Shown: positions 1 through 48,534 of the stretch, one piece after another
Layout: each line of letters begins with the position of its first letter
How positions within the stretch are numbered: the stretch's first letter is position 1
Origin: Myxococcota bacterium
GTDB lineage: Bacteria > Myxococcota_A > UBA796 > GCA-2862545
Assembly (NCBI GenBank): GCA_045106515.1
Contig: JBGCER010000082.1
Location: 1-48,534 of the forward strand
DNA: 48,534 nucleotides
Direction of reading: 5' to 3'
The notes under the pieces: model-generated
What the model was told of the DNA's origin: nothing
The model's input: only the letters and a program-made list of their open reading frames with translations
Databases searched by the model: none
Made by a program: the position numbers and the translations under genes

Positions 1-1
1 G

Positions 2-862
2 GCCGAGGTGGCTTGGGCATCGTCCAATACGCTCAACGTCTACGACCTCGATGGCCGCGCGATTTGGGCGGCCGCCGTCCGCGATAGCTCCGGCCTCGCC
101 GCGTGTTCGGGGTATGATATTGACGGAGATGGGGCGTATGAAGTGCTCTTCGCCGACGAAGACACCTTCTACATCTTCGACGGACGCACCGGTGAGGTCC
201 GCTTCTCCCAAGGCGGCCACGCCAGCGGAACGCTGTGGGAATACCCGGCCGTGGCCGACGCCGACAATGATGGCTCCGCCGAGATCGTGATGGCGAGCAA
301 CTTCTACGACGACGGCTGGGGAGGCATCACCGTGTTCGGCCAGGCCGATGACCAGTGGCTCAAGAGTGGCAGCACTTGGCACACCCACGACGTTGCCGTC
401 AGCAACATTCTGCCTGGTGGAACGGTGCCCGCCCGGCCGGAGCCGTGGTGGCAGACCTACAATGTGTATCGGGCGCGTCCGACCGTCGACTATTCAGGGT
501 ACGACCTTGAGATTGCGATTACCGACGTCTGCTTCGCAGGCTGCGAGGACGCGTCAGCGGTTCAGCTGGCGGTTCAGGTCTCCAATATTGGGATTGACGA
601 TGTGCAGACCGGCGTGCCCATCAGCCTATATAGCAGAACGGAAGACGAATATCGATTAATCGAGACCCGGATTTTGCAGGTGCCGATCCCGTCGGGTCGG
701 GCGCTCCCTGCGCTGGAGTTTGTGTTTCCCTACCAAGATTGGGGGCGGGATGGGGTTGTGGTGCGGGTCGACGACTGGGGCTCGGGCCGAGGCGGCTTGG
801 TCGAGTGCAATGAGCGGAACAACCTGGCCGAATACACCGACGGACCGTGCCTGCCGCAGTAG
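2..862 (+). CDS. FG-GAP/VCBS-repeat (beta-propeller) protein with C-terminal CARDB-like domain; 5' end cut by the window
   Basis: The frame is open to the window edge. FG-GAP-like Ca-binding repeats are present: YDIDGDGAYEVLFAD and ADADNDGSAEIVMAS. The C-terminal Ig-like segment ends in ECNERNN, typical of CARDB domains. Confidence 0.6.
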   Translation, partial: AEVAWASSNTLNVYDLDGRAIWAAAVRDSSGLAACSGYDIDGDGAYEVLFADEDTFYIFDGRTGEVRFSQGGHASGTLWEYPAVADADNDGSAEIVMASNFYDDGWGGITVFGQADDQWLKSGSTWHTHDVAVSNILPGGTVPARPEPWWQTYNVYRARPTVDYSGYDLEIAITDVCFAGCEDASAVQLAVQVSNIGIDDVQTGVPISLYSRTEDEYRLIETRILQVPIPSGRALPALEFVFPYQDWGRDGVVVRVDDWGSGRGGLVECNERNNLAEYTDGPCLPQ

Positions 863-902
863 GACGGGCAGCGGCCCGGATTCTTGGCGCCTCCATTAGA
901 AA

Positions 903-928
903 CGGCCCCCACCCAAGGGTGGAGGCCG
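903..928. terminator. GC-rich hairpin between convergent genes, a possible bidirectional terminator
   Basis: cggcccccaccc-aa-gggtggaggccg forms a 10-12 bp stem with one mismatch, followed by tgttctatt. It lies between the stop at 862 (+) and the stop at 959 (-). Confidence 0.4.
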
Positions 929-958
929 TGTTCTATTCGAAGACTCCGTAGGCTCGGC

Positions 959-1606
959 CTACCACTCTTCCTCTTCCTCGGCGCCGTAGAGCAGCTCTTC
1001 GAGGAGGGCTGGCCACCAATTGGTGTCGACTTCGTACACCTTGGCGCCGCGCTCGAGCAGCGTCGTCTTGGGGGTGGCGCTCTCTGGGTTCCAACGGCCG
1101 AACACCGTTCGATTGGGGTCGGACAGCACGGGGAAGGTCAGACCCTTCTCTTTGGCGAGCTGCATGGCGGTCTCGGGCGTTCCATCATAGAACACCATAA
1201 CCGGCATAAATCCGTCGTCCTTATATTCCTGGTACACTTGCTCCAGACCTGAAGCGTTCGCGGTGCAGCTGCTTCACGTGAAGCCGCTGTATTCGACGAG
1301 GACCACCGAGTTGCAGAAGTCATGCAGCTTCCACTGCTCGCCGTATTGGTCGAGCAGAGCGAAGTTTTCTGCGACTTGCCCCTGGGTGTTTCCGGTGGAC
1401 TGCACGTCTTTGCGACACGCAGCGTCTTTGACCCAACCGCCGGCGTATGGAATGTCGGATTCGTCGAGGGGATCGGATCCCATCGCAAATTCGTCGCCGT
1501 TGTTGAAGCCGTCACCGTCCTCGTCAGCGAGAGGATCTAGCTCCTTCTCGCCTCCGCATGCGCTCAAGGTCAGAAGTGCCAACGACAGCATTGCGATGCG
1601 GGTCAT
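959..1606 (-). CDS. Thioredoxin-fold (redoxin/TlpA-like) lipoprotein with in-frame TGA at the first position of the CxxC motif; predicted selenoprotein (UxxC)
   Basis: ORFs 1274-1606 and 959-1237 share one frame, separated only by TGA at 1274-1276. The read-through gives VVLVEYSGFT-U-SSC-TANASGLEQVYQEYKDDGFMPVMV, which has the thioredoxin-fold layout around WCxxC. The N-terminus MTRIAMLSLALLTLSACGG is a lipobox signal. AAGGAGG lies 4 nt before the ATG at 1606. Confidence 0.7.
1228..1276 (-). other. UGA recoding context: candidate SECIS-like hairpins immediately 3' of the in-frame UGA
   Basis: In the mRNA, UGAAGC (1276-1271) pairs perfectly with GCUUCA (1255-1250), enclosing 15 nt. A second weaker hairpin, UCUGG/CCAGG (1247-1243 / 1232-1228), has a 10-nt loop AGCAAGUGUA. 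I have not scored either against a SECIS model. Confidence 0.35.
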
Positions 1607-1732
1607 GGAGCCTCCTTGCTTGGCCCTGGGATCATCCCAGGCTCTACGAGTGTACCGGATAGTCCACCCTTTTTAGTGAACGGATTGTCAGGCCGGCTTC
1701 CGTTGCCGTAGCAGCCGATGTTCTCGGTGGGA

Positions 1733-2875
1733 TCAAGGCGCACCCCGGCGTAGGGTCGGATGAGGGCCGAATGCAGCCTCGTACTCACCCAGGAGCTGCC
1801 ACGCGGCTGGATCGCCGGTGGACGCCAGCGCGGTGATCAGCGCTGCGAGCCCTGGGGCATCGGTGGGCATCCCGTCGTCCAGCAATGCGCTGGCCGCCGG
1901 TCCCGGTCGACCACAAGAAAGAAGACTCGGACCCAGAGTTTTTAGGGTCATGGCTCGCCACTTGGCCGCGTCGTCCGCCGTGTCGGGCGCGAGAGGTTGG
2001 GTGCCGCGCCGAACGCTGATGCCCCAGCTCATGTGGACGGCGTCGATCGCCGAATGGAGCTCGACATCGACGTCGACCTGATCACCGGGTTGGGTGGATG
2101 TGAGGCCGTGTGGCCACAAGACTTGGTTCCAGAAAGTGCGGCGGCCTGGGCCGGTTTTCAGGGTGAGCCCCGGAGCCAGGGAGGCCTCGAACCACGCGAC
2201 GATGCCTCGGAAGCGTCCGGGGTTCTTTAGGGTCCAAGATGCTTGTGCCCCTACGCGAGGCGGCACGTCCACCGGGTCCAACGCGGCGATGACCGTGGGA
2301 TCTGCCAAGAGGGAGGCCGCGGCTGCGGTGACGGTCCACGGCACCTGGTAGGCCTGCTGCAACGCGCCTGTGAGGTCCACGCCGGCGAGGGGGATTTCCA
2401 GCCTATCTAAGGGAGGATGGGCGATTTCGGCCAATGGTGCGGCCAGGATGCGCACGCTCTGTGGCGCCCACCGGGTGTGCTCGTGGGCCCAGCCTCTGGC
2501 GGCTCGCAGTGCGCGCGCCATGGCGGCGTCGGGCATGAGTCGGCCGATGAAGTCGCACAGGATGACGTCGACGGGCTCCGGGGGCACCGTCGCTAAGTCT
2601 GCGCGGATCACCTCAACAACGTCTTGTACGTGATTGTCCGCCACGATGGTCTTGGCGAGCTCGGCCGCATCCGACGACTCCACAGCGATCACCCGACCCG
2701 CGCCGGCGCGCGCGGCGAGCACCGCCAGCACACCGGTGCCTGTTCCCACGTCCAACACCACATCGCCCGGGCGAATCAGCTGGTCAATCGCCCGTTTCCA
2801 CGCGCTCATCCGCCACGGGTCGGACAGGAGCTGCACGTGGTAGGGCAGGCCTGCGTGGTGGCCGTCGAGACTCAT
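1733..2875 (-). CDS. Class I SAM-dependent methyltransferase, protein arginine methyltransferase (PRMT)-like
   Basis: Motif I is VVLDVGTGTGVLAVLAARAG. VDVILCDFIGRLMPDAAM aligns to the PRMT double-E loop region. RTFWNQVLWP resembles the PRMT THWKQ loop. The ATG at 2875 follows AAGGAGG and overlaps the upstream stop (ATGA). The 122-aa extension in the track ORF overlaps the upstream gene, so I trimmed it. Confidence 0.6.
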   Translation of the reverse strand: MSLDGHHAGLPYHVQLLSDPWRMSAWKRAIDQLIRPGDVVLDVGTGTGVLAVLAARAGAGRVIAVESSDAAELAKTIVADNHVQDVVEVIRADLATVPPEPVDVILCDFIGRLMPDAAMARALRAARGWAHEHTRWAPQSVRILAAPLAEIAHPPLDRLEIPLAGVDLTGALQQAYQVPWTVTAAAASLLADPTVIAALDPVDVPPRVGAQASWTLKNPGRFRGIVAWFEASLAPGLTLKTGPGRRTFWNQVLWPHGLTSTQPGDQVDVDVELHSAIDAVHMSWGISVRRGTQPLAPDTADDAAKWRAMTLKTLGPSLLSCGRPGPAASALLDDGMPTDAPGLAALITALASTGDPAAWQLLGEYEAAFGPHPTLRRGAP

Positions 2876-4026
2876 AGGAACCTCCTTGGGGACATCCACT
2901 CGGGTAGACCATGCTCTCCGGTGAGTAGGCCTTGGGCCACGCCCTCTCCGGCTGCCAGGGCTAGGGCAGGGGCAAAGCCCTGAAATCCCGTGCAGCTCAA
3001 GAGGGTGGGGTCGCCGGGCATGGGCCCTAGGATGGGCAATCCATCGCAGGTGGCCGTGAGGATCCGAGCCCAGGAGTGGCTGATATTGGAGTCCTCGACC
3101 GGAAGATGTGAGGCGACAAAGCTGCGGATCTTCTCTAGGACTGAGTCTAGGGGCACCTCCTCGGTCTCCCCCATTTCCAAGTGCTGTGTGGCCCAGCGGC
3201 AGCCGGAGATCACCAGGCCGCCCAGCTCGTCTCGTCGCCACGTGATGTAGCCATATTGAGCACGCCCACAGGTGAGGTTGTCAGGGGCATGATCGTAGCG
3301 AAGGCTGTGTTCTCGGACCGGGAGCAGCTTGTCCGAGAACCAAGGGTCGAGCGCTTTTAGCGCCCAGCCGGCGCAGAGCACGACCGCATCCGCCACGATC
3401 GCGCCCTCGGCGGTGTGAACCCGATGGGTGTCGCCTGGCCGATCCAAGGACGTGACGCGCTGGTCTGTGCAGACGTGGCCGCCCAGCTGCCGCAACCGAG
3501 CCACCATGGCTACGCAGAGCGCCTCCACGTCCACGCTGGATTCGCCCTGCACGTGCATACCGGCGGTGAACGCCCGCCCGGCGCTTCGGTCGGTCGCCGT
3601 GGGCGCGTCCAGCTCGGTGACCTTGAGGCCGATCCCCTGGAGTGCGACGGCCGACTTGGCGATTTCATCCACCTCGCGGGCATCGATGGCCAGGTGTAGG
3701 GGCGGAGGACCCAGCTCGACGAACCTTGCGATGATCTCGCGATTACGTTGGGAGATTGCATAAATTTCGGCGGTCCGTTCCGCGCCGATACTGTGGATGA
3801 GCCGCCAGGGGTGCTCCGGTAGTCCCCCGGTCAGGACCCCCGGGTCCCGACCGCCGCTGCCCCGTCCGCACGCGATGCGGCTCTCAACCACCGCGACGCG
3901 CACGCCTTCAGTGGCGAGCCGGATGGCCGCCGAGAGACCGGAGAGGCCCCCGCCGACGATGGCGACGTCGACCTGGGTGGGAAGGCGGTCGGAGGGCGTG
4001 GGAGCGTGGCGAAACGGCGGATGCAT
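2872..4026 (-). CDS. FAD-dependent oxidoreductase, DAO family (glycine/sarcosine/D-amino-acid oxidase-like)
   Basis: The N-terminal dinucleotide fold VDVAIVGGGLSGLSAAIRLA...VAVVE is present. Length (384 aa) and layout are typical of the DAO family. Confidence 0.65.
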   Translation of the reverse strand: MHPPFRHAPTPSDRLPTQVDVAIVGGGLSGLSAAIRLATEGVRVAVVESRIACGRGSGGRDPGVLTGGLPEHPWRLIHSIGAERTAEIYAISQRNREIIARFVELGPPPLHLAIDAREVDEIAKSAVALQGIGLKVTELDAPTATDRSAGRAFTAGMHVQGESSVDVEALCVAMVARLRQLGGHVCTDQRVTSLDRPGDTHRVHTAEGAIVADAVVLCAGWALKALDPWFSDKLLPVREHSLRYDHAPDNLTCGRAQYGYITWRRDELGGLVISGCRWATQHLEMGETEEVPLDSVLEKIRSFVASHLPVEDSNISHSWARILTATCDGLPILGPMPGDPTLLSCTGFQGFAPALALAAGEGVAQGLLTGEHGLPEWMSPRRFL

Positions 4027-4058
4027 GGCCCGCAGGGTATCTCACTGGCGCCGACCCC

Positions 4059-5357
4059 TTACGCGACGGAGGCCTCAAGCAAGGCCTTGGCGCGTCGGGC
4101 CACGGACGGATCGGGATGCTTGACGAGGCGGCGACACCGGTCGAGAACGCCTCGATCCTTGATGGGCGCAAGCGCCGTGAGGGCTGCGACCACGCGTTCG
4201 ATGGGCGGGGCCTTTCGCCAGAACGCCCACCCGGGGCTGGCGGCGTTGTCCAGCAGGATCAAGAGGGGGCGGACATCGGTTTGTGGGTGCGCGGCGAGCA
4301 TCGCGGCGAGCTCCCTGGCGCGTCCGGGCAGCTCTGGGCTGCTGGCGAGACGTCGGACTTCGGCGCTCAGATCGAGGGGGCCCCTCGTGACGCCATCGCC
4401 CTCAAGAAACCGCACCTCTGGGTATCGCGGGTGCTCCTGCGGGCTCATCCGGGTGCGGCCGGCGTAGATGGGCACCACCACCTTGGTCGCGAAGGCGGGA
4501 AGGTCGGCCCCACCCAACTGGGCCAGCAGGGCGCTGAGCTGCTCTGCCGCGTCATTCATCCATGGGCGCTCGTCCTGCGAGTAGGCGCACATCAGCCGAA
4601 GCAGGGCTCTCAGGTCGGCTTGTGCCGCGCCCGCGGCTTGGAGGTCGGCGTGTTCGATGGCACGTTTGACGTCTTCGTCATGCTTGTCGAACCGTAGGCT
4701 CACCACCGGCTTGTGGCCCGAGAGGAGCTGCACGAGCGTCAGTCCGAGGGCGTAGACGTCGCCTTTGGGCGTGTCGAGGCCGTCGTACCGCTCGGGAGAG
4801 ATGTACCCTCGTGAGCCAGGTACGAAGGCCGTGGACTGGGTCTCTCGGTCGCCAAACGATGCTTTGGCCATCCCAAAGTCGACGACTTTGACGACGCCGT
4901 CCACGGAGAGCATCACATTGTCGGGCTTGAGGTCGCGGTGGATGACTCGCATGGGGTGATTGTCGGAGCCGGTGACGCTGCTCCATGCGGCTTCCAGTCC
5001 GAGGGCCGCGTCGCGGACCATGGCGATGGCAACCGGGATGGGCAGGGTGGTTTGGTCCCTGAGAAGCTCGTCGGCGTTGGCGCCACGCACGTACTCCATC
5101 ACGACGGCCTGGCGTCCGTTGACCTCCAAGGTGGGTTGGACGCGAACCAGATTGTCGTGATTTAACCTGGATAACATACGGGCTTCGTCGCGCGCACGCT
5201 CAAGCAGCCCCTTCTGGCTCGCCCGGTCCAGAGAGAGGACCTTGATCGCAAAAACCTCGTCCGCAGTGTCTTTTGCGATGCAGACGACTCCGAACCCACC
5301 CTTCGACGGGATTTCGAGCAGCTCATATTTTGTGGTCTGGATGTTCACGGGGCACAC
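4059..5357 (-). CDS. Hanks-type Ser/Thr protein kinase with C-terminal helical (HEAT-like) region
   Basis: Kinase motifs seen: GGFGVVCIAKD, AIKVL, HRDLKPDNVML, DFGMAKA and GSRGYISPER. Confidence 0.85.
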   Translation of the reverse strand: MCPVNIQTTKYELLEIPSKGGFGVVCIAKDTADEVFAIKVLSLDRASQKGLLERARDEARMLSRLNHDNLVRVQPTLEVNGRQAVVMEYVRGANADELLRDQTTLPIPVAIAMVRDAALGLEAAWSSVTGSDNHPMRVIHRDLKPDNVMLSVDGVVKVVDFGMAKASFGDRETQSTAFVPGSRGYISPERYDGLDTPKGDVYALGLTLVQLLSGHKPVVSLRFDKHDEDVKRAIEHADLQAAGAAQADLRALLRLMCAYSQDERPWMNDAAEQLSALLAQLGGADLPAFATKVVVPIYAGRTRMSPQEHPRYPEVRFLEGDGVTRGPLDLSAEVRRLASSPELPGRARELAAMLAAHPQTDVRPLLILLDNAASPGWAFWRKAPPIERVVAALTALAPIKDRGVLDRCRRLVKHPDPSVARRAKALLEASVA

Positions 5358-5483
5358 GTTGCCCTGTCCGGAGCCGATTGGGGAGTGCTGGCGTGAGGTT
5401 CACACCACGTTCTACAGGTTCTGGACATCGGGCCCGGTCGCTTAGCGGCCGGGCGGGTAGGGGTTGGCGGCGGAGGTCGGTAC

Positions 5484-6077
5484 ATGACATTGCTGGAACG
5501 GTCGTTGTGGGTGTTTGACATGGACGGAACCCTCACCGTTCCGGCTCATGATTTCGCCGGGTTTAAAGCAGATCATGGTCTTCCAGACGACAAGGATGTT
5601 CTCGCCGGTACGCTAGCGCTGCCCGAACCGCGCCGGTCCGAGGTCCTTCAGGCGATTCGGGACTGGGAAGACCACATCGCTGCGATGGCGACGGCCCAGG
5701 CGGACGCGGTCCGCCTGCTCGATGCGCTTCGCGTTCGGGGCGCAACTCTTGCGGTGCTCACCCGCAATACGAAGCCTGGGGCGACGATCACGCTCGCAGC
5801 GGCGGGCCTCGATGCCTACTTTCCCGATGAGGCGCTGGTGCTGGGGCGAGATTGTGCAGCCGCGAAGCCGGAGCCCGACGGCGTACAGCTGCTGATGCGC
5901 CGTGCGGGGCGCGGGCCATCGGACACGGTCATGGTCGGCGACTGGGTCTTTGATGTGATGGCCGGCAAGAGGGCGGGGGCCGCCTCTGTTCTGGTGGAGC
6001 GGCACGGACCGAGCCCAGCGGAATGGGCGCCCCACTGCGATCATGTGGTGGCCTCGCTCGACGAGCTGCTAGCCTAG
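5484..6077 (+). CDS. HAD-superfamily hydrolase (phosphatase-like)
   Basis: DxDxT motif VFDMDGTLT is present, with LTRN and GDWVFD as later HAD motifs. GGAGG lies 7 nt upstream of the ATG. Confidence 0.75.
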   Translation: MTLLERSLWVFDMDGTLTVPAHDFAGFKADHGLPDDKDVLAGTLALPEPRRSEVLQAIRDWEDHIAAMATAQADAVRLLDALRVRGATLAVLTRNTKPGATITLAAAGLDAYFPDEALVLGRDCAAAKPEPDGVQLLMRRAGRGPSDTVMVGDWVFDVMAGKRAGAASVLVERHGPSPAEWAPHCDHVVASLDELLA

Positions 6078-6083
6078 GCGGCC

Positions 6084-7082
6084 ATGGTCCTGATGCCCCG
6101 AAATGCTTGGTATGCCGTCGCTCACTGTGGGGCGGTCTCGTCGCCTGTAGCCGTGGTGCTCTTCGACCTAGCGGTCGTGCTGTTTCGCGGGGACAGCGGC
6201 GTGGTTGCGTTCGTGGACCGGTGCCCCCATCGGCACGCGGCCTTGTCCGGGGGCTCGGTGGTGGGGGGCCAGATCCGCTGTGGGTACCACGGGTGGAGGT
6301 TCGATGATTCTGGTGCCTGTACCGATATTCCAGGGCTCATGGGTGGCTCCTGTGACACGCCAGCTCGCCGGCTGACGCCTGTGCCCTGCGTCGAAGCCGA
6401 GGGCCTCGTGTGGATCGGTGTGGGCGAGCCGCCGGGGGCGGTGCCGCCCGTGCAGACGCGCTCGTCTGGGCCGGGTATTGTGTGCTTAAATTGGTCGTTT
6501 TTCGTACAATGCGATCCGGTGGATGCCATCGAGAACTTCTTGGATCCCATGCATACGCACTTCATCCACTCGGGCCTGGTGCGCACCGATGGGGCTCGTC
6601 GCTCCGTTCCAGTGCGGGTCCAGTCGATCGAGGGCGGTGTGGAGGCGGTCTATTCGGAGGCTCAGCAGTCGGGGCGCATCGCCCGCTGGTTCGGTGCGGA
6701 CATTGTGGAGTCTTATGGCCGCTATCTGTGGCCTGGTCTAGCTCAGCTTGGCTATCGTGACGCCCGCGGCGTCGAGAGAATGACGATCACGGCGTCCTTC
6801 GTTCCGACCGAAGCGGGCGTCGCTGTCACGGCGGTGGTGGCGGGCGCCCCTCCCGGTTGGGTGCCCCCTTGGGCGGCCCGTGCGCTCATCGGCCCGTTCC
6901 TACGCCGCACGGTCGAGCAAGATCGCCGAGTCTTGGAGCAGGTCGCCTCCGCCCGCCGAGAGGGGGCTCCCGCGTATGCCATGTCTCCGGTAGACCTGCT
7001 TCGCCCGCATATCGAGCGTCGGCTGCGGGACCCGAGCCGGCCGTCTCCGGTGAGTCCCTCAGACCTTGTGGTGGAGCTGTAG
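6084..7082 (+). CDS. Rieske [2Fe-2S] non-heme iron oxygenase (VanA/PaO/KshA-like alpha subunit)
   Basis: Rieske ligands are CPHRH...CGYHGWRF. The mononuclear Fe motif is NFLDPMHTHFIH (D-x2-H-x4-H). Confidence 0.8.
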   Translation: MVLMPRNAWYAVAHCGAVSSPVAVVLFDLAVVLFRGDSGVVAFVDRCPHRHAALSGGSVVGGQIRCGYHGWRFDDSGACTDIPGLMGGSCDTPARRLTPVPCVEAEGLVWIGVGEPPGAVPPVQTRSSGPGIVCLNWSFFVQCDPVDAIENFLDPMHTHFIHSGLVRTDGARRSVPVRVQSIEGGVEAVYSEAQQSGRIARWFGADIVESYGRYLWPGLAQLGYRDARGVERMTITASFVPTEAGVAVTAVVAGAPPGWVPPWAARALIGPFLRRTVEQDRRVLEQVASARREGAPAYAMSPVDLLRPHIERRLRDPSRPSPVSPSDLVVEL

Positions 7083-7150
7083 TGCTGGGTTCTCTGCTGC
7101 GGCGGTGGGCGCAGTGGGAGGGCTATCGACCCCTCGATTCGATTCCTCAA

Positions 7151-9049
7151 ATGCCGGTTCCGTCGGGTGAGACCGTCTGGATCTTGGGCGTGAACGGCGG
7201 GAGTCACGACGCCGGTGCCGCCCTCGTGCAGGTGAGGGCTGGCGAGGCCCGCCTGGTGCTCAACGCTGAAGAAGAGCGGTGGAGTCGGACGAAGCACGAA
7301 TGCGGACTCCCCGTTCATTCACTCCAAGCTGCGCTATCGCTCGTTCATTCTCAAGGGGGCAGCCCCGAGCAGATCGTCGCTGCGGCGTGTGGGTGGGACT
7401 TCGCGGCCTTTGTCGAGACGTGGGTGGGTGAGGTCGGGGCCGAGCTCCCGCGAAGCCTTGGCCTGCTTCGGGCTCAAGGCACCGTGGACGTGCCTGCTGC
7501 CCGGGGCCTGCCTCGGTGCGTTCGACGGCACATTGGGTCACACGTGCAGGGCGTGGCGGTGGTAGCTCACCACGATGCCCATGCCTGGGGATCATGGTTG
7601 CTCTCGCCTTGGGGGCAGGACGAAGAGCCGACGCTGGTGCTGGTGATCGACGGGATGGGAGACCGGGGGGCGCTGTCGGTCTACTTGGCCGCACAGGGAG
7701 ATCTGGCGCTCGTCTACCAGCACGACAGCGTCTTCGATTCCCTAGGGCTGATGTACCAGTGGCTGTCTTCGACCCAAGGCGGCTGGACCCCGTTGGCCAG
7801 CGAGGGACGCCTGATGGGAGCGGCGGCCTGGGGCGAGTGTGATCGGGCTCGGAACGCTATCTATCAAGAGCTTCGGGCGATGCTAATCTTGGGAGACGAT
7901 GGGTCGGTCGGGCTCGACCGGCAGTGGATTCAGTGGCACCTGACGCCCCGCAGACCCTATGGTGTGCCGCTCCGTAAGGTGCTTGGAGAACCGATTTCTA
8001 CCTCCAAGCTCTGGGATCCAAACGCCGTGTTGGACCCCCACAACCTTGAGGTACCCGAGCTCACCCAGCAGCGTCTAGACCGGGCAGCCGCGATCCAGCT
8101 CGTGTTCGAGGACGCGGTCCGTCACGTGCTCGACCACTGGGTGCGTCGGACTGGGGTTCGCCGGGTGGTGTGGACGGGAGGCACCGCTCTCAACGCTGTC
8201 GCTGCGCTGAGGATCGGAGAGGCCTGTCCACATCTGCAGCTGTGGACGCCCCCCATGCCCGGAGACAATGGGGTGGCGGCGGGTGCGGCGCTGCGCTTGG
8301 GCCAACACATGGGATGGATCACCACGGTGCAGCCCCTTCGCCATGCCTTCGTGGGCGGCGGTGGCCTGACCTCGACGGGCATCGAGCATGCGCTGCTCGG
8401 TTTTCACGGTTCGGTTGTGGAAATCCCAACGTCTGAGCTGCCTGAACGGCTGGCGGGATGGCTCTACGCAGGGGCGGTGGTGGGGCTCGCGCAGGGGCAA
8501 GCCGAGACGGGGCCCCGCGCTCTTGGACACCGCAGCATTCTGGCCGATCCCACGCGAGACGATGCCCTAGAGCGGATCAATCAGCATGTGAAGCGCCGGG
8601 AGGCGGTGAGGCCGTTGGCGCCCATGATGCTCGCCGAGGACGCTCAGCGATTCTTTGAAATAGTTCCGATGGAAGGCCATGATCCGTGGTCGGCTTGGCG
8701 ATGGATGGTGCGGTGCGCCCGGGCCCGGCCCGGCGCTGCGCAGGCGCTCCCCGCGGTGGTTCACGTGGACGGCAGCTCCCGTGTTCAGGTGGTCGATCCC
8801 CACGTCGATCCTCTCCTTGGGGCCACGCTTTCCCACATCAAGGCCCACACGGGCATCGCATGCTTGGTGAACACCTCGTTGAACGTGGGGGCGCCCATCG
8901 CGCACTCGGCGGAGGATGTGCTGCGGACCTTAAGCCGGGCCAAGGACCTACATGGCGTCGTGATCGTGGGCGATGACGGCCGGAGCTGGCTCGCCTTCTT
9001 GCCGGACCGCGACGCAGGTCGCGAGCTTGCAGGGTGGGTAGCGGGCTAG
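7151..9049 (+). CDS. Carbamoyltransferase, NodU/CmcH/TobZ family
   Basis: Motifs seen: the N-terminal WILGVNGGSHDAGAALV, VVHVDGSSRVQVV and CLVNTSLNVGAPI. I placed the start at ATG 7151. An in-frame GTG at 7082 overlapping the Rieske stop is an alternative. The track ORF start at 6857 overlaps the Rieske gene and I rejected it. Confidence 0.8.
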   Translation: MPVPSGETVWILGVNGGSHDAGAALVQVRAGEARLVLNAEEERWSRTKHECGLPVHSLQAALSLVHSQGGSPEQIVAAACGWDFAAFVETWVGEVGAELPRSLGLLRAQGTVDVPAARGLPRCVRRHIGSHVQGVAVVAHHDAHAWGSWLLSPWGQDEEPTLVLVIDGMGDRGALSVYLAAQGDLALVYQHDSVFDSLGLMYQWLSSTQGGWTPLASEGRLMGAAAWGECDRARNAIYQELRAMLILGDDGSVGLDRQWIQWHLTPRRPYGVPLRKVLGEPISTSKLWDPNAVLDPHNLEVPELTQQRLDRAAAIQLVFEDAVRHVLDHWVRRTGVRRVVWTGGTALNAVAALRIGEACPHLQLWTPPMPGDNGVAAGAALRLGQHMGWITTVQPLRHAFVGGGGLTSTGIEHALLGFHGSVVEIPTSELPERLAGWLYAGAVVGLAQGQAETGPRALGHRSILADPTRDDALERINQHVKRREAVRPLAPMMLAEDAQRFFEIVPMEGHDPWSAWRWMVRCARARPGAAQALPAVVHVDGSSRVQVVDPHVDPLLGATLSHIKAHTGIACLVNTSLNVGAPIAHSAEDVLRTLSRAKDLHGVVIVGDDGRSWLAFLPDRDAGRELAGWVAG

Positions 9050-9058
9050 TCGACCGCC

Positions 9059-9643
9059 GTGGCCAACCCCGAACACCAGCCTGAACTCGATGGATTCGAC
9101 CGCTTGACCGTGCGGCTGTACCGGCTCGGCTTGGGGCTATCCTCGCTCAGCCTTGGCGCGTTCGTCTGCCTCAGTGCGCTTCGGATGTTCGAGGTATTTC
9201 CCCCCTATTGGCTGCGTTTGGTGGGGCTGTGCGCCGTCGTGGCCTCGGTGGCCCTATCGGCGGCCTGCGTGCACTTGTACGACAAGAAGTTCCGGTGGCT
9301 GATCGCGGGAGTCTCGCCCTTGGGACTCGCGATTCTGGCCCTTGGACTCGCCCTGCCCGCCGAGTGGACCATCGCGTTGATCCTGCAATCTGCGGGTGTG
9401 GGCTTCACCTTGGTGAGCCTGTCAGCGCTGGCGGTGAAGGAGTGGTTTTGCTTCCGCATTCCGGGGCTACGGATCTCCCCGATCTTCCTGGGAGCCGGCG
9501 TGTTTGCCGTGCTGGCCGATTCCCCGCTGGCCATCGTGTTGTGTTGGGGGCCGGCCGCGGTGGTCGTGGGCTGGCTCGCTGTGCGAAAAGCGACCATGCC
9601 CCTGGGCCATGACGTTGGAGATCGAAGCTATTACCAGGTTTGA
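9059..9643 (+). CDS. Integral membrane protein (about 5-6 TM helices), function unknown
   Basis: Hydrophobic segments run throughout. It starts 9 nt after the carbamoyltransferase stop, so it is probably co-transcribed. I recognise no catalytic motif. Confidence 0.55.
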   Translation: MANPEHQPELDGFDRLTVRLYRLGLGLSSLSLGAFVCLSALRMFEVFPPYWLRLVGLCAVVASVALSAACVHLYDKKFRWLIAGVSPLGLAILALGLALPAEWTIALILQSAGVGFTLVSLSALAVKEWFCFRIPGLRISPIFLGAGVFAVLADSPLAIVLCWGPAAVVVGWLAVRKATMPLGHDVGDRSYYQV

Positions 9644-9647
9644 GCGC

Positions 9648-10157
9648 CTATTCTAGCTTCGTGGTGGCTGTCAGCCCGACCATGGCTGCTCGTCCCGCCG
9701 CTTTGACCCTCGGGTCGGGGTCGATAGATGCCGCCTCGAACAGGCCCACCCGCGCCTGCCGGTCGGCGACGGGGTGTTGAGACCAGGCGCGCAGGGCCGC
9801 GGTGCGGATGAAGGGGTGGGGTGCGGTTGTGGCGCTGTAGGTGTCGAGCATGGTGGCGTGCTCGGCGACTCGGTCGGGGTACGCACCCAGCAATTGCATC
9901 GCGCGATTCTTGACGATGCCCCGATTGTCACTCTCGATGATCCACATCAGCGTGGCATGGGCGTCGGCATGTTGATCGAGGGTATTGCGGTCGGGAAGGT
10001 CGTCCCGATGACGGGCCGAGAGCAGGCTGACCAGTGGCGCGGCGGACTTGGCGCTGATGCTTGCACGCGCCGTAGACGTAGGTTTGGTAGCCTCTTTTTT
10101 ACAGGCGGGGCTGACGACAGTGAGGGCGGCGAGCAGGAGCAGGGGCGTACGAAGCAT
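9648..10157 (-). CDS. Putative lipoprotein with HEAT/armadillo-like helical repeats
   Basis: The signal MLRTPLLLLAALTVVSPAC is followed by a helical repeat-like body (DPDPRVKAAGRAAM). Confidence 0.5.
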   Translation of the reverse strand: MLRTPLLLLAALTVVSPACKKEATKPTSTARASISAKSAAPLVSLLSARHRDDLPDRNTLDQHADAHATLMWIIESDNRGIVKNRAMQLLGAYPDRVAEHATMLDTYSATTAPHPFIRTAALRAWSQHPVADRQARVGLFEAASIDPDPRVKAAGRAAMVGLTATTKLE

Positions 10158-10202
10158 GGGCGGACCTAGGGTTGCGGGCCCATCGTACAGCCGGCGAGGC
10201 GA

Positions 10203-10379
10203 TCACGGGGTCTGGGCCTCGGCTTGTTCGAGCTCCTTCTGCATCTCCTCGGCCGCCGCGTAGAGCTTGGCTGCTGCGACCACGTCGCCGCTGCGCTGCA
10301 CATCGCGCGCCTTCTCCATAGTGGCCAAGTACTTCTTCTTGAGGGCTTTGGTGGGGTCGGTCTTGAACAGGCCAAACAT
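10203..10379 (-). CDS. Small 58-aa protein MFGLFKTDPTKALKKKYLATMEKARDVQRSGDVVAAAKLYAAAEEMQKELEQAEAQTP (Lacal_2735/DUF6435-like, from memory)
   Basis: It is absent from the ORF track because it is under 60 aa. I translated it by hand from the reverse strand: ATG at 10379 preceded by AAGGAGG plus a 5-nt spacer, and TGA at 10203-10205. The MFGLFK N-terminus and helical Lys/Glu-rich body match a small-protein family I recall. Confidence 0.55.
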   Translation of the reverse strand: MFGLFKTDPTKALKKKYLATMEKARDVQRSGDVVAAAKLYAAAEEMQKELEQAEAQTP

Positions 10380-10436
10380 CGGGGCCTCCTTGTGCAGAAC
10401 GTAAGACCCGGAGCGCCGGGGGGATCGTGACCGGGC

Positions 10437-11348
10437 TCACATCAAGATGCCTTGCTGGTTCGGTTTGAGTAACGGTGGCAGCTCGGTCTCCCCCAAGACC
10501 TCCCGTAGATTCACTTCGATGGTCCGGCTCATTGCGTTGAGTGGAAGCCCGTTGAAGAAGAGACTGAACGGGTCTTCGAGCACTCGACCCGCCTCGGAGA
10601 TGAGCTCGAAGGACAGGCAAACCAAGATGTTGGCGGGAATGACCAGAAGTCCCAGTTCCGGCACGATCGCCCACGGGAGCAGCACGCTGAAGTAGCGAAC
10701 GAGCTGTTCGGCGATGAAGCCATAGCCTCTTGGGAGGGGTGTTTTCTTGATTCGCTCGCAGCCACCTTGAATATCAAGAAGGGCTGCGATGGTGCGGTCG
10801 AAAGACTGGAGCTGGAGGGCGTCGATGTGTCCGGCCTTGTGCAGCGCCACCAGCTCGGTCTGGTGCTGCTGGAGCAGCGCGTGGGTCATATTGCTGCGGC
10901 CCACCAAGTCGGCCACATCAGAGTCGGCCCAAATTCGAGCTATTTCTCCATCTTTCATGGGATCCTGCTTGCGCAGCAGGCATCGCAGCACGTGCACGTA
11001 TGCGGTCTGGCGGATCACCAATCGCCGAGAGGCGCTGGCGAGCTCCGGTTGCTCAAGGTCCAGGTAGGTGGTGGCTTGGGTCGCGAACATTCGGCTGCTA
11101 TTGATGAGTCGGCCCCACAGCTTTCGCCCCTCCCACCACCGGTCGTAGGCGGAGTTGGTTCGGAACGAGACGAAGATGCCGATGGCGGCGCCCACGATGG
11201 ACAGTGGGATGATCGGAATGACGGCCCAATCCCAGCCCAGAGCCACGTGAACGCCTGCGGGCACGCCCGCGGCTGCTGCGTACAAGATGACCTTGGACCG
11301 TTGCCACTTGATCAGGGTCCAAACGCTACCCTTGGTGCTCATCATCAT
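10437..11348 (-). CDS. Bestrophin-like (UPF0187/YneE) ion channel family membrane protein
   Basis: FRTNSAYDRWWEGRKLWG is the family signature. The start is MMMSTKG at 11348 with GGAG upstream. The 137-aa extension in the track ORF runs antisense through the GNAT gene. Confidence 0.75.
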   Translation of the reverse strand: MMMSTKGSVWTLIKWQRSKVILYAAAAGVPAGVHVALGWDWAVIPIIPLSIVGAAIGIFVSFRTNSAYDRWWEGRKLWGRLINSSRMFATQATTYLDLEQPELASASRRLVIRQTAYVHVLRCLLRKQDPMKDGEIARIWADSDVADLVGRSNMTHALLQQHQTELVALHKAGHIDALQLQSFDRTIAALLDIQGGCERIKKTPLPRGYGFIAEQLVRYFSVLLPWAIVPELGLLVIPANILVCLSFELISEAGRVLEDPFSLFFNGLPLNAMSRTIEVNLREVLGETELPPLLKPNQQGILM

Positions 11349-11381
11349 GCTGGGACTCCGGGGCGATGACGCGGATCGCTG

Positions 11382-11864
11382 TTGTACCCCATACCGCTCC
11401 GCGACTACGGGGCGGCCGAGGAGGCGCTCGTGGCGGATGCATACACGGTGGGCATTGTGGGTGCGGAGTTCTTGCCCGATTGCTGGCAAATCCGCCGGCA
11501 GGTGTTCATTGATGGGCAAGACGTGCCTGAGTCCCTGGAGGTGGACGGGCTCGATGAGCAGTGTGTGCACGCACTCGTTCGGGTGGAGGGCGTCGCTGTG
11601 GGCACAGCCAGGCTGCGCCGTGTGGGTTCCGTCGCCAAGGTGGAACGCGTGGCGGTGTTGGAGACGCACCGGGGCTTGGGGCTCGGTCGGACCGTCATGG
11701 GCTGCATCGAGGCCGAGGCAGCCCGTCGTGGGTGGTTGGACCTCAAGCTCAACGCCCAAAAGGAAGTGGTGCAGTTCTACCTAGAGTTGGGCTACAAGCC
11801 AGTTGGCGACGAGTTCGTAGAGGCAGACATTGTGCATCAAGCCATGGTGAAGAGGCTGACCTAG
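11382..11864 (+). CDS. GNAT family N-acetyltransferase
   Basis: The acetyl-CoA motif is VAVLETHRGLGLGRTVM. The IRRQVFIDGQDVP block is typical of YjcF-like GNATs. The track start is a TTG, and the true start may be an internal GTG. Confidence 0.75.
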   Translation: MYPIPLRDYGAAEEALVADAYTVGIVGAEFLPDCWQIRRQVFIDGQDVPESLEVDGLDEQCVHALVRVEGVAVGTARLRRVGSVAKVERVAVLETHRGLGLGRTVMGCIEAEAARRGWLDLKLNAQKEVVQFYLELGYKPVGDEFVEADIVHQAMVKRLT

Positions 11865-11870
11865 GCGACC

Positions 11871-13433
11871 TCAGCCCTTGCCCGCTCGCCCGTCAAACCA
11901 CCCGAAGAACGTGGCGAGTTCAGCGCGCTGTGATGCTGGTAGCCAGTCAAAGTCCACACCTCGGTCGCTCACCTCCCAGAACTCGGGTTCGGTGATGGCC
12001 TCCAGCTCGGCTCGGATCGACAGGAGTCGCTCGGGCTTTTCATCCTGCATATCATGGAAAATACGCTGGGCTAAGGCGGTATTTCCGCGATATAGGTAGA
12101 AGGCAGCGAGCTTGGTCTGGGCTTTGCGGACGCCCCGCAAGCTCGCCTCCTGATGTTCGCCGCCATCTGGCTCTCGGTCGACCTGTAGGAAGATCTCTAG
12201 CAGCGCGTCGTGGCAGGAGGACTCTTGGTCGTAGGCCGCTTGTAGCAAGCCGCACAGGTCGTAAGCCGCGGTCTCTTGGATGAAGGCCAGGCTCCGAGAG
12301 AACGCGAGCTGACCATAGAAGCGCGCTCGGTCGGCCATCTCTGGAACGAGGCCTTCATGGGGTCCTCCCAGCAATCCTTCGGCCAGAGTTCGGTACTCGT
12401 TGAACACATTGTAGGCGGTACGAACGTCTTTCCCATTGATGGCATTACGTAGATAGGTATGCATTAATCGCAGGCTCAGGCGGGTGGCCTCCACGTTTTG
12501 GATTCCACTGCCAAGCAGAGCCAGTTTTCGCGTGTGGATGGCGACGATGTGCGCCACGTCTTGCAGGTCGTGGAGCGATTCGGCCAACACCCCTTGAAAC
12601 TGGCGGAAAACCTTCATCTCGACCCAGGTCCGCCTCTCGCTGAGCTGGGCGACGATACTGGGGTGGAAGCTGACGAAGTCTTGGTCGGTCGAGGCGAGTG
12701 GCTCCGCGTCGAACCACCGGACAGGCATGCGCTCGCGGGCCTCGATGGATGCGACTGCCACGTCTGTCAGCGCGTTGAGCGCCGCGATGGCGATGGCCTT
12801 GTCTTTCTTGACGACGCTGTTGAGGGCGATGTCTCCGAGTTGTTCAACGCTCTTGGTGAGCTCTCTGCGGCCCGCGTCGACGCGTCGATCGCCCCTGGCG
12901 GCCATTCGCAGGCCCGCCTCGGCTCTACGCTGAATGCGAGAGATGACGGATTGAGGGGTAAGGAAGTGAAAAACGTAGAGGAAGTAGGGCACCACAGTGG
13001 CGACGCTCAGCAGCATGGCGCCGGTGGCGGCCACCACCATGAGTGAGGGGTAGGTGGGACCGTACAGGCTCATGGCCGTCGCGAGCACCAGGGTGGAGGT
13101 GACCGTGAAAAAGCCCAGCACCATCACATTGATGGGATCTCGGAGGAAGAGCTCGGTGATCCGCGGTGTGTACCGAGCGGCGGCCAGCTCGACGATAATG
13201 GCCACGACGGTGATCGCGATGCCGAGCACGGCCACGGTCACTTCGCCCAAGCCGGCGACGGTGTCGGCGGTGCCGGGAAGTCCGAACAGGATCCACGGGT
13301 TGGAGGGGCCGGCCTGAGCGCCAAACTCCACGCCCCACAGCACGCCGTAGATGACGATGCTGGAGACGACCAGTCCAACAACGCCCAGCAGGGCGGTCAG
13401 GACAGGACGCTGATAGGGTCGGGCACGGCTCAC
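11871..13433 (-). CDS. Membrane protein with 4-5 N-terminal TM helices and a large soluble domain (DUF2254-like)
   Basis: N-terminal TM helices are present. The motif ELAAARYTPRI resembles the conserved Q(F/Y)SPR segment I recall for DUF2254. Confidence 0.5.
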   Translation of the reverse strand: MSRARPYQRPVLTALLGVVGLVVSSIVIYGVLWGVEFGAQAGPSNPWILFGLPGTADTVAGLGEVTVAVLGIAITVVAIIVELAAARYTPRITELFLRDPINVMVLGFFTVTSTLVLATAMSLYGPTYPSLMVVAATGAMLLSVATVVPYFLYVFHFLTPQSVISRIQRRAEAGLRMAARGDRRVDAGRRELTKSVEQLGDIALNSVVKKDKAIAIAALNALTDVAVASIEARERMPVRWFDAEPLASTDQDFVSFHPSIVAQLSERRTWVEMKVFRQFQGVLAESLHDLQDVAHIVAIHTRKLALLGSGIQNVEATRLSLRLMHTYLRNAINGKDVRTAYNVFNEYRTLAEGLLGGPHEGLVPEMADRARFYGQLAFSRSLAFIQETAAYDLCGLLQAAYDQESSCHDALLEIFLQVDREPDGGEHQEASLRGVRKAQTKLAAFYLYRGNTALAQRIFHDMQDEKPERLLSIRAELEAITEPEFWEVSDRGVDFDWLPASQRAELATFFGWFDGRAGKG

Positions 13434-13459
13434 GGGGCCAGCCTACACCTGGAGGCACC

Positions 13460-14059
13460 ATGCGCGGAATCTGCGTCCTGACACTTCTCATCGCCCTTCC
13501 CGCGATCGCCGCTCCAACGGTGCCTCGCGATCAGATCACGATGGTGCCCGAGGCCTGGCGCGGTCAGTGGGCTCCGTATGATGAGGCCGTGCAGACGGCG
13601 AAGGAGGCGCTGGCCGACGCGGAGCGGACTGCCACTGCCGCCAATGCGGAGCTCGATCGGGCGGACGCGGCACTCGGTCGCGCCAAGGATATGGAAAAGC
13701 AGGCGGCAAAAGCGCATAAGGCGGCCCGAAAGGCCAAGGACCCGGCCCGCTCCAAGGCGGCAGCGGCGAACAAGGCCACGGCGCTGTCCGATCTGTCGGA
13801 TGCGGGACGGCGGCACGCCAAGGCCACCTCGGATCGAGACCTGGCTCAAGCCAACGTGGACCTGTGTGAGGCCAAGGTGAGCTGGGCGCAAGCGCGTCGA
13901 GAGCAGGTGGTGGCCCAGGCCGTGTCCGACGCTGGCGGCTGGGCTGAGATGGTGCGATTCGACGGAGCGCTGGCCGAAGCGGCCGAGGCCGTAAAGACCG
14001 CGGAAGCGCGGCTGGAGACCGCCAAGGCCCAAGCGGTCCTGACGGCCCAAGGTCGCTAG
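13460..14059 (+). CDS. Secreted Ala/Lys-rich coiled-coil protein, hypothetical
   Basis: The signal peptide MRGICVLTLLIALPAIAAP is followed by a low-complexity helical body. Confidence 0.5.
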   Translation: MRGICVLTLLIALPAIAAPTVPRDQITMVPEAWRGQWAPYDEAVQTAKEALADAERTATAANAELDRADAALGRAKDMEKQAAKAHKAARKAKDPARSKAAAANKATALSDLSDAGRRHAKATSDRDLAQANVDLCEAKVSWAQARREQVVAQAVSDAGGWAEMVRFDGALAEAAEAVKTAEARLETAKAQAVLTAQGR

Positions 14060-14064
14060 TTCGC

Positions 14065-17000
14065 CTACTTCGGCACGAAGGCTTCGCGAGTGACGGCGTT
14101 GCCCACCACGTCCTCGACGCTGGTGTGCAGTGGCAGCGCCTGGTTCCCGAGCCAGAGCTTGGCCTGGTCATCGAAGTTCTCGGAGTCGGCGATGCCGGAG
14201 TTTCCACCAGGAAGTACGTTCTCACCTTGGTTTTGTTCAGGGTTCATCTCCACGACGAACCGGAAAACCGGCCCAGCGCCATACGTGAACCGCTGACCAT
14301 TCGTGCCGGAGTTGCCGGCGTCGACGTTGAGGTGATCGCCGTGCCGCGGGAATCCAGGCAGGTTCCGTCGAGGGTCGTTGGGTGCCAGACCTTCGGCGAC
14401 AGCGACGCGCTTCGGCGTGATGGAGAAGCCCTCGGCCAGAGAGGCGAAGGTGGGATCGTCGCCCAAGAACTCGGCGATCACGCTCTCGAATCGCACCATG
14501 TGGCGAAGGCCCCAGAGCCACTTGTCCATCTCTGGGGTGCCGAATCCGCCCTCTCCGGGTCCGGTAGCGGGACTCTCCAGGAAGTCGAGGGCGCCTGTGA
14601 CGGCCGCGATCATGAGCTCGTCGGACGTCTCGACGACCTCGGTGCCGTCGATGTCGAAGTAGATCGACTCACCGGTCTCTTCGTTAAAAGAGGCGAGGCC
14701 CGCCGGATTGTCCGCGCCTCGGCCTTCAAGGAGGAAGCGCTTGATCACGCGCTGGCGACCCGAGTCTCCGGTGGGGGCGAAGGTGCCGGATGGGATCTGC
14801 TCATCGTCGATGACGCTACGGAGGAATCGGCCGTACCACGCGTTGAAGATCATGGTCGCGACGCTGTCGTCCAGGTCGTCGCCCTGGACGTCATTGTAGA
14901 ACGTCTCGACTCCGGAACGTGCTTGGAAGCCCCGGTCTGACCAGCCGGTCAGCCGATCTCGCACCTCGGTGAGCCGGTCGGCGTCCGCGTCCCACAGATC
15001 GGCCAGGCGCTGCTCCGTTGGGGTTCTGGGCCCATCGGTGCTGCTGATGGTCTCGGCTCGGTCCAAGGCCTCGAGCAGGGGCGGCCAGAACTGCTCGCCT
15101 AGGCGACTGTCGTGGTTGGCCTGAAGGTCTTGCATGCCTTGGATTGTGGCGCCGCCATCGGCGATTTGGGCGGTAAGCTCGCGTGAGATCGTGTCGGCTC
15201 GGTAGCCCTCAAGCCAGGGGCCGCCCACGTACCAGCCATCGTTGTGAAGGTCATTGTCGAACGTCTGGCCGCCGGGATCGTTGTTCGCCGCCACCAGGAA
15301 CTGCTGCGCGGGGTTCTTCGACCAGGGGTAGCCATCGAACGGAACGAGGCAGCCAGGGTCATCGAGGGGGGCGCTCAGGTCCACGTGGCCATCGGCGGTG
15401 AGCGGCACCTTGAAGCCGCCGTGCCGGGTGCCGTCGAGCAAGAGCCGGGGATCGGACCCCTCAGCCCAGCTGCCGTCGGGATTCCTTTCCAGCTGAGTGC
15501 GGCAAGGTACGGCTTGGAAGCCGGTGTAGAGAATGTCGCCTTGGCTATCTGCGGCGATGAGCCCCGCAGCATTGCCCACCAGATCTTTGGTGGAATCGCG
15601 GAACTCGTCGACGGTGGTGGCGTCGGCGAAGCCCCAGAGCCCAACGACGGCGGGGCTGCCTTCGAGTGGGGTGTAGTCGAAGCTAATCCCCGTGATGACG
15701 TTGTCGCCGTCTGTATCGCTAGGCACGATCTGGTCGCCGCCCATCCACACCGCCGACTCGCCGTCGCCCGGCTCCCCATCGGAGAGGCGACGTCCCTCGA
15801 TATCGGCGATCCACTTGCCATCTGCGGTGGTCCATCGCGTCCACGTGATCGTGCCGCCTTCGCTGTTGAGCAGAGGCACTTCTCGGATGTTGGCCGTCTC
15901 TTGCACCGCCACCAGAGGCACCCACTCGCCGCGGAACCGAGCGGCCTTGGGCACACCCTTGTCGTCGAGCTGGATCTCCTCTCGGTACCAGTCGGTCACG
16001 TCGCCAAAGAAGGCGATTTGACCCCAAGAAACGTCGCCATTGGTCCCAGGCCCGGGGACAGGCACACCTGGGATCGCCATACCTGTAAAAGCAAGTTCAT
16101 CCTTACCTTTAGACAGAAGTTCCGTGTTGAGTCCGATCTGGTAGAACAGAGGCGGAATGGTGAGCGCGAGGTGGCCGTCTCCGGCCAGCAGGGCGTTGCC
16201 GGTCGCGGAGCCTTCCGCGGACACCGCCCAGGCGTTGGAGCCCCATCCGTGCTCCCAGTCGTGCCCACGAATGTGGTCCCACCGTGCACGGCGCTTGAGG
16301 ATGCGCTCGACCGGCTCCCATGGCACGGCTGGAAGGTCCATACCGGGCACACCGATGGTCTGCCGCGGGTGCGCGATCGGATCCCATTCCGGGGCGCTCG
16401 CTACGTTGAACACGGGCTCGACGCGGTCCCAAAGGTCAGGACGTAAGCCCGCTTGGCGTAGCTCCGACTGATCGAAGTCCCGATACCAGTCGTCGAGCCG
16501 GTCGATGGTGTAGCCGCGACCCACGTCGCCGCTTTCGAAGCCGGACATGGCGAGTACCGTGGCGGCGCCTGCGATGACATCCAAGCGGTCGAACGGGGTC
16601 ATCAGGTCGAGCGCATCGTCGGCGTTCAAGGTGCCGGCTGCGAAGTCGTACTCCGACGGGGGCGGGAGCGTGCCCGCTTTGACGGCGTCCAAATAGGCGT
16701 TGACGCCTTCGGCGTAGCCGTCCACAACCTCGAGAATGTCGGGGTGGTGCGTCTCAATGAGCGTGAGCATGTTCTCGGCGATGACCCGGTTTCCCTCGGC
16801 GCGGGACTCCATGTCGGCCTCGAGGGCGTCTTCTCCCAGGACCTCGGACAGCTCGCCCAACGCGAGGCGGCGCGACAGATCCATGATGAAATATCGGTCC
16901 CTAGCGAGCTGAAAGCCCCAGACGACGGCCAGATCTCGCCGGTTCTTGGCGTAGATGTGCGGCACGCCGCCATCGGTGAAGATCACGTGGGCATCGTCGG

Positions 17001-17103
17001 ACAGGGTGGGCAGGGTCCACCGGGCCGTCGCTTCGACTTCGAGGAGCGGCTTCGCTGGATTGCCGCAAGCGGCCATCATCAACAGAACAGGGAGTAAACG
17101 CAT
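14065..17103 (-). CDS. Penicillin acylase / Ntn-hydrolase family (peptidase S45) lipoprotein, possibly an acyl-homoserine-lactone or beta-lactam acylase
   Basis: The autoproteolytic and catalytic Ser context is GWGSNAWAVS...ATGNALLAGDGHL. I set the start at MRLLPVLLMMAACG (lipobox) at 17103. Confidence 0.8.
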   Translation of the reverse strand: MRLLPVLLMMAACGNPAKPLLEVEATARWTLPTLSDDAHVIFTDGGVPHIYAKNRRDLAVVWGFQLARDRYFIMDLSRRLALGELSEVLGEDALEADMESRAEGNRVIAENMLTLIETHHPDILEVVDGYAEGVNAYLDAVKAGTLPPPSEYDFAAGTLNADDALDLMTPFDRLDVIAGAATVLAMSGFESGDVGRGYTIDRLDDWYRDFDQSELRQAGLRPDLWDRVEPVFNVASAPEWDPIAHPRQTIGVPGMDLPAVPWEPVERILKRRARWDHIRGHDWEHGWGSNAWAVSAEGSATGNALLAGDGHLALTIPPLFYQIGLNTELLSKGKDELAFTGMAIPGVPVPGPGTNGDVSWGQIAFFGDVTDWYREEIQLDDKGVPKAARFRGEWVPLVAVQETANIREVPLLNSEGGTITWTRWTTADGKWIADIEGRRLSDGEPGDGESAVWMGGDQIVPSDTDGDNVITGISFDYTPLEGSPAVVGLWGFADATTVDEFRDSTKDLVGNAAGLIAADSQGDILYTGFQAVPCRTQLERNPDGSWAEGSDPRLLLDGTRHGGFKVPLTADGHVDLSAPLDDPGCLVPFDGYPWSKNPAQQFLVAANNDPGGQTFDNDLHNDGWYVGGPWLEGYRADTISRELTAQIADGGATIQGMQDLQANHDSRLGEQFWPPLLEALDRAETISSTDGPRTPTEQRLADLWDADADRLTEVRDRLTGWSDRGFQARSGVETFYNDVQGDDLDDSVATMIFNAWYGRFLRSVIDDEQIPSGTFAPTGDSGRQRVIKRFLLEGRGADNPAGLASFNEETGESIYFDIDGTEVVETSDELMIAAVTGALDFLESPATGPGEGGFGTPEMDKWLWGLRHMVRFESVIAEFLGDDPTFASLAEGFSITPKRVAVAEGLAPNDPRRNLPGFPRHGDHLNVDAGNSGTNGQRFTYGAGPVFRFVVEMNPEQNQGENVLPGGNSGIADSENFDDQAKLWLGNQALPLHTSVEDVVGNAVTREAFVPK

Positions 17104-17165
17104 GGGCACAACCTTGGAGGAAGCACGCGTGTAGCCCGTTATGTCCATCGATGCCCGGCGCGGCT

Positions 17166-17576
17166 TCACTCGATGGGGGTGGGCAGGGCTTGCAACGCGA
17201 CAAAGACGATTGGCTCGTCATCTCCGGGGAATAGGAGCGAGATTTCCCGTTCGCTGAAGTCGTCGACGATCAACGTTTGGGTGCGGTTGATCTCGTCTTC
17301 TTGCAGCGACCAAACCGGGGTGAGGACCAGCTCCCCGCTGAATATGTTCCACCGCCCGGACGCGACGGCGACTCCGGTCTCCTCTACGGGGTACTCGTAT
17401 CGCTGAAAGGCAGGTCGAACGTCAGAAAGTGCTGTGGCGTCGATCTGCTCTGCGAACTCCCAGACCCGGTGGTTGCCATCGTCGATTCGGCCCCAGAATC
17501 CGAGCAGGTTCTCGGGCTCGACCTCGGGCGCGCACCCCAGGCTGGCGGTGCACAGCAGCAGCAGGGACAGGCGCAT
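17166..17576 (-). CDS. Small lipoprotein, hypothetical
   Basis: The signal is MRLSLLLLCTASLGC, with GGAG 5 nt upstream. I trimmed the upstream extension in the track ORF. Confidence 0.55.
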   Translation of the reverse strand: MRLSLLLLCTASLGCAPEVEPENLLGFWGRIDDGNHRVWEFAEQIDATALSDVRPAFQRYEYPVEETGVAVASGRWNIFSGELVLTPVWSLQEDEINRTQTLIVDDFSEREISLLFPGDDEPIVFVALQALPTPIE

Positions 17577-17647
17577 GGCGGCTCCAGATGTGGCGAGAAG
17601 ATGTGTGTGCTGGGGGGCGACGGGCCTTCGATGCGGCGTGCCCTTTT

Positions 17648-18274
17648 CTAGTCTGGCCATGTGGTGAACGAACCGTCCAGTGTCATTCCCAGTGGAGGCA
17701 CGCCCGAAACGCCTTCCACATCTCCCGAGAAGCGGCCAGAGTTGGCGAAGAACCCATTCCATTCCACGGCGGTGGGCAAGAGTACGTCCATGGTGACCGT
17801 GCCTTGCACCCGGGCGCTGTCCAAGAAGTCGCCTTGGAGGGAGCCCGTGTAGGTGCCGTCCAAGAACAGGGCGAGGCCGCCGCCGAATTCGCAGCTGGCC
17901 GTGCCCATCACGGGCGGATCCGCGGTCGCGTTCACGACGATCTCGATGGTGCCCCGGCAGGTGTCTCTGACGCCCCCGATATCTTCGGCCACCACCACGA
18001 TGTCCACCGAGCCATTGTAGGTGCCATCTCGGTCGGGGGTGACGTCGGTGTCCGTGTCGGCATCGGTGTCGGTGTCCGTATCGGTGTCGGTGTCCGTATC
18101 GGTGTCGGTGTCCGTATCGGTGTCCGTATCGGTGTCCGTATCGGTGTCGGTGTCGGTGTCCGTGTCGGTATCAGCCGGGGCGTCCGTTTCCGCCGGCGAA
18201 TCTCGATATTGGGTCATTGGGCGAAGGCCAGGACCGCAACCGGCCAGCACCGCCACGAGGACAACGTTTCGCAT
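17648..18274 (-). CDS. Lipoprotein with a long (Asp-Thr)n linker, hypothetical
   Basis: The signal MRNVVLVAVLAGCG is followed by about 18 consecutive DT dipeptides and then a globular C-terminal domain. Confidence 0.6.
   Translation of the reverse strand: MRNVVLVAVLAGCGPGLRPMTQYRDSPAETDAPADTDTDTDTDTDTDTDTDTDTDTDTDTDTDTDTDTDTDADTDTDVTPDRDGTYNGSVDIVVVAEDIGGVRDTCRGTIEIVVNATADPPVMGTASCEFGGGLALFLDGTYTGSLQGDFLDSARVQGTVTMDVLLPTAVEWNGFFANSGRFSGDVEGVSGVPPLGMTLDGSFTTWPD
18044..18172 (-). repeat. In-frame tandem repeat (6/12/18-nt units ggtgtc / ggtgtccgtatc) encoding (DT)n
   Basis: By direct reading, ggtgtccgtatc recurs at least 5 times, interspersed with ggtgtc. The tract is 129 nt, or 43 codons. 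Confidence 0.9.
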
Positions 18275-18348
18275 AGCCCACTCCAAGGGACCAGAGTCTA
18301 CCGCGATGACGGTGGACCTGCACTGGCTGGGTGTTCGGGGGCGGAGGG

Positions 18349-18924
18349 CTAGTAGCCTGTGCCGCTGCCGACCTGGAGGGCGATGCCCGGGTTGGGTACG
18401 CCGCTGATGAAGCGCATTTTAGGTTCGAGCACCACAAATAGGCGGCGGCCGATGCGGCTCCACCCCTCGGAGTATCCGATCCGAGCGGCTACAAGGGGGG
18501 CGGGGGTGACGTTGACTTCGGGACCCAACTCGGTGGACTTGGAGTGGATCATGACCGCCAGGCCGCCTGCTGCGCCAATGGTGAGCTTGCCCATGATGCG
18601 GTCCCAGCGAAACGTGGGCTCGAATGAGGCTGAGAAGTGCAGAGGCACAGGACCCTCGACCATCACCGCGAGGCCCGGCCCCAAGCGATCATTGCCACGA
18701 AGGTGGTAGCCCCAGGACCCGAACACGCCCATGGTGGCCCATGGCGGGACTTCGTCTCGGAAGTAGGTGATGTCCGCTACACCCAACTGCAGACCGAAGT
18801 CGTAGCTGAACTCCGGCGGAATGCGCTCCAGCTGCACGTCGGGCAGCTCGGTCACGACCTCCTGCGCCATGGCAGGAGTGCTGATGCTGGCGATGGCGAT
18901 GAGTGTCGGGGCTGCTAGGCGCAC
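18349..18924 (-). CDS. Small outer-membrane beta-barrel-like protein, hypothetical
   Basis: The signal peptide ends AMA-QE. The body has alternating hydrophobic beta-strand patterns and a C-terminal aromatic residue (…GSGTGY). Confidence 0.5.
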   Translation of the reverse strand: MRLAAPTLIAIASISTPAMAQEVVTELPDVQLERIPPEFSYDFGLQLGVADITYFRDEVPPWATMGVFGSWGYHLRGNDRLGPGLAVMVEGPVPLHFSASFEPTFRWDRIMGKLTIGAAGGLAVMIHSKSTELGPEVNVTPAPLVAARIGYSEGWSRIGRRLFVVLEPKMRFISGVPNPGIALQVGSGTGY

Positions 18925-19064
18925 GGTATCCTCGGGGTCTGCGAGGGCTGGGTGTATCCGTCTAGCCCCGGTTCTGCCGTCTGAGTGCCTCGGCGGAGAC
19001 CGTTGTTGACCCCCGACTCGTCAGGTGTCTGTTATACGCCGGGAGTTCCGCCAGGAGGCCTCTC

Positions 19065-19838
19065 ATGTTCCGCTTCGCCAGCCTAGGTCTGGTCCTTTTC
19101 GCTCTGACCGCCTGCGACGAGTCCGGCGACTTCTCCAACTTTGACCTGACGACGGCTCGTGAGCTGGAGATGAAGGTCGACGGGCTGAACGCCCGCGCCG
19201 ACGCCCTCGCGGAAGAAGTGAAGAAGGCGCCGCCCGCCGAGGCAGGTGATGGGGCGCCCGCTCGTGACCCCGCCCGTGAAAAGGCCGCATATGAGGCGTA
19301 CCAAGCCACAATGGCGGCGCTCCAAGGTGGGGACTACGACGCTGCGAAAGCCAAGCTCGCCGAGCTGGAAAAGTTCACGGATGTGCCGCCCGCGGTCAAC
19401 GCGGTCAAAGAGATCCGGGCCGAAATCGAGCTGATCGGAAAGCCCGCCACCGAGCTTAAGGTGGACAAGTGGTTTGTCGGTCAAGCCGGGATGGACGATG
19501 GCAAGGCCACGGTGCTCGTGTTTTGGGAGGTCTGGTGCCCCCACTGCAAGCGCGAGGTGCCTAAGCTCGAAGAGACCTACGCCAAGTACAAAGGCAAGGG
19601 TCTGAACCTGATCGGCATCACACAGGTCAACAACGGCAAGACCGACGAAGAAGTCGAGACGTTCATCGCCGAGAGCAAGGTCACCTACCCAATCGCCAAG
19701 ACCGGAGCCGACATTCCCGGCTACTACAATGTCCAGGGTGTGCCCGCGGCCGCCGTGGTCAAGGATGGAAAGATCGTCTGGCGCGGTCATCCGGCCCAGC
19801 TCTCCGACTCGCTCATCGAGGGTTGGCTGGGCTCGTAA
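19065..19838 (+). CDS. TlpA/ResA-like thiol:disulfide oxidoreductase lipoprotein (thioredoxin fold, CxxC)
   Basis: The lipobox is LFALTAC. VLVFWEVWCPHCKREVPKLEE carries the WCxxC motif. AGGAGG lies upstream of the ATG at 19065. Confidence 0.8.
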   Translation: MFRFASLGLVLFALTACDESGDFSNFDLTTARELEMKVDGLNARADALAEEVKKAPPAEAGDGAPARDPAREKAAYEAYQATMAALQGGDYDAAKAKLAELEKFTDVPPAVNAVKEIRAEIELIGKPATELKVDKWFVGQAGMDDGKATVLVFWEVWCPHCKREVPKLEETYAKYKGKGLNLIGITQVNNGKTDEEVETFIAESKVTYPIAKTGADIPGYYNVQGVPAAAVVKDGKIVWRGHPAQLSDSLIEGWLGS

Positions 19839-20532
19839 AGCGCTGCGGTGGCGGGGGCAGCGACGCGCGCTGGTCCCACACGGCAGTGAGCTTTGGAACG
19901 ACGGCTCTGCTCAGGACCCGGCCCCCCGGCAACGGGGATGCGCTGGGTCCAACGTCTTTTGCACCCTCACGAATCGCCGCCCGCAGGGTGGCTGGGTCGA
20001 GCAGGGCGGGCGGCTGGGCTTGGCTTGAGATCGTTCCGGCCGTGTTGGCGAAGTCCACCCAAGCGTCTTCGTACGCCAAGAAATCGCGGTTTGCGACGTA
20101 GAAGAAGATCAGAGCCTTGTCGCCGTGCTTCTCCGCCCTCCCGATGAGCCACTGAAACCGCTCTTGGCGAGTGCACAGAGCACTCGCGGTCCAGGTGGTG
20201 TCCGTCACGACGGGCTTGTCCCACACCGCGGGGTCGCACTCAGTCAGCGCCATGGTGCGCAGCGGCGTGGACAGGTCGAGCTCCGCGTCGGTCCAACGAA
20301 TGTCGAAGAATCGCGAGAAATCTCCCGCGTCGACGGCGATGCGTTGCGGCTCTACCACGACCTTGGCGGGTCCCGCATCGGCTCGCGCGGTGTTCGGTGG
20401 CAGCCGCACCGACCAGCCTTGGCCCTGATGGACTTCGCCGACGGCCTCGCCAACCCGACCACCGGACGTGCCACACAAGTTGAGCCACATCAGCGCCACG
20501 CTCGTCATCAGACGCACCCTGGCCTCCACCAC
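19813..20532 (-). CDS. Hypothetical protein
   Basis: Composition is protein-like, unlike the opposing Arg/Gly/His-rich frame. The start is uncertain (20532, or MTSVALMW at 20508). I recognise no motif. Confidence 0.4.
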   Translation of the reverse strand: MVEARVRLMTSVALMWLNLCGTSGGRVGEAVGEVHQGQGWSVRLPPNTARADAGPAKVVVEPQRIAVDAGDFSRFFDIRWTDAELDLSTPLRTMALTECDPAVWDKPVVTDTTWTASALCTRQERFQWLIGRAEKHGDKALIFFYVANRDFLAYEDAWVDFANTAGTISSQAQPPALLDPATLRAAIREGAKDVGPSASPLPGGRVLSRAVVPKLTAVWDQRASLPPPPQRFTSPANPR

Positions 20533-20595
20533 GAGGCCCTAACACCCGTCACCACATCGGTTAGTCTGCGACCTCACCGGTTCGTCGAGGTTCGC

Positions 20596-21486
20596 TTGCC
20601 AGCACTGGTCACAACGCTGAATAGCCGCCTAGAGACCGCTACGGCGCTCTTCGAACAGGGTCGTCTTGGCGCGGCTCTCACCGCGTTTGAAGAGCTCGTT
20701 TCTTTGGCGCAGGAACGCTCCGACCGCGCCACCGAGATCATGGGCCGGGCGATGGCGGCACGCTGCCTCATTAAGCGCCGGGATGTCGATGGCGCTGCTG
20801 CTCACTTGAGCGCGGTCCAGCTGGGTTTTGACGAGCTACCCATCGACGTTGACGCCTGTCTACACGGCAGCCAAGCTCGGCTGGCCATGGCCCAGGGTCG
20901 GGCCGATCTGCGGGCCTACCTGCGCTGGGCCGACGAGCGTGAACATGCTGCGTCGATCATCGACGCCTGCATGTTGCTCGCCGAGTCCTCGCCGGCCGAG
21001 GAACAAGCCACGTGGCTGGAGCGAGCGGTTGGCGAAGCCGAGGCCAGCGGCCGCATTCACCAGGCGGGTGCGCTGGCGTTGCAGCTGGGCGGGGTCCTCG
21101 ATGGCCTCGGTCGAGGCGAAGAGTCGGTGTCCGCCTATGTTCGCGCCATCGGGCACCAGAGGTCCCACGGCTCGACGCGCGGCGTCGTGAGCGCGGGCTG
21201 GGCGGCCGGCACCGTGCTCGTGCGTTTGGAGTCCTATCCCCAGGCACGAGAAGTTTTGGAACAAGCTGTTGAATCCGCAGAGGACAATGATCAGGTGCGA
21301 GACCTGCTCGCCCTGTCCCTCGCAGAGCTCGCGCGGGTTCACGAAGCCGCTGGCGACGTGGTCGAAGCCCGGCGCTTGGTGATTCGCTCCCTGCGCCTAG
21401 GACGGGAAGAGGACCTGCCGTCTTTGTGGCCCGAGCGGTGGCGTTCACTGATCCAATATGGCCAAAGCCTAGAACTAGACGTTTAA
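20596..21486 (+). CDS. TPR-like helical repeat protein, hypothetical
   Basis: It has Ala/Leu-rich helical repeats. I placed the start at TTG 20596, preceded by GAGG plus 5 nt. The track ORF start at 20125 overlaps the opposite-strand gene. Confidence 0.45.
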   Translation: MPALVTTLNSRLETATALFEQGRLGAALTAFEELVSLAQERSDRATEIMGRAMAARCLIKRRDVDGAAAHLSAVQLGFDELPIDVDACLHGSQARLAMAQGRADLRAYLRWADEREHAASIIDACMLLAESSPAEEQATWLERAVGEAEASGRIHQAGALALQLGGVLDGLGRGEESVSAYVRAIGHQRSHGSTRGVVSAGWAAGTVLVRLESYPQAREVLEQAVESAEDNDQVRDLLALSLAELARVHEAAGDVVEARRLVIRSLRLGREEDLPSLWPERWRSLIQYGQSLELDV

Positions 21487-21490
21487 TCGT

Positions 21491-22294
21491 CTAGTTGGAG
21501 GGCTTCGCCTTCTCTGGATTCGGACTCGGCGCGACCCAGCTCGGCAGAGAAGCCCGCAACGTCGGGGCGCTCCACAGCCAGGTGCCATCGACGCAGTCTT
21601 GGTCTGACCAGTCGAGAATGGCGGCCACAACAGGGCTGTCTGTCCTCTGGCGCAGTTGCCAGTCGACGCCACCACGGCCCGCCACCCGGGTTCGGTCCGC
21701 CACCACGACCAAATAGCCCTTGCCATCCCAGGCCCCGAGCGCCCGTTCGGCCATCCGGCTGTCGCCCCAGGTTCGCGCTTGGGCGAGTCGGGTGCGCATG
21801 GTCGGCGAGAGCGTGTCCCCGGACAGCACGCCGAGTCGCTCCGGGTAGCCCGTAGGCACAACGGGGATGCGCGCGTCGGCATCGGGCGCGTCGTTGGGGC
21901 CGATGGCGATCAGGTCGACGCCGCCGGGACTATCTGCCAGACCGAGTGCCAGCAAAGGCCGATACCCCTCGGTGGGCCATGGCCAGTGCTCCTGCCACCC
22001 GACCGCCTCGGCCACCTTGTCGAGGTTGGGCACGGCCGCGCTCAGGGCGTCCAAGTTTCGGGTCTCGTCTTCGTGCACGGCCTGCAGAGCGAGGGTGACC
22101 CGATCTCGATCCCGCAGGGCGCGCACCACCTGGGCAGCCCTGCGTAAATCATCAGTTTCGCCCTGGGATTCACCTAATACGATGACCGCTGGAGCCTCGA
22201 CCTGAACCAGGTCGGAGAGGCCGATGGGCACACAGCCTTGGTCGGCGGCGGCCTGTTGGGCGAGGGCGGGGATCAGAGACAGGAGGATCAGCAT
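21491..22294 (-). CDS. Periplasmic ChaN/TIKI-like protein (weak call)
   Basis: The signal is MLILLSLIPALAQQA. VIVLGESQGETDD and TLALQAVHED resemble the ChaN (PF04187) blocks but lack the usual His residues. Confidence 0.35.
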   Translation of the reverse strand: MLILLSLIPALAQQAAADQGCVPIGLSDLVQVEAPAVIVLGESQGETDDLRRAAQVVRALRDRDRVTLALQAVHEDETRNLDALSAAVPNLDKVAEAVGWQEHWPWPTEGYRPLLALGLADSPGGVDLIAIGPNDAPDADARIPVVPTGYPERLGVLSGDTLSPTMRTRLAQARTWGDSRMAERALGAWDGKGYLVVVADRTRVAGRGGVDWQLRQRTDSPVVAAILDWSDQDCVDGTWLWSAPTLRASLPSWVAPSPNPEKAKPSN

Positions 22295-22302
22295 CTGGTC
22301 CC

Positions 22303-23016
22303 CTATGTTCCCCGATCGTTCGCGTCGAGTCGCCATGTGTTGGGTCCGAACCCGACGCGGTCCAAACGTTGCGCCAGCAGGCTCGGAAAGCGCTTGTGCC
22401 ACGTGGCGTTCAAGGGGGAGGGGTGAGGCACGGGCCACACCCGGAGCCGCCGTGATGCCCCGTCGGGGGCGGTGAGGTCGATCTCTGCGGGTGCCGCTTC
22501 AAACCTCGGCTCTGCGGTCCAGGCGTCTTTGAGGCGCGCCCGGTCCTCGCGGCTCCCGTTGAGCCCGAACCACAGGAAGGCGTTCTGTCCGAGGCACATC
22601 ACGTCGGAGCCTCGCCACCCGTGCACGAGTAGGTCTGCGATGACCGGCTGGACGGCGCGTCGCGTGGACACGGACCACGCCTTGTTTCCGATGGGCTTGT
22701 ACGGCACCGTATTGGCCCAAAAGGCGACGCGCCCGATCCGCTCGCTCGCCCTGAAGTTTGGGCAGGGCTCTCCTTCGATGATCGAGTGCAGGACGTTGCG
22801 GATGAGCTGGCCGCCTTTGCCGATGAACGGCTGCTGGTGGCGCACTTCGTCGCGGCCGGGATCTCGGCCGAAGAACGCGACGCGGCAGCTCGGATCTCCG
22901 CCCCCCAGGATGGGCTCAAGGGGGTCGCGCCCGTCTGCCTCATACGCCGGCGTGTCGATGCGATCGAGGGTGGCTGCGACCCGGCGCAGCGCGGCGGTTC
23001 TCTCTTGAGGGGTCAC
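22303..23016 (-). CDS. Uracil-DNA glycosylase superfamily protein (family-4-like motif A, no Fe-S cysteines)
   Basis: FFGRDPGRDEVRHQQPFIGKGGQLIRNVL matches GE(A/G)PGxxEDxxGxPFVGxAGxLL. Motif B is HPSPLN. The GTG start overlaps the upstream stop (GTGA at 23013-23016). Confidence 0.65.
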   Translation of the reverse strand: MTPQERTAALRRVAATLDRIDTPAYEADGRDPLEPILGGGDPSCRVAFFGRDPGRDEVRHQQPFIGKGGQLIRNVLHSIIEGEPCPNFRASERIGRVAFWANTVPYKPIGNKAWSVSTRRAVQPVIADLLVHGWRGSDVMCLGQNAFLWFGLNGSREDRARLKDAWTAEPRFEAAPAEIDLTAPDGASRRLRVWPVPHPSPLNATWHKRFPSLLAQRLDRVGFGPNTWRLDANDRGT

Positions 23017-23966
23017 GCATCGTCCGTGGATGAAGGCGGCTTTTGACTTCTCCGGCGGCGCTTCTTTTCCGCGGGGTCATCGCCGACCAGGGCCTTGACC
23101 TCGCCAAGCTCGGCGATGAGCTGCCGACGGCTCTCGGGGTCGAGCTGATCGATGGCCGCGGTGACCGAACGCAGGCCTTGCTGGGCCTGTTCCACGCTTT
23201 CGCGGGCCCGTCGCGCTTGTCGGTCCCGCACGAAGTAGAGCAAGACGAGCACACCGAGCACAACGAAGAGACCGCCAATGATGGTCTTGAGCAGGTTCTC
23301 GGTGCGTTCGGCCGAGGCGTTGACCTGCAGGGCCACGCGGTCGGCGACGCCACCCACGCTGTCGCTGAACGGGTCGAGCAGCTTATTGGTCAGCGTCTCT
23401 TCGAGCACTTCGCCGATGCCAGGGCTCGCGGGGGTGCCCCCTTCTACAGCGTCGTGGACCGAGTCTCGGAGGATTTCGGCGAGCGTGAACCGCAGCGACT
23501 GTTCGCCGAGCTCGCGCTCTAGGGAGGCGATGGTGCGGGTGACGACGCGGTCCGCGGTCTCTTCGAGGCTATCGCCCAGGTCGCCGCGCAGGCCGTCGGA
23601 GAAGGACTGCACGATGTCGCGGCGGACGATCTGCCGAAACTCGGGCCCAACCTCTTCCCGGAGACCCTTGCCGGATCGCACGGCGGCGACGGCGATGATC
23701 GACTCGATCGTGTCTTCGAGCTCCCTCTTCTGCTCCTCGCTGATGGTGGTTGCGCCGGATGCAAGACCTTCGCCAAGTTGTTGGCCAAGCTTACGCATTA
23801 GCTGCTTTTCAAGAGTGTCCTCTGCGATCGAGTCGACCGCGGAACGGTCGCGCGTATCGCCAAGAGCCTCGTCCAACAGGCCTTCGGCCAGCTTGTTTCC
23901 CGCACGGTAGAAACAGCCTGTAAGCAAGCTTATGGAGATGAGCAGCGCCAGCCAGCCTCGGAACAA
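23013..23966 (-). CDS. Lipoprotein with helical body and a C-terminal TM helix, hypothetical
   Basis: The lipobox is ISLLTGC. The C-terminal TM helix is IIGGLFVVLGVLVLLYFV. Confidence 0.5.
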   Translation of the reverse strand: MFRGWLALLISISLLTGCFYRAGNKLAEGLLDEALGDTRDRSAVDSIAEDTLEKQLMRKLGQQLGEGLASGATTISEEQKRELEDTIESIIAVAAVRSGKGLREEVGPEFRQIVRRDIVQSFSDGLRGDLGDSLEETADRVVTRTIASLERELGEQSLRFTLAEILRDSVHDAVEGGTPASPGIGEVLEETLTNKLLDPFSDSVGGVADRVALQVNASAERTENLLKTIIGGLFVVLGVLVLLYFVRDRQARRARESVEQAQQGLRSVTAAIDQLDPESRRQLIAELGEVKALVGDDPAEKKRRRRSQKPPSSTDDA

Positions 23967-24073
23967 TGGGCCTCCGTCGGCGCGACTGTAGCCCGATCGG
24001 GCAGATCGGGGCGGGCGTGGGCGGTCCGTGCTACGCTTAATATGGCTATCGCTCTGTTTTTTTGGAGGCCCCT

Positions 24074-24367
24074 ATGGGTATGCCGGCTGCGCGAATCACA
24101 GACATGCACGTGTGCCCCATGGTCACCGGCGTTGTTCCCCATGTGGGCGGACCTATCCTGCCTCCGGGCGGAGTGACCGTGCTCATCGCGGGGCTACCGG
24201 CCGCGCGCATTGGCGACATGTGCACCTGCGTGGGTCCGCCCGATACCATCATCAAGGGCTCCGCCACCGTCATGTCAGGCGGCATGCCCCAGGCCCGAAT
24301 GCTGGACAGCACGGCCCATGGCGGCATGATTGTCTTGGGTGCGCCCACGGTCTTGGTCGGCGGCTAG
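24074..24367 (+). CDS. PAAR-domain protein (T6SS spike-tip type), stand-alone ~97 aa
   Basis: PAARITD, LPAARIGD and MPQARMLD are three PAAR-like repeats, with HVCP and CTCVGPPD present. GGAGG lies 5 nt before the ATG at 24074. Confidence 0.8.
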   Translation: MGMPAARITDMHVCPMVTGVVPHVGGPILPPGGVTVLIAGLPAARIGDMCTCVGPPDTIIKGSATVMSGGMPQARMLDSTAHGGMIVLGAPTVLVGG

Positions 24368-24399
24368 CGAGTGTGGCGCCCAGTCTGCGGAACCCCGCC

Positions 24400-24672
24400 T
24401 TATTCCGGCGGGACTTGGGACGGCGCTTGGGTGTAGGCCTCCCAGAGTAGCTCGGGCTCGCGCACGAATAGGCCCACGTGACCGCACTGGCCACAGATGG
24501 TGGCGCGGAGCTCGGCACGGATGGGATCGGTGAACAGCAGCGCGTCGGGGTCGTTGAATCCGACCAAGACTTCGAGCTTGTGGCGGCCGTGTTGGCTGCG
24601 ATCTTCCACCTTGGCGTCGTGGATGATTTGATCACTGGAGCAGCGGGGGCATGTGGATGCGTGAGCGTCCAT
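24400..24672 (-). CDS. Small zinc-ribbon protein (CPRC...CGQC), hypothetical
   Basis: It has two CxxC pairs. GGAGG lies 5 nt before the ATG at 24672. Confidence 0.5.
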   Translation of the reverse strand: MDAHASTCPRCSSDQIIHDAKVEDRSQHGRHKLEVLVGFNDPDALLFTDPIRAELRATICGQCGHVGLFVREPELLWEAYTQAPSQVPPE

Positions 24673-24739
24673 CGAGTCCTCCATTCGGGACGGGTGCGTA
24701 GCGTTGGGGTAGCATGTTGCCACGCCCAAGCTGGAGTGC

Positions 24740-25228
24740 GTGATCACCGTGGTCAGTCGGGTCCTCTTTGTCTGTTCGGGCAACATCTGCCGAAGTCCCA
24801 TTGCTGAGGGCGTCTTTCGCAAGAAGATGGACGAGCAGGGGCTCCGCGATCAATTTGAGGTCGATAGCGCCGCGACGGGGCGCTGGCACATTGGTGAGGC
24901 GCCGGACACGCGCGCTCGCATCGTTCTGGAGCAACACGGGGCGCCGGTGCCCAAAGCGGCCCGACAGGTGACCAAGCGGGACTTCGAATACTTCGACTAC
25001 ATCCTGGCCATGGATCAGGGCGTCGCCAATACGCTTCGCCGGCGGGCCCCTTCCGAAGCGGGTGCTGCGAAAGTGGCGTTGATCCTGGATGCTACGGCGG
25101 GTGGCGACGTTCCCGATCCGTACTTCGGCAAGCAGGTGGACTTTGAGATCGCCTACGACCTGCTCGACGCTGCGGTGGATCGGTGGATTGTCTTGCTTGG
25201 AGCAAAGCTACCGGGCCGTGCCGGCTAG
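24740..25228 (+). CDS. Low-molecular-weight protein tyrosine phosphatase
   Basis: The P-loop is VLFVCSGNICRSPIAEG (CX5R-S). The DPYFG Asp loop is present. Confidence 0.85.
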   Translation: MITVVSRVLFVCSGNICRSPIAEGVFRKKMDEQGLRDQFEVDSAATGRWHIGEAPDTRARIVLEQHGAPVPKAARQVTKRDFEYFDYILAMDQGVANTLRRRAPSEAGAAKVALILDATAGGDVPDPYFGKQVDFEIAYDLLDAAVDRWIVLLGAKLPGRAG

Positions 25229-25234
25229 GTGGCG

Positions 25235-27802
25235 CTAGCGCCAGTCTCCGGCCACCACGAAGGCCGCCCACACCCATGGGGTGTTGTGGGCTTCACTCTT
25301 GAGCAAGCTGCGCTGCGCCATGGCCATCGACGTCGCCGCGTCGGTGCCCTTTGCGAGCTCGGCATAGAAGGCTTGCATGAGGGCTTTTGTGCCCTCGTCG
25401 TCGACCTTCCACAGGCTCGCCACCAGGGTCTCGACGCCAGCCCGACGGAATTGGGCTGCGAGGCCTTGGATGCTCACCACCCCGTCGCCCCCGCGGGCTT
25501 GCACGGGGCGTCCTGACTCACACGCGGACAGCACGACGATCCGAGCATGGGAGAGATAGGGTGCCAAGCCCGGAATCTCGCGGTAGCTCAGGCGGCCGGC
25601 CGCGTCGTCTCCGGCGAGGACCAGGTAGCTGCGGTTGGGTTCCACCGCGTCGATGCGACCATGGGTGGCCAAGTGCAGGGTCGTGCGGCCTTTGAGCTGT
25701 TCGAGCACGGCCTCGCGCGTGGCGCGCTCTCCCACCAGGACCGTGGACCCTCGGAACGCACCTGAGATGGCGCGGACCTCCGCTTCTGCGCCGGGAAGGG
25801 TGCCGTCTGGGTTGCCCACGAGCAACAGCGTTGGGCCCTCGACCCGCAAGGCCTGTGGCGCCCCTCGCAGGCTGCCCACGTGGCTGATGGACGCGACAGC
25901 GGCGTCTTGCATCAGGTAGCGGTCGTTGTGGCGCAGCAGGCCGAATGGCAGCTGTTTGAGGGAGCCGGCGGCGGACACCACAACCGTGGATGCGCCCTCG
26001 AGATCGCCAGCGATGGGCGTCCATAGCCATCCGCCGAGCGTCTGGGCGAGGGGGTCGAGGGCGGCGCGGTCCCGGAGGCCGGCTCGCAGGGCGCGGGTGA
26101 GCTTGGACACGGTCTTGTCGAGGGTCGCGGCGTCGACAGGTACATCGACGGTGCGCAGGCTGTTGCGGGTGAAGACCAGCAAGACCAGGCGATCTTGCAG
26201 GATGATGGGCTGCACCACCGCCACGCCTTCTGGTAGCTCCGACTGCAGCGCCTCTAGGTCTTCAGGGGCGACTCGGATCCGGGCGTCGAGGTCGCCGACG
26301 TCGGTGCGCAGGCGGTCCACGGTGTCGGCGAACTCGACACGGAGACGGGCCAGGTTGTCGCGGAGCACCATGGCGCGGATGGTCTCGCCCTTGGCCACGA
26401 CTTCGTCGCCGATCGCCTGCTGGATCGCGGCCTCTTGTTGGGCCATAGACGTCAGCTTCGGCGCGTTGGCCGGCTGCGTGCTCAGGGCGAGACGCTCCGC
26501 GGTCGCCAGGGCCTTGAGCGGCTCGCCCGCCCGGAGGTGCAGGTCAGCGAGGGCCTGGTAGACGCCGTCGTGGTCGGCGATGAACGAGGTGGACGCATCA
26601 GCGGGCAATAGTCGTCGGCGAAGCTCCAACACGTCTACGGCGGCCGTCAGGAGTTCTATGGCGCGCGCGTCGTTGTTTTGGTCTCGGGCGACGTAGCCGC
26701 GCACGACCAGGGCCTGCCATTGCACCTCTGGAAGCTCCAGCTTGATGGCCGATTTGTAGGCTTGTTTTGCCCGGTCATCTGCGGTGCTCGGGTCGGCCCT
26801 TAGCCCTTGCTGGGCCAGGCGCAGAACCACCTGCGCTTCGAGTCTTGGGTCGCGGTTTGCCTTGGCCTCGGCCAGCAGTGCGTTGAGCTGGTCGGTCGAC
26901 AGGGGCTGCACGGCGTCGAGGTCCAGCCGGACGCGCCTGGCTTGGGCCCCGCGGCCGGTCTGGGTGAAGGCCGCGACGGCGGACTCCAGGTGAGCGGCCG
27001 CGCGTTTTGCGTTGCCCGCCTGCCAAGCGAGGGCGCCTAGCAGTTGATGAATCGATCCTTGCTGGGCCAAGTCCTTGCGGTCTTGGGCCGCGGCGAGCGC
27101 CTGCTCCAGGTGCGTCTGTGCGGCCGCTGGGCGAGCGAGATCGGCCTCGACGGCTGCGAGGTTAATCAAGGTGTCGACCTGGCCGGCTTCGTCACCGATG
27201 CTCTTGTACAGGGCCAAGACCCCGTCGAGTTGCTCACGGGCGAGGCGCAGCTCTCCCCGGCGTCGGTGGCTCAGGGCGAGGTTTGCCGTCGCGTCCGCCT
27301 CGCCGGCCGGGTCCTTGAGGGCGATAAAGATCGTCCTCGCGGCGTCGAGGGCGTGGCTCGCATCCTCTACATTCCCCACCTGCAGGGAGAAGGCGCCCAG
27401 GTTGAGCGCGGCGTTCGCCGCCCCCTGAGGGTCTTTGGCTTCTTTGTAGAACGCCAGGGACTTCCGGAACGCCTCCAAGGTCGCCCTCGTGTCACCGGTG
27501 TGCATAGAAATCCGGCCATACGATAGGTATATCGCCGCATCTTTGGCTGGGCCCTTGCCGAGCCGACTGGCCTCGTTGATCACGTTCAGCGCCAGGCCGA
27601 CCCGTCCGAGTTCCCGATAGGCGGCGCTCATCTTGAGCAAGATCTCGCGTTCAGCGTCGGGGTCGTTTTGCGCCCGCGTTTGCTTGAGCGCGTCGCCCCA
27701 CGCGATGAGGGCTGCGGGGTAGTCCCCGTCGGCAAAGGCGTCGTCGCCCGTGTCGACCGGGCCCGCGACGGCCCAGCAGCACCAGAGCAAGAACCACATC
27801 AC
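25235..27802 (-). CDS. Exported TPR-repeat / CHAT-domain (caspase-like) protease
   Basis: The N-terminus MMWFLLWCCWAVAG is hydrophobic. Multiple TPR-like repeats follow. The C-terminal CHAT blocks are TLHLATHG, IVVLSACESG and LVASLWKVDD, with the His/Cys dyad intact. The start overlaps the upstream stop. Confidence 0.85.
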   Translation of the reverse strand: MMWFLLWCCWAVAGPVDTGDDAFADGDYPAALIAWGDALKQTRAQNDPDAEREILLKMSAAYRELGRVGLALNVINEASRLGKGPAKDAAIYLSYGRISMHTGDTRATLEAFRKSLAFYKEAKDPQGAANAALNLGAFSLQVGNVEDASHALDAARTIFIALKDPAGEADATANLALSHRRRGELRLAREQLDGVLALYKSIGDEAGQVDTLINLAAVEADLARPAAAQTHLEQALAAAQDRKDLAQQGSIHQLLGALAWQAGNAKRAAAHLESAVAAFTQTGRGAQARRVRLDLDAVQPLSTDQLNALLAEAKANRDPRLEAQVVLRLAQQGLRADPSTADDRAKQAYKSAIKLELPEVQWQALVVRGYVARDQNNDARAIELLTAAVDVLELRRRLLPADASTSFIADHDGVYQALADLHLRAGEPLKALATAERLALSTQPANAPKLTSMAQQEAAIQQAIGDEVVAKGETIRAMVLRDNLARLRVEFADTVDRLRTDVGDLDARIRVAPEDLEALQSELPEGVAVVQPIILQDRLVLLVFTRNSLRTVDVPVDAATLDKTVSKLTRALRAGLRDRAALDPLAQTLGGWLWTPIAGDLEGASTVVVSAAGSLKQLPFGLLRHNDRYLMQDAAVASISHVGSLRGAPQALRVEGPTLLLVGNPDGTLPGAEAEVRAISGAFRGSTVLVGERATREAVLEQLKGRTTLHLATHGRIDAVEPNRSYLVLAGDDAAGRLSYREIPGLAPYLSHARIVVLSACESGRPVQARGGDGVVSIQGLAAQFRRAGVETLVASLWKVDDEGTKALMQAFYAELAKGTDAATSMAMAQRSLLKSEAHNTPWVWAAFVVAGDWR

Positions 27803-28497
27803 AGGTCGAGCGCCGCCAGCTCAGCCTTCGCAGCAGCCAGGTTATCGTCGCTCGCTACGGCCTTCTCGAAGGATTCCCGCGCGCGAACTTTGTCTTTGCC
27901 GTCCAGGAAGATCAGGCCTTCGGAGTAGGCGACTGCCGCTTCTACGGCTTCGGGATCGTGCTGCACCAAGGCGGTGTTTGCGTCGCCGCCTCGGGTGGCG
28001 GAGGCCCCGCCCTCTTTCGCCTCTGGGGATGGGTTGCCCGCGAGGTGAGCCTTGAGCTCGTTGGCGAGTCTCTTCTCGAGGGAGAGGAACTCGGGGGCCG
28101 TACCGTTGACGCCGTGTGCGTGCACGATCTCGCCGGTCTCGACCTTGACCAGGCGGGCGTCGATTCGCAGGGTGCCAGCGAGCTCGAAGTACCCACCCAT
28201 GACGATCCACTCGGCGCCTAGCAACTTACCGACTTTGGCCGCGGTCTTCTTGTCCACCATGCCGCTGTGTCCGAGCTCGAGCTCGTCCAAGATCTGCTGC
28301 ACGCGCTGCCGCTCGACCACGGTCACGTCGGGCGTGCCTTGCAGGTCGGTGATCAGCATCTGTGCCAGCCCGACCTTGAGCGGTTCGAGCTGCTCATTGC
28401 CCTGATTGTCGAAGTAGAGGACCGCCACCCGGTCGTCGGCCGCCGAGGCGGCAATGGGCAGGAGCAGCGAAAACATCAGGAAGAAGGAGCGAAACAT
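27799..28497 (-). CDS. Periplasmic CsgG/FlgO/LpoB-like scaffold protein with C-terminal TPR-like tail
   Basis: The signal is MFRSFFLMFSLLLPIAASA. VAVLYFDNQG...VVERQRVQQILDELEL...LGAEWIVMGGY...IDARLVKVETGEI matches the CsgG-like fold pattern. The start lies 8 nt after the CHASE2 stop. Confidence 0.5.
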   Translation of the reverse strand: MFRSFFLMFSLLLPIAASAADDRVAVLYFDNQGNEQLEPLKVGLAQMLITDLQGTPDVTVVERQRVQQILDELELGHSGMVDKKTAAKVGKLLGAEWIVMGGYFELAGTLRIDARLVKVETGEIVHAHGVNGTAPEFLSLEKRLANELKAHLAGNPSPEAKEGGASATRGGDANTALVQHDPEAVEAAVAYSEGLIFLDGKDKVRARESFEKAVASDDNLAAAKAELAALDL

Positions 28498-28505
28498 AGA
28501 CACCT

Positions 28506-30230
28506 CTAGTCGATGGCCCAGCCGCGAAGTCGAATCGCGACGATGCCCAAAATCAAGGAGGTAAGGGGAACAGAGAGGTCTAGCACCAGGCCGTCGGTCA
28601 GAGTAAAAATGATGGCGCCGATCAAGACCAGCACAAGGCCGCTGGCCAAAGCCAGGGCGGTGTGCAGGTCCTCCCGAAGTCGGGTGGAGGTCAGTACGAG
28701 GCCCAGCAGTACGACCCCTGCGAGGGTCCACATGGTCCATCGGGGCGCGGATTGTACGTGTCGACCCGACAGCAGGGTGTCGATGGCGTGGGCTTGAATG
28801 CGCGCCCCATCCATGTCGGTCCGCGTGGGCAGGGGGAAGCCGTATGGGGTGGCGAAGCGGTCATCGGCTTGGCCATCGACCCGCCCCACGACCACGATCT
28901 TGCCCTTGACCTCGTTGGAGAGCCAGGTGGGGATCTTCGCGGGCGTTTCCACTCCGGCCATCCGGTACAGGGCGGGCTCTGCGGCGAGTCTCAGGAGCTG
29001 TGCCGCCTGTACGGTGGCCAGCCCATCGGCGGACTCTGGGCCTCGAAAGTTGATGGGAAACGCCCCTTCCAATGCGGGGCCCCCCGGAAGGCCGAGGTCG
29101 GCCAGTGAGGTCTTGCACGACAGCGGCCGGGGGGTGCACCCGTCGGCGAGTCGGGCCAGCAGCGTATCGGTCGATGCCCGGCCAGGGTGCGTGTGCATCC
29201 ATGCGGCGAGAAGGGCCATATGTGGCGTGATCTGCGAGGCCCCCTGCGCCTGTCCGACGCTGGCGGGCCACGGCGCGCTCAGGCGGGCTCGGTCGACGCT
29301 CTGCACCAGCTGTGTGCCGCGCACGAGGCGCTCATCGGACGAGGTCCACAGGGCTTCTTCGCCGAGGTTGGCGAAGCCAGAGGCCATGGCTTCGCCCAGG
29401 GATGCCGCCGGTCCGGGCGCGAAGTGGGCGCCGACGGCCGCCTCGGTCACGACGAAGCGGTCCGCGGCGATGACCGCCCCGTGGGCGGTGCTCGCTTGGG
29501 CCAGCCGCTCGTCTCCAGGCGCGGGAGCATGGAGCAGGAAGTCAAGAACAATGACGTTCGCACCGGCACTATCAAGTATGCTTACCACCTCTCCGAGCAG
29601 GGCTCGTGGGGTCACCTCGGGCGCCGGGTCTTCGGGGTTCCAGAGGTACAACGCCTCGGTGCCGACCGTCACCAAGACCACCTCATCCGAGGTGACGGCG
29701 GGATAGGCACCGATCAGCTCACGAGCCTTGATGTAGAGGTCGCGCATTTCCCCATTGAAGCTGGTGAATAATAGGATCGATGCCATGAGGAACGTGACGG
29801 TCGTGACCACAACTTCGTAGGAGAGATGGCGAGAGAGTCGGGTGAACGTCTGTCCGGCTTTGGGTTGATCGGGCCCAATAAGCCACCGCTCAAACCACCG
29901 TTTCGGCTTTGCCGTGTCCTGCACCTCCGGGGGAGGTGGGGGTGCGGGGGGAGGCGTCGCGTTGAATTGGGCCTCTAGGTCGTCGACCACCTGGTCGTCC
30001 GAGTCCATCGAGGCCCGGGGTGCCGGAGATGGCGTCGGCGTGAGGCGCGCGCTGGTCGGACGGGCCGGGGGCGGGGTGCCGCGGAGGACGGCCGGCGCCG
30101 GATTGGGCGTCGGGTCCCGCTGTGCGAGGGGGATGCTCGCGTCCATGGAGCGCGGCCGGAGGGGCGGCGGGGTGCCGACGGGGGCGCTCGGACGCACCGG
30201 CGGCGCGCTGTCATCGGACTCGCTGCTCAC
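28506..30230 (-). CDS. Stand-alone CHASE2 sensor-domain membrane protein with Pro-rich cytoplasmic N-terminus and no recognisable output domain
   Basis: It has an N-terminal TM helix and a CHASE2-like periplasmic region (VVLVTVGTE..., NVIVLDFLL, KIVVVGRVDGQADDRFATPYG). Three C-terminal TM helices follow, and the protein then ends. The GTG start overlaps the FecR-like stop (GTGA at 30227-30230). Confidence 0.65.
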   Translation of the reverse strand: MSSESDDSAPPVRPSAPVGTPPPLRPRSMDASIPLAQRDPTPNPAPAVLRGTPPPARPTSARLTPTPSPAPRASMDSDDQVVDDLEAQFNATPPPAPPPPPEVQDTAKPKRWFERWLIGPDQPKAGQTFTRLSRHLSYEVVVTTVTFLMASILLFTSFNGEMRDLYIKARELIGAYPAVTSDEVVLVTVGTEALYLWNPEDPAPEVTPRALLGEVVSILDSAGANVIVLDFLLHAPAPGDERLAQASTAHGAVIAADRFVVTEAAVGAHFAPGPAASLGEAMASGFANLGEEALWTSSDERLVRGTQLVQSVDRARLSAPWPASVGQAQGASQITPHMALLAAWMHTHPGRASTDTLLARLADGCTPRPLSCKTSLADLGLPGGPALEGAFPINFRGPESADGLATVQAAQLLRLAAEPALYRMAGVETPAKIPTWLSNEVKGKIVVVGRVDGQADDRFATPYGFPLPTRTDMDGARIQAHAIDTLLSGRHVQSAPRWTMWTLAGVVLLGLVLTSTRLREDLHTALALASGLVLVLIGAIIFTLTDGLVLDLSVPLTSLILGIVAIRLRGWAID

Positions 30231-31054
30231 GGCTTGACGAGGCCTAGGCGCTGCTCGTAGGCGCGCCGCAACTCGACGATTTCCGTGCTCTCTGGGTGCG
30301 CTGCCGCCGCTGCATCTAGGGTCCAGAGCGCGTCGGCCGTTAGACCGGCGCTCCAGTAGATTCCCGCGACGACGCTGGGCTTCAGCGCGACGTCGTCTTC
30401 GCTGTCGCCGAGCAGGGACAGGCCGTGCTGCACGGCGGTCTTGACGCCTTTGCTCTGGCCTTGGGTGGCGATGGTCATGGCGAACTCCTCGTCGCCGACC
30501 CGCACCAAGTAGGGACCCGGCGCGAGGCTTGCGCCGTCATAGGCCGCGGTGTCCGTCGCTTGGGTGGTCCAGATGGGATCGTCGGCCATGAGCGGGGTGA
30601 GGCTCACGGTCTGGGGTCCGCAGTCTTCGCACCGCCAGGACACGCCGGCGAAGTGTTGGACTTGGCCTCCGGCGATGGGCCGGGTCAGGGTCAGGGCGCC
30701 GCCTCGGCTGGCCCCGGCTTTGGCGAACGAGACGTCGCGGGACAGGACCTGGGTGAGCGCCGCGCCGGACGTCTGGCCCTGCGTGCCCACCGACGGGGCA
30801 TGAAGGTCCGTCATGGACACGGTGCGGGGGCCTCGAAGGCGCGTCGCCGTGCCTTCCGCCAGCACGACCACGCTGCCGCCCTCACCTAAAGTGATGGTTT
30901 GTCCTGATTTAAGGACGAATGGGGCGCTTGGGGTTGTCCCATCGGCCTGGGTCACGGATCCGGTGGCCAGGGTGACCAGCGCGGTCTCTGCGGCCAAGGC
31001 CGGAGAGGCCATTGCGGCACATACGAGCACGATGGGCATGAAGTGGCGAGTCAT
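30227..31054 (-). CDS. Secreted FecR-domain protein
   Basis: The signal is MTRHFMPIVLVCAAMASPALA. LATGSVTQADG...LKSGQTITLGEGGSVVVLAEGTATRLRG has the FecR (PF04773) pattern. AGAGG lies 6 nt before the ATG at 31054. Confidence 0.6.
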   Translation of the reverse strand: MTRHFMPIVLVCAAMASPALAAETALVTLATGSVTQADGTTPSAPFVLKSGQTITLGEGGSVVVLAEGTATRLRGPRTVSMTDLHAPSVGTQGQTSGAALTQVLSRDVSFAKAGASRGGALTLTRPIAGGQVQHFAGVSWRCEDCGPQTVSLTPLMADDPIWTTQATDTAAYDGASLAPGPYLVRVGDEEFAMTIATQGQSKGVKTAVQHGLSLLGDSEDDVALKPSVVAGIYWSAGLTADALWTLDAAAAAHPESTEIVELRRAYEQRLGLVKP

Positions 31055-31151
31055 GGGCAACCTCTGTGGGAGCCATAGACGCTCCCCGCACCTGTCTTCT
31101 TCCCCGTTTGGGGTCAAGGCGCTCGGAAGGGGATGTAACGGCTTGGGCCGG

Positions 31152-31640
31152 CTACTCCTCGCACTCGTTGTGGCGTGGGTCATCGATCCGGGCAGTGACC
31201 GTCTCAGTGAGCGGATCGCCCTTGCTGTCCGGCACCGTCACCGTGACCTCAACTTCTTTGTCGTGCAAGGAGCACGGGCTGTCGAACCGATCGGGGTCGA
31301 AGATCAGGAAGCTGTTCCAGGCCTGGAGCGTCTGAGTGTCTTCGCTGCATCGGAAGGTGAGCCAAGCGCCTTCGTTGCGCGCCACAACCTCGCCATCGAT
31401 CGTGGCTTGCATCTCTGCGACCACCACACCGCGAGCGTCCAGGCCCGCCGCATCGAGGCCGATGAGCAGGTGCCATCCGCCCTGCGGTCCGTGAATCAGC
31501 TCATAACTGGGGTCTGTCTCGGACAAGGGTTCGAACGCGATCTCGCCGGCACCCACGGTAAGCCGCGGTTGAGCGGACCGAGCGCAGTCGCCACCACAGC
31601 CATGCATCATCGCGATCAGGAGCACTAGAGCTGACTTCAT
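31152..31640 (-). CDS. Lipoprotein, hypothetical
   Basis: The lipobox signal is MKSALVLLIAMMHGCGG. Confidence 0.5.
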   Translation of the reverse strand: MKSALVLLIAMMHGCGGDCARSAQPRLTVGAGEIAFEPLSETDPSYELIHGPQGGWHLLIGLDAAGLDARGVVVAEMQATIDGEVVARNEGAWLTFRCSEDTQTLQAWNSFLIFDPDRFDSPCSLHDKEVEVTVTVPDSKGDPLTETVTARIDDPRHNECEE

Positions 31641-31761
31641 GATGGAAGGGTAGCCTGAGCGGCTTCGACTGGCGTGGGCACGTGCTTGTCTTGTGTGGGT
31701 GGGGTCACTCAAGTTGCCTCCGCTTGGGCCGATGGGCCGGGCATGTGTGAACGGAGGCTTC

Positions 31762-32109
31762 ATGTCTGCTCCCAATCTATTGGACCTGTCTCGTCTGGAC
31801 GCCGCTCTCGGTGGAGATCGTGGCCTGATGACCGAGATCCTTCAGATGTATGAATCGACGGCCGCCATGGATGTGGAGGAGCTGTCGCAAGCCGTAGAGG
31901 ACGGAAATGTCGACACGGTCGTGCGTCGGGCCCACGCCATCAAAGGCGCCAGCGGCAACGTCGGCGCTGATGCGGTGATGGACGTGGCCGGTCGCATCGA
32001 GCGTGCGGGTCGCGATGGCGAGCTGGAACAGGCCCTGGCCTTGGTGCCCGACCTGCGCGCCGCGTTCGCCGAGACCCTGGCAGCGAGTCAGGCCTATCGG
32101 GCGGCTTAG
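31762..32109 (+). CDS. Stand-alone HPt (histidine phosphotransfer) protein
   Basis: RRAHAIKGASGNVGA is the HxxKG phospho-His motif. GGAGG lies 4 nt before the ATG at 31762. Confidence 0.8.
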   Translation: MSAPNLLDLSRLDAALGGDRGLMTEILQMYESTAAMDVEELSQAVEDGNVDTVVRRAHAIKGASGNVGADAVMDVAGRIERAGRDGELEQALALVPDLRAAFAETLAASQAYRAA

Positions 32110-32579
32110 TCGTCTGTGGGGGTCGGCCATTGAGGCCAGGGGCCTCCACCCATGAACCGTGCGGTCTGGCTGAGCAAGGACTCGGTGGGAATTGCGGGCT
32201 CACCTGCGGAGTCCAGCAGGTGCGTTGACGCCTCAAAGAGAAGCGCTGCCGCTGCCTTGTGGCCGGTATGCACGCGGATCCAGCACGCGGCGAGCTTAAT
32301 CAGGCCCATGGCCAAGGTGGCCCGCCTAGGATCGGTGGGTCGATAGCCCAGCCAGGCACGCTCCAACGTCTCATGAGCCTCCCATGGATAGCGATGGGCG
32401 AGGAGGTCGATGCCACGCCACAACAGGGTGTGGAGATCTGCGGTTTCGGGAAGTTCCCACTGGGGATCGGGGTCGTGCTTGGGGTGGGGTCCCACACCCG
32501 GTACGTAGCGGCGGCTGGGTAGCGGATGCGCGACCCGCAGCGGCGGAGGATCGACGGGAGCGGGGATGGGGCCAGGCAT
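32106..32579 (-). CDS. DUF309-domain protein
   Basis: YPWEAHETLERAW matches the DUF309 signature (xxEAHExLEExW). Confidence 0.6.
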   Translation of the reverse strand: MPGPIPAPVDPPPLRVAHPLPSRRYVPGVGPHPKHDPDPQWELPETADLHTLLWRGIDLLAHRYPWEAHETLERAWLGYRPTDPRRATLAMGLIKLAACWIRVHTGHKAAAALLFEASTHLLDSAGEPAIPTESLLSQTARFMGGGPWPQWPTPTDD

Positions 32580-32619
32580 GGGGCAGGCATAGCGCGATGC
32601 GACGTGGGCACCGGCGCGC

Positions 32620-34419
32620 CTACCCCGCCTGCAGCCACTCTCTCACCACGGTCGTGGGCGCACTCAGGTATTCCAAAGCGGCTTCTTCGGATAGGGGTCG
32701 GGCGAAGAGGTAGCCCTGGCCACGACAGGGACCCAGGGCGCTCAGCAGCTGCACTTGACCCTCAGTCTCGATGCCCTCGGCGGTCAGAGACAGGCCCATC
32801 TCTTGCGCCATGCGAGCCACCATTCGGACGATGGCGAGGCTTCTGGGGTCTTCCTCCGCCCTCATCACGAACTCCCGGTCGACCTTCAGCGCATCTACAG
32901 GGAGGTGGGCCAGGTTTGATAGTGAAGAGTATCCAGTTCCAAAGTCATCAATGTGTATTTGGCATCCGAGCGCGCGCAGGCGCTCCAGCATCAGCGCCTG
33001 TCGCTCTGGGTGGGCGAGCAAGGCGGTCTCGGTGATCTCGATGTTCACGAACCCACGGGCACGGGGGAATCGATTGAGGATCTCATCGATGCGGTCGACC
33101 AAGCCAAGTTCGCCGAACTGGAGGGGCGAGAGGTTGATGTTCATCCGAAGGTGGGCGCCTTCGGGTTGGCCACGCCACTGGTGCAGCGTGGCGCAGGCCT
33201 GCTCCAGAACCCAAGCGCCCACGGGAATGATCAGCCCCGTCTCTTCGGCCAGAGGGATGAACTCGGCGGGGGAGATGAAGCCTAAAACCGGGTCGGTCCA
33301 CCGAATAAGGGCTTCAAAACTGACGATACTCCGGTCTGGCAACTGCACGATCGGTTGGTAGACGAGGCTCAGGCGATCGTGGCGCAGGGCGTCACGAAGC
33401 CGCGCTTCCATGGTCAGTCGCTCAGCGTGGCCGGTGTCGGAGTCGGTGAAGGCGGCCCACCCCGAGGTACCGGTGGCTTTGGCCCTGGCCAGCGCCCGTT
33501 CGGCATCTCGCATGGCGGCGGAGGCGTCGGTCCAGCGGCCATCCATCCACAGCGTCCCGACGCACGCGCCCAGGACGATATTGTGCCCTTCCGCGGTCAG
33601 CGGCACCTTCAGCACGTCGATGAGCTGCTGGGAGAGCTCGGCGAGCGGTGGGGTCGTGTCGCCCTCGGCCGGCACGACGAGGGCGAAGAGGTCTCCGTTC
33701 ACTCGGGCGGCGAACGCGCTCTCTCCGCCGGCGCTTCGAATGCGCTCCGCCGCCTGGCAGAGCAGTCCGTCGCCGACCTTCGGCCCAAGTGCACGGTTAA
33801 CCGTCCTGAATCGGGCGATATCGATCAGGACGAGTCCGGCGTTTGCCGTGGTCGACTGAAGCACAGTCGTCAGATGCTCCACCAGCGCGAGGCGATTGGG
33901 CAGGCCAGTGAGGCCATCGTGCGTGGCGCTCCACATGGCTTGGTCTTCGGCGCTGCGCCGGGCGTGATCGTCGAAGAGAGCGCCGAGCAGGTGGGTGGGT
34001 CGGCCTTGTTCATCTCGGTGAACCGAGCCCCGCACGTCCACCCAGCGCCAGCTGCCATCGGCCTGGCACAAGCGATGACTGGCCTCAAACCGTTCGGATC
34101 GGCCGCGTAGGTGACGGCTCAGTGCCTTTCGGACTCCGCCTTCGTCGTCGGGGTGCACGCGGTCGAGCCAGTCTTGGCCGTTGTGGATGCGCCCGATCCC
34201 AGCGCTCTCCACGGTCTCTTCATCTCCGGACCAGTTCATGGCATTGGTTTGCAGATCCCATCTGAACAGGACAATCGGCGCGGACTCGACCAGCAGAGAG
34301 ACCAGCTCCTTGGCCTCATCGAGGCGGGCGATAAGCGTGGAGCGGTGATTCCAAGGCAGGTGGTCGGGCATGGGTCTCGCGGTGCTGACCCAGAAATCGG
34401 TGCCGCGGCACCAAGGCAT
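32620..34419 (-). CDS. PAS / degenerate-GGDEF / EAL protein, a probable c-di-GMP phosphodiesterase
   Basis: The PAS region is followed by GLTGLPNR. The GGDEF site reads NGDLF, which is degenerate. The EAL motifs FEALIRW, NINLSP, EITET, DDFGTGYSS and GQGYLFARP are intact. The start may be 34419 or an internal ATG at 34371. Confidence 0.85.
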   Translation of the reverse strand: MPWCRGTDFWVSTARPMPDHLPWNHRSTLIARLDEAKELVSLLVESAPIVLFRWDLQTNAMNWSGDEETVESAGIGRIHNGQDWLDRVHPDDEGGVRKALSRHLRGRSERFEASHRLCQADGSWRWVDVRGSVHRDEQGRPTHLLGALFDDHARRSAEDQAMWSATHDGLTGLPNRLALVEHLTTVLQSTTANAGLVLIDIARFRTVNRALGPKVGDGLLCQAAERIRSAGGESAFAARVNGDLFALVVPAEGDTTPPLAELSQQLIDVLKVPLTAEGHNIVLGACVGTLWMDGRWTDASAAMRDAERALARAKATGTSGWAAFTDSDTGHAERLTMEARLRDALRHDRLSLVYQPIVQLPDRSIVSFEALIRWTDPVLGFISPAEFIPLAEETGLIIPVGAWVLEQACATLHQWRGQPEGAHLRMNINLSPLQFGELGLVDRIDEILNRFPRARGFVNIEITETALLAHPERQALMLERLRALGCQIHIDDFGTGYSSLSNLAHLPVDALKVDREFVMRAEEDPRSLAIVRMVARMAQEMGLSLTAEGIETEGQVQLLSALGPCRGQGYLFARPLSEEAALEYLSAPTTVVREWLQAG

Positions 34420-34456
34420 GAGGGAGACCCGTTAGTCTTCGAGGCGCGGAGGAGCT

Positions 34457-35140
34457 GTGGATGTGATCGAGGGCATGACGACGCTGGCGGAGCGAGTGGC
34501 TCCGACATTGGCGATACCCGTCGCTTCAGCGCTGGTAGTGACGCTGTTGTGGTGGCTGACGGGCTGGAGCTGGTTCGATTTGGGGCCGTGGCCGTGGGCG
34601 ATCGGCGCCCTCGCGGTGATGATCGTGGCAGGGTCGAGGCTATGGCTCGCGGCCGGCCGACGCGCTCGGGCGAACGATGCGGTGACCGAGGTGGGCGCAG
34701 CTCTGGTTGCGCTGGCACATCATGAGCATCCATCCGGCCAACTGGACGATGTGGTGGCGGGCGCTCGACTCTTGCGCGCCCGATGGGGTCGGGACGGGGG
34801 TGGAGACGTGTCCGCGCTGCTGACCGAGTGCGCCCCCAGCGCGCCCCTCGATCGGGTGTGGGCGGCGGTCGGCCGATGCGAAGCCCTGCACGCGGGGGTG
34901 GCGGTTGAGGTGCCCTCCACGGCGCTCACTACGGTGTTCCTCGCAACGCTGCCGGTGGGCCTGGTCACCACGACCGGGTGGTGGACGGTTGCGGCGATCG
35001 CCGGCGTATCACTTGCCTATCTGGCCGTTGAGGCCGTGAGTGATGACCTGTCGCGTCCGCTGGGCGCCGGACGCGGGGCTGTGCCCGTCGATGCTGTCCT
35101 CGAAGCGGTGGAGCTGGCCTTTCCGAGAGCGGAGTCTTGA
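34457..35140 (+). CDS. Membrane protein, hypothetical
   Basis: It has several TM helices. The stop overlaps the start of the next gene (TGATG). The start is uncertain (GTG 34457 or ATG 34475). Confidence 0.45.
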   Translation: MDVIEGMTTLAERVAPTLAIPVASALVVTLLWWLTGWSWFDLGPWPWAIGALAVMIVAGSRLWLAAGRRARANDAVTEVGAALVALAHHEHPSGQLDDVVAGARLLRARWGRDGGGDVSALLTECAPSAPLDRVWAAVGRCEALHAGVAVEVPSTALTTVFLATLPVGLVTTTGWWTVAAIAGVSLAYLAVEAVSDDLSRPLGAGRGAVPVDAVLEAVELAFPRAES

Positions 35141-37974
35141 TGCGTAGCGTGCTGGTGGGCCTGCTCTTGTTGGCCTCGTGCGCCAAGGGGCGGGGCCCCA
35201 AGAATCCGTTCGGCGATCCCGTGGTCGACAGTCAGTTCGACCTTGACCAGACCCTGCCCTTGGCCAGCGACATCCAGACCGGCACACTGGACAATGGATT
35301 ATCCTGGTTTGTGCGACCGAACCCGACGCCGCCGGGTCGGGTTCAGCTCAGGTTGGCGGTCGACGTTGGCAGCGTGCTAGAGGCGGAGAACCAACGAGGA
35401 TACGCCCATATCGTCGAGCATATGGCCTTTAACGGCACCGCGGACTATCCCGGCACCAGCCTGGTGAGCTGGCTCGAAGGCCAAGGCATTCCGTTTGGCG
35501 TGCACATCAACGCGTCCACGGGCATGGATCAGACGGTGTACTCGCTCCAGGTGCCCACCGACGATCCTGCGGTCGTGGACAAGGCGATCGGAGTGCTCGC
35601 GCAGTTCGCGGGTCAGGTCACCTTCGACAAGGTCGAGGCCGATCGCGAGCGAGGGGTGATCATCGAGGAGTGGCGGTCCGGACAGGGCGCCCAATCCGAG
35701 ATGATGGCGAGCGCGATGGGCACTCTCTTCGAGGGGTCTCCCTACGCCGACCGGGCCCCCATCGGCACGGAAGACTCGCTCCGCTCGTACACGGCCGAGG
35801 GTCTGCGCCGCTTCTACGATGACTGGTACCGGCCGGAGCTGATGGGTGTGGTCGTGGTGGGGGACGTGGATACGGAGCGCGTCAAAGCCACGATTGAAAA
35901 GGAGTTTTCCGGACTCGCGAGTCGAGGCGCTGCGCCGGAGCGGATCCGGCCGCTGCTTCCCGAGTTCAAGAAGGCTCGGGCCACCGTGCTGGCTCGAAAA
36001 GACGCGCCGTCCACGGAAGTGAGCATCACCAGCCACATCTACGACGTGGAGGTGTCGACCCTGCGCGGCTATCGCGAGTGGCTCGTAGGGCTGACGGTGC
36101 AAGACGCCGTAGAAGATCGATTGCGAGTGCTAAACCGCGACTCTGAAGGTGCGGTTGTGCGCACCAGTTTGGGGGCGGGTCGCCTCACCCCGCAGGCGTC
36201 GGCATGGTCGGTCTCTGCCGTGTCCCCAAGCCCCGATCGCGCCCTCGACGCTTTGTTTGCGTTGGGGGTTGAGATCGACCGCCTTCGCACCCACGGCATC
36301 TCGGACACCGAGCTCGTTCGGTCGCGGCGTCAGATGCAGACCTACCAAAAGCAGGTCGCGTCTCGGGCGGCCGGCGGGGCCACCCCTTCGGTTGAACTCG
36401 CCGATGAGCTAGTGCGGCACTACCTCACCGATGAGCCAGCCCCCGACTTCGAGAAGATGGCTCGGTTGGCGATTGAGCTGCTCGACGAGGTGACGGTCCA
36501 AGAGGCCAACGCATGGCTGCACACGCACCTGCTGCCTGAGTCCAATCGTGTTGTGCAACTGGTGGTGAATGGCGAGTCAGGCCCAACCCCAGAAGAAGTC
36601 TTGCAAACCTATGAATCTTCGTTCGAGGGGGAGCCGGGCCAGTTCTATGACGTCAACGTCGACCTCCCTTTGGTCACCACGCCCCCGGAGCCGGGGTCCA
36701 TCGTCTCAGAAGAGGCAGTGGACGGGGTCGACGCGGTGCGCTGGACGCTGGAAAACGGCGCGGTGGTGTACTTCAAGCGGCACGAACTGCAGCCCGATCG
36801 GGTGTTGCTCTTCGCGGACTCGCCCGGTGGCTCCGCCTTGGAGGCGCCCCATGCGGCACTTCTGGCCTTGCCCACCGCCCGATCGAGTGGCATGGCCGAT
36901 CACGAGCCGGTGATCGTGGCCAAGATCCTCTCCGGCCGCGACGTCACGGTGGCGGGCTATCTGCGTCCCATGAGCGAGGGCTTCACCGGTGAGGCCGGTG
37001 TGGACGAGATCGAGGCCCTGTTTCAGCTCCCGTGGATGCGTCTGAGTCAGTCCCGCTTTGATCCGGACGCCCTCGTCAGGGCCCGCCGCTACATCGTGCA
37101 GGCGCTGGAACAGCAGCGCAGGGTCCAAGATAATGTGGTGCAGCAGACGGCGTTGGAGGCCTATTGGAATGGCCATCCAGCCTATGCCATGCCCACCAAT
37201 GCTGACCTTGAGGCGGTGACCGCCGAGCAGACCAAAGACGCGCTCCTGGCGCGGTACGCGAGTGTGCACGACTGGACGTTTGTGATCGTGGGAGACACCA
37301 CCAAGGACAAGGTGCGGCCCTTGGTGGAGCGATGGATTGCCTCGCTAAAAGGGGTGGAAGGACCTGATGAAACGCTAGATTCTACCCTGACTCACCCGGA
37401 GGGTGTGGTCACAGAGCGCATCGAGCGGGAGGGCCTGGATCGAGGTTGGGTCATCATGCGCCTGCACCACCCACTGCCTGACATGGCGCCCGAGCGTCGG
37501 GCTCAGCTCGATGCGCTATCGGGCGTCCTGATGGTGCGGCTCCGAGAGGCGCTGCGCGAAGAGTTGGGAGGCACCTATGTTCCCGGCGTCTCCGGCTCGT
37601 TCGAACGCACGCCATCGCCGCGATGGGTCAACACCATCTGGTTCGCCTGCGACCCCGCACGGGTCGATGAGATGCGCGCTGCGGTGTCCAAGGAGCTGAC
37701 GGCACTGCGCGACAATGGCCCCACCGAGGCCGAGGTAGCCACTCAGCTCCAGCTGCGGCGTCGAAACGCAGAAGAGCTGGTTCGAAGTGGGTGGTACTGG
37801 AGTCAGGGGCTGATGGAGGCCGAGCAGACGGGCGTGCCTCTGGACCAATGGTTGGACAATGAAGGCCACACCCAGAGCATCACGACCGATAGCCTCAAGG
37901 CCTTGGCTGCGGTGCACCTCCAAGAAGACAGCGTCGTCGAGGTCTTGCTCGCAGCCCCCGCGTCTGCACCGTGA
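35140..37974 (+). CDS. M16 (pitrilysin/insulinase) family zinc peptidase lipoprotein, double-length PqqL-like
   Basis: The inverted zinc motif is HIVEHMAFNGT (HxxEH). The lipobox is LLLLASC. At 944 aa it spans about four M16 half-domains. Confidence 0.85.
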   Translation: MRSVLVGLLLLASCAKGRGPKNPFGDPVVDSQFDLDQTLPLASDIQTGTLDNGLSWFVRPNPTPPGRVQLRLAVDVGSVLEAENQRGYAHIVEHMAFNGTADYPGTSLVSWLEGQGIPFGVHINASTGMDQTVYSLQVPTDDPAVVDKAIGVLAQFAGQVTFDKVEADRERGVIIEEWRSGQGAQSEMMASAMGTLFEGSPYADRAPIGTEDSLRSYTAEGLRRFYDDWYRPELMGVVVVGDVDTERVKATIEKEFSGLASRGAAPERIRPLLPEFKKARATVLARKDAPSTEVSITSHIYDVEVSTLRGYREWLVGLTVQDAVEDRLRVLNRDSEGAVVRTSLGAGRLTPQASAWSVSAVSPSPDRALDALFALGVEIDRLRTHGISDTELVRSRRQMQTYQKQVASRAAGGATPSVELADELVRHYLTDEPAPDFEKMARLAIELLDEVTVQEANAWLHTHLLPESNRVVQLVVNGESGPTPEEVLQTYESSFEGEPGQFYDVNVDLPLVTTPPEPGSIVSEEAVDGVDAVRWTLENGAVVYFKRHELQPDRVLLFADSPGGSALEAPHAALLALPTARSSGMADHEPVIVAKILSGRDVTVAGYLRPMSEGFTGEAGVDEIEALFQLPWMRLSQSRFDPDALVRARRYIVQALEQQRRVQDNVVQQTALEAYWNGHPAYAMPTNADLEAVTAEQTKDALLARYASVHDWTFVIVGDTTKDKVRPLVERWIASLKGVEGPDETLDSTLTHPEGVVTERIEREGLDRGWVIMRLHHPLPDMAPERRAQLDALSGVLMVRLREALREELGGTYVPGVSGSFERTPSPRWVNTIWFACDPARVDEMRAAVSKELTALRDNGPTEAEVATQLQLRRRNAEELVRSGWYWSQGLMEAEQTGVPLDQWLDNEGHTQSITTDSLKALAAVHLQEDSVVEVLLAAPASAP

Positions 37975-39128
37975 CCACTCTCGGCATGGTGCTCGCCGGC
38001 GGGGCTGCGCGCGGCGCCTGGCAGTCCGGCGTTCTGCGCTATATCGTGGAAGAAATACCGAAAAACCTTGGTTATGTGCCTTGGCCTGCTGTGGTGAGCG
38101 GCAATAGCGTGGGAGCGCTCAACGGGGTGAACGTTGCGGCTCGACACGGGCCTGGGGTGCTGGGCCTGAGTCGGGTCTGGCGTGAGATGCTCATCGAGCA
38201 GGTCTATGATGTTCGGCCAGCAAACTTGGCGACCGCCATCTACAACAGTGTCTGGGCGTCGGGACCCTTCGCCCTACTGGACGCCGATGCCCTGCGTAGG
38301 CTGGTCGATAAGCACTACCCCCACGTTCAGCTTCGCGAAGCCATCGCCTTTGGCGACACCCGCGCCTTCATCGTCTCTGCCACCGAGCTGAACACGGGAA
38401 TCAACACCCTGTTCCTGGACAGCCACGATCCGGCCGTCTGGCTCAAGCCGCTGCCGGGAACCAAGGTTCGACGGGGGCATATTACGGCCGAGCACTGCCT
38501 TGCATCGGCGTCTTTGCCCCTCCTATTCGAGCCCGTCTCGGTCCAGGGACGGCTGCACGTCGACGGTATGCTGCGGCAGAATACGCCGGTTCGTCCTGCG
38601 ATTCAGGCTGGGTGCTCTCATATTTTGGTGATCGGCGTCGAGCGGGCAGGTCACCACAGCCGCACCGCGCCGGCGGCCGAGGTGGTGCCAACCTTCGCCT
38701 TTATCGGCGGTAAGGTGCTCGACGCGGCGCTGATGGACCCGGTCGACCGAGATCTGCGGAACGTCGAGCGGCTCAATGAGCTGGTCCGATGGGGTCGACG
38801 TCGCTTTGGCCCCGAGTTTGAGTCCGCCTTGGAAGCGGAGATGAACGTCCGGGAGGTCAAGGTGCTGCGGATCAACCCGTCCGAAGACCTGTCGGATGTG
38901 GCGCGCAGGGCCTACCATAGCGGTCCATTAAATGCCTCAAACGCCGTTCGCGCCCTTCTGTCGCTGATCGCGGACCCGGCCAATGCCACCGAGTCAGACA
39001 TGCTGTCCTACCTGCTCTTCGATCGCGCCTACACCGGTGCGATCGAGGCGCTTGGCTTCGAGGACGCCCGTCGGCACGAAGAGGTGCTGGTGCGCTTCAT
39101 GAGCGATGCGACGCCGGCACCCGAATAA
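37971..39128 (+). CDS. Patatin-like phospholipase
   Basis: GGAARGAW forms the oxyanion hole, GNSVGALN is the GxSxG Ser motif, and DGMLRQN carries the catalytic Asp (DG). The GTG start overlaps the M16 stop (GTGA). Confidence 0.8.
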   Translation: MTTLGMVLAGGAARGAWQSGVLRYIVEEIPKNLGYVPWPAVVSGNSVGALNGVNVAARHGPGVLGLSRVWREMLIEQVYDVRPANLATAIYNSVWASGPFALLDADALRRLVDKHYPHVQLREAIAFGDTRAFIVSATELNTGINTLFLDSHDPAVWLKPLPGTKVRRGHITAEHCLASASLPLLFEPVSVQGRLHVDGMLRQNTPVRPAIQAGCSHILVIGVERAGHHSRTAPAAEVVPTFAFIGGKVLDAALMDPVDRDLRNVERLNELVRWGRRRFGPEFESALEAEMNVREVKVLRINPSEDLSDVARRAYHSGPLNASNAVRALLSLIADPANATESDMLSYLLFDRAYTGAIEALGFEDARRHEEVLVRFMSDATPAPE

Positions 39129-39142
39129 GGAAGGAAATCGGC

Positions 39143-41491
39143 TCAGTCTCGGCCGATCACGCTCTCCGCCCGCTGGGCGTCTGCGGCTCGGCCTTGGCCC
39201 TGGTACCAACCGATCAGCGCGGCCTCCAGGGTTCGCTGGCAGTCGGCGGAGGTGCTGGGGCAGAGCTGGCGCACACGCTGAACGGCGGTCGCGGCGTCGG
39301 GGGCGGTTCGGGCCACCCGCATGAACGCGGGAGATAGGCGGTCCCACAGACCCAGCTCCGGGGCGGCGTCGACGCGCAGCACGGCCTGTTGTTCGGCGAA
39401 CAGGTTTTGGTCCTCGTACCAGTCGGCGAGCAGCGCCCGTGCGTCGGCGGCGCAGCTCTCTCCTTGGTTGGTGCACACGGACTCGATGCGGGCCAAAGCC
39501 GGCCCTGAGGCCACCTGATCGAGCGTGAGGTCGACCAGCGCTTCGAAGGCCACAGGCTCGACCCGGCGACTGGTGAGCACGCCGAGGTCCGAGAGCACGA
39601 TGGCATCTCGGTGCTGATCGGCCGCTCGAAAGAAGACCTCTACGGCCACTCGTGCGCTGTTGAAGCAGTCCACGGTGAGGGTGTCGCAGGTGCTGAGCAG
39701 CGCTCGAAGCACCTCTCGTGCAGGCTTGGCGGCCCGAACGCTCCGCTGCAGGGCCTCGCGCTGAGCGTGGGGTAGCGGCATTTCTGGTAGGGCGCCCAGG
39801 GCAATAAGCCAGGAAGCACTGGAGTCTTGGCCGATGGCGGCGTAGTAGCCCACCAAGATTTCAGACAGCTCCGCCTCGCAGATGGCGTCGTTGTCGCACA
39901 GGGGTTCGAGCTCCGAGAGCATCGTGGCGGCATTGGCGCGCTCGGCCACGAGTTGCTGGGACAAGATCTCGGCGTCGGGAGGGCCGGGCACCGGAAGGCC
40001 CTGCTCGACGAAGGTGAGCCAGGCGGCGTCGTTGAGCCGCGAGAGGCGACCCCACACGATGCGCAGGTGCTGTCGGACCCGCTTGGGGCAGCGACGATCG
40101 CTATCGGCGCACAGGGCCAGCATCTGGCTCAGCTCAACGCGGGGAGCTTGCGGTTTGTAGGCGATCTGAGCCACTAAGCGGTGGGCCGCAGGCAGGCGCG
40201 GCAGACGGGGCAGCCGCACGTAGTCCGTCAGCCACAACCCATCGGGATCCCCCGCCAGCTCGTAGAATGACGACAAAGAAAAAGCGAGTTCTGCCCTGCA
40301 CATGTCGTCGTCGGCCCCGCAGACGGCTTCGACCTCGGTCAGCAAGGTCATGCTGTCGGTGTCGCCCAGCATCAGCCCGACGAGGCGCTGACGCATGGCC
40401 AGGTCCGTGGCGACGGGCGGGGTGGCGTCGACCGTGTGCAGCCAGGCATCTGAGCGCAGGTCGCCTAGGGCGTGGAAGGTGTCGGCGGCGCTGGAGCGCA
40501 GGTCTCGTGCGCACGCCTCATCTTGGGCGGCGCACGCTTGGTGCATCCAAGGGATGAGTTCGTCTAAACCCTGCTCAGTGGCCTTATGGTTGGCCAATGC
40601 GGCCCGGCTCGCGTCGGACAACATCTGCTGGAGGGCACCTTCGTCGGGTTGCTCCACCAGGTCTTCGAGCAGCTGTCGCGCGGTGTCCGCTTCGCCTTGG
40701 AGCGCGTGAATGCTCGCCAGCCGGTATCGGGCGTAGTTGGAGAGCTCAGGGTCGCGGTTGTTGCGAACGAGGCGGTACGCCGTGCGCGCCTTATCCAGGT
40801 TTCCACGTTCGAAATGGTGGTCCCCCACAGCCAGCTTTGCCATCTCTACGTAGGGGGTGCCGCGGTAGGTGCGGATGACCTTCACCACGTCGTCAAAGCC
40901 ATCATCCTTGCCGAGCCGGCGCAGTAGGACGGCGGTGAGCAGCGTGAGTCGGCCATCGGCGTCGACGGCATCGGGAGCGGATCTCACGGCCTCATTGTAG
41001 TGGCGCAAGGCGAACTCAAGCTGGAGCCAGGCCGGTGTGGTGCGCAGAGGGACCCGCCATGGATCGGCGGCGTCTTCGGCGAGGACCAAGCGGGCTTCGT
41101 CGCGGAACAGGTCCCCCAACTCGGTCAGCGCGAGCGCTCGCTCTCGATCGCTGAGTCCGCCGGTGTCCAGAGCTTTGCGCAAGCGAGACCGTCGGGTTTT
41201 GAGATCATCGCGACTCTGCGCCGGGGCGCGGTCGGCGTCTCCCGAGGTGGTCATGGTCTCCCATGGCACCAGGCTCGGGTCTTGGCTCCATCGCACTGGC
41301 TCTGAGGCCATTGCTGGGAAGACAAGGAGGAACGTCGCTAAAAAGCCCAAGATCACCGGCACAAACACCTCGGCCGCGGCGAGCGGTACTTCGGAATCTA
41401 GCCTCCGAACTCGCCGGCTGCTGGGTTGGATGCCAAGAGGTGGGACCTGTTCCTGAATTAAGTGGCGGGTTTTGGTTGGCTCGGTGAACAT
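39143..41491 (-). CDS. Large exported/anchored protein: N-terminal TPR-like region plus seven ~71-aa Cys-pair tandem repeats; hypothetical
   Basis: The hydrophobic segment VPVILGFLATFLLVFPAMA is present. TPR-like helices include GNLDKARTAYRLV and YARYRLASIHALQGE. The C-terminal repeats are described in the findings. The start is uncertain (ATG 41491 or a downstream GTG). The rest of the 1205-aa track ORF is antisense shadow. Confidence 0.6.
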   Translation of the reverse strand: MFTEPTKTRHLIQEQVPPLGIQPSSRRVRRLDSEVPLAAAEVFVPVILGFLATFLLVFPAMASEPVRWSQDPSLVPWETMTTSGDADRAPAQSRDDLKTRRSRLRKALDTGGLSDRERALALTELGDLFRDEARLVLAEDAADPWRVPLRTTPAWLQLEFALRHYNEAVRSAPDAVDADGRLTLLTAVLLRRLGKDDGFDDVVKVIRTYRGTPYVEMAKLAVGDHHFERGNLDKARTAYRLVRNNRDPELSNYARYRLASIHALQGEADTARQLLEDLVEQPDEGALQQMLSDASRAALANHKATEQGLDELIPWMHQACAAQDEACARDLRSSAADTFHALGDLRSDAWLHTVDATPPVATDLAMRQRLVGLMLGDTDSMTLLTEVEAVCGADDDMCRAELAFSLSSFYELAGDPDGLWLTDYVRLPRLPRLPAAHRLVAQIAYKPQAPRVELSQMLALCADSDRRCPKRVRQHLRIVWGRLSRLNDAAWLTFVEQGLPVPGPPDAEILSQQLVAERANAATMLSELEPLCDNDAICEAELSEILVGYYAAIGQDSSASWLIALGALPEMPLPHAQREALQRSVRAAKPAREVLRALLSTCDTLTVDCFNSARVAVEVFFRAADQHRDAIVLSDLGVLTSRRVEPVAFEALVDLTLDQVASGPALARIESVCTNQGESCAADARALLADWYEDQNLFAEQQAVLRVDAAPELGLWDRLSPAFMRVARTAPDAATAVQRVRQLCPSTSADCQRTLEAALIGWYQGQGRAADAQRAESVIGRD

Positions 41492-41515
41492 GCCCGCAAC
41501 TCGGAGAGGTCTACA

Positions 41516-43003
41516 ATGATTTGGGTACCCGTTTCCTCTTGGCTGCGGCCGTTGGTGTTGACTCTGCCCTTGGCGCTGGCCATGGCGTGTGCCGGAGACG
41601 ACGGCTCCGATCCGACGGATAGCGACACCGATACCGACGTCGCATTGGTCGATGCGGACGGTGATGGGTTCACCGATGATGTCGACTGCGACGACAACAA
41701 TCCAGACATCAACCCCGAAGCCACCGAAGACGACTGCGAAGATCCGATCGACTACAACTGCGATGGAGAGACGCCCCTGTACGCCGACGCCGATGGTGAT
41801 GGATTCGCCGAGTGCGTGGATTGTCGCGATACCAATCCGGATATCAACCCCGACGCGGCTGAGATCTGCGATGGCTTGGACAATGACTGCGACGAGGCGG
41901 TCGACGCCGCGGACGACTCCATCACGGATGCGCAGACCTACTACCGCGACGGCGACAGCGACGGGTTCGGCAACGCGACCGACACCATCGACGCTTGCCG
42001 CGCGCCCACCGGGTACACCGACGACAACACGGACTGCGACGACACACTCATGACGGTCAATCCCGAAGCGGATGAAGTCTGTGACACCGTCGACAACGAC
42101 TGCGATGACAAGGTCGACGACGAGGATGATGACATTGTCGACCAGTCCACCTGGTTCGCGGATGTGGACGAGGATTCCCTGGGCGACGCAAACACGATGT
42201 TGTTGGCCTGCTTCGCCCCTGATGGGTACATCGACAACGACCTGGACTGCGATGACGCTGACGCCGAGTCTGGCGAAGCCACGCCGTGGTTCTCCGACTC
42301 CGACGGAGACGGCTACGGTGCGAAGGCCTCCCGCTTGGTCGAGTGCGAACAGCCCAAGGGCTACGTCATCGACGACACCGACTGCGACGATACGGACACC
42401 GCCGTCAACCCGGCCGCGACCGAGGTCTGCGACCGGATCGACAATGACTGCGACTCCGACGTCGACGATGACGACAGCTTCGTCTCGGGCACCACAGACT
42501 GGTTCCCCGACACCGACGAAGACGAGTATGGCGATGAAGATGCCACTCCCACCGCCGCGTGCGTGGCGCCCAAGGGCTACACCGCCGACGACACGGACTG
42601 CGACGACTCCAAGGCTGTCGTGCACCCCGGTCGGTTTGACTTTGACGATGACATCGACAATGACTGCGACGGCAGCACCGACGAAGACGTGGGCTCCGAG
42701 ACCTACACTCACGACTCCGACATCCAGAGCATCTGGAATAGCAAATGCACAGGCTGCCACGGCTCGTCGGGTGGTCTCTCATTGACCTCGGCACACTCCA
42801 AGATCGTCGGTTCGTCGTCGACCCTGTCGGGCATGGACCAGATCGAGCCGGGCGACTTGGACAATAGTTACCTGTGGCTCAAGCTTGAAGGCACGCACTC
42901 TGCGGCCGGCGGCAGTGGCGCCAAGATGCCCCGCTCCGGCTCCATGACCACCGCGGAGCTGGACAAGATCGAGACCTGGATCCTCGAAGGTGCCGTGAAG
43001 TAG
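41516..43003 (+). CDS. Lipoprotein with ~6 MopE-type putative metal-binding repeats (DCDD...NP...E.CD..DNDCD) and a C-terminal planctomycete-type cytochrome c (PSCyt1-like, CxxCH) domain
   Basis: The signal is LTLPLALAMAC, with GGAGAGG 6 nt before the ATG at 41516. Repeats include DCDDNNPDINPEA, CDGLDNDCDE, CDTVDNDCDD, CDRIDNDCDS and IDNDCDG. The C-terminus reads IWNSKCTGCHGSSGGLSL...MPRSGSMTTAELDKIETWILEGA. Confidence 0.8.
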   Translation: MIWVPVSSWLRPLVLTLPLALAMACAGDDGSDPTDSDTDTDVALVDADGDGFTDDVDCDDNNPDINPEATEDDCEDPIDYNCDGETPLYADADGDGFAECVDCRDTNPDINPDAAEICDGLDNDCDEAVDAADDSITDAQTYYRDGDSDGFGNATDTIDACRAPTGYTDDNTDCDDTLMTVNPEADEVCDTVDNDCDDKVDDEDDDIVDQSTWFADVDEDSLGDANTMLLACFAPDGYIDNDLDCDDADAESGEATPWFSDSDGDGYGAKASRLVECEQPKGYVIDDTDCDDTDTAVNPAATEVCDRIDNDCDSDVDDDDSFVSGTTDWFPDTDEDEYGDEDATPTAACVAPKGYTADDTDCDDSKAVVHPGRFDFDDDIDNDCDGSTDEDVGSETYTHDSDIQSIWNSKCTGCHGSSGGLSLTSAHSKIVGSSSTLSGMDQIEPGDLDNSYLWLKLEGTHSAAGGSGAKMPRSGSMTTAELDKIETWILEGAVK

Positions 43004-43010
43004 ACCGGGC

Positions 43011-43031
43011 GGATCGACGCCATGTCGATCC
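43011..43031 (+). terminator. Perfect 8-bp hairpin after the MopE/cytochrome gene (weak terminator candidate)
   Basis: The hairpin is ggatcgac-gccat-gtcgatcc. It is followed by only ttc, so there is no real U-tract. Confidence 0.3.
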
Positions 43032-43070
43032 TTCGCCCGCGTCAGGCCCGTCGCGCGCTAGAGTGCGGCC

Positions 43071-43946
43071 ATGTTTGAGTGGCTCGACACCTTCGGCGCA
43101 CCGCCCCTAGACGAAGCTCAGCGGCAGGCGTTGCGCCAGGCCGTCGGGGTGAACTCCGCCGGCTATGATCCGTGGGGGTTCAACCTCGAAACAGCAGAAA
43201 GAACGCTGCGTATCGTTCGCCTGCTCTATCGGGACTACTTTAAGGTTCAGGCCTTTCACACCGATCGCGTGCCGGATGAGCGCGTGATTGTGGTGGCGAA
43301 CCACGGCGGGCAGATCCCCCTCGATGGCATGCTATTGGCCACTTCCATGATGATGGAGCTGGAGCCGCCGCGGCTGGTTCGCGGCATGGTGGAGCGGTGG
43401 GTGCCGGGCTTGCCATGGTTCTCCACGCTGTTCACCCGATGCGGCCAAGTGGTGGGGGACCCGGCCAATGCCGAGGAGCTGTTGCGCCGCGACCAGTCGA
43501 TCATGGTCTTTCCCGAAGGCGTCAAAGGCATCAGCAAAACATGGTGGAAGCGCTATCAGCTTCAGTCCTTTGGAACCGGTTTTGTGCGGCTAGCGCTGTC
43601 GACCAACACCACCATCTTGCCCGTCGGCATCATCGGCAGCGACGACACCTACCCAGCCCTCGCGTCGTCTCGCAGGTTGGGCAAGCTGATCGGGGCTCCG
43701 AACTTTCCGATCACGCCGACGTGGCCCTTTTTGGGGCCCCTCGGCCTTGTGCCATTGCCTGTGCCCATTCACCTCTACTTTGGTGAGCCCATCCGGTTTG
43801 AGGGTGACCCTGACGAGTCCGATGCGCTCACCCGCGCTCGGGTCAACAAGGTCAGGGACGCGGTTCAAGCGCTCCTGCACGAAGGTCTACAAGCGCGTCC
43901 TCAACTCCAACAGCTCGACGACTGGGCGCGATGGGGGCGGAAGTGA
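43071..43946 (+). CDS. Lysophospholipid/glycerolipid acyltransferase family protein (PlsC-like)
   Basis: The VVANHGGQIPLDG and MVFPEGVKG blocks resemble the PlsC-family acyltransferase motifs I and III. The canonical HX4D spacing is not met. Confidence 0.6.
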   Translation: MFEWLDTFGAPPLDEAQRQALRQAVGVNSAGYDPWGFNLETAERTLRIVRLLYRDYFKVQAFHTDRVPDERVIVVANHGGQIPLDGMLLATSMMMELEPPRLVRGMVERWVPGLPWFSTLFTRCGQVVGDPANAEELLRRDQSIMVFPEGVKGISKTWWKRYQLQSFGTGFVRLALSTNTTILPVGIIGSDDTYPALASSRRLGKLIGAPNFPITPTWPFLGPLGLVPLPVPIHLYFGEPIRFEGDPDESDALTRARVNKVRDAVQALLHEGLQARPQLQQLDDWARWGRK

Positions 43947-44899
43947 AGGTGCTGCTCACCGGGGCGGCGGGTCGCTTGGCTCGCTTGGTCGCGTTCGCTC
44001 TCGGCGAGGCGGGCCACGAGGTGGTGGGCCTCGATGTGCGGCCGCGGCGACGCCAAGATGTGCCGGGCTCCTTCCAGCAGGTCAAGCGCTACGACCATCG
44101 CCAGATCGCCGAGGTCTTTCGGGCCCACCAACCCGACGCCATGCTTCACTTGGGCGTCCGGGCGGGAGGCTTCCGGACCGAGGCCAAGAAGCGATATACG
44201 CAAAATGTACTTGGAACACGCAATTTGCTGGAGATGTGCCGGAAGCACTCGGTCCGTCGGGTCGTGGTGCTCGGCACCTACCACGTGTACGGTGCGCATC
44301 CGCATAATCCTACGTTCTTACTGGAAGACGCGCCTATGCGCGCCGTGCAGACCTTTCCGGAACTGCAAGATGTGGTGGAGCTGGACCACACGGTGTCGAG
44401 CTTTGTGTGGCGCCGCCGCGAGGTGCCGACGGTCTTGCTGCGGCCGGTGAACATGGTGGGGCCACACCTGCGCAATCAGGTGAGCACCTTGTTGCGAGGG
44501 CGCTGGTGTCCTCGTCTGATGGGGTTCAACCCCATGATGCAGTTCATCCACGAGTCTGACGTGGTGCAGGCCTTGCTCCTGACCCTCGGCAGCGAGCTGA
44601 GCGGCGTGTACAACATCGCCGGCGAAGGCGCCGTGCCGTGGAAGGGGGCCATCGAACTGGCCGGGTCCCGCTCCTTGCCGCTGCCACATCTGTTGGCCTA
44701 CCCGGCGACTCGCCTGGCCAGCCGGCTGGATGCGGCCTTCCCAGACCACCTGATGGACTTCTTCCGGTACCCGGTCATCGTCAGCGATCAGGCGTTTCGG
44801 GCGGACTTTGGGTATGCGCCCAAGGTAAGCGTCTTGGACACGCTGCGCAGCGTGGATGACATCACCCACGACGCCGCGGAAGTTCGGCCTACGAGCTAG
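43931..44899 (+). CDS. NAD-dependent epimerase/dehydratase (extended SDR) family protein
   Basis: The Rossmann motif is KVLLTGAAGRLARLV. An alternative GTG start at 43943 overlaps the upstream stop (GTGA). No clear YxxxK motif is seen. Confidence 0.6.
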   Translation: MGAEVKVLLTGAAGRLARLVAFALGEAGHEVVGLDVRPRRRQDVPGSFQQVKRYDHRQIAEVFRAHQPDAMLHLGVRAGGFRTEAKKRYTQNVLGTRNLLEMCRKHSVRRVVVLGTYHVYGAHPHNPTFLLEDAPMRAVQTFPELQDVVELDHTVSSFVWRRREVPTVLLRPVNMVGPHLRNQVSTLLRGRWCPRLMGFNPMMQFIHESDVVQALLLTLGSELSGVYNIAGEGAVPWKGAIELAGSRSLPLPHLLAYPATRLASRLDAAFPDHLMDFFRYPVIVSDQAFRADFGYAPKVSVLDTLRSVDDITHDAAEVRPTS

Positions 44900-45719
44900 A
44901 CTTTTTGAGCGCCTTGCCGACCTCGTCATCGGTCAAGTAGCGGGTCAGTCCCGGCAAGAAGCGGTTGGCCGTGAAGATCAGCTTGCTGTCGTTGCCGATC
45001 ATGCCGGTCACCTTGCCCTTTTCGATGCACTTGGCCATCGAGGCCGCGACTTGATCAGCTTTGTACGTCTTGTTCCAGCCGCTCTCCGCTTCGAGGGCCC
45101 AGACGGCGGCGGGCTTGCTCTCGTTCTCTTTCTCCAAGCCTGGGGTCTCGGTGGTGGGCGGGAAGTAGATCGTGACGCGCACGCCATGGCCGCGCATCTC
45201 TTGTCGCAGCGACTCGCCAAAGCCGGCGATGGCGAACTTGCTCGCGGAGTAGGCGGGGTAGCCAAAGAGAGGAAGGAAGCCCATCATGGAAGAAACGAGG
45301 TGGATGTCTCCCGAACCCTGCTCGATGAAGTGAGGTGCGAGCGCCTTGCACACCCGCACGTGGCCCATGAAGTTGACGTCCATCATCCGGTCGAACTCGG
45401 CGAGCTCGGCTTCGGCGAAAAGGTTGGCCACGGCGTAGCCCGAGTTGCACACCAAGACGTCCAAGCCGCCCAGCTGCTCGATGGCGGCCGCGCACGCGGT
45501 GGCCACGGAGTCGGCATCGGTCACGTCCATCTGCACCATGCCGTGTGAGCCGTCGGGCGCCGCGCCGTTGAGGGCCTCTACCGTCTCGTCTAGTGCCGCC
45601 TTGCCGCGGGCCGCGACGACGACCGATGCACCAGCCTTTGCGAGATGCAGGGCGAGGGCTTGGCCAATGCCTTTTGAACCGCCAACGATAAGGGCCTTCT
45701 TGCCGCGATAGAAGCTCAT
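44889..45719 (-). CDS. Classical short-chain dehydrogenase/reductase (SDR)
   Basis: ALIVGGSKGIGQALA is the TGxxxGxG-type motif and YSASKFAIAG is YxxxK. The 3' end overlaps the convergent epimerase gene by 11 nt. Confidence 0.8.
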   Translation of the reverse strand: MSFYRGKKALIVGGSKGIGQALALHLAKAGASVVVAARGKAALDETVEALNGAAPDGSHGMVQMDVTDADSVATACAAAIEQLGGLDVLVCNSGYAVANLFAEAELAEFDRMMDVNFMGHVRVCKALAPHFIEQGSGDIHLVSSMMGFLPLFGYPAYSASKFAIAGFGESLRQEMRGHGVRVTIYFPPTTETPGLEKENESKPAAVWALEAESGWNKTYKADQVAASMAKCIEKGKVTGMIGNDSKLIFTANRFLPGLTRYLTDDEVGKALKKSSS

Positions 45720-45793
45720 GGGGTCTCCGATCCAGGTCCGGGGGTGCGCCTCCGGATACCCTATGCGGGGGCGCCTTGCCCACGGGAGTCATC

Positions 45794-46216
45794 ATGAGCG
45801 TATGGAAACGGCTGGGAAATGTGGCCAAGGGCTCGGTCAAGACCTGGACTCGTGGGTCAGAACCCGGACGGGACGCTGCGCTCGATGAGATCGAAGCGGA
45901 GCTCGCCAACGCGTCGACGGTGGGCCGCTCCGAAGATCGGGCCGCTCGGCCCCGGGTGTCCGACGCGCCCGTGTCGGCGTCGGCCGTCGTGCGAGAGCCG
46001 GGTCGGGAGCCCGTGCCGCGCACGGACCTGTTCGGTGGCGCTGAGGACGCTGCGCCCAAGAAGGCCGACCTGTTTACTGAGGCGCTCGAAGAGGAGGACC
46101 CTACGGAGCTGGCTCCGCCCGAAATGCCCCTGGCGGACGAAGCCGCGCGGGTCGAGGACGCCGTTCAGGCCATCGTCAATGAGGCCGCGCCGGAAAGCCC
46201 AAAGAGAACGTTGTAG
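45794..46216 (+). CDS. Acidic, probably disordered hypothetical protein
   Basis: The start is MSVWKRLGNVAKG with GGGAG upstream. I recognise no motif. Confidence 0.4.
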   Translation: MSVWKRLGNVAKGSVKTWTRGSEPGRDAALDEIEAELANASTVGRSEDRAARPRVSDAPVSASAVVREPGREPVPRTDLFGGAEDAAPKKADLFTEALEEEDPTELAPPEMPLADEAARVEDAVQAIVNEAAPESPKRTL

Positions 46217-46223
46217 GCTGGGT

Positions 46224-48251
46224 TTACGAAACGCCCAGTCGGTCGATGACGAAGGCGTACATCCACGCAGCATCGGTGAGCTGGCCATAGCGACCCGAGA
46301 GGCCCCCATGGCCTGCGCCTAGGTGGGTGCGCAAGAGGATCGGGTTGTCGGATGTGGTATTTTCACGCAGCTTCTGCGCCCACTTGGCTGGCTCCCAGTA
46401 CCCCACGCGTGGGTCATTGAGGCCCGCCGTGATGTACAGGTGCGGGTAGGCCGCCTTCTTGACGTTGTCGTACGGAGAGTAGGCGAGCATCGTGTCGAAT
46501 ACGGCGCGTTCGTTCGGGTTGCCCCACTCCTCATACTCGGTGACCGTGAGCGGAAGCGTGTCGTCGAGCATGGTGTTCAAGGCATCGACAAAGGGCACAT
46601 CGGCGACGACGGCGGCGAATAGGTCCGGGCGCAGATTGGCCACAGCCCCCATCAAGAGGCCACCGGCGCTGCCGCCTTGAATCGCGAGCTTGTCCGGTTG
46701 GGTCCAACCTTGGGACACCAGGTGCTCCGCTGCAGCGATGAAGTCGGTGAAGCTGTTGGGCTTTTTGTCGAGCTTGCCGTCTTCGTACCAAGTGCGGCCT
46801 TTGTCGGCGCCGCCTCGGATGTGTGCGATGGCCACCACCACGCCGCGATCGGCCAGGGAGAGCCGGGAACTGCGGAAGCTGGCGGGGTAGGAGAAGCCGT
46901 AGCTGCCATAGGCGATGAGAAAGAGCGGGTGCGGCCCATTGCTCGGGTCCAAGGTGGACGGGCGCAGGAGGCTGATGGGGATCTGCTCTCCATCGCTGGC
47001 GGTCGCATGCAGGCGTTCGACTTCGTACTGGCGCGGATCGTGCCCAATGACCGGGTGCACCTTGAGCACCGCGCGCTCGTGGTCTTCCATGTCGAAGACT
47101 TCGACGGTCGGCGGCGTTCGCGGTGAGGTGTAGGTCCAGCGAAGCTCGTGGGTATTGAAGACAGGATTTCGCTCAGGACTGACTTGATACGCGGCTTCTG
47201 GGAAGCTCACCAGGTGGTCCTCTCCCGTGCGCAGGTCGTGGATACGCACCGTTGGCAGCCCATCCCTGCGCTCCCACAGCACCAGGTGGTTTGCGAAGGC
47301 TTGGAGCTGAGATTGGAACACAGTTAGGTCATGAGCAACCAAGACTTTAGGCGGATCTTGGGGTGTGGTGGCCGGGACTGAAACCACGCGGAAGTTCACG
47401 CCGTCGTCATTGGTTCGCACGTAGAAAGTGCCGGTGTGATGGACCAAGTCGTAGAGCACGCCCGGGCGGCGAGGCCAGACGACGCGGCTGGGCTCGGTCG
47501 GCTGGGTGCTGTCGACGAGATGGATCTCGCTGGTGGTCTTGCTGCCCACCTCGATGAGCACGTAGCGGTGGTCGCGGGTGTGGCTCACCCCAACGAAAAA
47601 GCGCTCGTCGGGCTCTTCGTGGACCAAGGCTGGGGCGTGTTCGCCGGTGGTGTCGAAGCGCCAGGCCTGGAAGGGGCGCTGGGCCGCGTCGGGCCGGGTG
47701 GCGAAGACGTGCCGGCTGTCTGCGGCCCAGGTGATGGACCACTTCAGATCCTTGGCGACCTGGGTGGTTTCGCCTGTCTCTAGGTCGCGGACGAGCAAGA
47801 CGAAGTGTTCGGCGCCGGCGGTGTCTTGGAGCCATGCGACCTTGGTGTGGTCGGGCGAAACAGAGGCTTGTTCCAGATTAAAGTAGTCATGCCCTTCTGC
47901 GAGCTTGTTCTCGTCCAGCAGCACTTGCTCGTCGGCGTCGAGGGCCCCATGGCGACGCGCGTGGATGCCATAGGCCTGACCCTCGACCGTGCGGGTGTGG
48001 TACCACCAGTCGTCGATCCGCACGGGCACAGAGCTGTCGTCTTCCTGGATGCGGCCCAGCATCTCGTCGTACAGCGCGGTTCGCAGGTCGGAGGTGTGGC
48101 CCATCATCTGCTCGACGTAGGCGTTTTCCGCCTCCAGGAGGGGCATCAGGTCTGGGTCTTGCCGATCTTTGATCCAATGCCAAGGATCCGGGCGTTCCAC
48201 GCCGTGTTCGGTGTGAGTGTGTGCGACCTTTTTGGCGACGGGGGCCGACAT
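46224..48251 (-). CDS. ptrB: Oligopeptidase B / prolyl oligopeptidase family S9A serine peptidase
   Basis: An N-terminal propeller is followed by a C-terminal hydrolase domain with GGSAGGLLMGAV (GxSxGG), DPRVGYWEPAKW and GAGHGG. The N-terminus HTHTEHGVERPDPWHWIKD is typical of protease II. Confidence 0.85.
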   Translation of the reverse strand: MSAPVAKKVAHTHTEHGVERPDPWHWIKDRQDPDLMPLLEAENAYVEQMMGHTSDLRTALYDEMLGRIQEDDSSVPVRIDDWWYHTRTVEGQAYGIHARRHGALDADEQVLLDENKLAEGHDYFNLEQASVSPDHTKVAWLQDTAGAEHFVLLVRDLETGETTQVAKDLKWSITWAADSRHVFATRPDAAQRPFQAWRFDTTGEHAPALVHEEPDERFFVGVSHTRDHRYVLIEVGSKTTSEIHLVDSTQPTEPSRVVWPRRPGVLYDLVHHTGTFYVRTNDDGVNFRVVSVPATTPQDPPKVLVAHDLTVFQSQLQAFANHLVLWERRDGLPTVRIHDLRTGEDHLVSFPEAAYQVSPERNPVFNTHELRWTYTSPRTPPTVEVFDMEDHERAVLKVHPVIGHDPRQYEVERLHATASDGEQIPISLLRPSTLDPSNGPHPLFLIAYGSYGFSYPASFRSSRLSLADRGVVVAIAHIRGGADKGRTWYEDGKLDKKPNSFTDFIAAAEHLVSQGWTQPDKLAIQGGSAGGLLMGAVANLRPDLFAAVVADVPFVDALNTMLDDTLPLTVTEYEEWGNPNERAVFDTMLAYSPYDNVKKAAYPHLYITAGLNDPRVGYWEPAKWAQKLRENTTSDNPILLRTHLGAGHGGLSGRYGQLTDAAWMYAFVIDRLGVS

Positions 48252-48313
48252 GAGCGCTCCGGGCGTGGCTGTAGGCGGCGCTCCTATCGCAACCCTGGGC
48301 GATCCGCCTGCGG

Positions 48314-48534
48314 TCAGTCCTGCTTCTGGGGAATGTCGATGACGCCGCCAGATGCGGGGGAGTAGCGAGCCCCACGGGGGATGTACCGCGCCGTCACGCC
48401 TACACGGGTGAAGGGGGCCAAGTTCATGCTGTCGGCGGTGAGCAACATGCTGTGTAGCAGCACCACATCGCCCTTTCGCATGGGCACCATCCGGATCTCC
48501 CGGTCTTCGATGCCGCTCGGAAGGTGTCGATTTC
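48314..48534 (-). CDS. C-terminal fragment of a PhyH-like Fe(II)/2-oxoglutarate dioxygenase; 5' part lies outside the window
   Basis: My hand translation of the reverse strand gives ...MRKGDVVLLHSMLLTADSMNLAPFTRVGVTARYIPRG...KQD*, with the stop at 48314-48316. The GDvvllHs...S.N....R pattern resembles phytanoyl-CoA dioxygenase family C-termini. Confidence 0.45.
   Translation of the reverse strand, partial: NRHLPSGIEDREIRMVPMRKGDVVLLHSMLLTADSMNLAPFTRVGVTARYIPRGARYSPASGGVIDIPQKQD

Follow-up and report, generated by a model that had tools for sequence, protein, structure and literature searches.

The gene on the minus strand at positions 959-1606 of the window (the whole 48.5-kb stretch of DNA that was analysed) is very probably a genuine selenoprotein gene. 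Its product would be a thiol-disulfide oxidoreductase from the TlpA/ResA-like branch of the thioredoxin fold, exported and anchored by a lipid, with its active-site selenocysteine (Sec, U) encoded by the TGA codon at 1274-1276. We put the probability at about 0.9, both for a single gene with this product and for the decoding of the TGA as Sec. The earlier note on this DNA had read the locus as a UxxC selenoprotein; the fold of the read-through protein, the alignment of U with Cys, the recurrence of the TGA in relatives, and a conserved hairpin downstream of it all support that reading.

A single reading frame with one internal stop

Direct translation of 1606..959 (minus strand) gives one 215-codon frame, which starts with ATG at 1604-1606, ends with TAG at 959-961, and contains TGA at 1274-1276 as its sole internal stop; orthologous loci have corresponding read-through frames. 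A mechanical ORF listing breaks the frame in two: 1274..1606 gives a piece of 110 aa, and 959..1237 gives one of 92 aa with a GTG start. Retranslation and ORF listing agree that these pieces share one frame split by the single TGA, as the earlier note had stated. The junction on the minus strand reads ...VVLVEYSGFT*SSCTANASGLEQVYQEYKDDGF..., identical to the sequence given before (VVLVEYSGFT-TGA-SSCTANASGLEQVYQEYKDDGF), and the redox motif is GFT-U-SSC. The UGA, read as selenocysteine, corresponds to U111 and aligns with the first Cys of CxxC motifs. TGC at 1265-1267 (minus strand) encodes Cys114, the second (resolving) residue of U-S-S-C, which is invariant in the family.

A strong Shine-Dalgarno sequence, AAGGAGG, is located at 1611..1617 (minus strand), 4 nt before the ATG. 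The first residues read directly as a lipoprotein-type signal peptide, MTRIAMLSLALLTLSAC (1556..1606, minus strand), with a canonical n-region and h-region followed by the lipobox L-S-A-C. The lipobox cysteine, Cys17 (codon 1556-1558), is kept in the orthologues, as judged by eye and from the alignment. Beyond the 3' end, about 30 nt past the final TAG, a terminator-like 12-bp GC-rich hairpin followed by GUUUCU occupies 902..929 (minus strand). On folding, a 71-nt stretch containing this hairpin reaches -36.6 kcal/mol (z = -4.2), and none of 200 shuffles is as stable. A consensus promoter and terminator scan returned nothing on the strand of the selenoprotein gene and did not flag the 902-929 hairpin. 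The hairpin lies between the selenoprotein gene and the convergent FG-GAP gene and, being terminator-like, would close the transcription unit downstream of the complete frame, indicating that the transcript is built to span all 215 codons. The convergent FG-GAP neighbour is itself unrelated to a large ORF that is common to some of the relatives.

The read-through protein has a thioredoxin fold that spans the TGA

When U is written as C, a Pfam search of the read-through protein finds a thioredoxin-fold AhpC-TSA/Redoxin domain at residues 76-190 (1037..1381, minus strand). Both PF00578 (AhpC-TSA, 58.5 bits against a cut-off of 26, E 8e-16) and PF08534 (Redoxin, 44.4 bits against a cut-off of 26.6, E 2e-11) match across the TGA at residue 111, in agreement with the earlier suggestion that the stop falls within a redoxin/TlpA layout. 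The closest solved structures are extracytoplasmic thiol-disulfide oxidoreductases of the ResA, DsbE and TlpA type, among them ResA 4nmu (E = 2.4e-8), in which C-K-P-C (WCKPC) is aligned opposite U-S-S-C. The protein scores 50 bits with the ResA model NF002854 (cut-off 170), 14.8 bits with the TlpA model NF047696 (cut-off 230), and 13.1 bits with the model NF041057 of the Rcas_1661 thioredoxin-like (seleno)lipoprotein (cut-off 190). All of these NCBIfam scores are below the cut-offs, indicating that the protein is in the TlpA/ResA-like branch but in none of the curated equivalogs.

Two known selenoprotein types were considered and rejected on the motif. A peroxiredoxin (Prx) selenoprotein needs TxxU or TxxC, but the motif here is UxxC, with T110 directly before U. 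For the UGC-containing TlpA disulfide reductase selenoprotein, the motif does not agree either, being U-x-x-C in every member of the present family.

Between the signal peptide and the thioredoxin fold, residues 28-48 (1463..1525, minus strand) form a bacterial TSP3-type (DxDxDGxxDxxE) calcium-binding-like repeat. The match to PF18884 (22.8 bits, E = 8e-5) is slightly below the cut-off of 25, and the D and G columns of the repeat are invariant in our alignments. Two further cysteines, C64 (1415-1417) and C98 (1313-1315), delimit a span at 1313..1417 (minus strand). Across the family, Cys forms included, C64 and C98 are either both present or both absent, a count biased by one scan pattern that contained DFC. 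This co-occurrence suggests that C64 and C98 probably form a structural disulfide. A role as Sec-specific partners is ruled out for them, as the in-family Cys forms carry both.

The TGA recurs at the catalytic position in relatives

Among 5.8 billion proteins, a word-indexed search found three matches only (P0001, P0002, and P0003). P0001 and P0002 are proteins of 125-128 aa that end in ...EFSGFT, precisely at the position of the TGA in the window, and they have neither a name nor a Pfam domain recorded in public protein sets. On their contigs, the next codon is TGA, followed in frame by SSCIGNAPGLE... up to a normal stop. P0003 is full length and has WCPPC at the TGA position.

Further loci were collected by scanning one genome per species and JGI/ENA metagenome contigs, and each was aligned to the window. 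The U column is TGA in 70 of the fetched loci, which represent about 54 distinct proteins with 35-69% identity; the ENA, JGI, Logan, and GenBank assemblies that supplied them (metagenomes and MAGs) are independent. Their motifs include FT-U-SSC, FS-U-SGC, FW-U-GAC, and FW-U-PGC. In another 44 loci, from more distant relatives, the column is TGT or TGC; six or seven of them encode Cys forms within the family (WCGPC etc.), and the others are distant Firmicutes TlpA-like proteins. U aligned with the first Cys of WCxxC in Cys homologues, namely in the WCPPC/WCGPC motifs of P0003 and L016, and in ResA.

An independent search agrees with this. A profile of the N-terminal halves was searched against 1.84 billion cluster representatives (one per cluster at 50% identity). 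Among the best 150 matches, at least 51 are predicted proteins that end one residue short of the active site; about 26 run on into WCxxC.

A conserved, covarying hairpin follows the UGA

Downstream of the UGA, a predicted bacterial SECIS element occupies 1235..1262 (minus strand), consisting of a core hairpin at 1240-1255 and a short lower stem. The core, GCUUCA-GGUC-UGGAGC, has 6 bp including one G.U, and its apical loop, GGUC, begins 24 nt past the UGA. The predicted stability is -9.2 kcal/mol with the lower stem and -7.6 kcal/mol in a 38-nt context. Published criteria for bacterial SECIS elements comprise a loop of 3-9 nt, an upper stem of 4-16 bp, a G in the first two loop positions, a spacing of 16-37 nt, and a minimum free energy of at most -7.5 kcal/mol (PMC13188914). 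The window hairpin falls within these limits, as do 46 of the 52 Sec forms.

Taken alone, the window hairpin is not significant (z = -0.14 against shuffles; p = 0.15 against synonymous resampling). It is indistinguishable from shuffles, and significance comes from the comparison across the family. In nearly every Sec form, folding places the start of the apical loop 17-29 nt past the UGA. The loops are GGUC in 14 cases, GGA in 10, GGU in 9, GGC in 4, and GGUCU in 3, with others besides. The stems differ wholly by subfamily (GCUCCA/UGGAGY, CGAGGCC/GGCCUCG, GGCCUCC/GGAGGCC, CAGAGCU/AGCUCUG, and CGCC/GGCG), and a loop-anchored pair table of 31 distinct hairpins contains three to five canonical pair types at each stem position. 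The position of the loop in the reading frame differs by one codon between subfamilies. Hairpins with perfect stems average -8.3 kcal/mol, compared with -3.3 kcal/mol in resamplings that preserve protein and codon usage. Fisher combination over 25 stem classes, which are not fully independent, gives p of about 2e-8, or 3e-7 using the worst member of each class. A comparable hairpin occurs in only one of six GC-rich in-family Cys forms. On this comparative evidence, the 1240-1255 hairpin is a conserved and covarying feature at the RNA level. A C-to-U change (Pro to Ser) in the window hairpin, as compared with its closest relative, L046, turns a C-G pair into U.G; the pairing is kept but is weaker.

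Two hairpins had been pointed out in the earlier note. The first, a 6-bp inverted repeat, UGAAGC...GCUUCA, that starts at the UGA, is indeed present in the window, but the note was wrong to give it first place as the SECIS. An A.C mismatch (GCUCCA) breaks it in every close orthologue (L001, L011, L013, and L046-L057), and the repeat shares nucleotides with the 5' arm of the conserved hairpin; on these two grounds we rejected it as the SECIS. The second, a small hairpin about 30 nt downstream, proved to be the conserved element, whose structure is kept in relatives, and is the actual SECIS candidate. As naked RNA, the 86-nt region folds no differently from shuffles (z = 0.39), and its minimum-free-energy fold prefers competing pairings, dominated by UGAAGC with GCUUCA and joined by upstream GGCUUC with UGGAGC. 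An Rfam search of the whole window at gathering thresholds, and of 900-1700 at E up to 10, gave nothing relevant.

Both halves of the frame are under selection as protein

The codon for the Ser after the TGA varies synonymously among orthologues (AGC, TCG, or TCC). In nine pairs compared by a Nei-Gojobori-type method, dN/dS is 0.16-0.43 upstream of the TGA (60 codons) and 0.18-0.58 downstream of it (roughly 100 codons). Values below 1 together with the synonymous change indicate that both halves are translated in the same frame and selected as protein.

One alternative is that the UGA is a genuine stop, or is read through only leakily and independently of Sec, so that the main product is a 110-aa TSP3 lipoprotein. 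Synthesis of the downstream part would then begin at an internal start, or would depend on near-cognate (Trp/Cys) read-through at a low level, which the hairpin stimulates without SelB. Gene callers annotate two ORFs everywhere, and both a GTG and an ATG lie downstream of the TGA with GGAG close by. In bacteria, UGA-Sec decoding is usually inefficient, and some truncated product is expected anyway. The earlier statement that the internal GTG has no ribosome-binding site is soft: a GGAG 3 nt upstream, on the minus strand, speaks against it, but that GGAG forms the 3' arm of the conserved hairpin. Against this alternative, the stretch of 12-25 codons that separates the TGA from the first possible internal start is itself conserved as protein, contains the invariant resolving Cys, and varies synonymously. 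Neither half alone makes a complete thioredoxin fold, the TGA lies exactly at the catalytic Cys column, and both the G-rich apical loop of the hairpin and its spacing are specific to a SelB-dependent SECIS. We therefore regard termination and Sec-independent read-through, taken together, as unlikely.

A pseudogene, or an assembly or sequencing error, is less likely still. A nonsense mutation or a miscall in an ordinary CxxC redoxin gene would need a single base change, TGC or TGT to TGA, and the window contains no Sec machinery. But the same TGA stands in the same column of those about 54 distinct, diverged relatives, and its recurrence in independent assemblies rules out a sequencing error. 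Several genomes contain tandem pairs of such genes, and each paralogue carries its own TGA. The downstream half is still under purifying selection, and a SECIS-type hairpin accompanies the TGA but only one of the six Cys forms. These comparative data effectively refute a damaged or misread gene. The homologues do not contain two genuinely separate genes either, which the earlier note had considered; all of these distinct sequences have the same TGA-interrupted single frame.

Genetic code, Sec machinery and gene neighbourhood

The window has a GC content of 65%, and TGA ends many long ORFs with high GC3 and complete Pfam domains (e.g. of 1205, 945, 520, 440, and 384 aa), indicating that the genetic code is standard and that TGA is an ordinary stop. 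Codes in which TGA means Trp or Gly genome-wide (translation table 4 or 25) occur in some uncultured bacteria, but such a code is exceedingly improbable here given these ORFs, given that the aligned residue of homologues is the catalytic Cys, neither Trp nor Gly, and given that the genes of the window contain no other convincing in-frame TGA; a search for other TGA-split genes in the window gave none that is credible, only off-frame noise.

As the earlier note had reported, the window contains no selA, selB, selC, or selD, and our searches for selA, selB, selD, and tRNA-Sec were negative both in the window and in the flanks of related loci, about 1.1 Mb in total. The window has no tRNA of any kind, and a tRNA scan of 33 related loci detected no tRNA-Sec. 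A tblastn search of 1.14 Mb with E. coli SelD, SelA, and SelB (approximate probes, useful as leads only) produced GTPase-domain matches only. Those matches fell in unrelated loci, which had entered the set because of their TSP3 repeat. We infer that the source genome has the Sec-decoding trait.

The genes next to the selenoprotein gene include a PrmA-like methyltransferase, a DAO-family flavoprotein, and a Ser/Thr kinase, with no link to redox partners, and there are no cytochrome c maturation or Sco genes nearby. Clustering of the neighbourhoods of 54 Sec-form loci revealed no family-wide partner gene and none that points to a substrate or a reductant.

Proposed decoding and catalytic cycle

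The following scheme draws on what is established about Sec decoding in bacteria and about enzymes of the TlpA/ResA type. Translation would start at the ATG at 1606 behind the strong Shine-Dalgarno sequence. When the ribosome reaches the UGA at 1276-1274, the hairpin, 22-37 nt downstream, would be positioned just beyond the ribosome, and its GGUC apical loop may recruit SelB.GTP.Sec-tRNA(Sec). Selenocysteine would then be inserted instead of termination, yielding a 215-residue protein with a U-S-S-C redox centre, which is predicted to be exported and then lipidated at Cys17. In the envelope, the U111 selenolate would attack a substrate disulfide (or an oxidised Cys/Met species), and Cys114 would resolve the mixed Se-S intermediate, giving an intramolecular selenenylsulfide. 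Re-reduction could be accomplished by a DsbD/CcdA-type membrane electron shuttle encoded elsewhere.

Consequences for annotation

Public protein sets currently break this gene and its relatives up into pairs of meaningless ORFs; of the best 150 representatives noted above, at least 51 are affected. The TSP3-repeat lipoprotein subfamily has no curated (NCBIfam) model, and gene callers routinely truncate its members. Curation of a model that has U at the active site would mend the split ORFs and flag the host genomes as selenocysteine users. The 31 distinct natural hairpins, which covary within one coding context, would be useful to refine bacterial SECIS models. With this protein, the exported UxxC selenoproteins also gain an architecture that combines a lipid anchor with a TSP3 repeat. 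The understanding of Sec decoding and of thioredoxin-fold catalysis is unchanged.

Comparison with known systems

The predicted SECIS resembles that of E. coli fdhF, which is likewise a hairpin within the coding sequence just 3' of the UGA. The fdhF element has a small apical loop, GGUC, closed by A-U (CAGGUCUG), as in the window. The stem in the window is shorter, has no obvious bulged U, and places the loop 24 nt rather than about 18 nt from the UGA.

At the protein level, Bacillus ResA, Bradyrhizobium TlpA, and CcmG (DsbE), which are extracytoplasmic thiol-disulfide reductases of the Cys type, share with the window protein the same fold and the same position of the redox motif. Like them, the window protein is predicted to be anchored to a membrane or lipid and to be extracytoplasmic, and a dependence on DsbD/CcdA is expected. 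The window protein differs from them in having Sec in place of Cys and in scoring far below the NCBIfam cut-offs for ResA and TlpA, and its gene is without the cytochrome c maturation or Sco genes nearby.

Thioredoxin-fold selenoproteins with UxxC have long been catalogued, from marine metagenomes since 2005 (PMC1088965, PMC2398784, PMC13188914). One of them, the thiol-disulfide isomerase-like selenoprotein (cd02966 TlpA-like, UxxC), was originally described from four Sargasso Sea sequences (PMC1088965). Compared by description only, it resembles the window protein in its TlpA/ResA-like thioredoxin fold, its UxxC motif, and its marine origin. A Prx-like protein family (PF00578, UxxC) was reported by Zhang, Fomenko and Gladyshev in 2005 (PMC1088965), and the GOS survey distinguished 'Prx-like 1' (pfam00578, UxxC), with 225 sequences from 37 samples, and 'Prx-like 3' (pfam08534; PMC2398784). 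A 2026 review lists 'Prx-like 1', 'Prx-like 3', and the thiol-disulfide isomerase-like type alike (PMC13188914).

The window protein is like Prx-like 1 in several respects. Its PF00578 match exceeds the gathering score, and its motif is a thioredoxin-like UxxC rather than the TxxU of peroxiredoxins. It also belongs to a group that is abundant in marine metagenomes and in which Sec forms outnumber close Cys forms, and has its SECIS directly downstream, inside the coding region. It is unlike Prx-like 1 in having a lipoprotein signal at its N-terminus, two additional paired cysteines, and a TSP3-type repeat, which are unmentioned for Prx-like 1, and in belonging to a clade that has T, S, or G, not W, before U. 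Our literature search found no description of a lipoprotein plus TSP3-repeat architecture for such selenoproteins. It is conceivable, if rather doubtful, that these differences, which set the proteins apart from Prx-like 1 by description, define a distinct, uncurated selenoprotein family: a predominantly Sec-type envelope lipoprotein combining one or more TSP3 repeats, an extra disulfide, and a TlpA-like UxxC, often in tandem and widespread in GC-rich aquatic bacteria. If so, the protein would be a selenoenzyme that is exposed at the cell surface and has a role specific to its lineage, and not just one more 'Prx-like 1' sequence. By the operational definition (PF00578 plus UxxC), and compared by description only, the window protein counts as a member of 'Prx-like 1 / Prx-like thiol:disulfide oxidoreductase'.

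An additional conserved cysteine pair

Outside the UxxC motif, the predicted selenoprotein (959–1606, reverse strand) contains two further cysteines, C64 (1415–1417) and C98 (1313–1315). Both are retained across the family in Sec forms (TGA at the active-site column) and Cys forms (TGT or TGC there) alike, although their frequency is biased, as ‘DFC’ was part of one metagenome scan pattern. Where they are missing, in L083/L084, L016, and P0003, a full-length Cys relative with WCPPC, they are missing together. Such joint absence, with conservation otherwise, suggests that C64 and C98 form a structural disulfide.

Diversity of the family

In L017, paralogous UxxC genes lie in tandem, with TGA at 10319 and 11271. 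Similar tandem pairs are present in L067, L068, L071, L073, and L076. The spacing within the pairs is ~0.8–1 kb, and each gene is interrupted by its own TGA. The whole CxxC/UxxC motif has been lost in the proteins P0044, P0148, and P0034 and in loci L101 and L102, which read, for example, GAMWSALSQ or SMQTNPYQ. Such family members could be paralogues without redox activity.

In the L001–L010 lineage, the orthologue of P0001, a protein ending right before the TGA, has an Aminotran_5 gene (NifS/SufS/selenocysteine-lyase superfamily; about 7858–9054 in L001, forward strand) ~1 kb upstream. This neighbour is not conserved in the window. Four GC-rich MAG contigs carrying the family (L013, L015, L016, and L023) have TPA_asm titles reading ‘uncultured Enterobacterales’ or ‘Rickettsiales’. 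These labels look implausible for such GC-rich sequences and were therefore excluded from taxonomy.

Genomic surroundings in the window

Between the convergent selenoprotein gene and FG-GAP ORF (8–862) lies a 12-bp GC hairpin (902–929), which is very stable and has GUUUCU after it. It is probably a bidirectional terminator; a consensus terminator scan of the window did not pick it up. On the other side, 126 nt separate the selenoprotein Shine-Dalgarno from the methyltransferase gene upstream, and in this gap lies a perfect 7-bp palindrome, CCUGGGA-UGA-UCCCAGG (1625–1641, reverse strand), which could be the terminator of the methyltransferase gene or an operator.

Farther away, a gene for a CHAT-domain/TPR protein (855 aa) is positioned directly downstream of one for a CHASE2-domain protein (574 aa; 25235–30230 together, reverse strand), and the two look like a sensor-protease pair. 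There are two bestrophin-family ORFs (10437–11759, reverse strand; 34457–35140, forward strand). Because only the last 64 profile positions match the latter, this ORF could be a fragment, or its start could be miscalled.

The window also encodes a second TlpA/Redoxin-type lipoprotein (19065–19838, forward strand) with a signal, an LTAC lipobox, and an ordinary WCPHC motif, only 24% identical to the selenoprotein. Thus, the genome has both Cys-type and predicted Sec-type envelope redoxins.

Follow-up and report, generated by a model that had tools for sequence, protein, structure and literature searches.

An exported TPR-CHAT protease and an output-less CHASE2 protein encoded together in uncultured Myxococcota: a candidate periplasmic signalling module

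Introduction

In the DdvA/DdvS system of Myxococcus xanthus, DdvA is a transmembrane zinc anti-sigma factor that carries a periplasmic TPR-CHAT region (PMC11506125; PDB 8rw5, 8rot). Cleavage by this periplasmic caspase-like region has been proposed as the first step of transmembrane signalling, which triggers regulated proteolysis (PMC11506125). Here we analyse a four-gene locus that also encodes a periplasmic TPR-CHAT protein of the separase/craspase architecture, and that also belongs to the Myxococcota. The locus lies in a window of 48,534 nucleotides, by which we mean the whole stretch of contig JBGCER010000082.1 that was analysed. When the window's CHAT model is searched with Foldseek, DdvA ranks second (E = 1.7e-14). 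At the level of sequence, however, phmmer finds no match between the two proteins, and their structural alignment has 17% identity. The organisation differs as well: our TPR-CHAT protein is a separate secreted protein, whereas that of DdvA is fused to a transmembrane anti-sigma factor; neither the module nor the window contains a zinc anti-sigma domain or an ECF sigma factor; and the partners encoded here are a CHASE2 membrane protein, a secreted protein that we call P4, and a CsgG-like protein.

Three other known arrangements resemble parts of the locus. BiofilmReg-type operons of Burkholderia encode a response regulator, a secreted LysM/FecR protein and a CHASE2 histidine kinase (PMC5192318). 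There, as here, the gene directly before that of the CHASE2 membrane protein encodes a secreted accessory protein, which suggests that CHASE2 receives its input via a periplasmic protein partner. Unlike P4, however, the Burkholderia accessory is a true LysM/FecR protein; its CHASE2 partner has a PAS-HisKA-HATPase output and a response regulator, and no protease is involved. Fusions of a caspase (Peptidase_C14) to CHASE2, known from cyanobacteria and from EACC2 conflict systems (PMC2853523, PMC3501461, PMC8195603), also link a caspase-fold protease functionally to CHASE2, but in these fusions the protease precedes TM1 and has a predicted cytoplasmic location, whereas ours is a separate exported protein of the CHAT clade. 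Finally, craspase (Cas7-11 with the TPR-CHAT protein Csx29) and separase have the TPR-CHAT fold; binding of a partner regulates them, and each cuts one particular partner protein (Csx30, cohesin). These enzymes differ from ours in being cytoplasmic or nuclear and activated by RNA or cell-cycle cues, and their partners are unrelated to those in the module.

The locus is thus made of known parts in an uncharacterised combination, with the M. xanthus anti-sigma factor DdvA as its closest precedent. An earlier statement, in a first-pass annotation of this DNA, that no characterised system has this architecture holds for the literature searched, with the qualification that DdvA, the LysM/FecR–CHASE2 kinases and the caspase-CHASE2 fusions are relevant precedents.

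Results

All four open reading frames are on the minus strand, and their coordinates agree with the first-pass annotation. In the order of transcription they encode P4 (30227..31054; 275 aa, secreted), which had been labelled a FecR protein; the output-less CHASE2 membrane protein (28506..30230; 574 aa); the CsgG-N/LpoB/FlgO-like protein (27799..28497; 232 aa, secreted); and the TPR-CHAT caspase-like cysteine protease (25235..27802; 855 aa, exported). The three junctions described earlier were all found on the same strand: a GTGA stop/start overlap between P4 and CHASE2 (30227..30230), an 8-nt gap (28498..28505) that separates CHASE2 from the CsgG-like gene and has a Shine-Dalgarno-like GAGGTG in front, and GTGATG (27797..27802), in which the CHAT start and the CsgG-like gene's stop share bases. 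The collection's own gene call places the CHASE2 start 74 codons later than the GTG at 30230. The GTG start is nonetheless supported by two observations: 22 of 29 related loci show this same 4-nt overlap, and homologues extend over 97-99% of the long form.

Of the 37 related loci, 25 have all four genes in the order P4–CHASE2–CsgG-like–CHAT, nine are cut by a contig end and three deviate. In most of these loci the CsgG-like and CHAT genes overlap or are separated by at most 8 nt. The genes that flank the module, by comparison, differ between lineages: no flanking family is common to more than 5 of the 37 loci except a CsgG-like paralogue of 570-810 aa (bigCsgG), directly upstream of the module in nine of them, and nothing conserved near the module encodes a sigma factor, kinase or cyclase. 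Synteny of the four genes had been set beforehand as a test of the proposal, and it proved to be strongly conserved while the flanks vary. The module occurs once per genome throughout the clade, rather than patchily. Its carriers, dozens of genomes of Myxococcota, are without exception MAGs of uncultured organisms. The four genes are therefore inherited as a unit, with translational coupling.

Two neighbouring genes deserve mention. The gene at 31152..31640 (minus strand), which the first-pass annotation had noted as a further lipoprotein gene, is indeed lipoprotein-like; it bears an HGPQGGWH motif, has no Pfam match and lies 97 nt from the start of P4. It is present only in the three closest relatives (L001-L003), and is thus a neighbour peculiar to them, outside the conserved core. 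A PAAR gene lies ~900 bp downstream of the CHAT gene, and this adjacency, too, is not conserved beyond the closest relatives.

Pfam identifies a CHAT domain in the 855-aa protein (2.5e-56, residues 584-853) together with TPR_12. The protein consists of an N-terminal hydrophobic export signal, a TPR superhelix (~14-520) and the CHAT region (~526-851). Its AF2 model (pLDDT 83) has Csx29, DdvA and separase as top Foldseek matches, and the modelled fold is of the separase/craspase/DdvA type. The intact His/Cys dyad claimed for this protein is borne out: the HLATHG motif with His710 (25658..25675, minus strand) and the LSACESG motif with the catalytic Cys761 (25511..25531, minus strand), located in the sequence and the orthologue alignment, are invariant in 30 orthologues, and His710 is invariant even across diverse TPR-CHAT proteins. 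The n-region of the window's own signal peptide has no positive charge. Nearly all orthologues, though, carry a signal peptide, either canonical Sec or, in four of them, twin-arginine (RRRDFL/RRRSFL motifs). Export of the CHAT protein from the cytoplasm, as the earlier annotation had proposed, is therefore well supported as a prediction from sequence. The topology given here for the module's proteins is based on hydropathy and homologues.

The second gene encodes a CHASE2 domain (Pfam, 3.3e-25) and no other Pfam domain in its 574 residues. Hydropathy places TM1 at 140-158, followed by the periplasmic domain and three C-terminal TM helices within 497-566 (coordinates 28533-28742). Only ~8 residues follow the last helix, and so there is no output domain. 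Likewise, 38 of 38 homologues carry PF05226 only. The Pro-rich cytoplasmic N-terminal tail ranges from 29 to ~163 aa among these proteins and is not conserved. Pfam, hydropathy and homologues thus agree with the original description of a CHASE2-only membrane protein with one plus three TM helices.

The third protein matches CsgG (Pfam, 5.5e-16) over profile positions 11-97 of 210 only, and therefore the barrel-forming half of CsgG is missing. It also matches LpoB (2.3e-5) and, at 0.03, FlgO. A Sec signal peptide is present and a lipobox cysteine is absent. The protein consists of an alpha/beta domain of CsgG-N/LpoB/FlgO-like type, then a Pro-rich linker that varies, then a TPR-like tail that is conserved. 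The original label, a CsgG/LpoB-like protein with a TPR tail, is confirmed.

P4 has a Sec-type signal peptide (1-22), a small beta domain (25-80), a linker predicted to be disordered, a beta-sandwich (137-195) in which W140, C142 and C145 are conserved, and a helical TPR-like tail (198-270). Its AF2 model has a mean pLDDT of 67, falling below 50 over residues 86-132. This low-confidence linker contains a conserved linear motif, VLSRDVSFAKAGASRGGALTLTRP (30677..30748, minus strand, in translation), whose R117 does not vary in 22 sequences and reaches at least 90% conservation in a set of 53 members; the motif may serve the protease as a docking or cleavage site. While the profile searches recovered the expected CHAT, CHASE2 and CsgG domains, the FecR assignment failed every test: PF04773 has no match in P4, its 6 close homologues or 67 family members; neither profile search nor Foldseek against the PDB matches P4 to FecR/PupR; and hhalign of P4 against E. 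coli FecR returns a probability of 0.25%. We therefore reject FecR and retain only the part of the label that called the protein secreted. The P4 family has ~104 representatives among the 1.84 billion searched. The P4 profile finds one remote member, P0133, with E = 1e-5; for DUF928 this protein reaches 28.6 bits, where the Pfam cutoff is 26. The family is thus small, unannotated and remotely DUF928-like, the link being transitive, via P0133.

P4-like proteins also occur beside caspase-fold proteases elsewhere. In the nearest outgroup locus (L043), one co-directional operon encodes a TPR-CHAT protein that has a signal peptide, a P4-family protein of full length (74 bits) and a CHASE2-guanylate cyclase. 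This single locus differs from ours in the cyclase output of its CHASE2 protein, in the absence of the CsgG-like gene and in its order, CHAT-P4-CHASE2. Five metagenome loci encode a zf-HC2 anti-sigma factor whose periplasmic part is a P4/DUF928-like module; a TPR-CHAT gene adjoins each, and a weakly sigma-like gene lies upstream in two of the five. The GAxR motif of P4 falls outside the alignments to these fusions. At another locus (L006) an ECF sigma factor and a Peptidase_C14 protein are encoded next to an output-less CHASE2 protein and a P4-like one, and in a further one (L008) a DUF928-like relative lies between a CHASE2-cyclase and a two-partner-secretion exoprotein. Among 80 generic TPR-CHAT loci sampled, many of them on short contigs, none has an adjacent CHASE2 gene and ~10 have a P4-like one; thus, the wider association is partial.

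Discussion

Each of the four products is extracytoplasmic, or at least its main domain is periplasmic. We read the locus, giving this slightly less than an even chance, as a self-contained four-protein periplasmic proteolytic signalling module in which the protease and P4 provide the input to CHASE2. The exported TPR-CHAT protein would most likely bind P4, a secreted, DUF928-like and dedicated partner, and, by pure inference, would probably cut it in the conserved disordered GAxR linker. The state of P4, intact or cleaved, would then be read by the periplasmic CHASE2 domain, which puts the protease and P4 on the input side of CHASE2 and not at its output. The CsgG-N/LpoB-like TPR protein would act as a periplasmic adaptor, and may hold the complex in place or pass on a cue from the envelope. 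This CHASE2 protein lacks a conserved cytoplasmic domain, and the effect may therefore remain within the envelope, where CHASE2 would anchor the protease to the membrane or gate it; or else the TM bundle may relay the signal to a partner whose gene lies elsewhere.

The first-pass annotation had the flow in the opposite direction: CHASE2 perceives the signal, and proteolysis is the output. In such a scheme CHASE2 would sense an envelope or external cue and directly activate the periplasmic TPR-CHAT protein, which would then cut targets in the envelope. Such a flow, which we consider rather unlikely, would accord with the lack of an output domain in all 38 CHASE2 homologues, with the unconserved cytoplasmic tail, with the absence of a conserved cytoplasmic partner encoded nearby, and with the protease being the sole enzyme of the module. 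The outgroup trio, however, ends in a CHASE2-cyclase, so that its output is cytoplasmic, and the protease and P4 are therefore more likely to be inputs of CHASE2. Moreover, the P4-like anti-sigma fusions put the protease upstream of a transmembrane transducer, and no candidate envelope substrate is conserved except the module's own proteins. The direction proposed earlier is thus uncertain or probably reversed: the protease and P4 probably act either on CHASE2 itself or at a step before it, not after it.

Two further explanations give the protease a different role. The CsgG-like and TPR proteins could build or mature a surface structure (a fibre, an adhesin or a spore coat), with CHAT as processing peptidase and CHASE2 as membrane scaffold. 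The CsgG/LpoB/FlgO-like domain, the large CsgG-like paralogue upstream in nine loci and the exoprotein beside the DUF928-like relative in L008 all point this way, but the CsgG match excludes the barrel-forming part, the lipobox is lacking, no gene for a cargo, usher, pilin or exoprotein is a conserved neighbour of the module, and CHASE2 is otherwise a sensor domain; we regard an assembly or secretion role as distinctly improbable. Least probable of all, and in our view very doubtful, is a conflict or defence system in which a CHAT effector is released or activated on attack by a phage or competitor, as in CRISPR type III-E, CBASS and gasdermin systems. PADLOC detects no defence protease or system, its sole match being that of the CHAT protein to a generic TPR model; the genes around the module have housekeeping or signalling roles and do not form a defence island; and the module is present in single copy across the whole clade, not patchily. 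It is true that CHAT proteases are frequent in defence systems, that DdvA controls a defence island and that caspase-CHASE2 fusions occur in predicted conflict systems (PMC8195603). The nearby PAAR gene might be added to these, but it does not accompany the module outside the closest relatives.

If the protease and P4 do form the input side of CHASE2, as we prefer, the module may show how CHASE2-class sensors receive their signal.

Gene layout and conservation of the module

ORF calling recovers four minus-strand genes where the first-pass annotation had placed them: a gene for a 275-aa secreted protein, here called P4 (30227-31054), a CHASE2 gene (28506-30230), a CsgG-like gene (27799-28497) and a gene for a TPR-CHAT protein (25235-27802). 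The claimed translational coupling of these genes is likewise borne out. P4 ends in ...AAG CCG TGA, and the overlapping GTG is the start of the CHASE2 gene; the CHASE2 stop codon, TAG, is separated by an 8-nt spacer from the ATG of the CsgG-like gene, with GAGGTG just upstream; and the CHAT gene has a GTG/ATG start that overlaps the CsgG-like stop codon. The database gene call puts the CHASE2 start 74 codons later than the long form described here. We favour the long form, because homologues cover 97-99% of it and because the 4-nt overlap with P4 is found in 22 of 29 loci. GC3 is 0.79-0.82 in the three module ORFs that pass the coding filter; the CsgG-like ORF, taken from 28740 as the most upstream start it could have, failed that filter. 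A promoter and terminator scan of 24700-32200 returned counts at chance level.

The module and its wider neighbourhood are alike in three close relatives (loci L001-L003). In addition, two Myxococcota MAGs whose CHASE2 proteins are only 42% identical to that of the window carry the same four genes within entirely different flanks, and full-length identity of their P4 proteins is 34-36%. For the locus scans we used the alignment of the CsgG-like family (A4) and an alignment of outgroup CHAT proteins (A6). The scan with A4, over one genome per GTDB species, yielded 34 loci, all of them in MAGs labelled mostly as Myxococcota, Deltaproteobacteria or Proteobacteria, where some of the automatic labels look wrong; the carriers of the module that we found are all uncultured organisms. 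Custom HMMs served to place the four families on 37 non-redundant loci. The gene order on which the first-pass annotation had staked its proposal holds while the flanks vary: the full order P4-CHASE2-CsgG-like-CHAT is present in 25 of the 37 loci, nine more are cut by contig ends and are consistent with it, and three deviate (L031 and L039 are without P4 and CHASE2, and L042 is without a separate CsgG-like gene).

To cluster the flanking ORFs all against all, we set aside those overlapping custom-HMM matches, that is, the four core genes and bigCsgG, a larger CsgG-like paralogue. No other flanking family occurs in more than five of the 37 loci, so that this clustering gives no conserved fifth gene, and the window holds no paralogues of the four module genes. 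By this comparison the conserved unit is the four genes, without a cytoplasmic partner conserved beside them.

Several features of the neighbourhood vary among carriers. The window lacks bigCsgG, whose product has 570-810 aa with a CsgG-N-like domain, TPR and a long C-terminal region. Nine loci carry this gene immediately before P4, namely L002:8124-10004, L003:8028-10004, L022, L023, L024, L030, L036, L037 and L039; the called genes in L002 and L003 share 4 nt with P4. Two loci, L012:7087-10997 and L013:10717-13515, have an insertion of about 2.8-3.9 kb that separates the CsgG-like gene from the CHAT gene. In the window, a lipoprotein-like gene at 31152-31640 (minus strand), with a conserved HGPQGGWH and no Pfam match, precedes the module, an arrangement found only here and in the three closest relatives. 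Beyond it lie genes for Hpt (31693-32109, plus strand), DUF309 (32106-32579, minus strand) and a PAS-GGDEF-EAL protein (32620-34419, minus strand). Synteny of these genes extends to the close relatives (a PilZ gene is present at this place in two of them) and not to the more distant carriers; the genes are probably outside the module. On the other side, a stand-alone PAAR-motif gene (24062-24367, plus strand; Pfam 6.5e-22) keeps its position in L001, and no type VI secretion genes were found among the ORFs scanned around it.

The first gene product is not a FecR protein

The first gene had been labelled FecR, and this label failed every test that we applied. The Pfam model PF04773 (FecR) does not match the window's P4 at E <= 0.1, nor does it match six to seven close homologues at E <= 10 or 67 diverse family members at E <= 1. 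A search of PDB sequences with the P4 family profile matched only TPR proteins, a Foldseek search that started from the P4 structure predicted by AF2 gave a best E of 0.017 with FecR/PupR absent, and hhalign of P4 against E. coli FecR returned a probability of 0.25%. What likeness there is consists of a FecR-like pattern, visible by eye only, in the N-terminal beta domain. We therefore reject the FecR assignment.

In the AF2 model, which has a mean pLDDT of 67 and reaches around 80 in the domains, P4 begins with a signal peptide and continues with a small beta domain at residues 25-80, a low-confidence linker at 86-132, a beta-sandwich at 137-195 with a conserved Trp and a Cys pair, and a helical TPR-like tail at 198-270. 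When 1.84 billion representative proteins were searched by profile, only about 104 relatives emerged, nearly all of 250-320 aa. The Pfam model of DUF928 (PF06051) does not match the window's P4 itself, and it matches three of the 67 family members. One of these three, P0133, scores 28.6 bits against a gathering cutoff of 26, over profile positions 29-175 of 184 and in the region of the sandwich and tail. Since the connection runs through P0133, whose match to the P4 profile has E = 1.1e-5, the link between P4 and DUF928 would be a transitive and remote one. Because three members match DUF928, and P0133 does so above the gathering score, P4 seems best described as an unannotated secreted protein that is remotely DUF928-like.

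The linker of P4 is predicted to be disordered, and it holds some of the most conserved positions of the family: conservation reaches at least 90% at R117 and extends to G114, A115, R125 and P126. This combination makes the linker a candidate recognition or cleavage site. Separase cleaves after an arginine, within an unstructured motif. For DdvA, an anti-sigma factor of Myxococcus xanthus with a periplasmic TPR-CHAT region, self-cleavage within a flexible linker in the periplasm has been proposed to precede the action of RseP (PMC11506125).

The CHASE2 and CsgG-like proteins

The CHASE2 assignment stands at 89.6 bits (PF05226; cutoff 26.3) over residues 147-510, and this is the sole Pfam domain of the protein. 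By hydropathy, TM helices fall at residues 140-158 and then at 497-514, 526-544 and 548-566, which agrees with the topology first proposed: a Pro-rich N-terminal tail, TM1, a periplasmic domain and three TM helices. The protein was also described as lacking an output domain, and indeed only about eight residues remain after the last helix, with no cytoplasmic output domain there; all 38 homologues likewise have no domain besides PF05226. The cytoplasmic tail varies from 29 to about 163 aa among orthologues, only short motifs are common to the nearest relatives, and it is not a conserved output. Within the window's tail (29814-30230, minus strand) the motif PPPLRPxxxDAxIPLA is common to L001 and L002 only.

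PF03783 (CsgG) matches the 232-aa CsgG-like protein with 59 bits (cutoff 20.8), at profile positions 11-97 of 210 only, and LpoB, FlgO and TolB_N give weaker matches over the same stretch. The remainder of the protein is a linker and a TPR tail, and the TPR-like character of this C-terminal tail is conserved in the alignment; the original CsgG/LpoB/FlgO-like label with a TPR tail is thus sound. The N-terminus, MFRSFFLMFSLLLPIAASA|ADD, is a Sec signal peptide without a cysteine, and a lipobox cysteine is absent here as in five orthologues. A CsgG-type channel can be rejected, since the match is confined to the N-terminal half of the profile and a lipobox is missing. The protein therefore has the small alpha/beta periplasmic domain common to CsgG, LpoB, FlgO and TolB_N, without the CsgG barrel.

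The TPR-CHAT protease

The TPR-CHAT label is upheld by Pfam and by the predicted fold. CHAT (PF12770) scores 191.7 bits (cutoff 24) over residues 584-853, TPR_12 scores 62 bits upstream of it, and the AF2 model (pLDDT 83) shows a TPR superhelix followed by the CHAT domain. The protease keeps its catalytic residues: as claimed, the His/Cys dyad is intact, with HLATHG and LSACESG invariant in 30 orthologues, and across the diverse CHAT alignments A5 and A6 the catalytic His and Cys vary little or not at all. The best Foldseek matches of the model are Csx29 (craspase), M. xanthus DdvA and separase. We found no close sequence kinship to DdvA or Csx29, the likeness being at the level of the fold: phmmer against the PDB gave only TPR matches, and the NCBIfam Csx29 model matches at 1e-5, below its cutoff.

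The N-terminus of the window's protein, MMWFLLWCCWAVAGPVD, is hydrophobic and without a charged n-region. Among 31 orthologues a signal peptide is recognisable in almost all, for example MKSIRRALNALWLTLLLTVTPAVA|AD, and because signal peptides are conserved in this way the proposed export of the protease is well supported at the sequence level. Four of the 31 have a twin-arginine motif, RRRDFL or RRRSFL, so that one protease family may use two export routes. The four gene starts, which read MRRRDFL or MRRRSFL, are at L027:10658, L032:10661, L033:680 and L037:10604; most of the others look Sec-type.

Relatives outside the clade

Loci outside the clade carry the most information on function. The nearest non-orthologous TPR-CHAT protein, P0156 in locus L043, is 27% identical and has a signal peptide. 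Its operon holds, besides P0156, a CHASE2-guanylate cyclase and a protein of 319 aa that aligns with the P4 family profile over the full length (74 bits). In a co-directional cluster at L008:2-7603, the DUF928-scoring P0133 lies between a CHASE2-guanylate cyclase and a large TPS-domain (two-partner-secretion) exoprotein. At L006:3593-9939, and in the same way in L007, an output-less 373-aa CHASE2 protein is accompanied by a convergent P4-like gene, and the neighbours encode an ECF sigma factor, a protein of 235 aa and a Peptidase_C14 (caspase) protein of 717 aa. CHASE2 and P4 are linked here once more to a caspase-fold protease, this time one of a different family.

Among 80 generic TPR-CHAT loci from metagenomes, a P4/DUF928-like gene is adjacent in about ten and CHASE2 in none. 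In five of those ten or so the P4-like protein starts with a zf-HC2 zinc anti-sigma domain (L054:11824-13062, L065:423-1520, L059:10597-11862, L125:9472-10734 and L119:10458-11798, all on the minus strand), and the P4-like alignment in these fusions spans the beta-sandwich and the helical tail, reaching beyond the TPR-like part. The gene upstream of the fusion shows weak similarity to sigma-70 regions 2/4 in two of the five. These loci look like a 'split' version of DdvA/DdvS, one that appears undescribed in the literature. They come from soil and sediment metagenomes, and each fusion gene adjoins a TPR-CHAT gene.

Taken together, the L043, L008, L006 and generic TPR-CHAT loci indicate that the P4/DUF928-like module recurs as a companion of caspase-fold proteases. 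It would seem to be a periplasmic companion, attached or adjacent to transmembrane transducers that differ from one locus to the next.

Comparison with known systems

There is precedent for each pairing of parts. A periplasmic TPR-CHAT region occurs in DdvA (PMC11506125), a secreted LysM/FecR partner is encoded upstream of CHASE2 kinases (PMC5192318), and caspase-CHASE2 fusions are known in which the protease is predicted to be cytoplasmic (PMC2853523, PMC3501461, PMC8195603). The module is built from known kinds of parts. We found no mention of CHASE2 together with a CHAT domain in the searchable literature, and in the portion of the literature open to searching, DUF928 is mentioned only in a survey of prokaryotic WD40 proteins. 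The module is a new assembly, without a characterised member.

DdvA is the nearest candidate for a known counterpart, sharing the periplasmic TPR-CHAT fold. In DdvA, however, a zinc anti-sigma domain and a TM helix are fused to TPR-CHAT and an ECF gene is adjacent, features that are absent from the window's module. Pfam gives no zf-HC2 or other anti-sigma domain in the four module proteins, no ORF in the window matches the ECF sigma factor of L006, and no flanking family is conserved; we reject a DdvA-type anti-sigma factor on these grounds. A role in defence is also unsupported, as a search of the module against PADLOC-DB v2 matched only a generic TPR model.

Which way the signal flows is a separate matter. 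In the first-pass annotation CHASE2 activates proteolysis, and proteolysis is the output. That flow is possible, and much of what it was built on stands: the operon, the output-less CHASE2 and an exported, intact CHAT protease. The FecR component does not stand, and the outgroup relatives make proteolysis as the output less likely. The original observation is, then, largely correct with one domain label wrong, and its interpretation finds support in part.

We infer instead that the protease and P4 together would supply the input to the membrane component. In systems of the L043 type the read-out would be a cyclic nucleotide; the anti-sigma fusions would set a sigma factor free. In the window, CHASE2 may anchor or gate the protease at the membrane, or it may signal via its TM bundle. 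All proteins of the module act in the envelope, and the absence of any cytoplasmic output domain is unusual for a sensor operon. A bolder generalization, which we regard as rather unlikely, would make an exported TPR-CHAT protein and its DUF928-like partner a general periplasmic input device feeding zinc anti-sigma factors, CHASE2-cyclases and output-less CHASE2 proteins. The ligand of at least this branch of CHASE2 would then be a protein or a protease-made fragment and not a small molecule, and the window would hold a caspase-like pathway that runs wholly in the envelope, without a second messenger or a transcription factor.

Implications

DdvA is, according to its authors, the only characterised anti-sigma factor with TPR-CHAT (PMC11506125), and we found no other characterised periplasmic TPR-CHAT protein in the searchable literature. 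With this module the class comes to include an exported enzyme that stands alone and has partners of its own, and the relatives suggest that soil metagenomes contain "split DdvA-like" sigma/anti-sigma/CHAT systems. A likely role can also be given to the small, unannotated P4 family and to DUF928. CHASE2 is a widespread bacterial sensor domain whose recognised signal has not been identified (PMC5192318). In the module and its relatives a secreted partner and an exported caspase-like protease stand repeatedly beside it, which leads to the hypothesis that the input of CHASE2 may be a protein, with proteolysis setting its state; the comparative pattern thus offers a testable idea of what CHASE2 senses.
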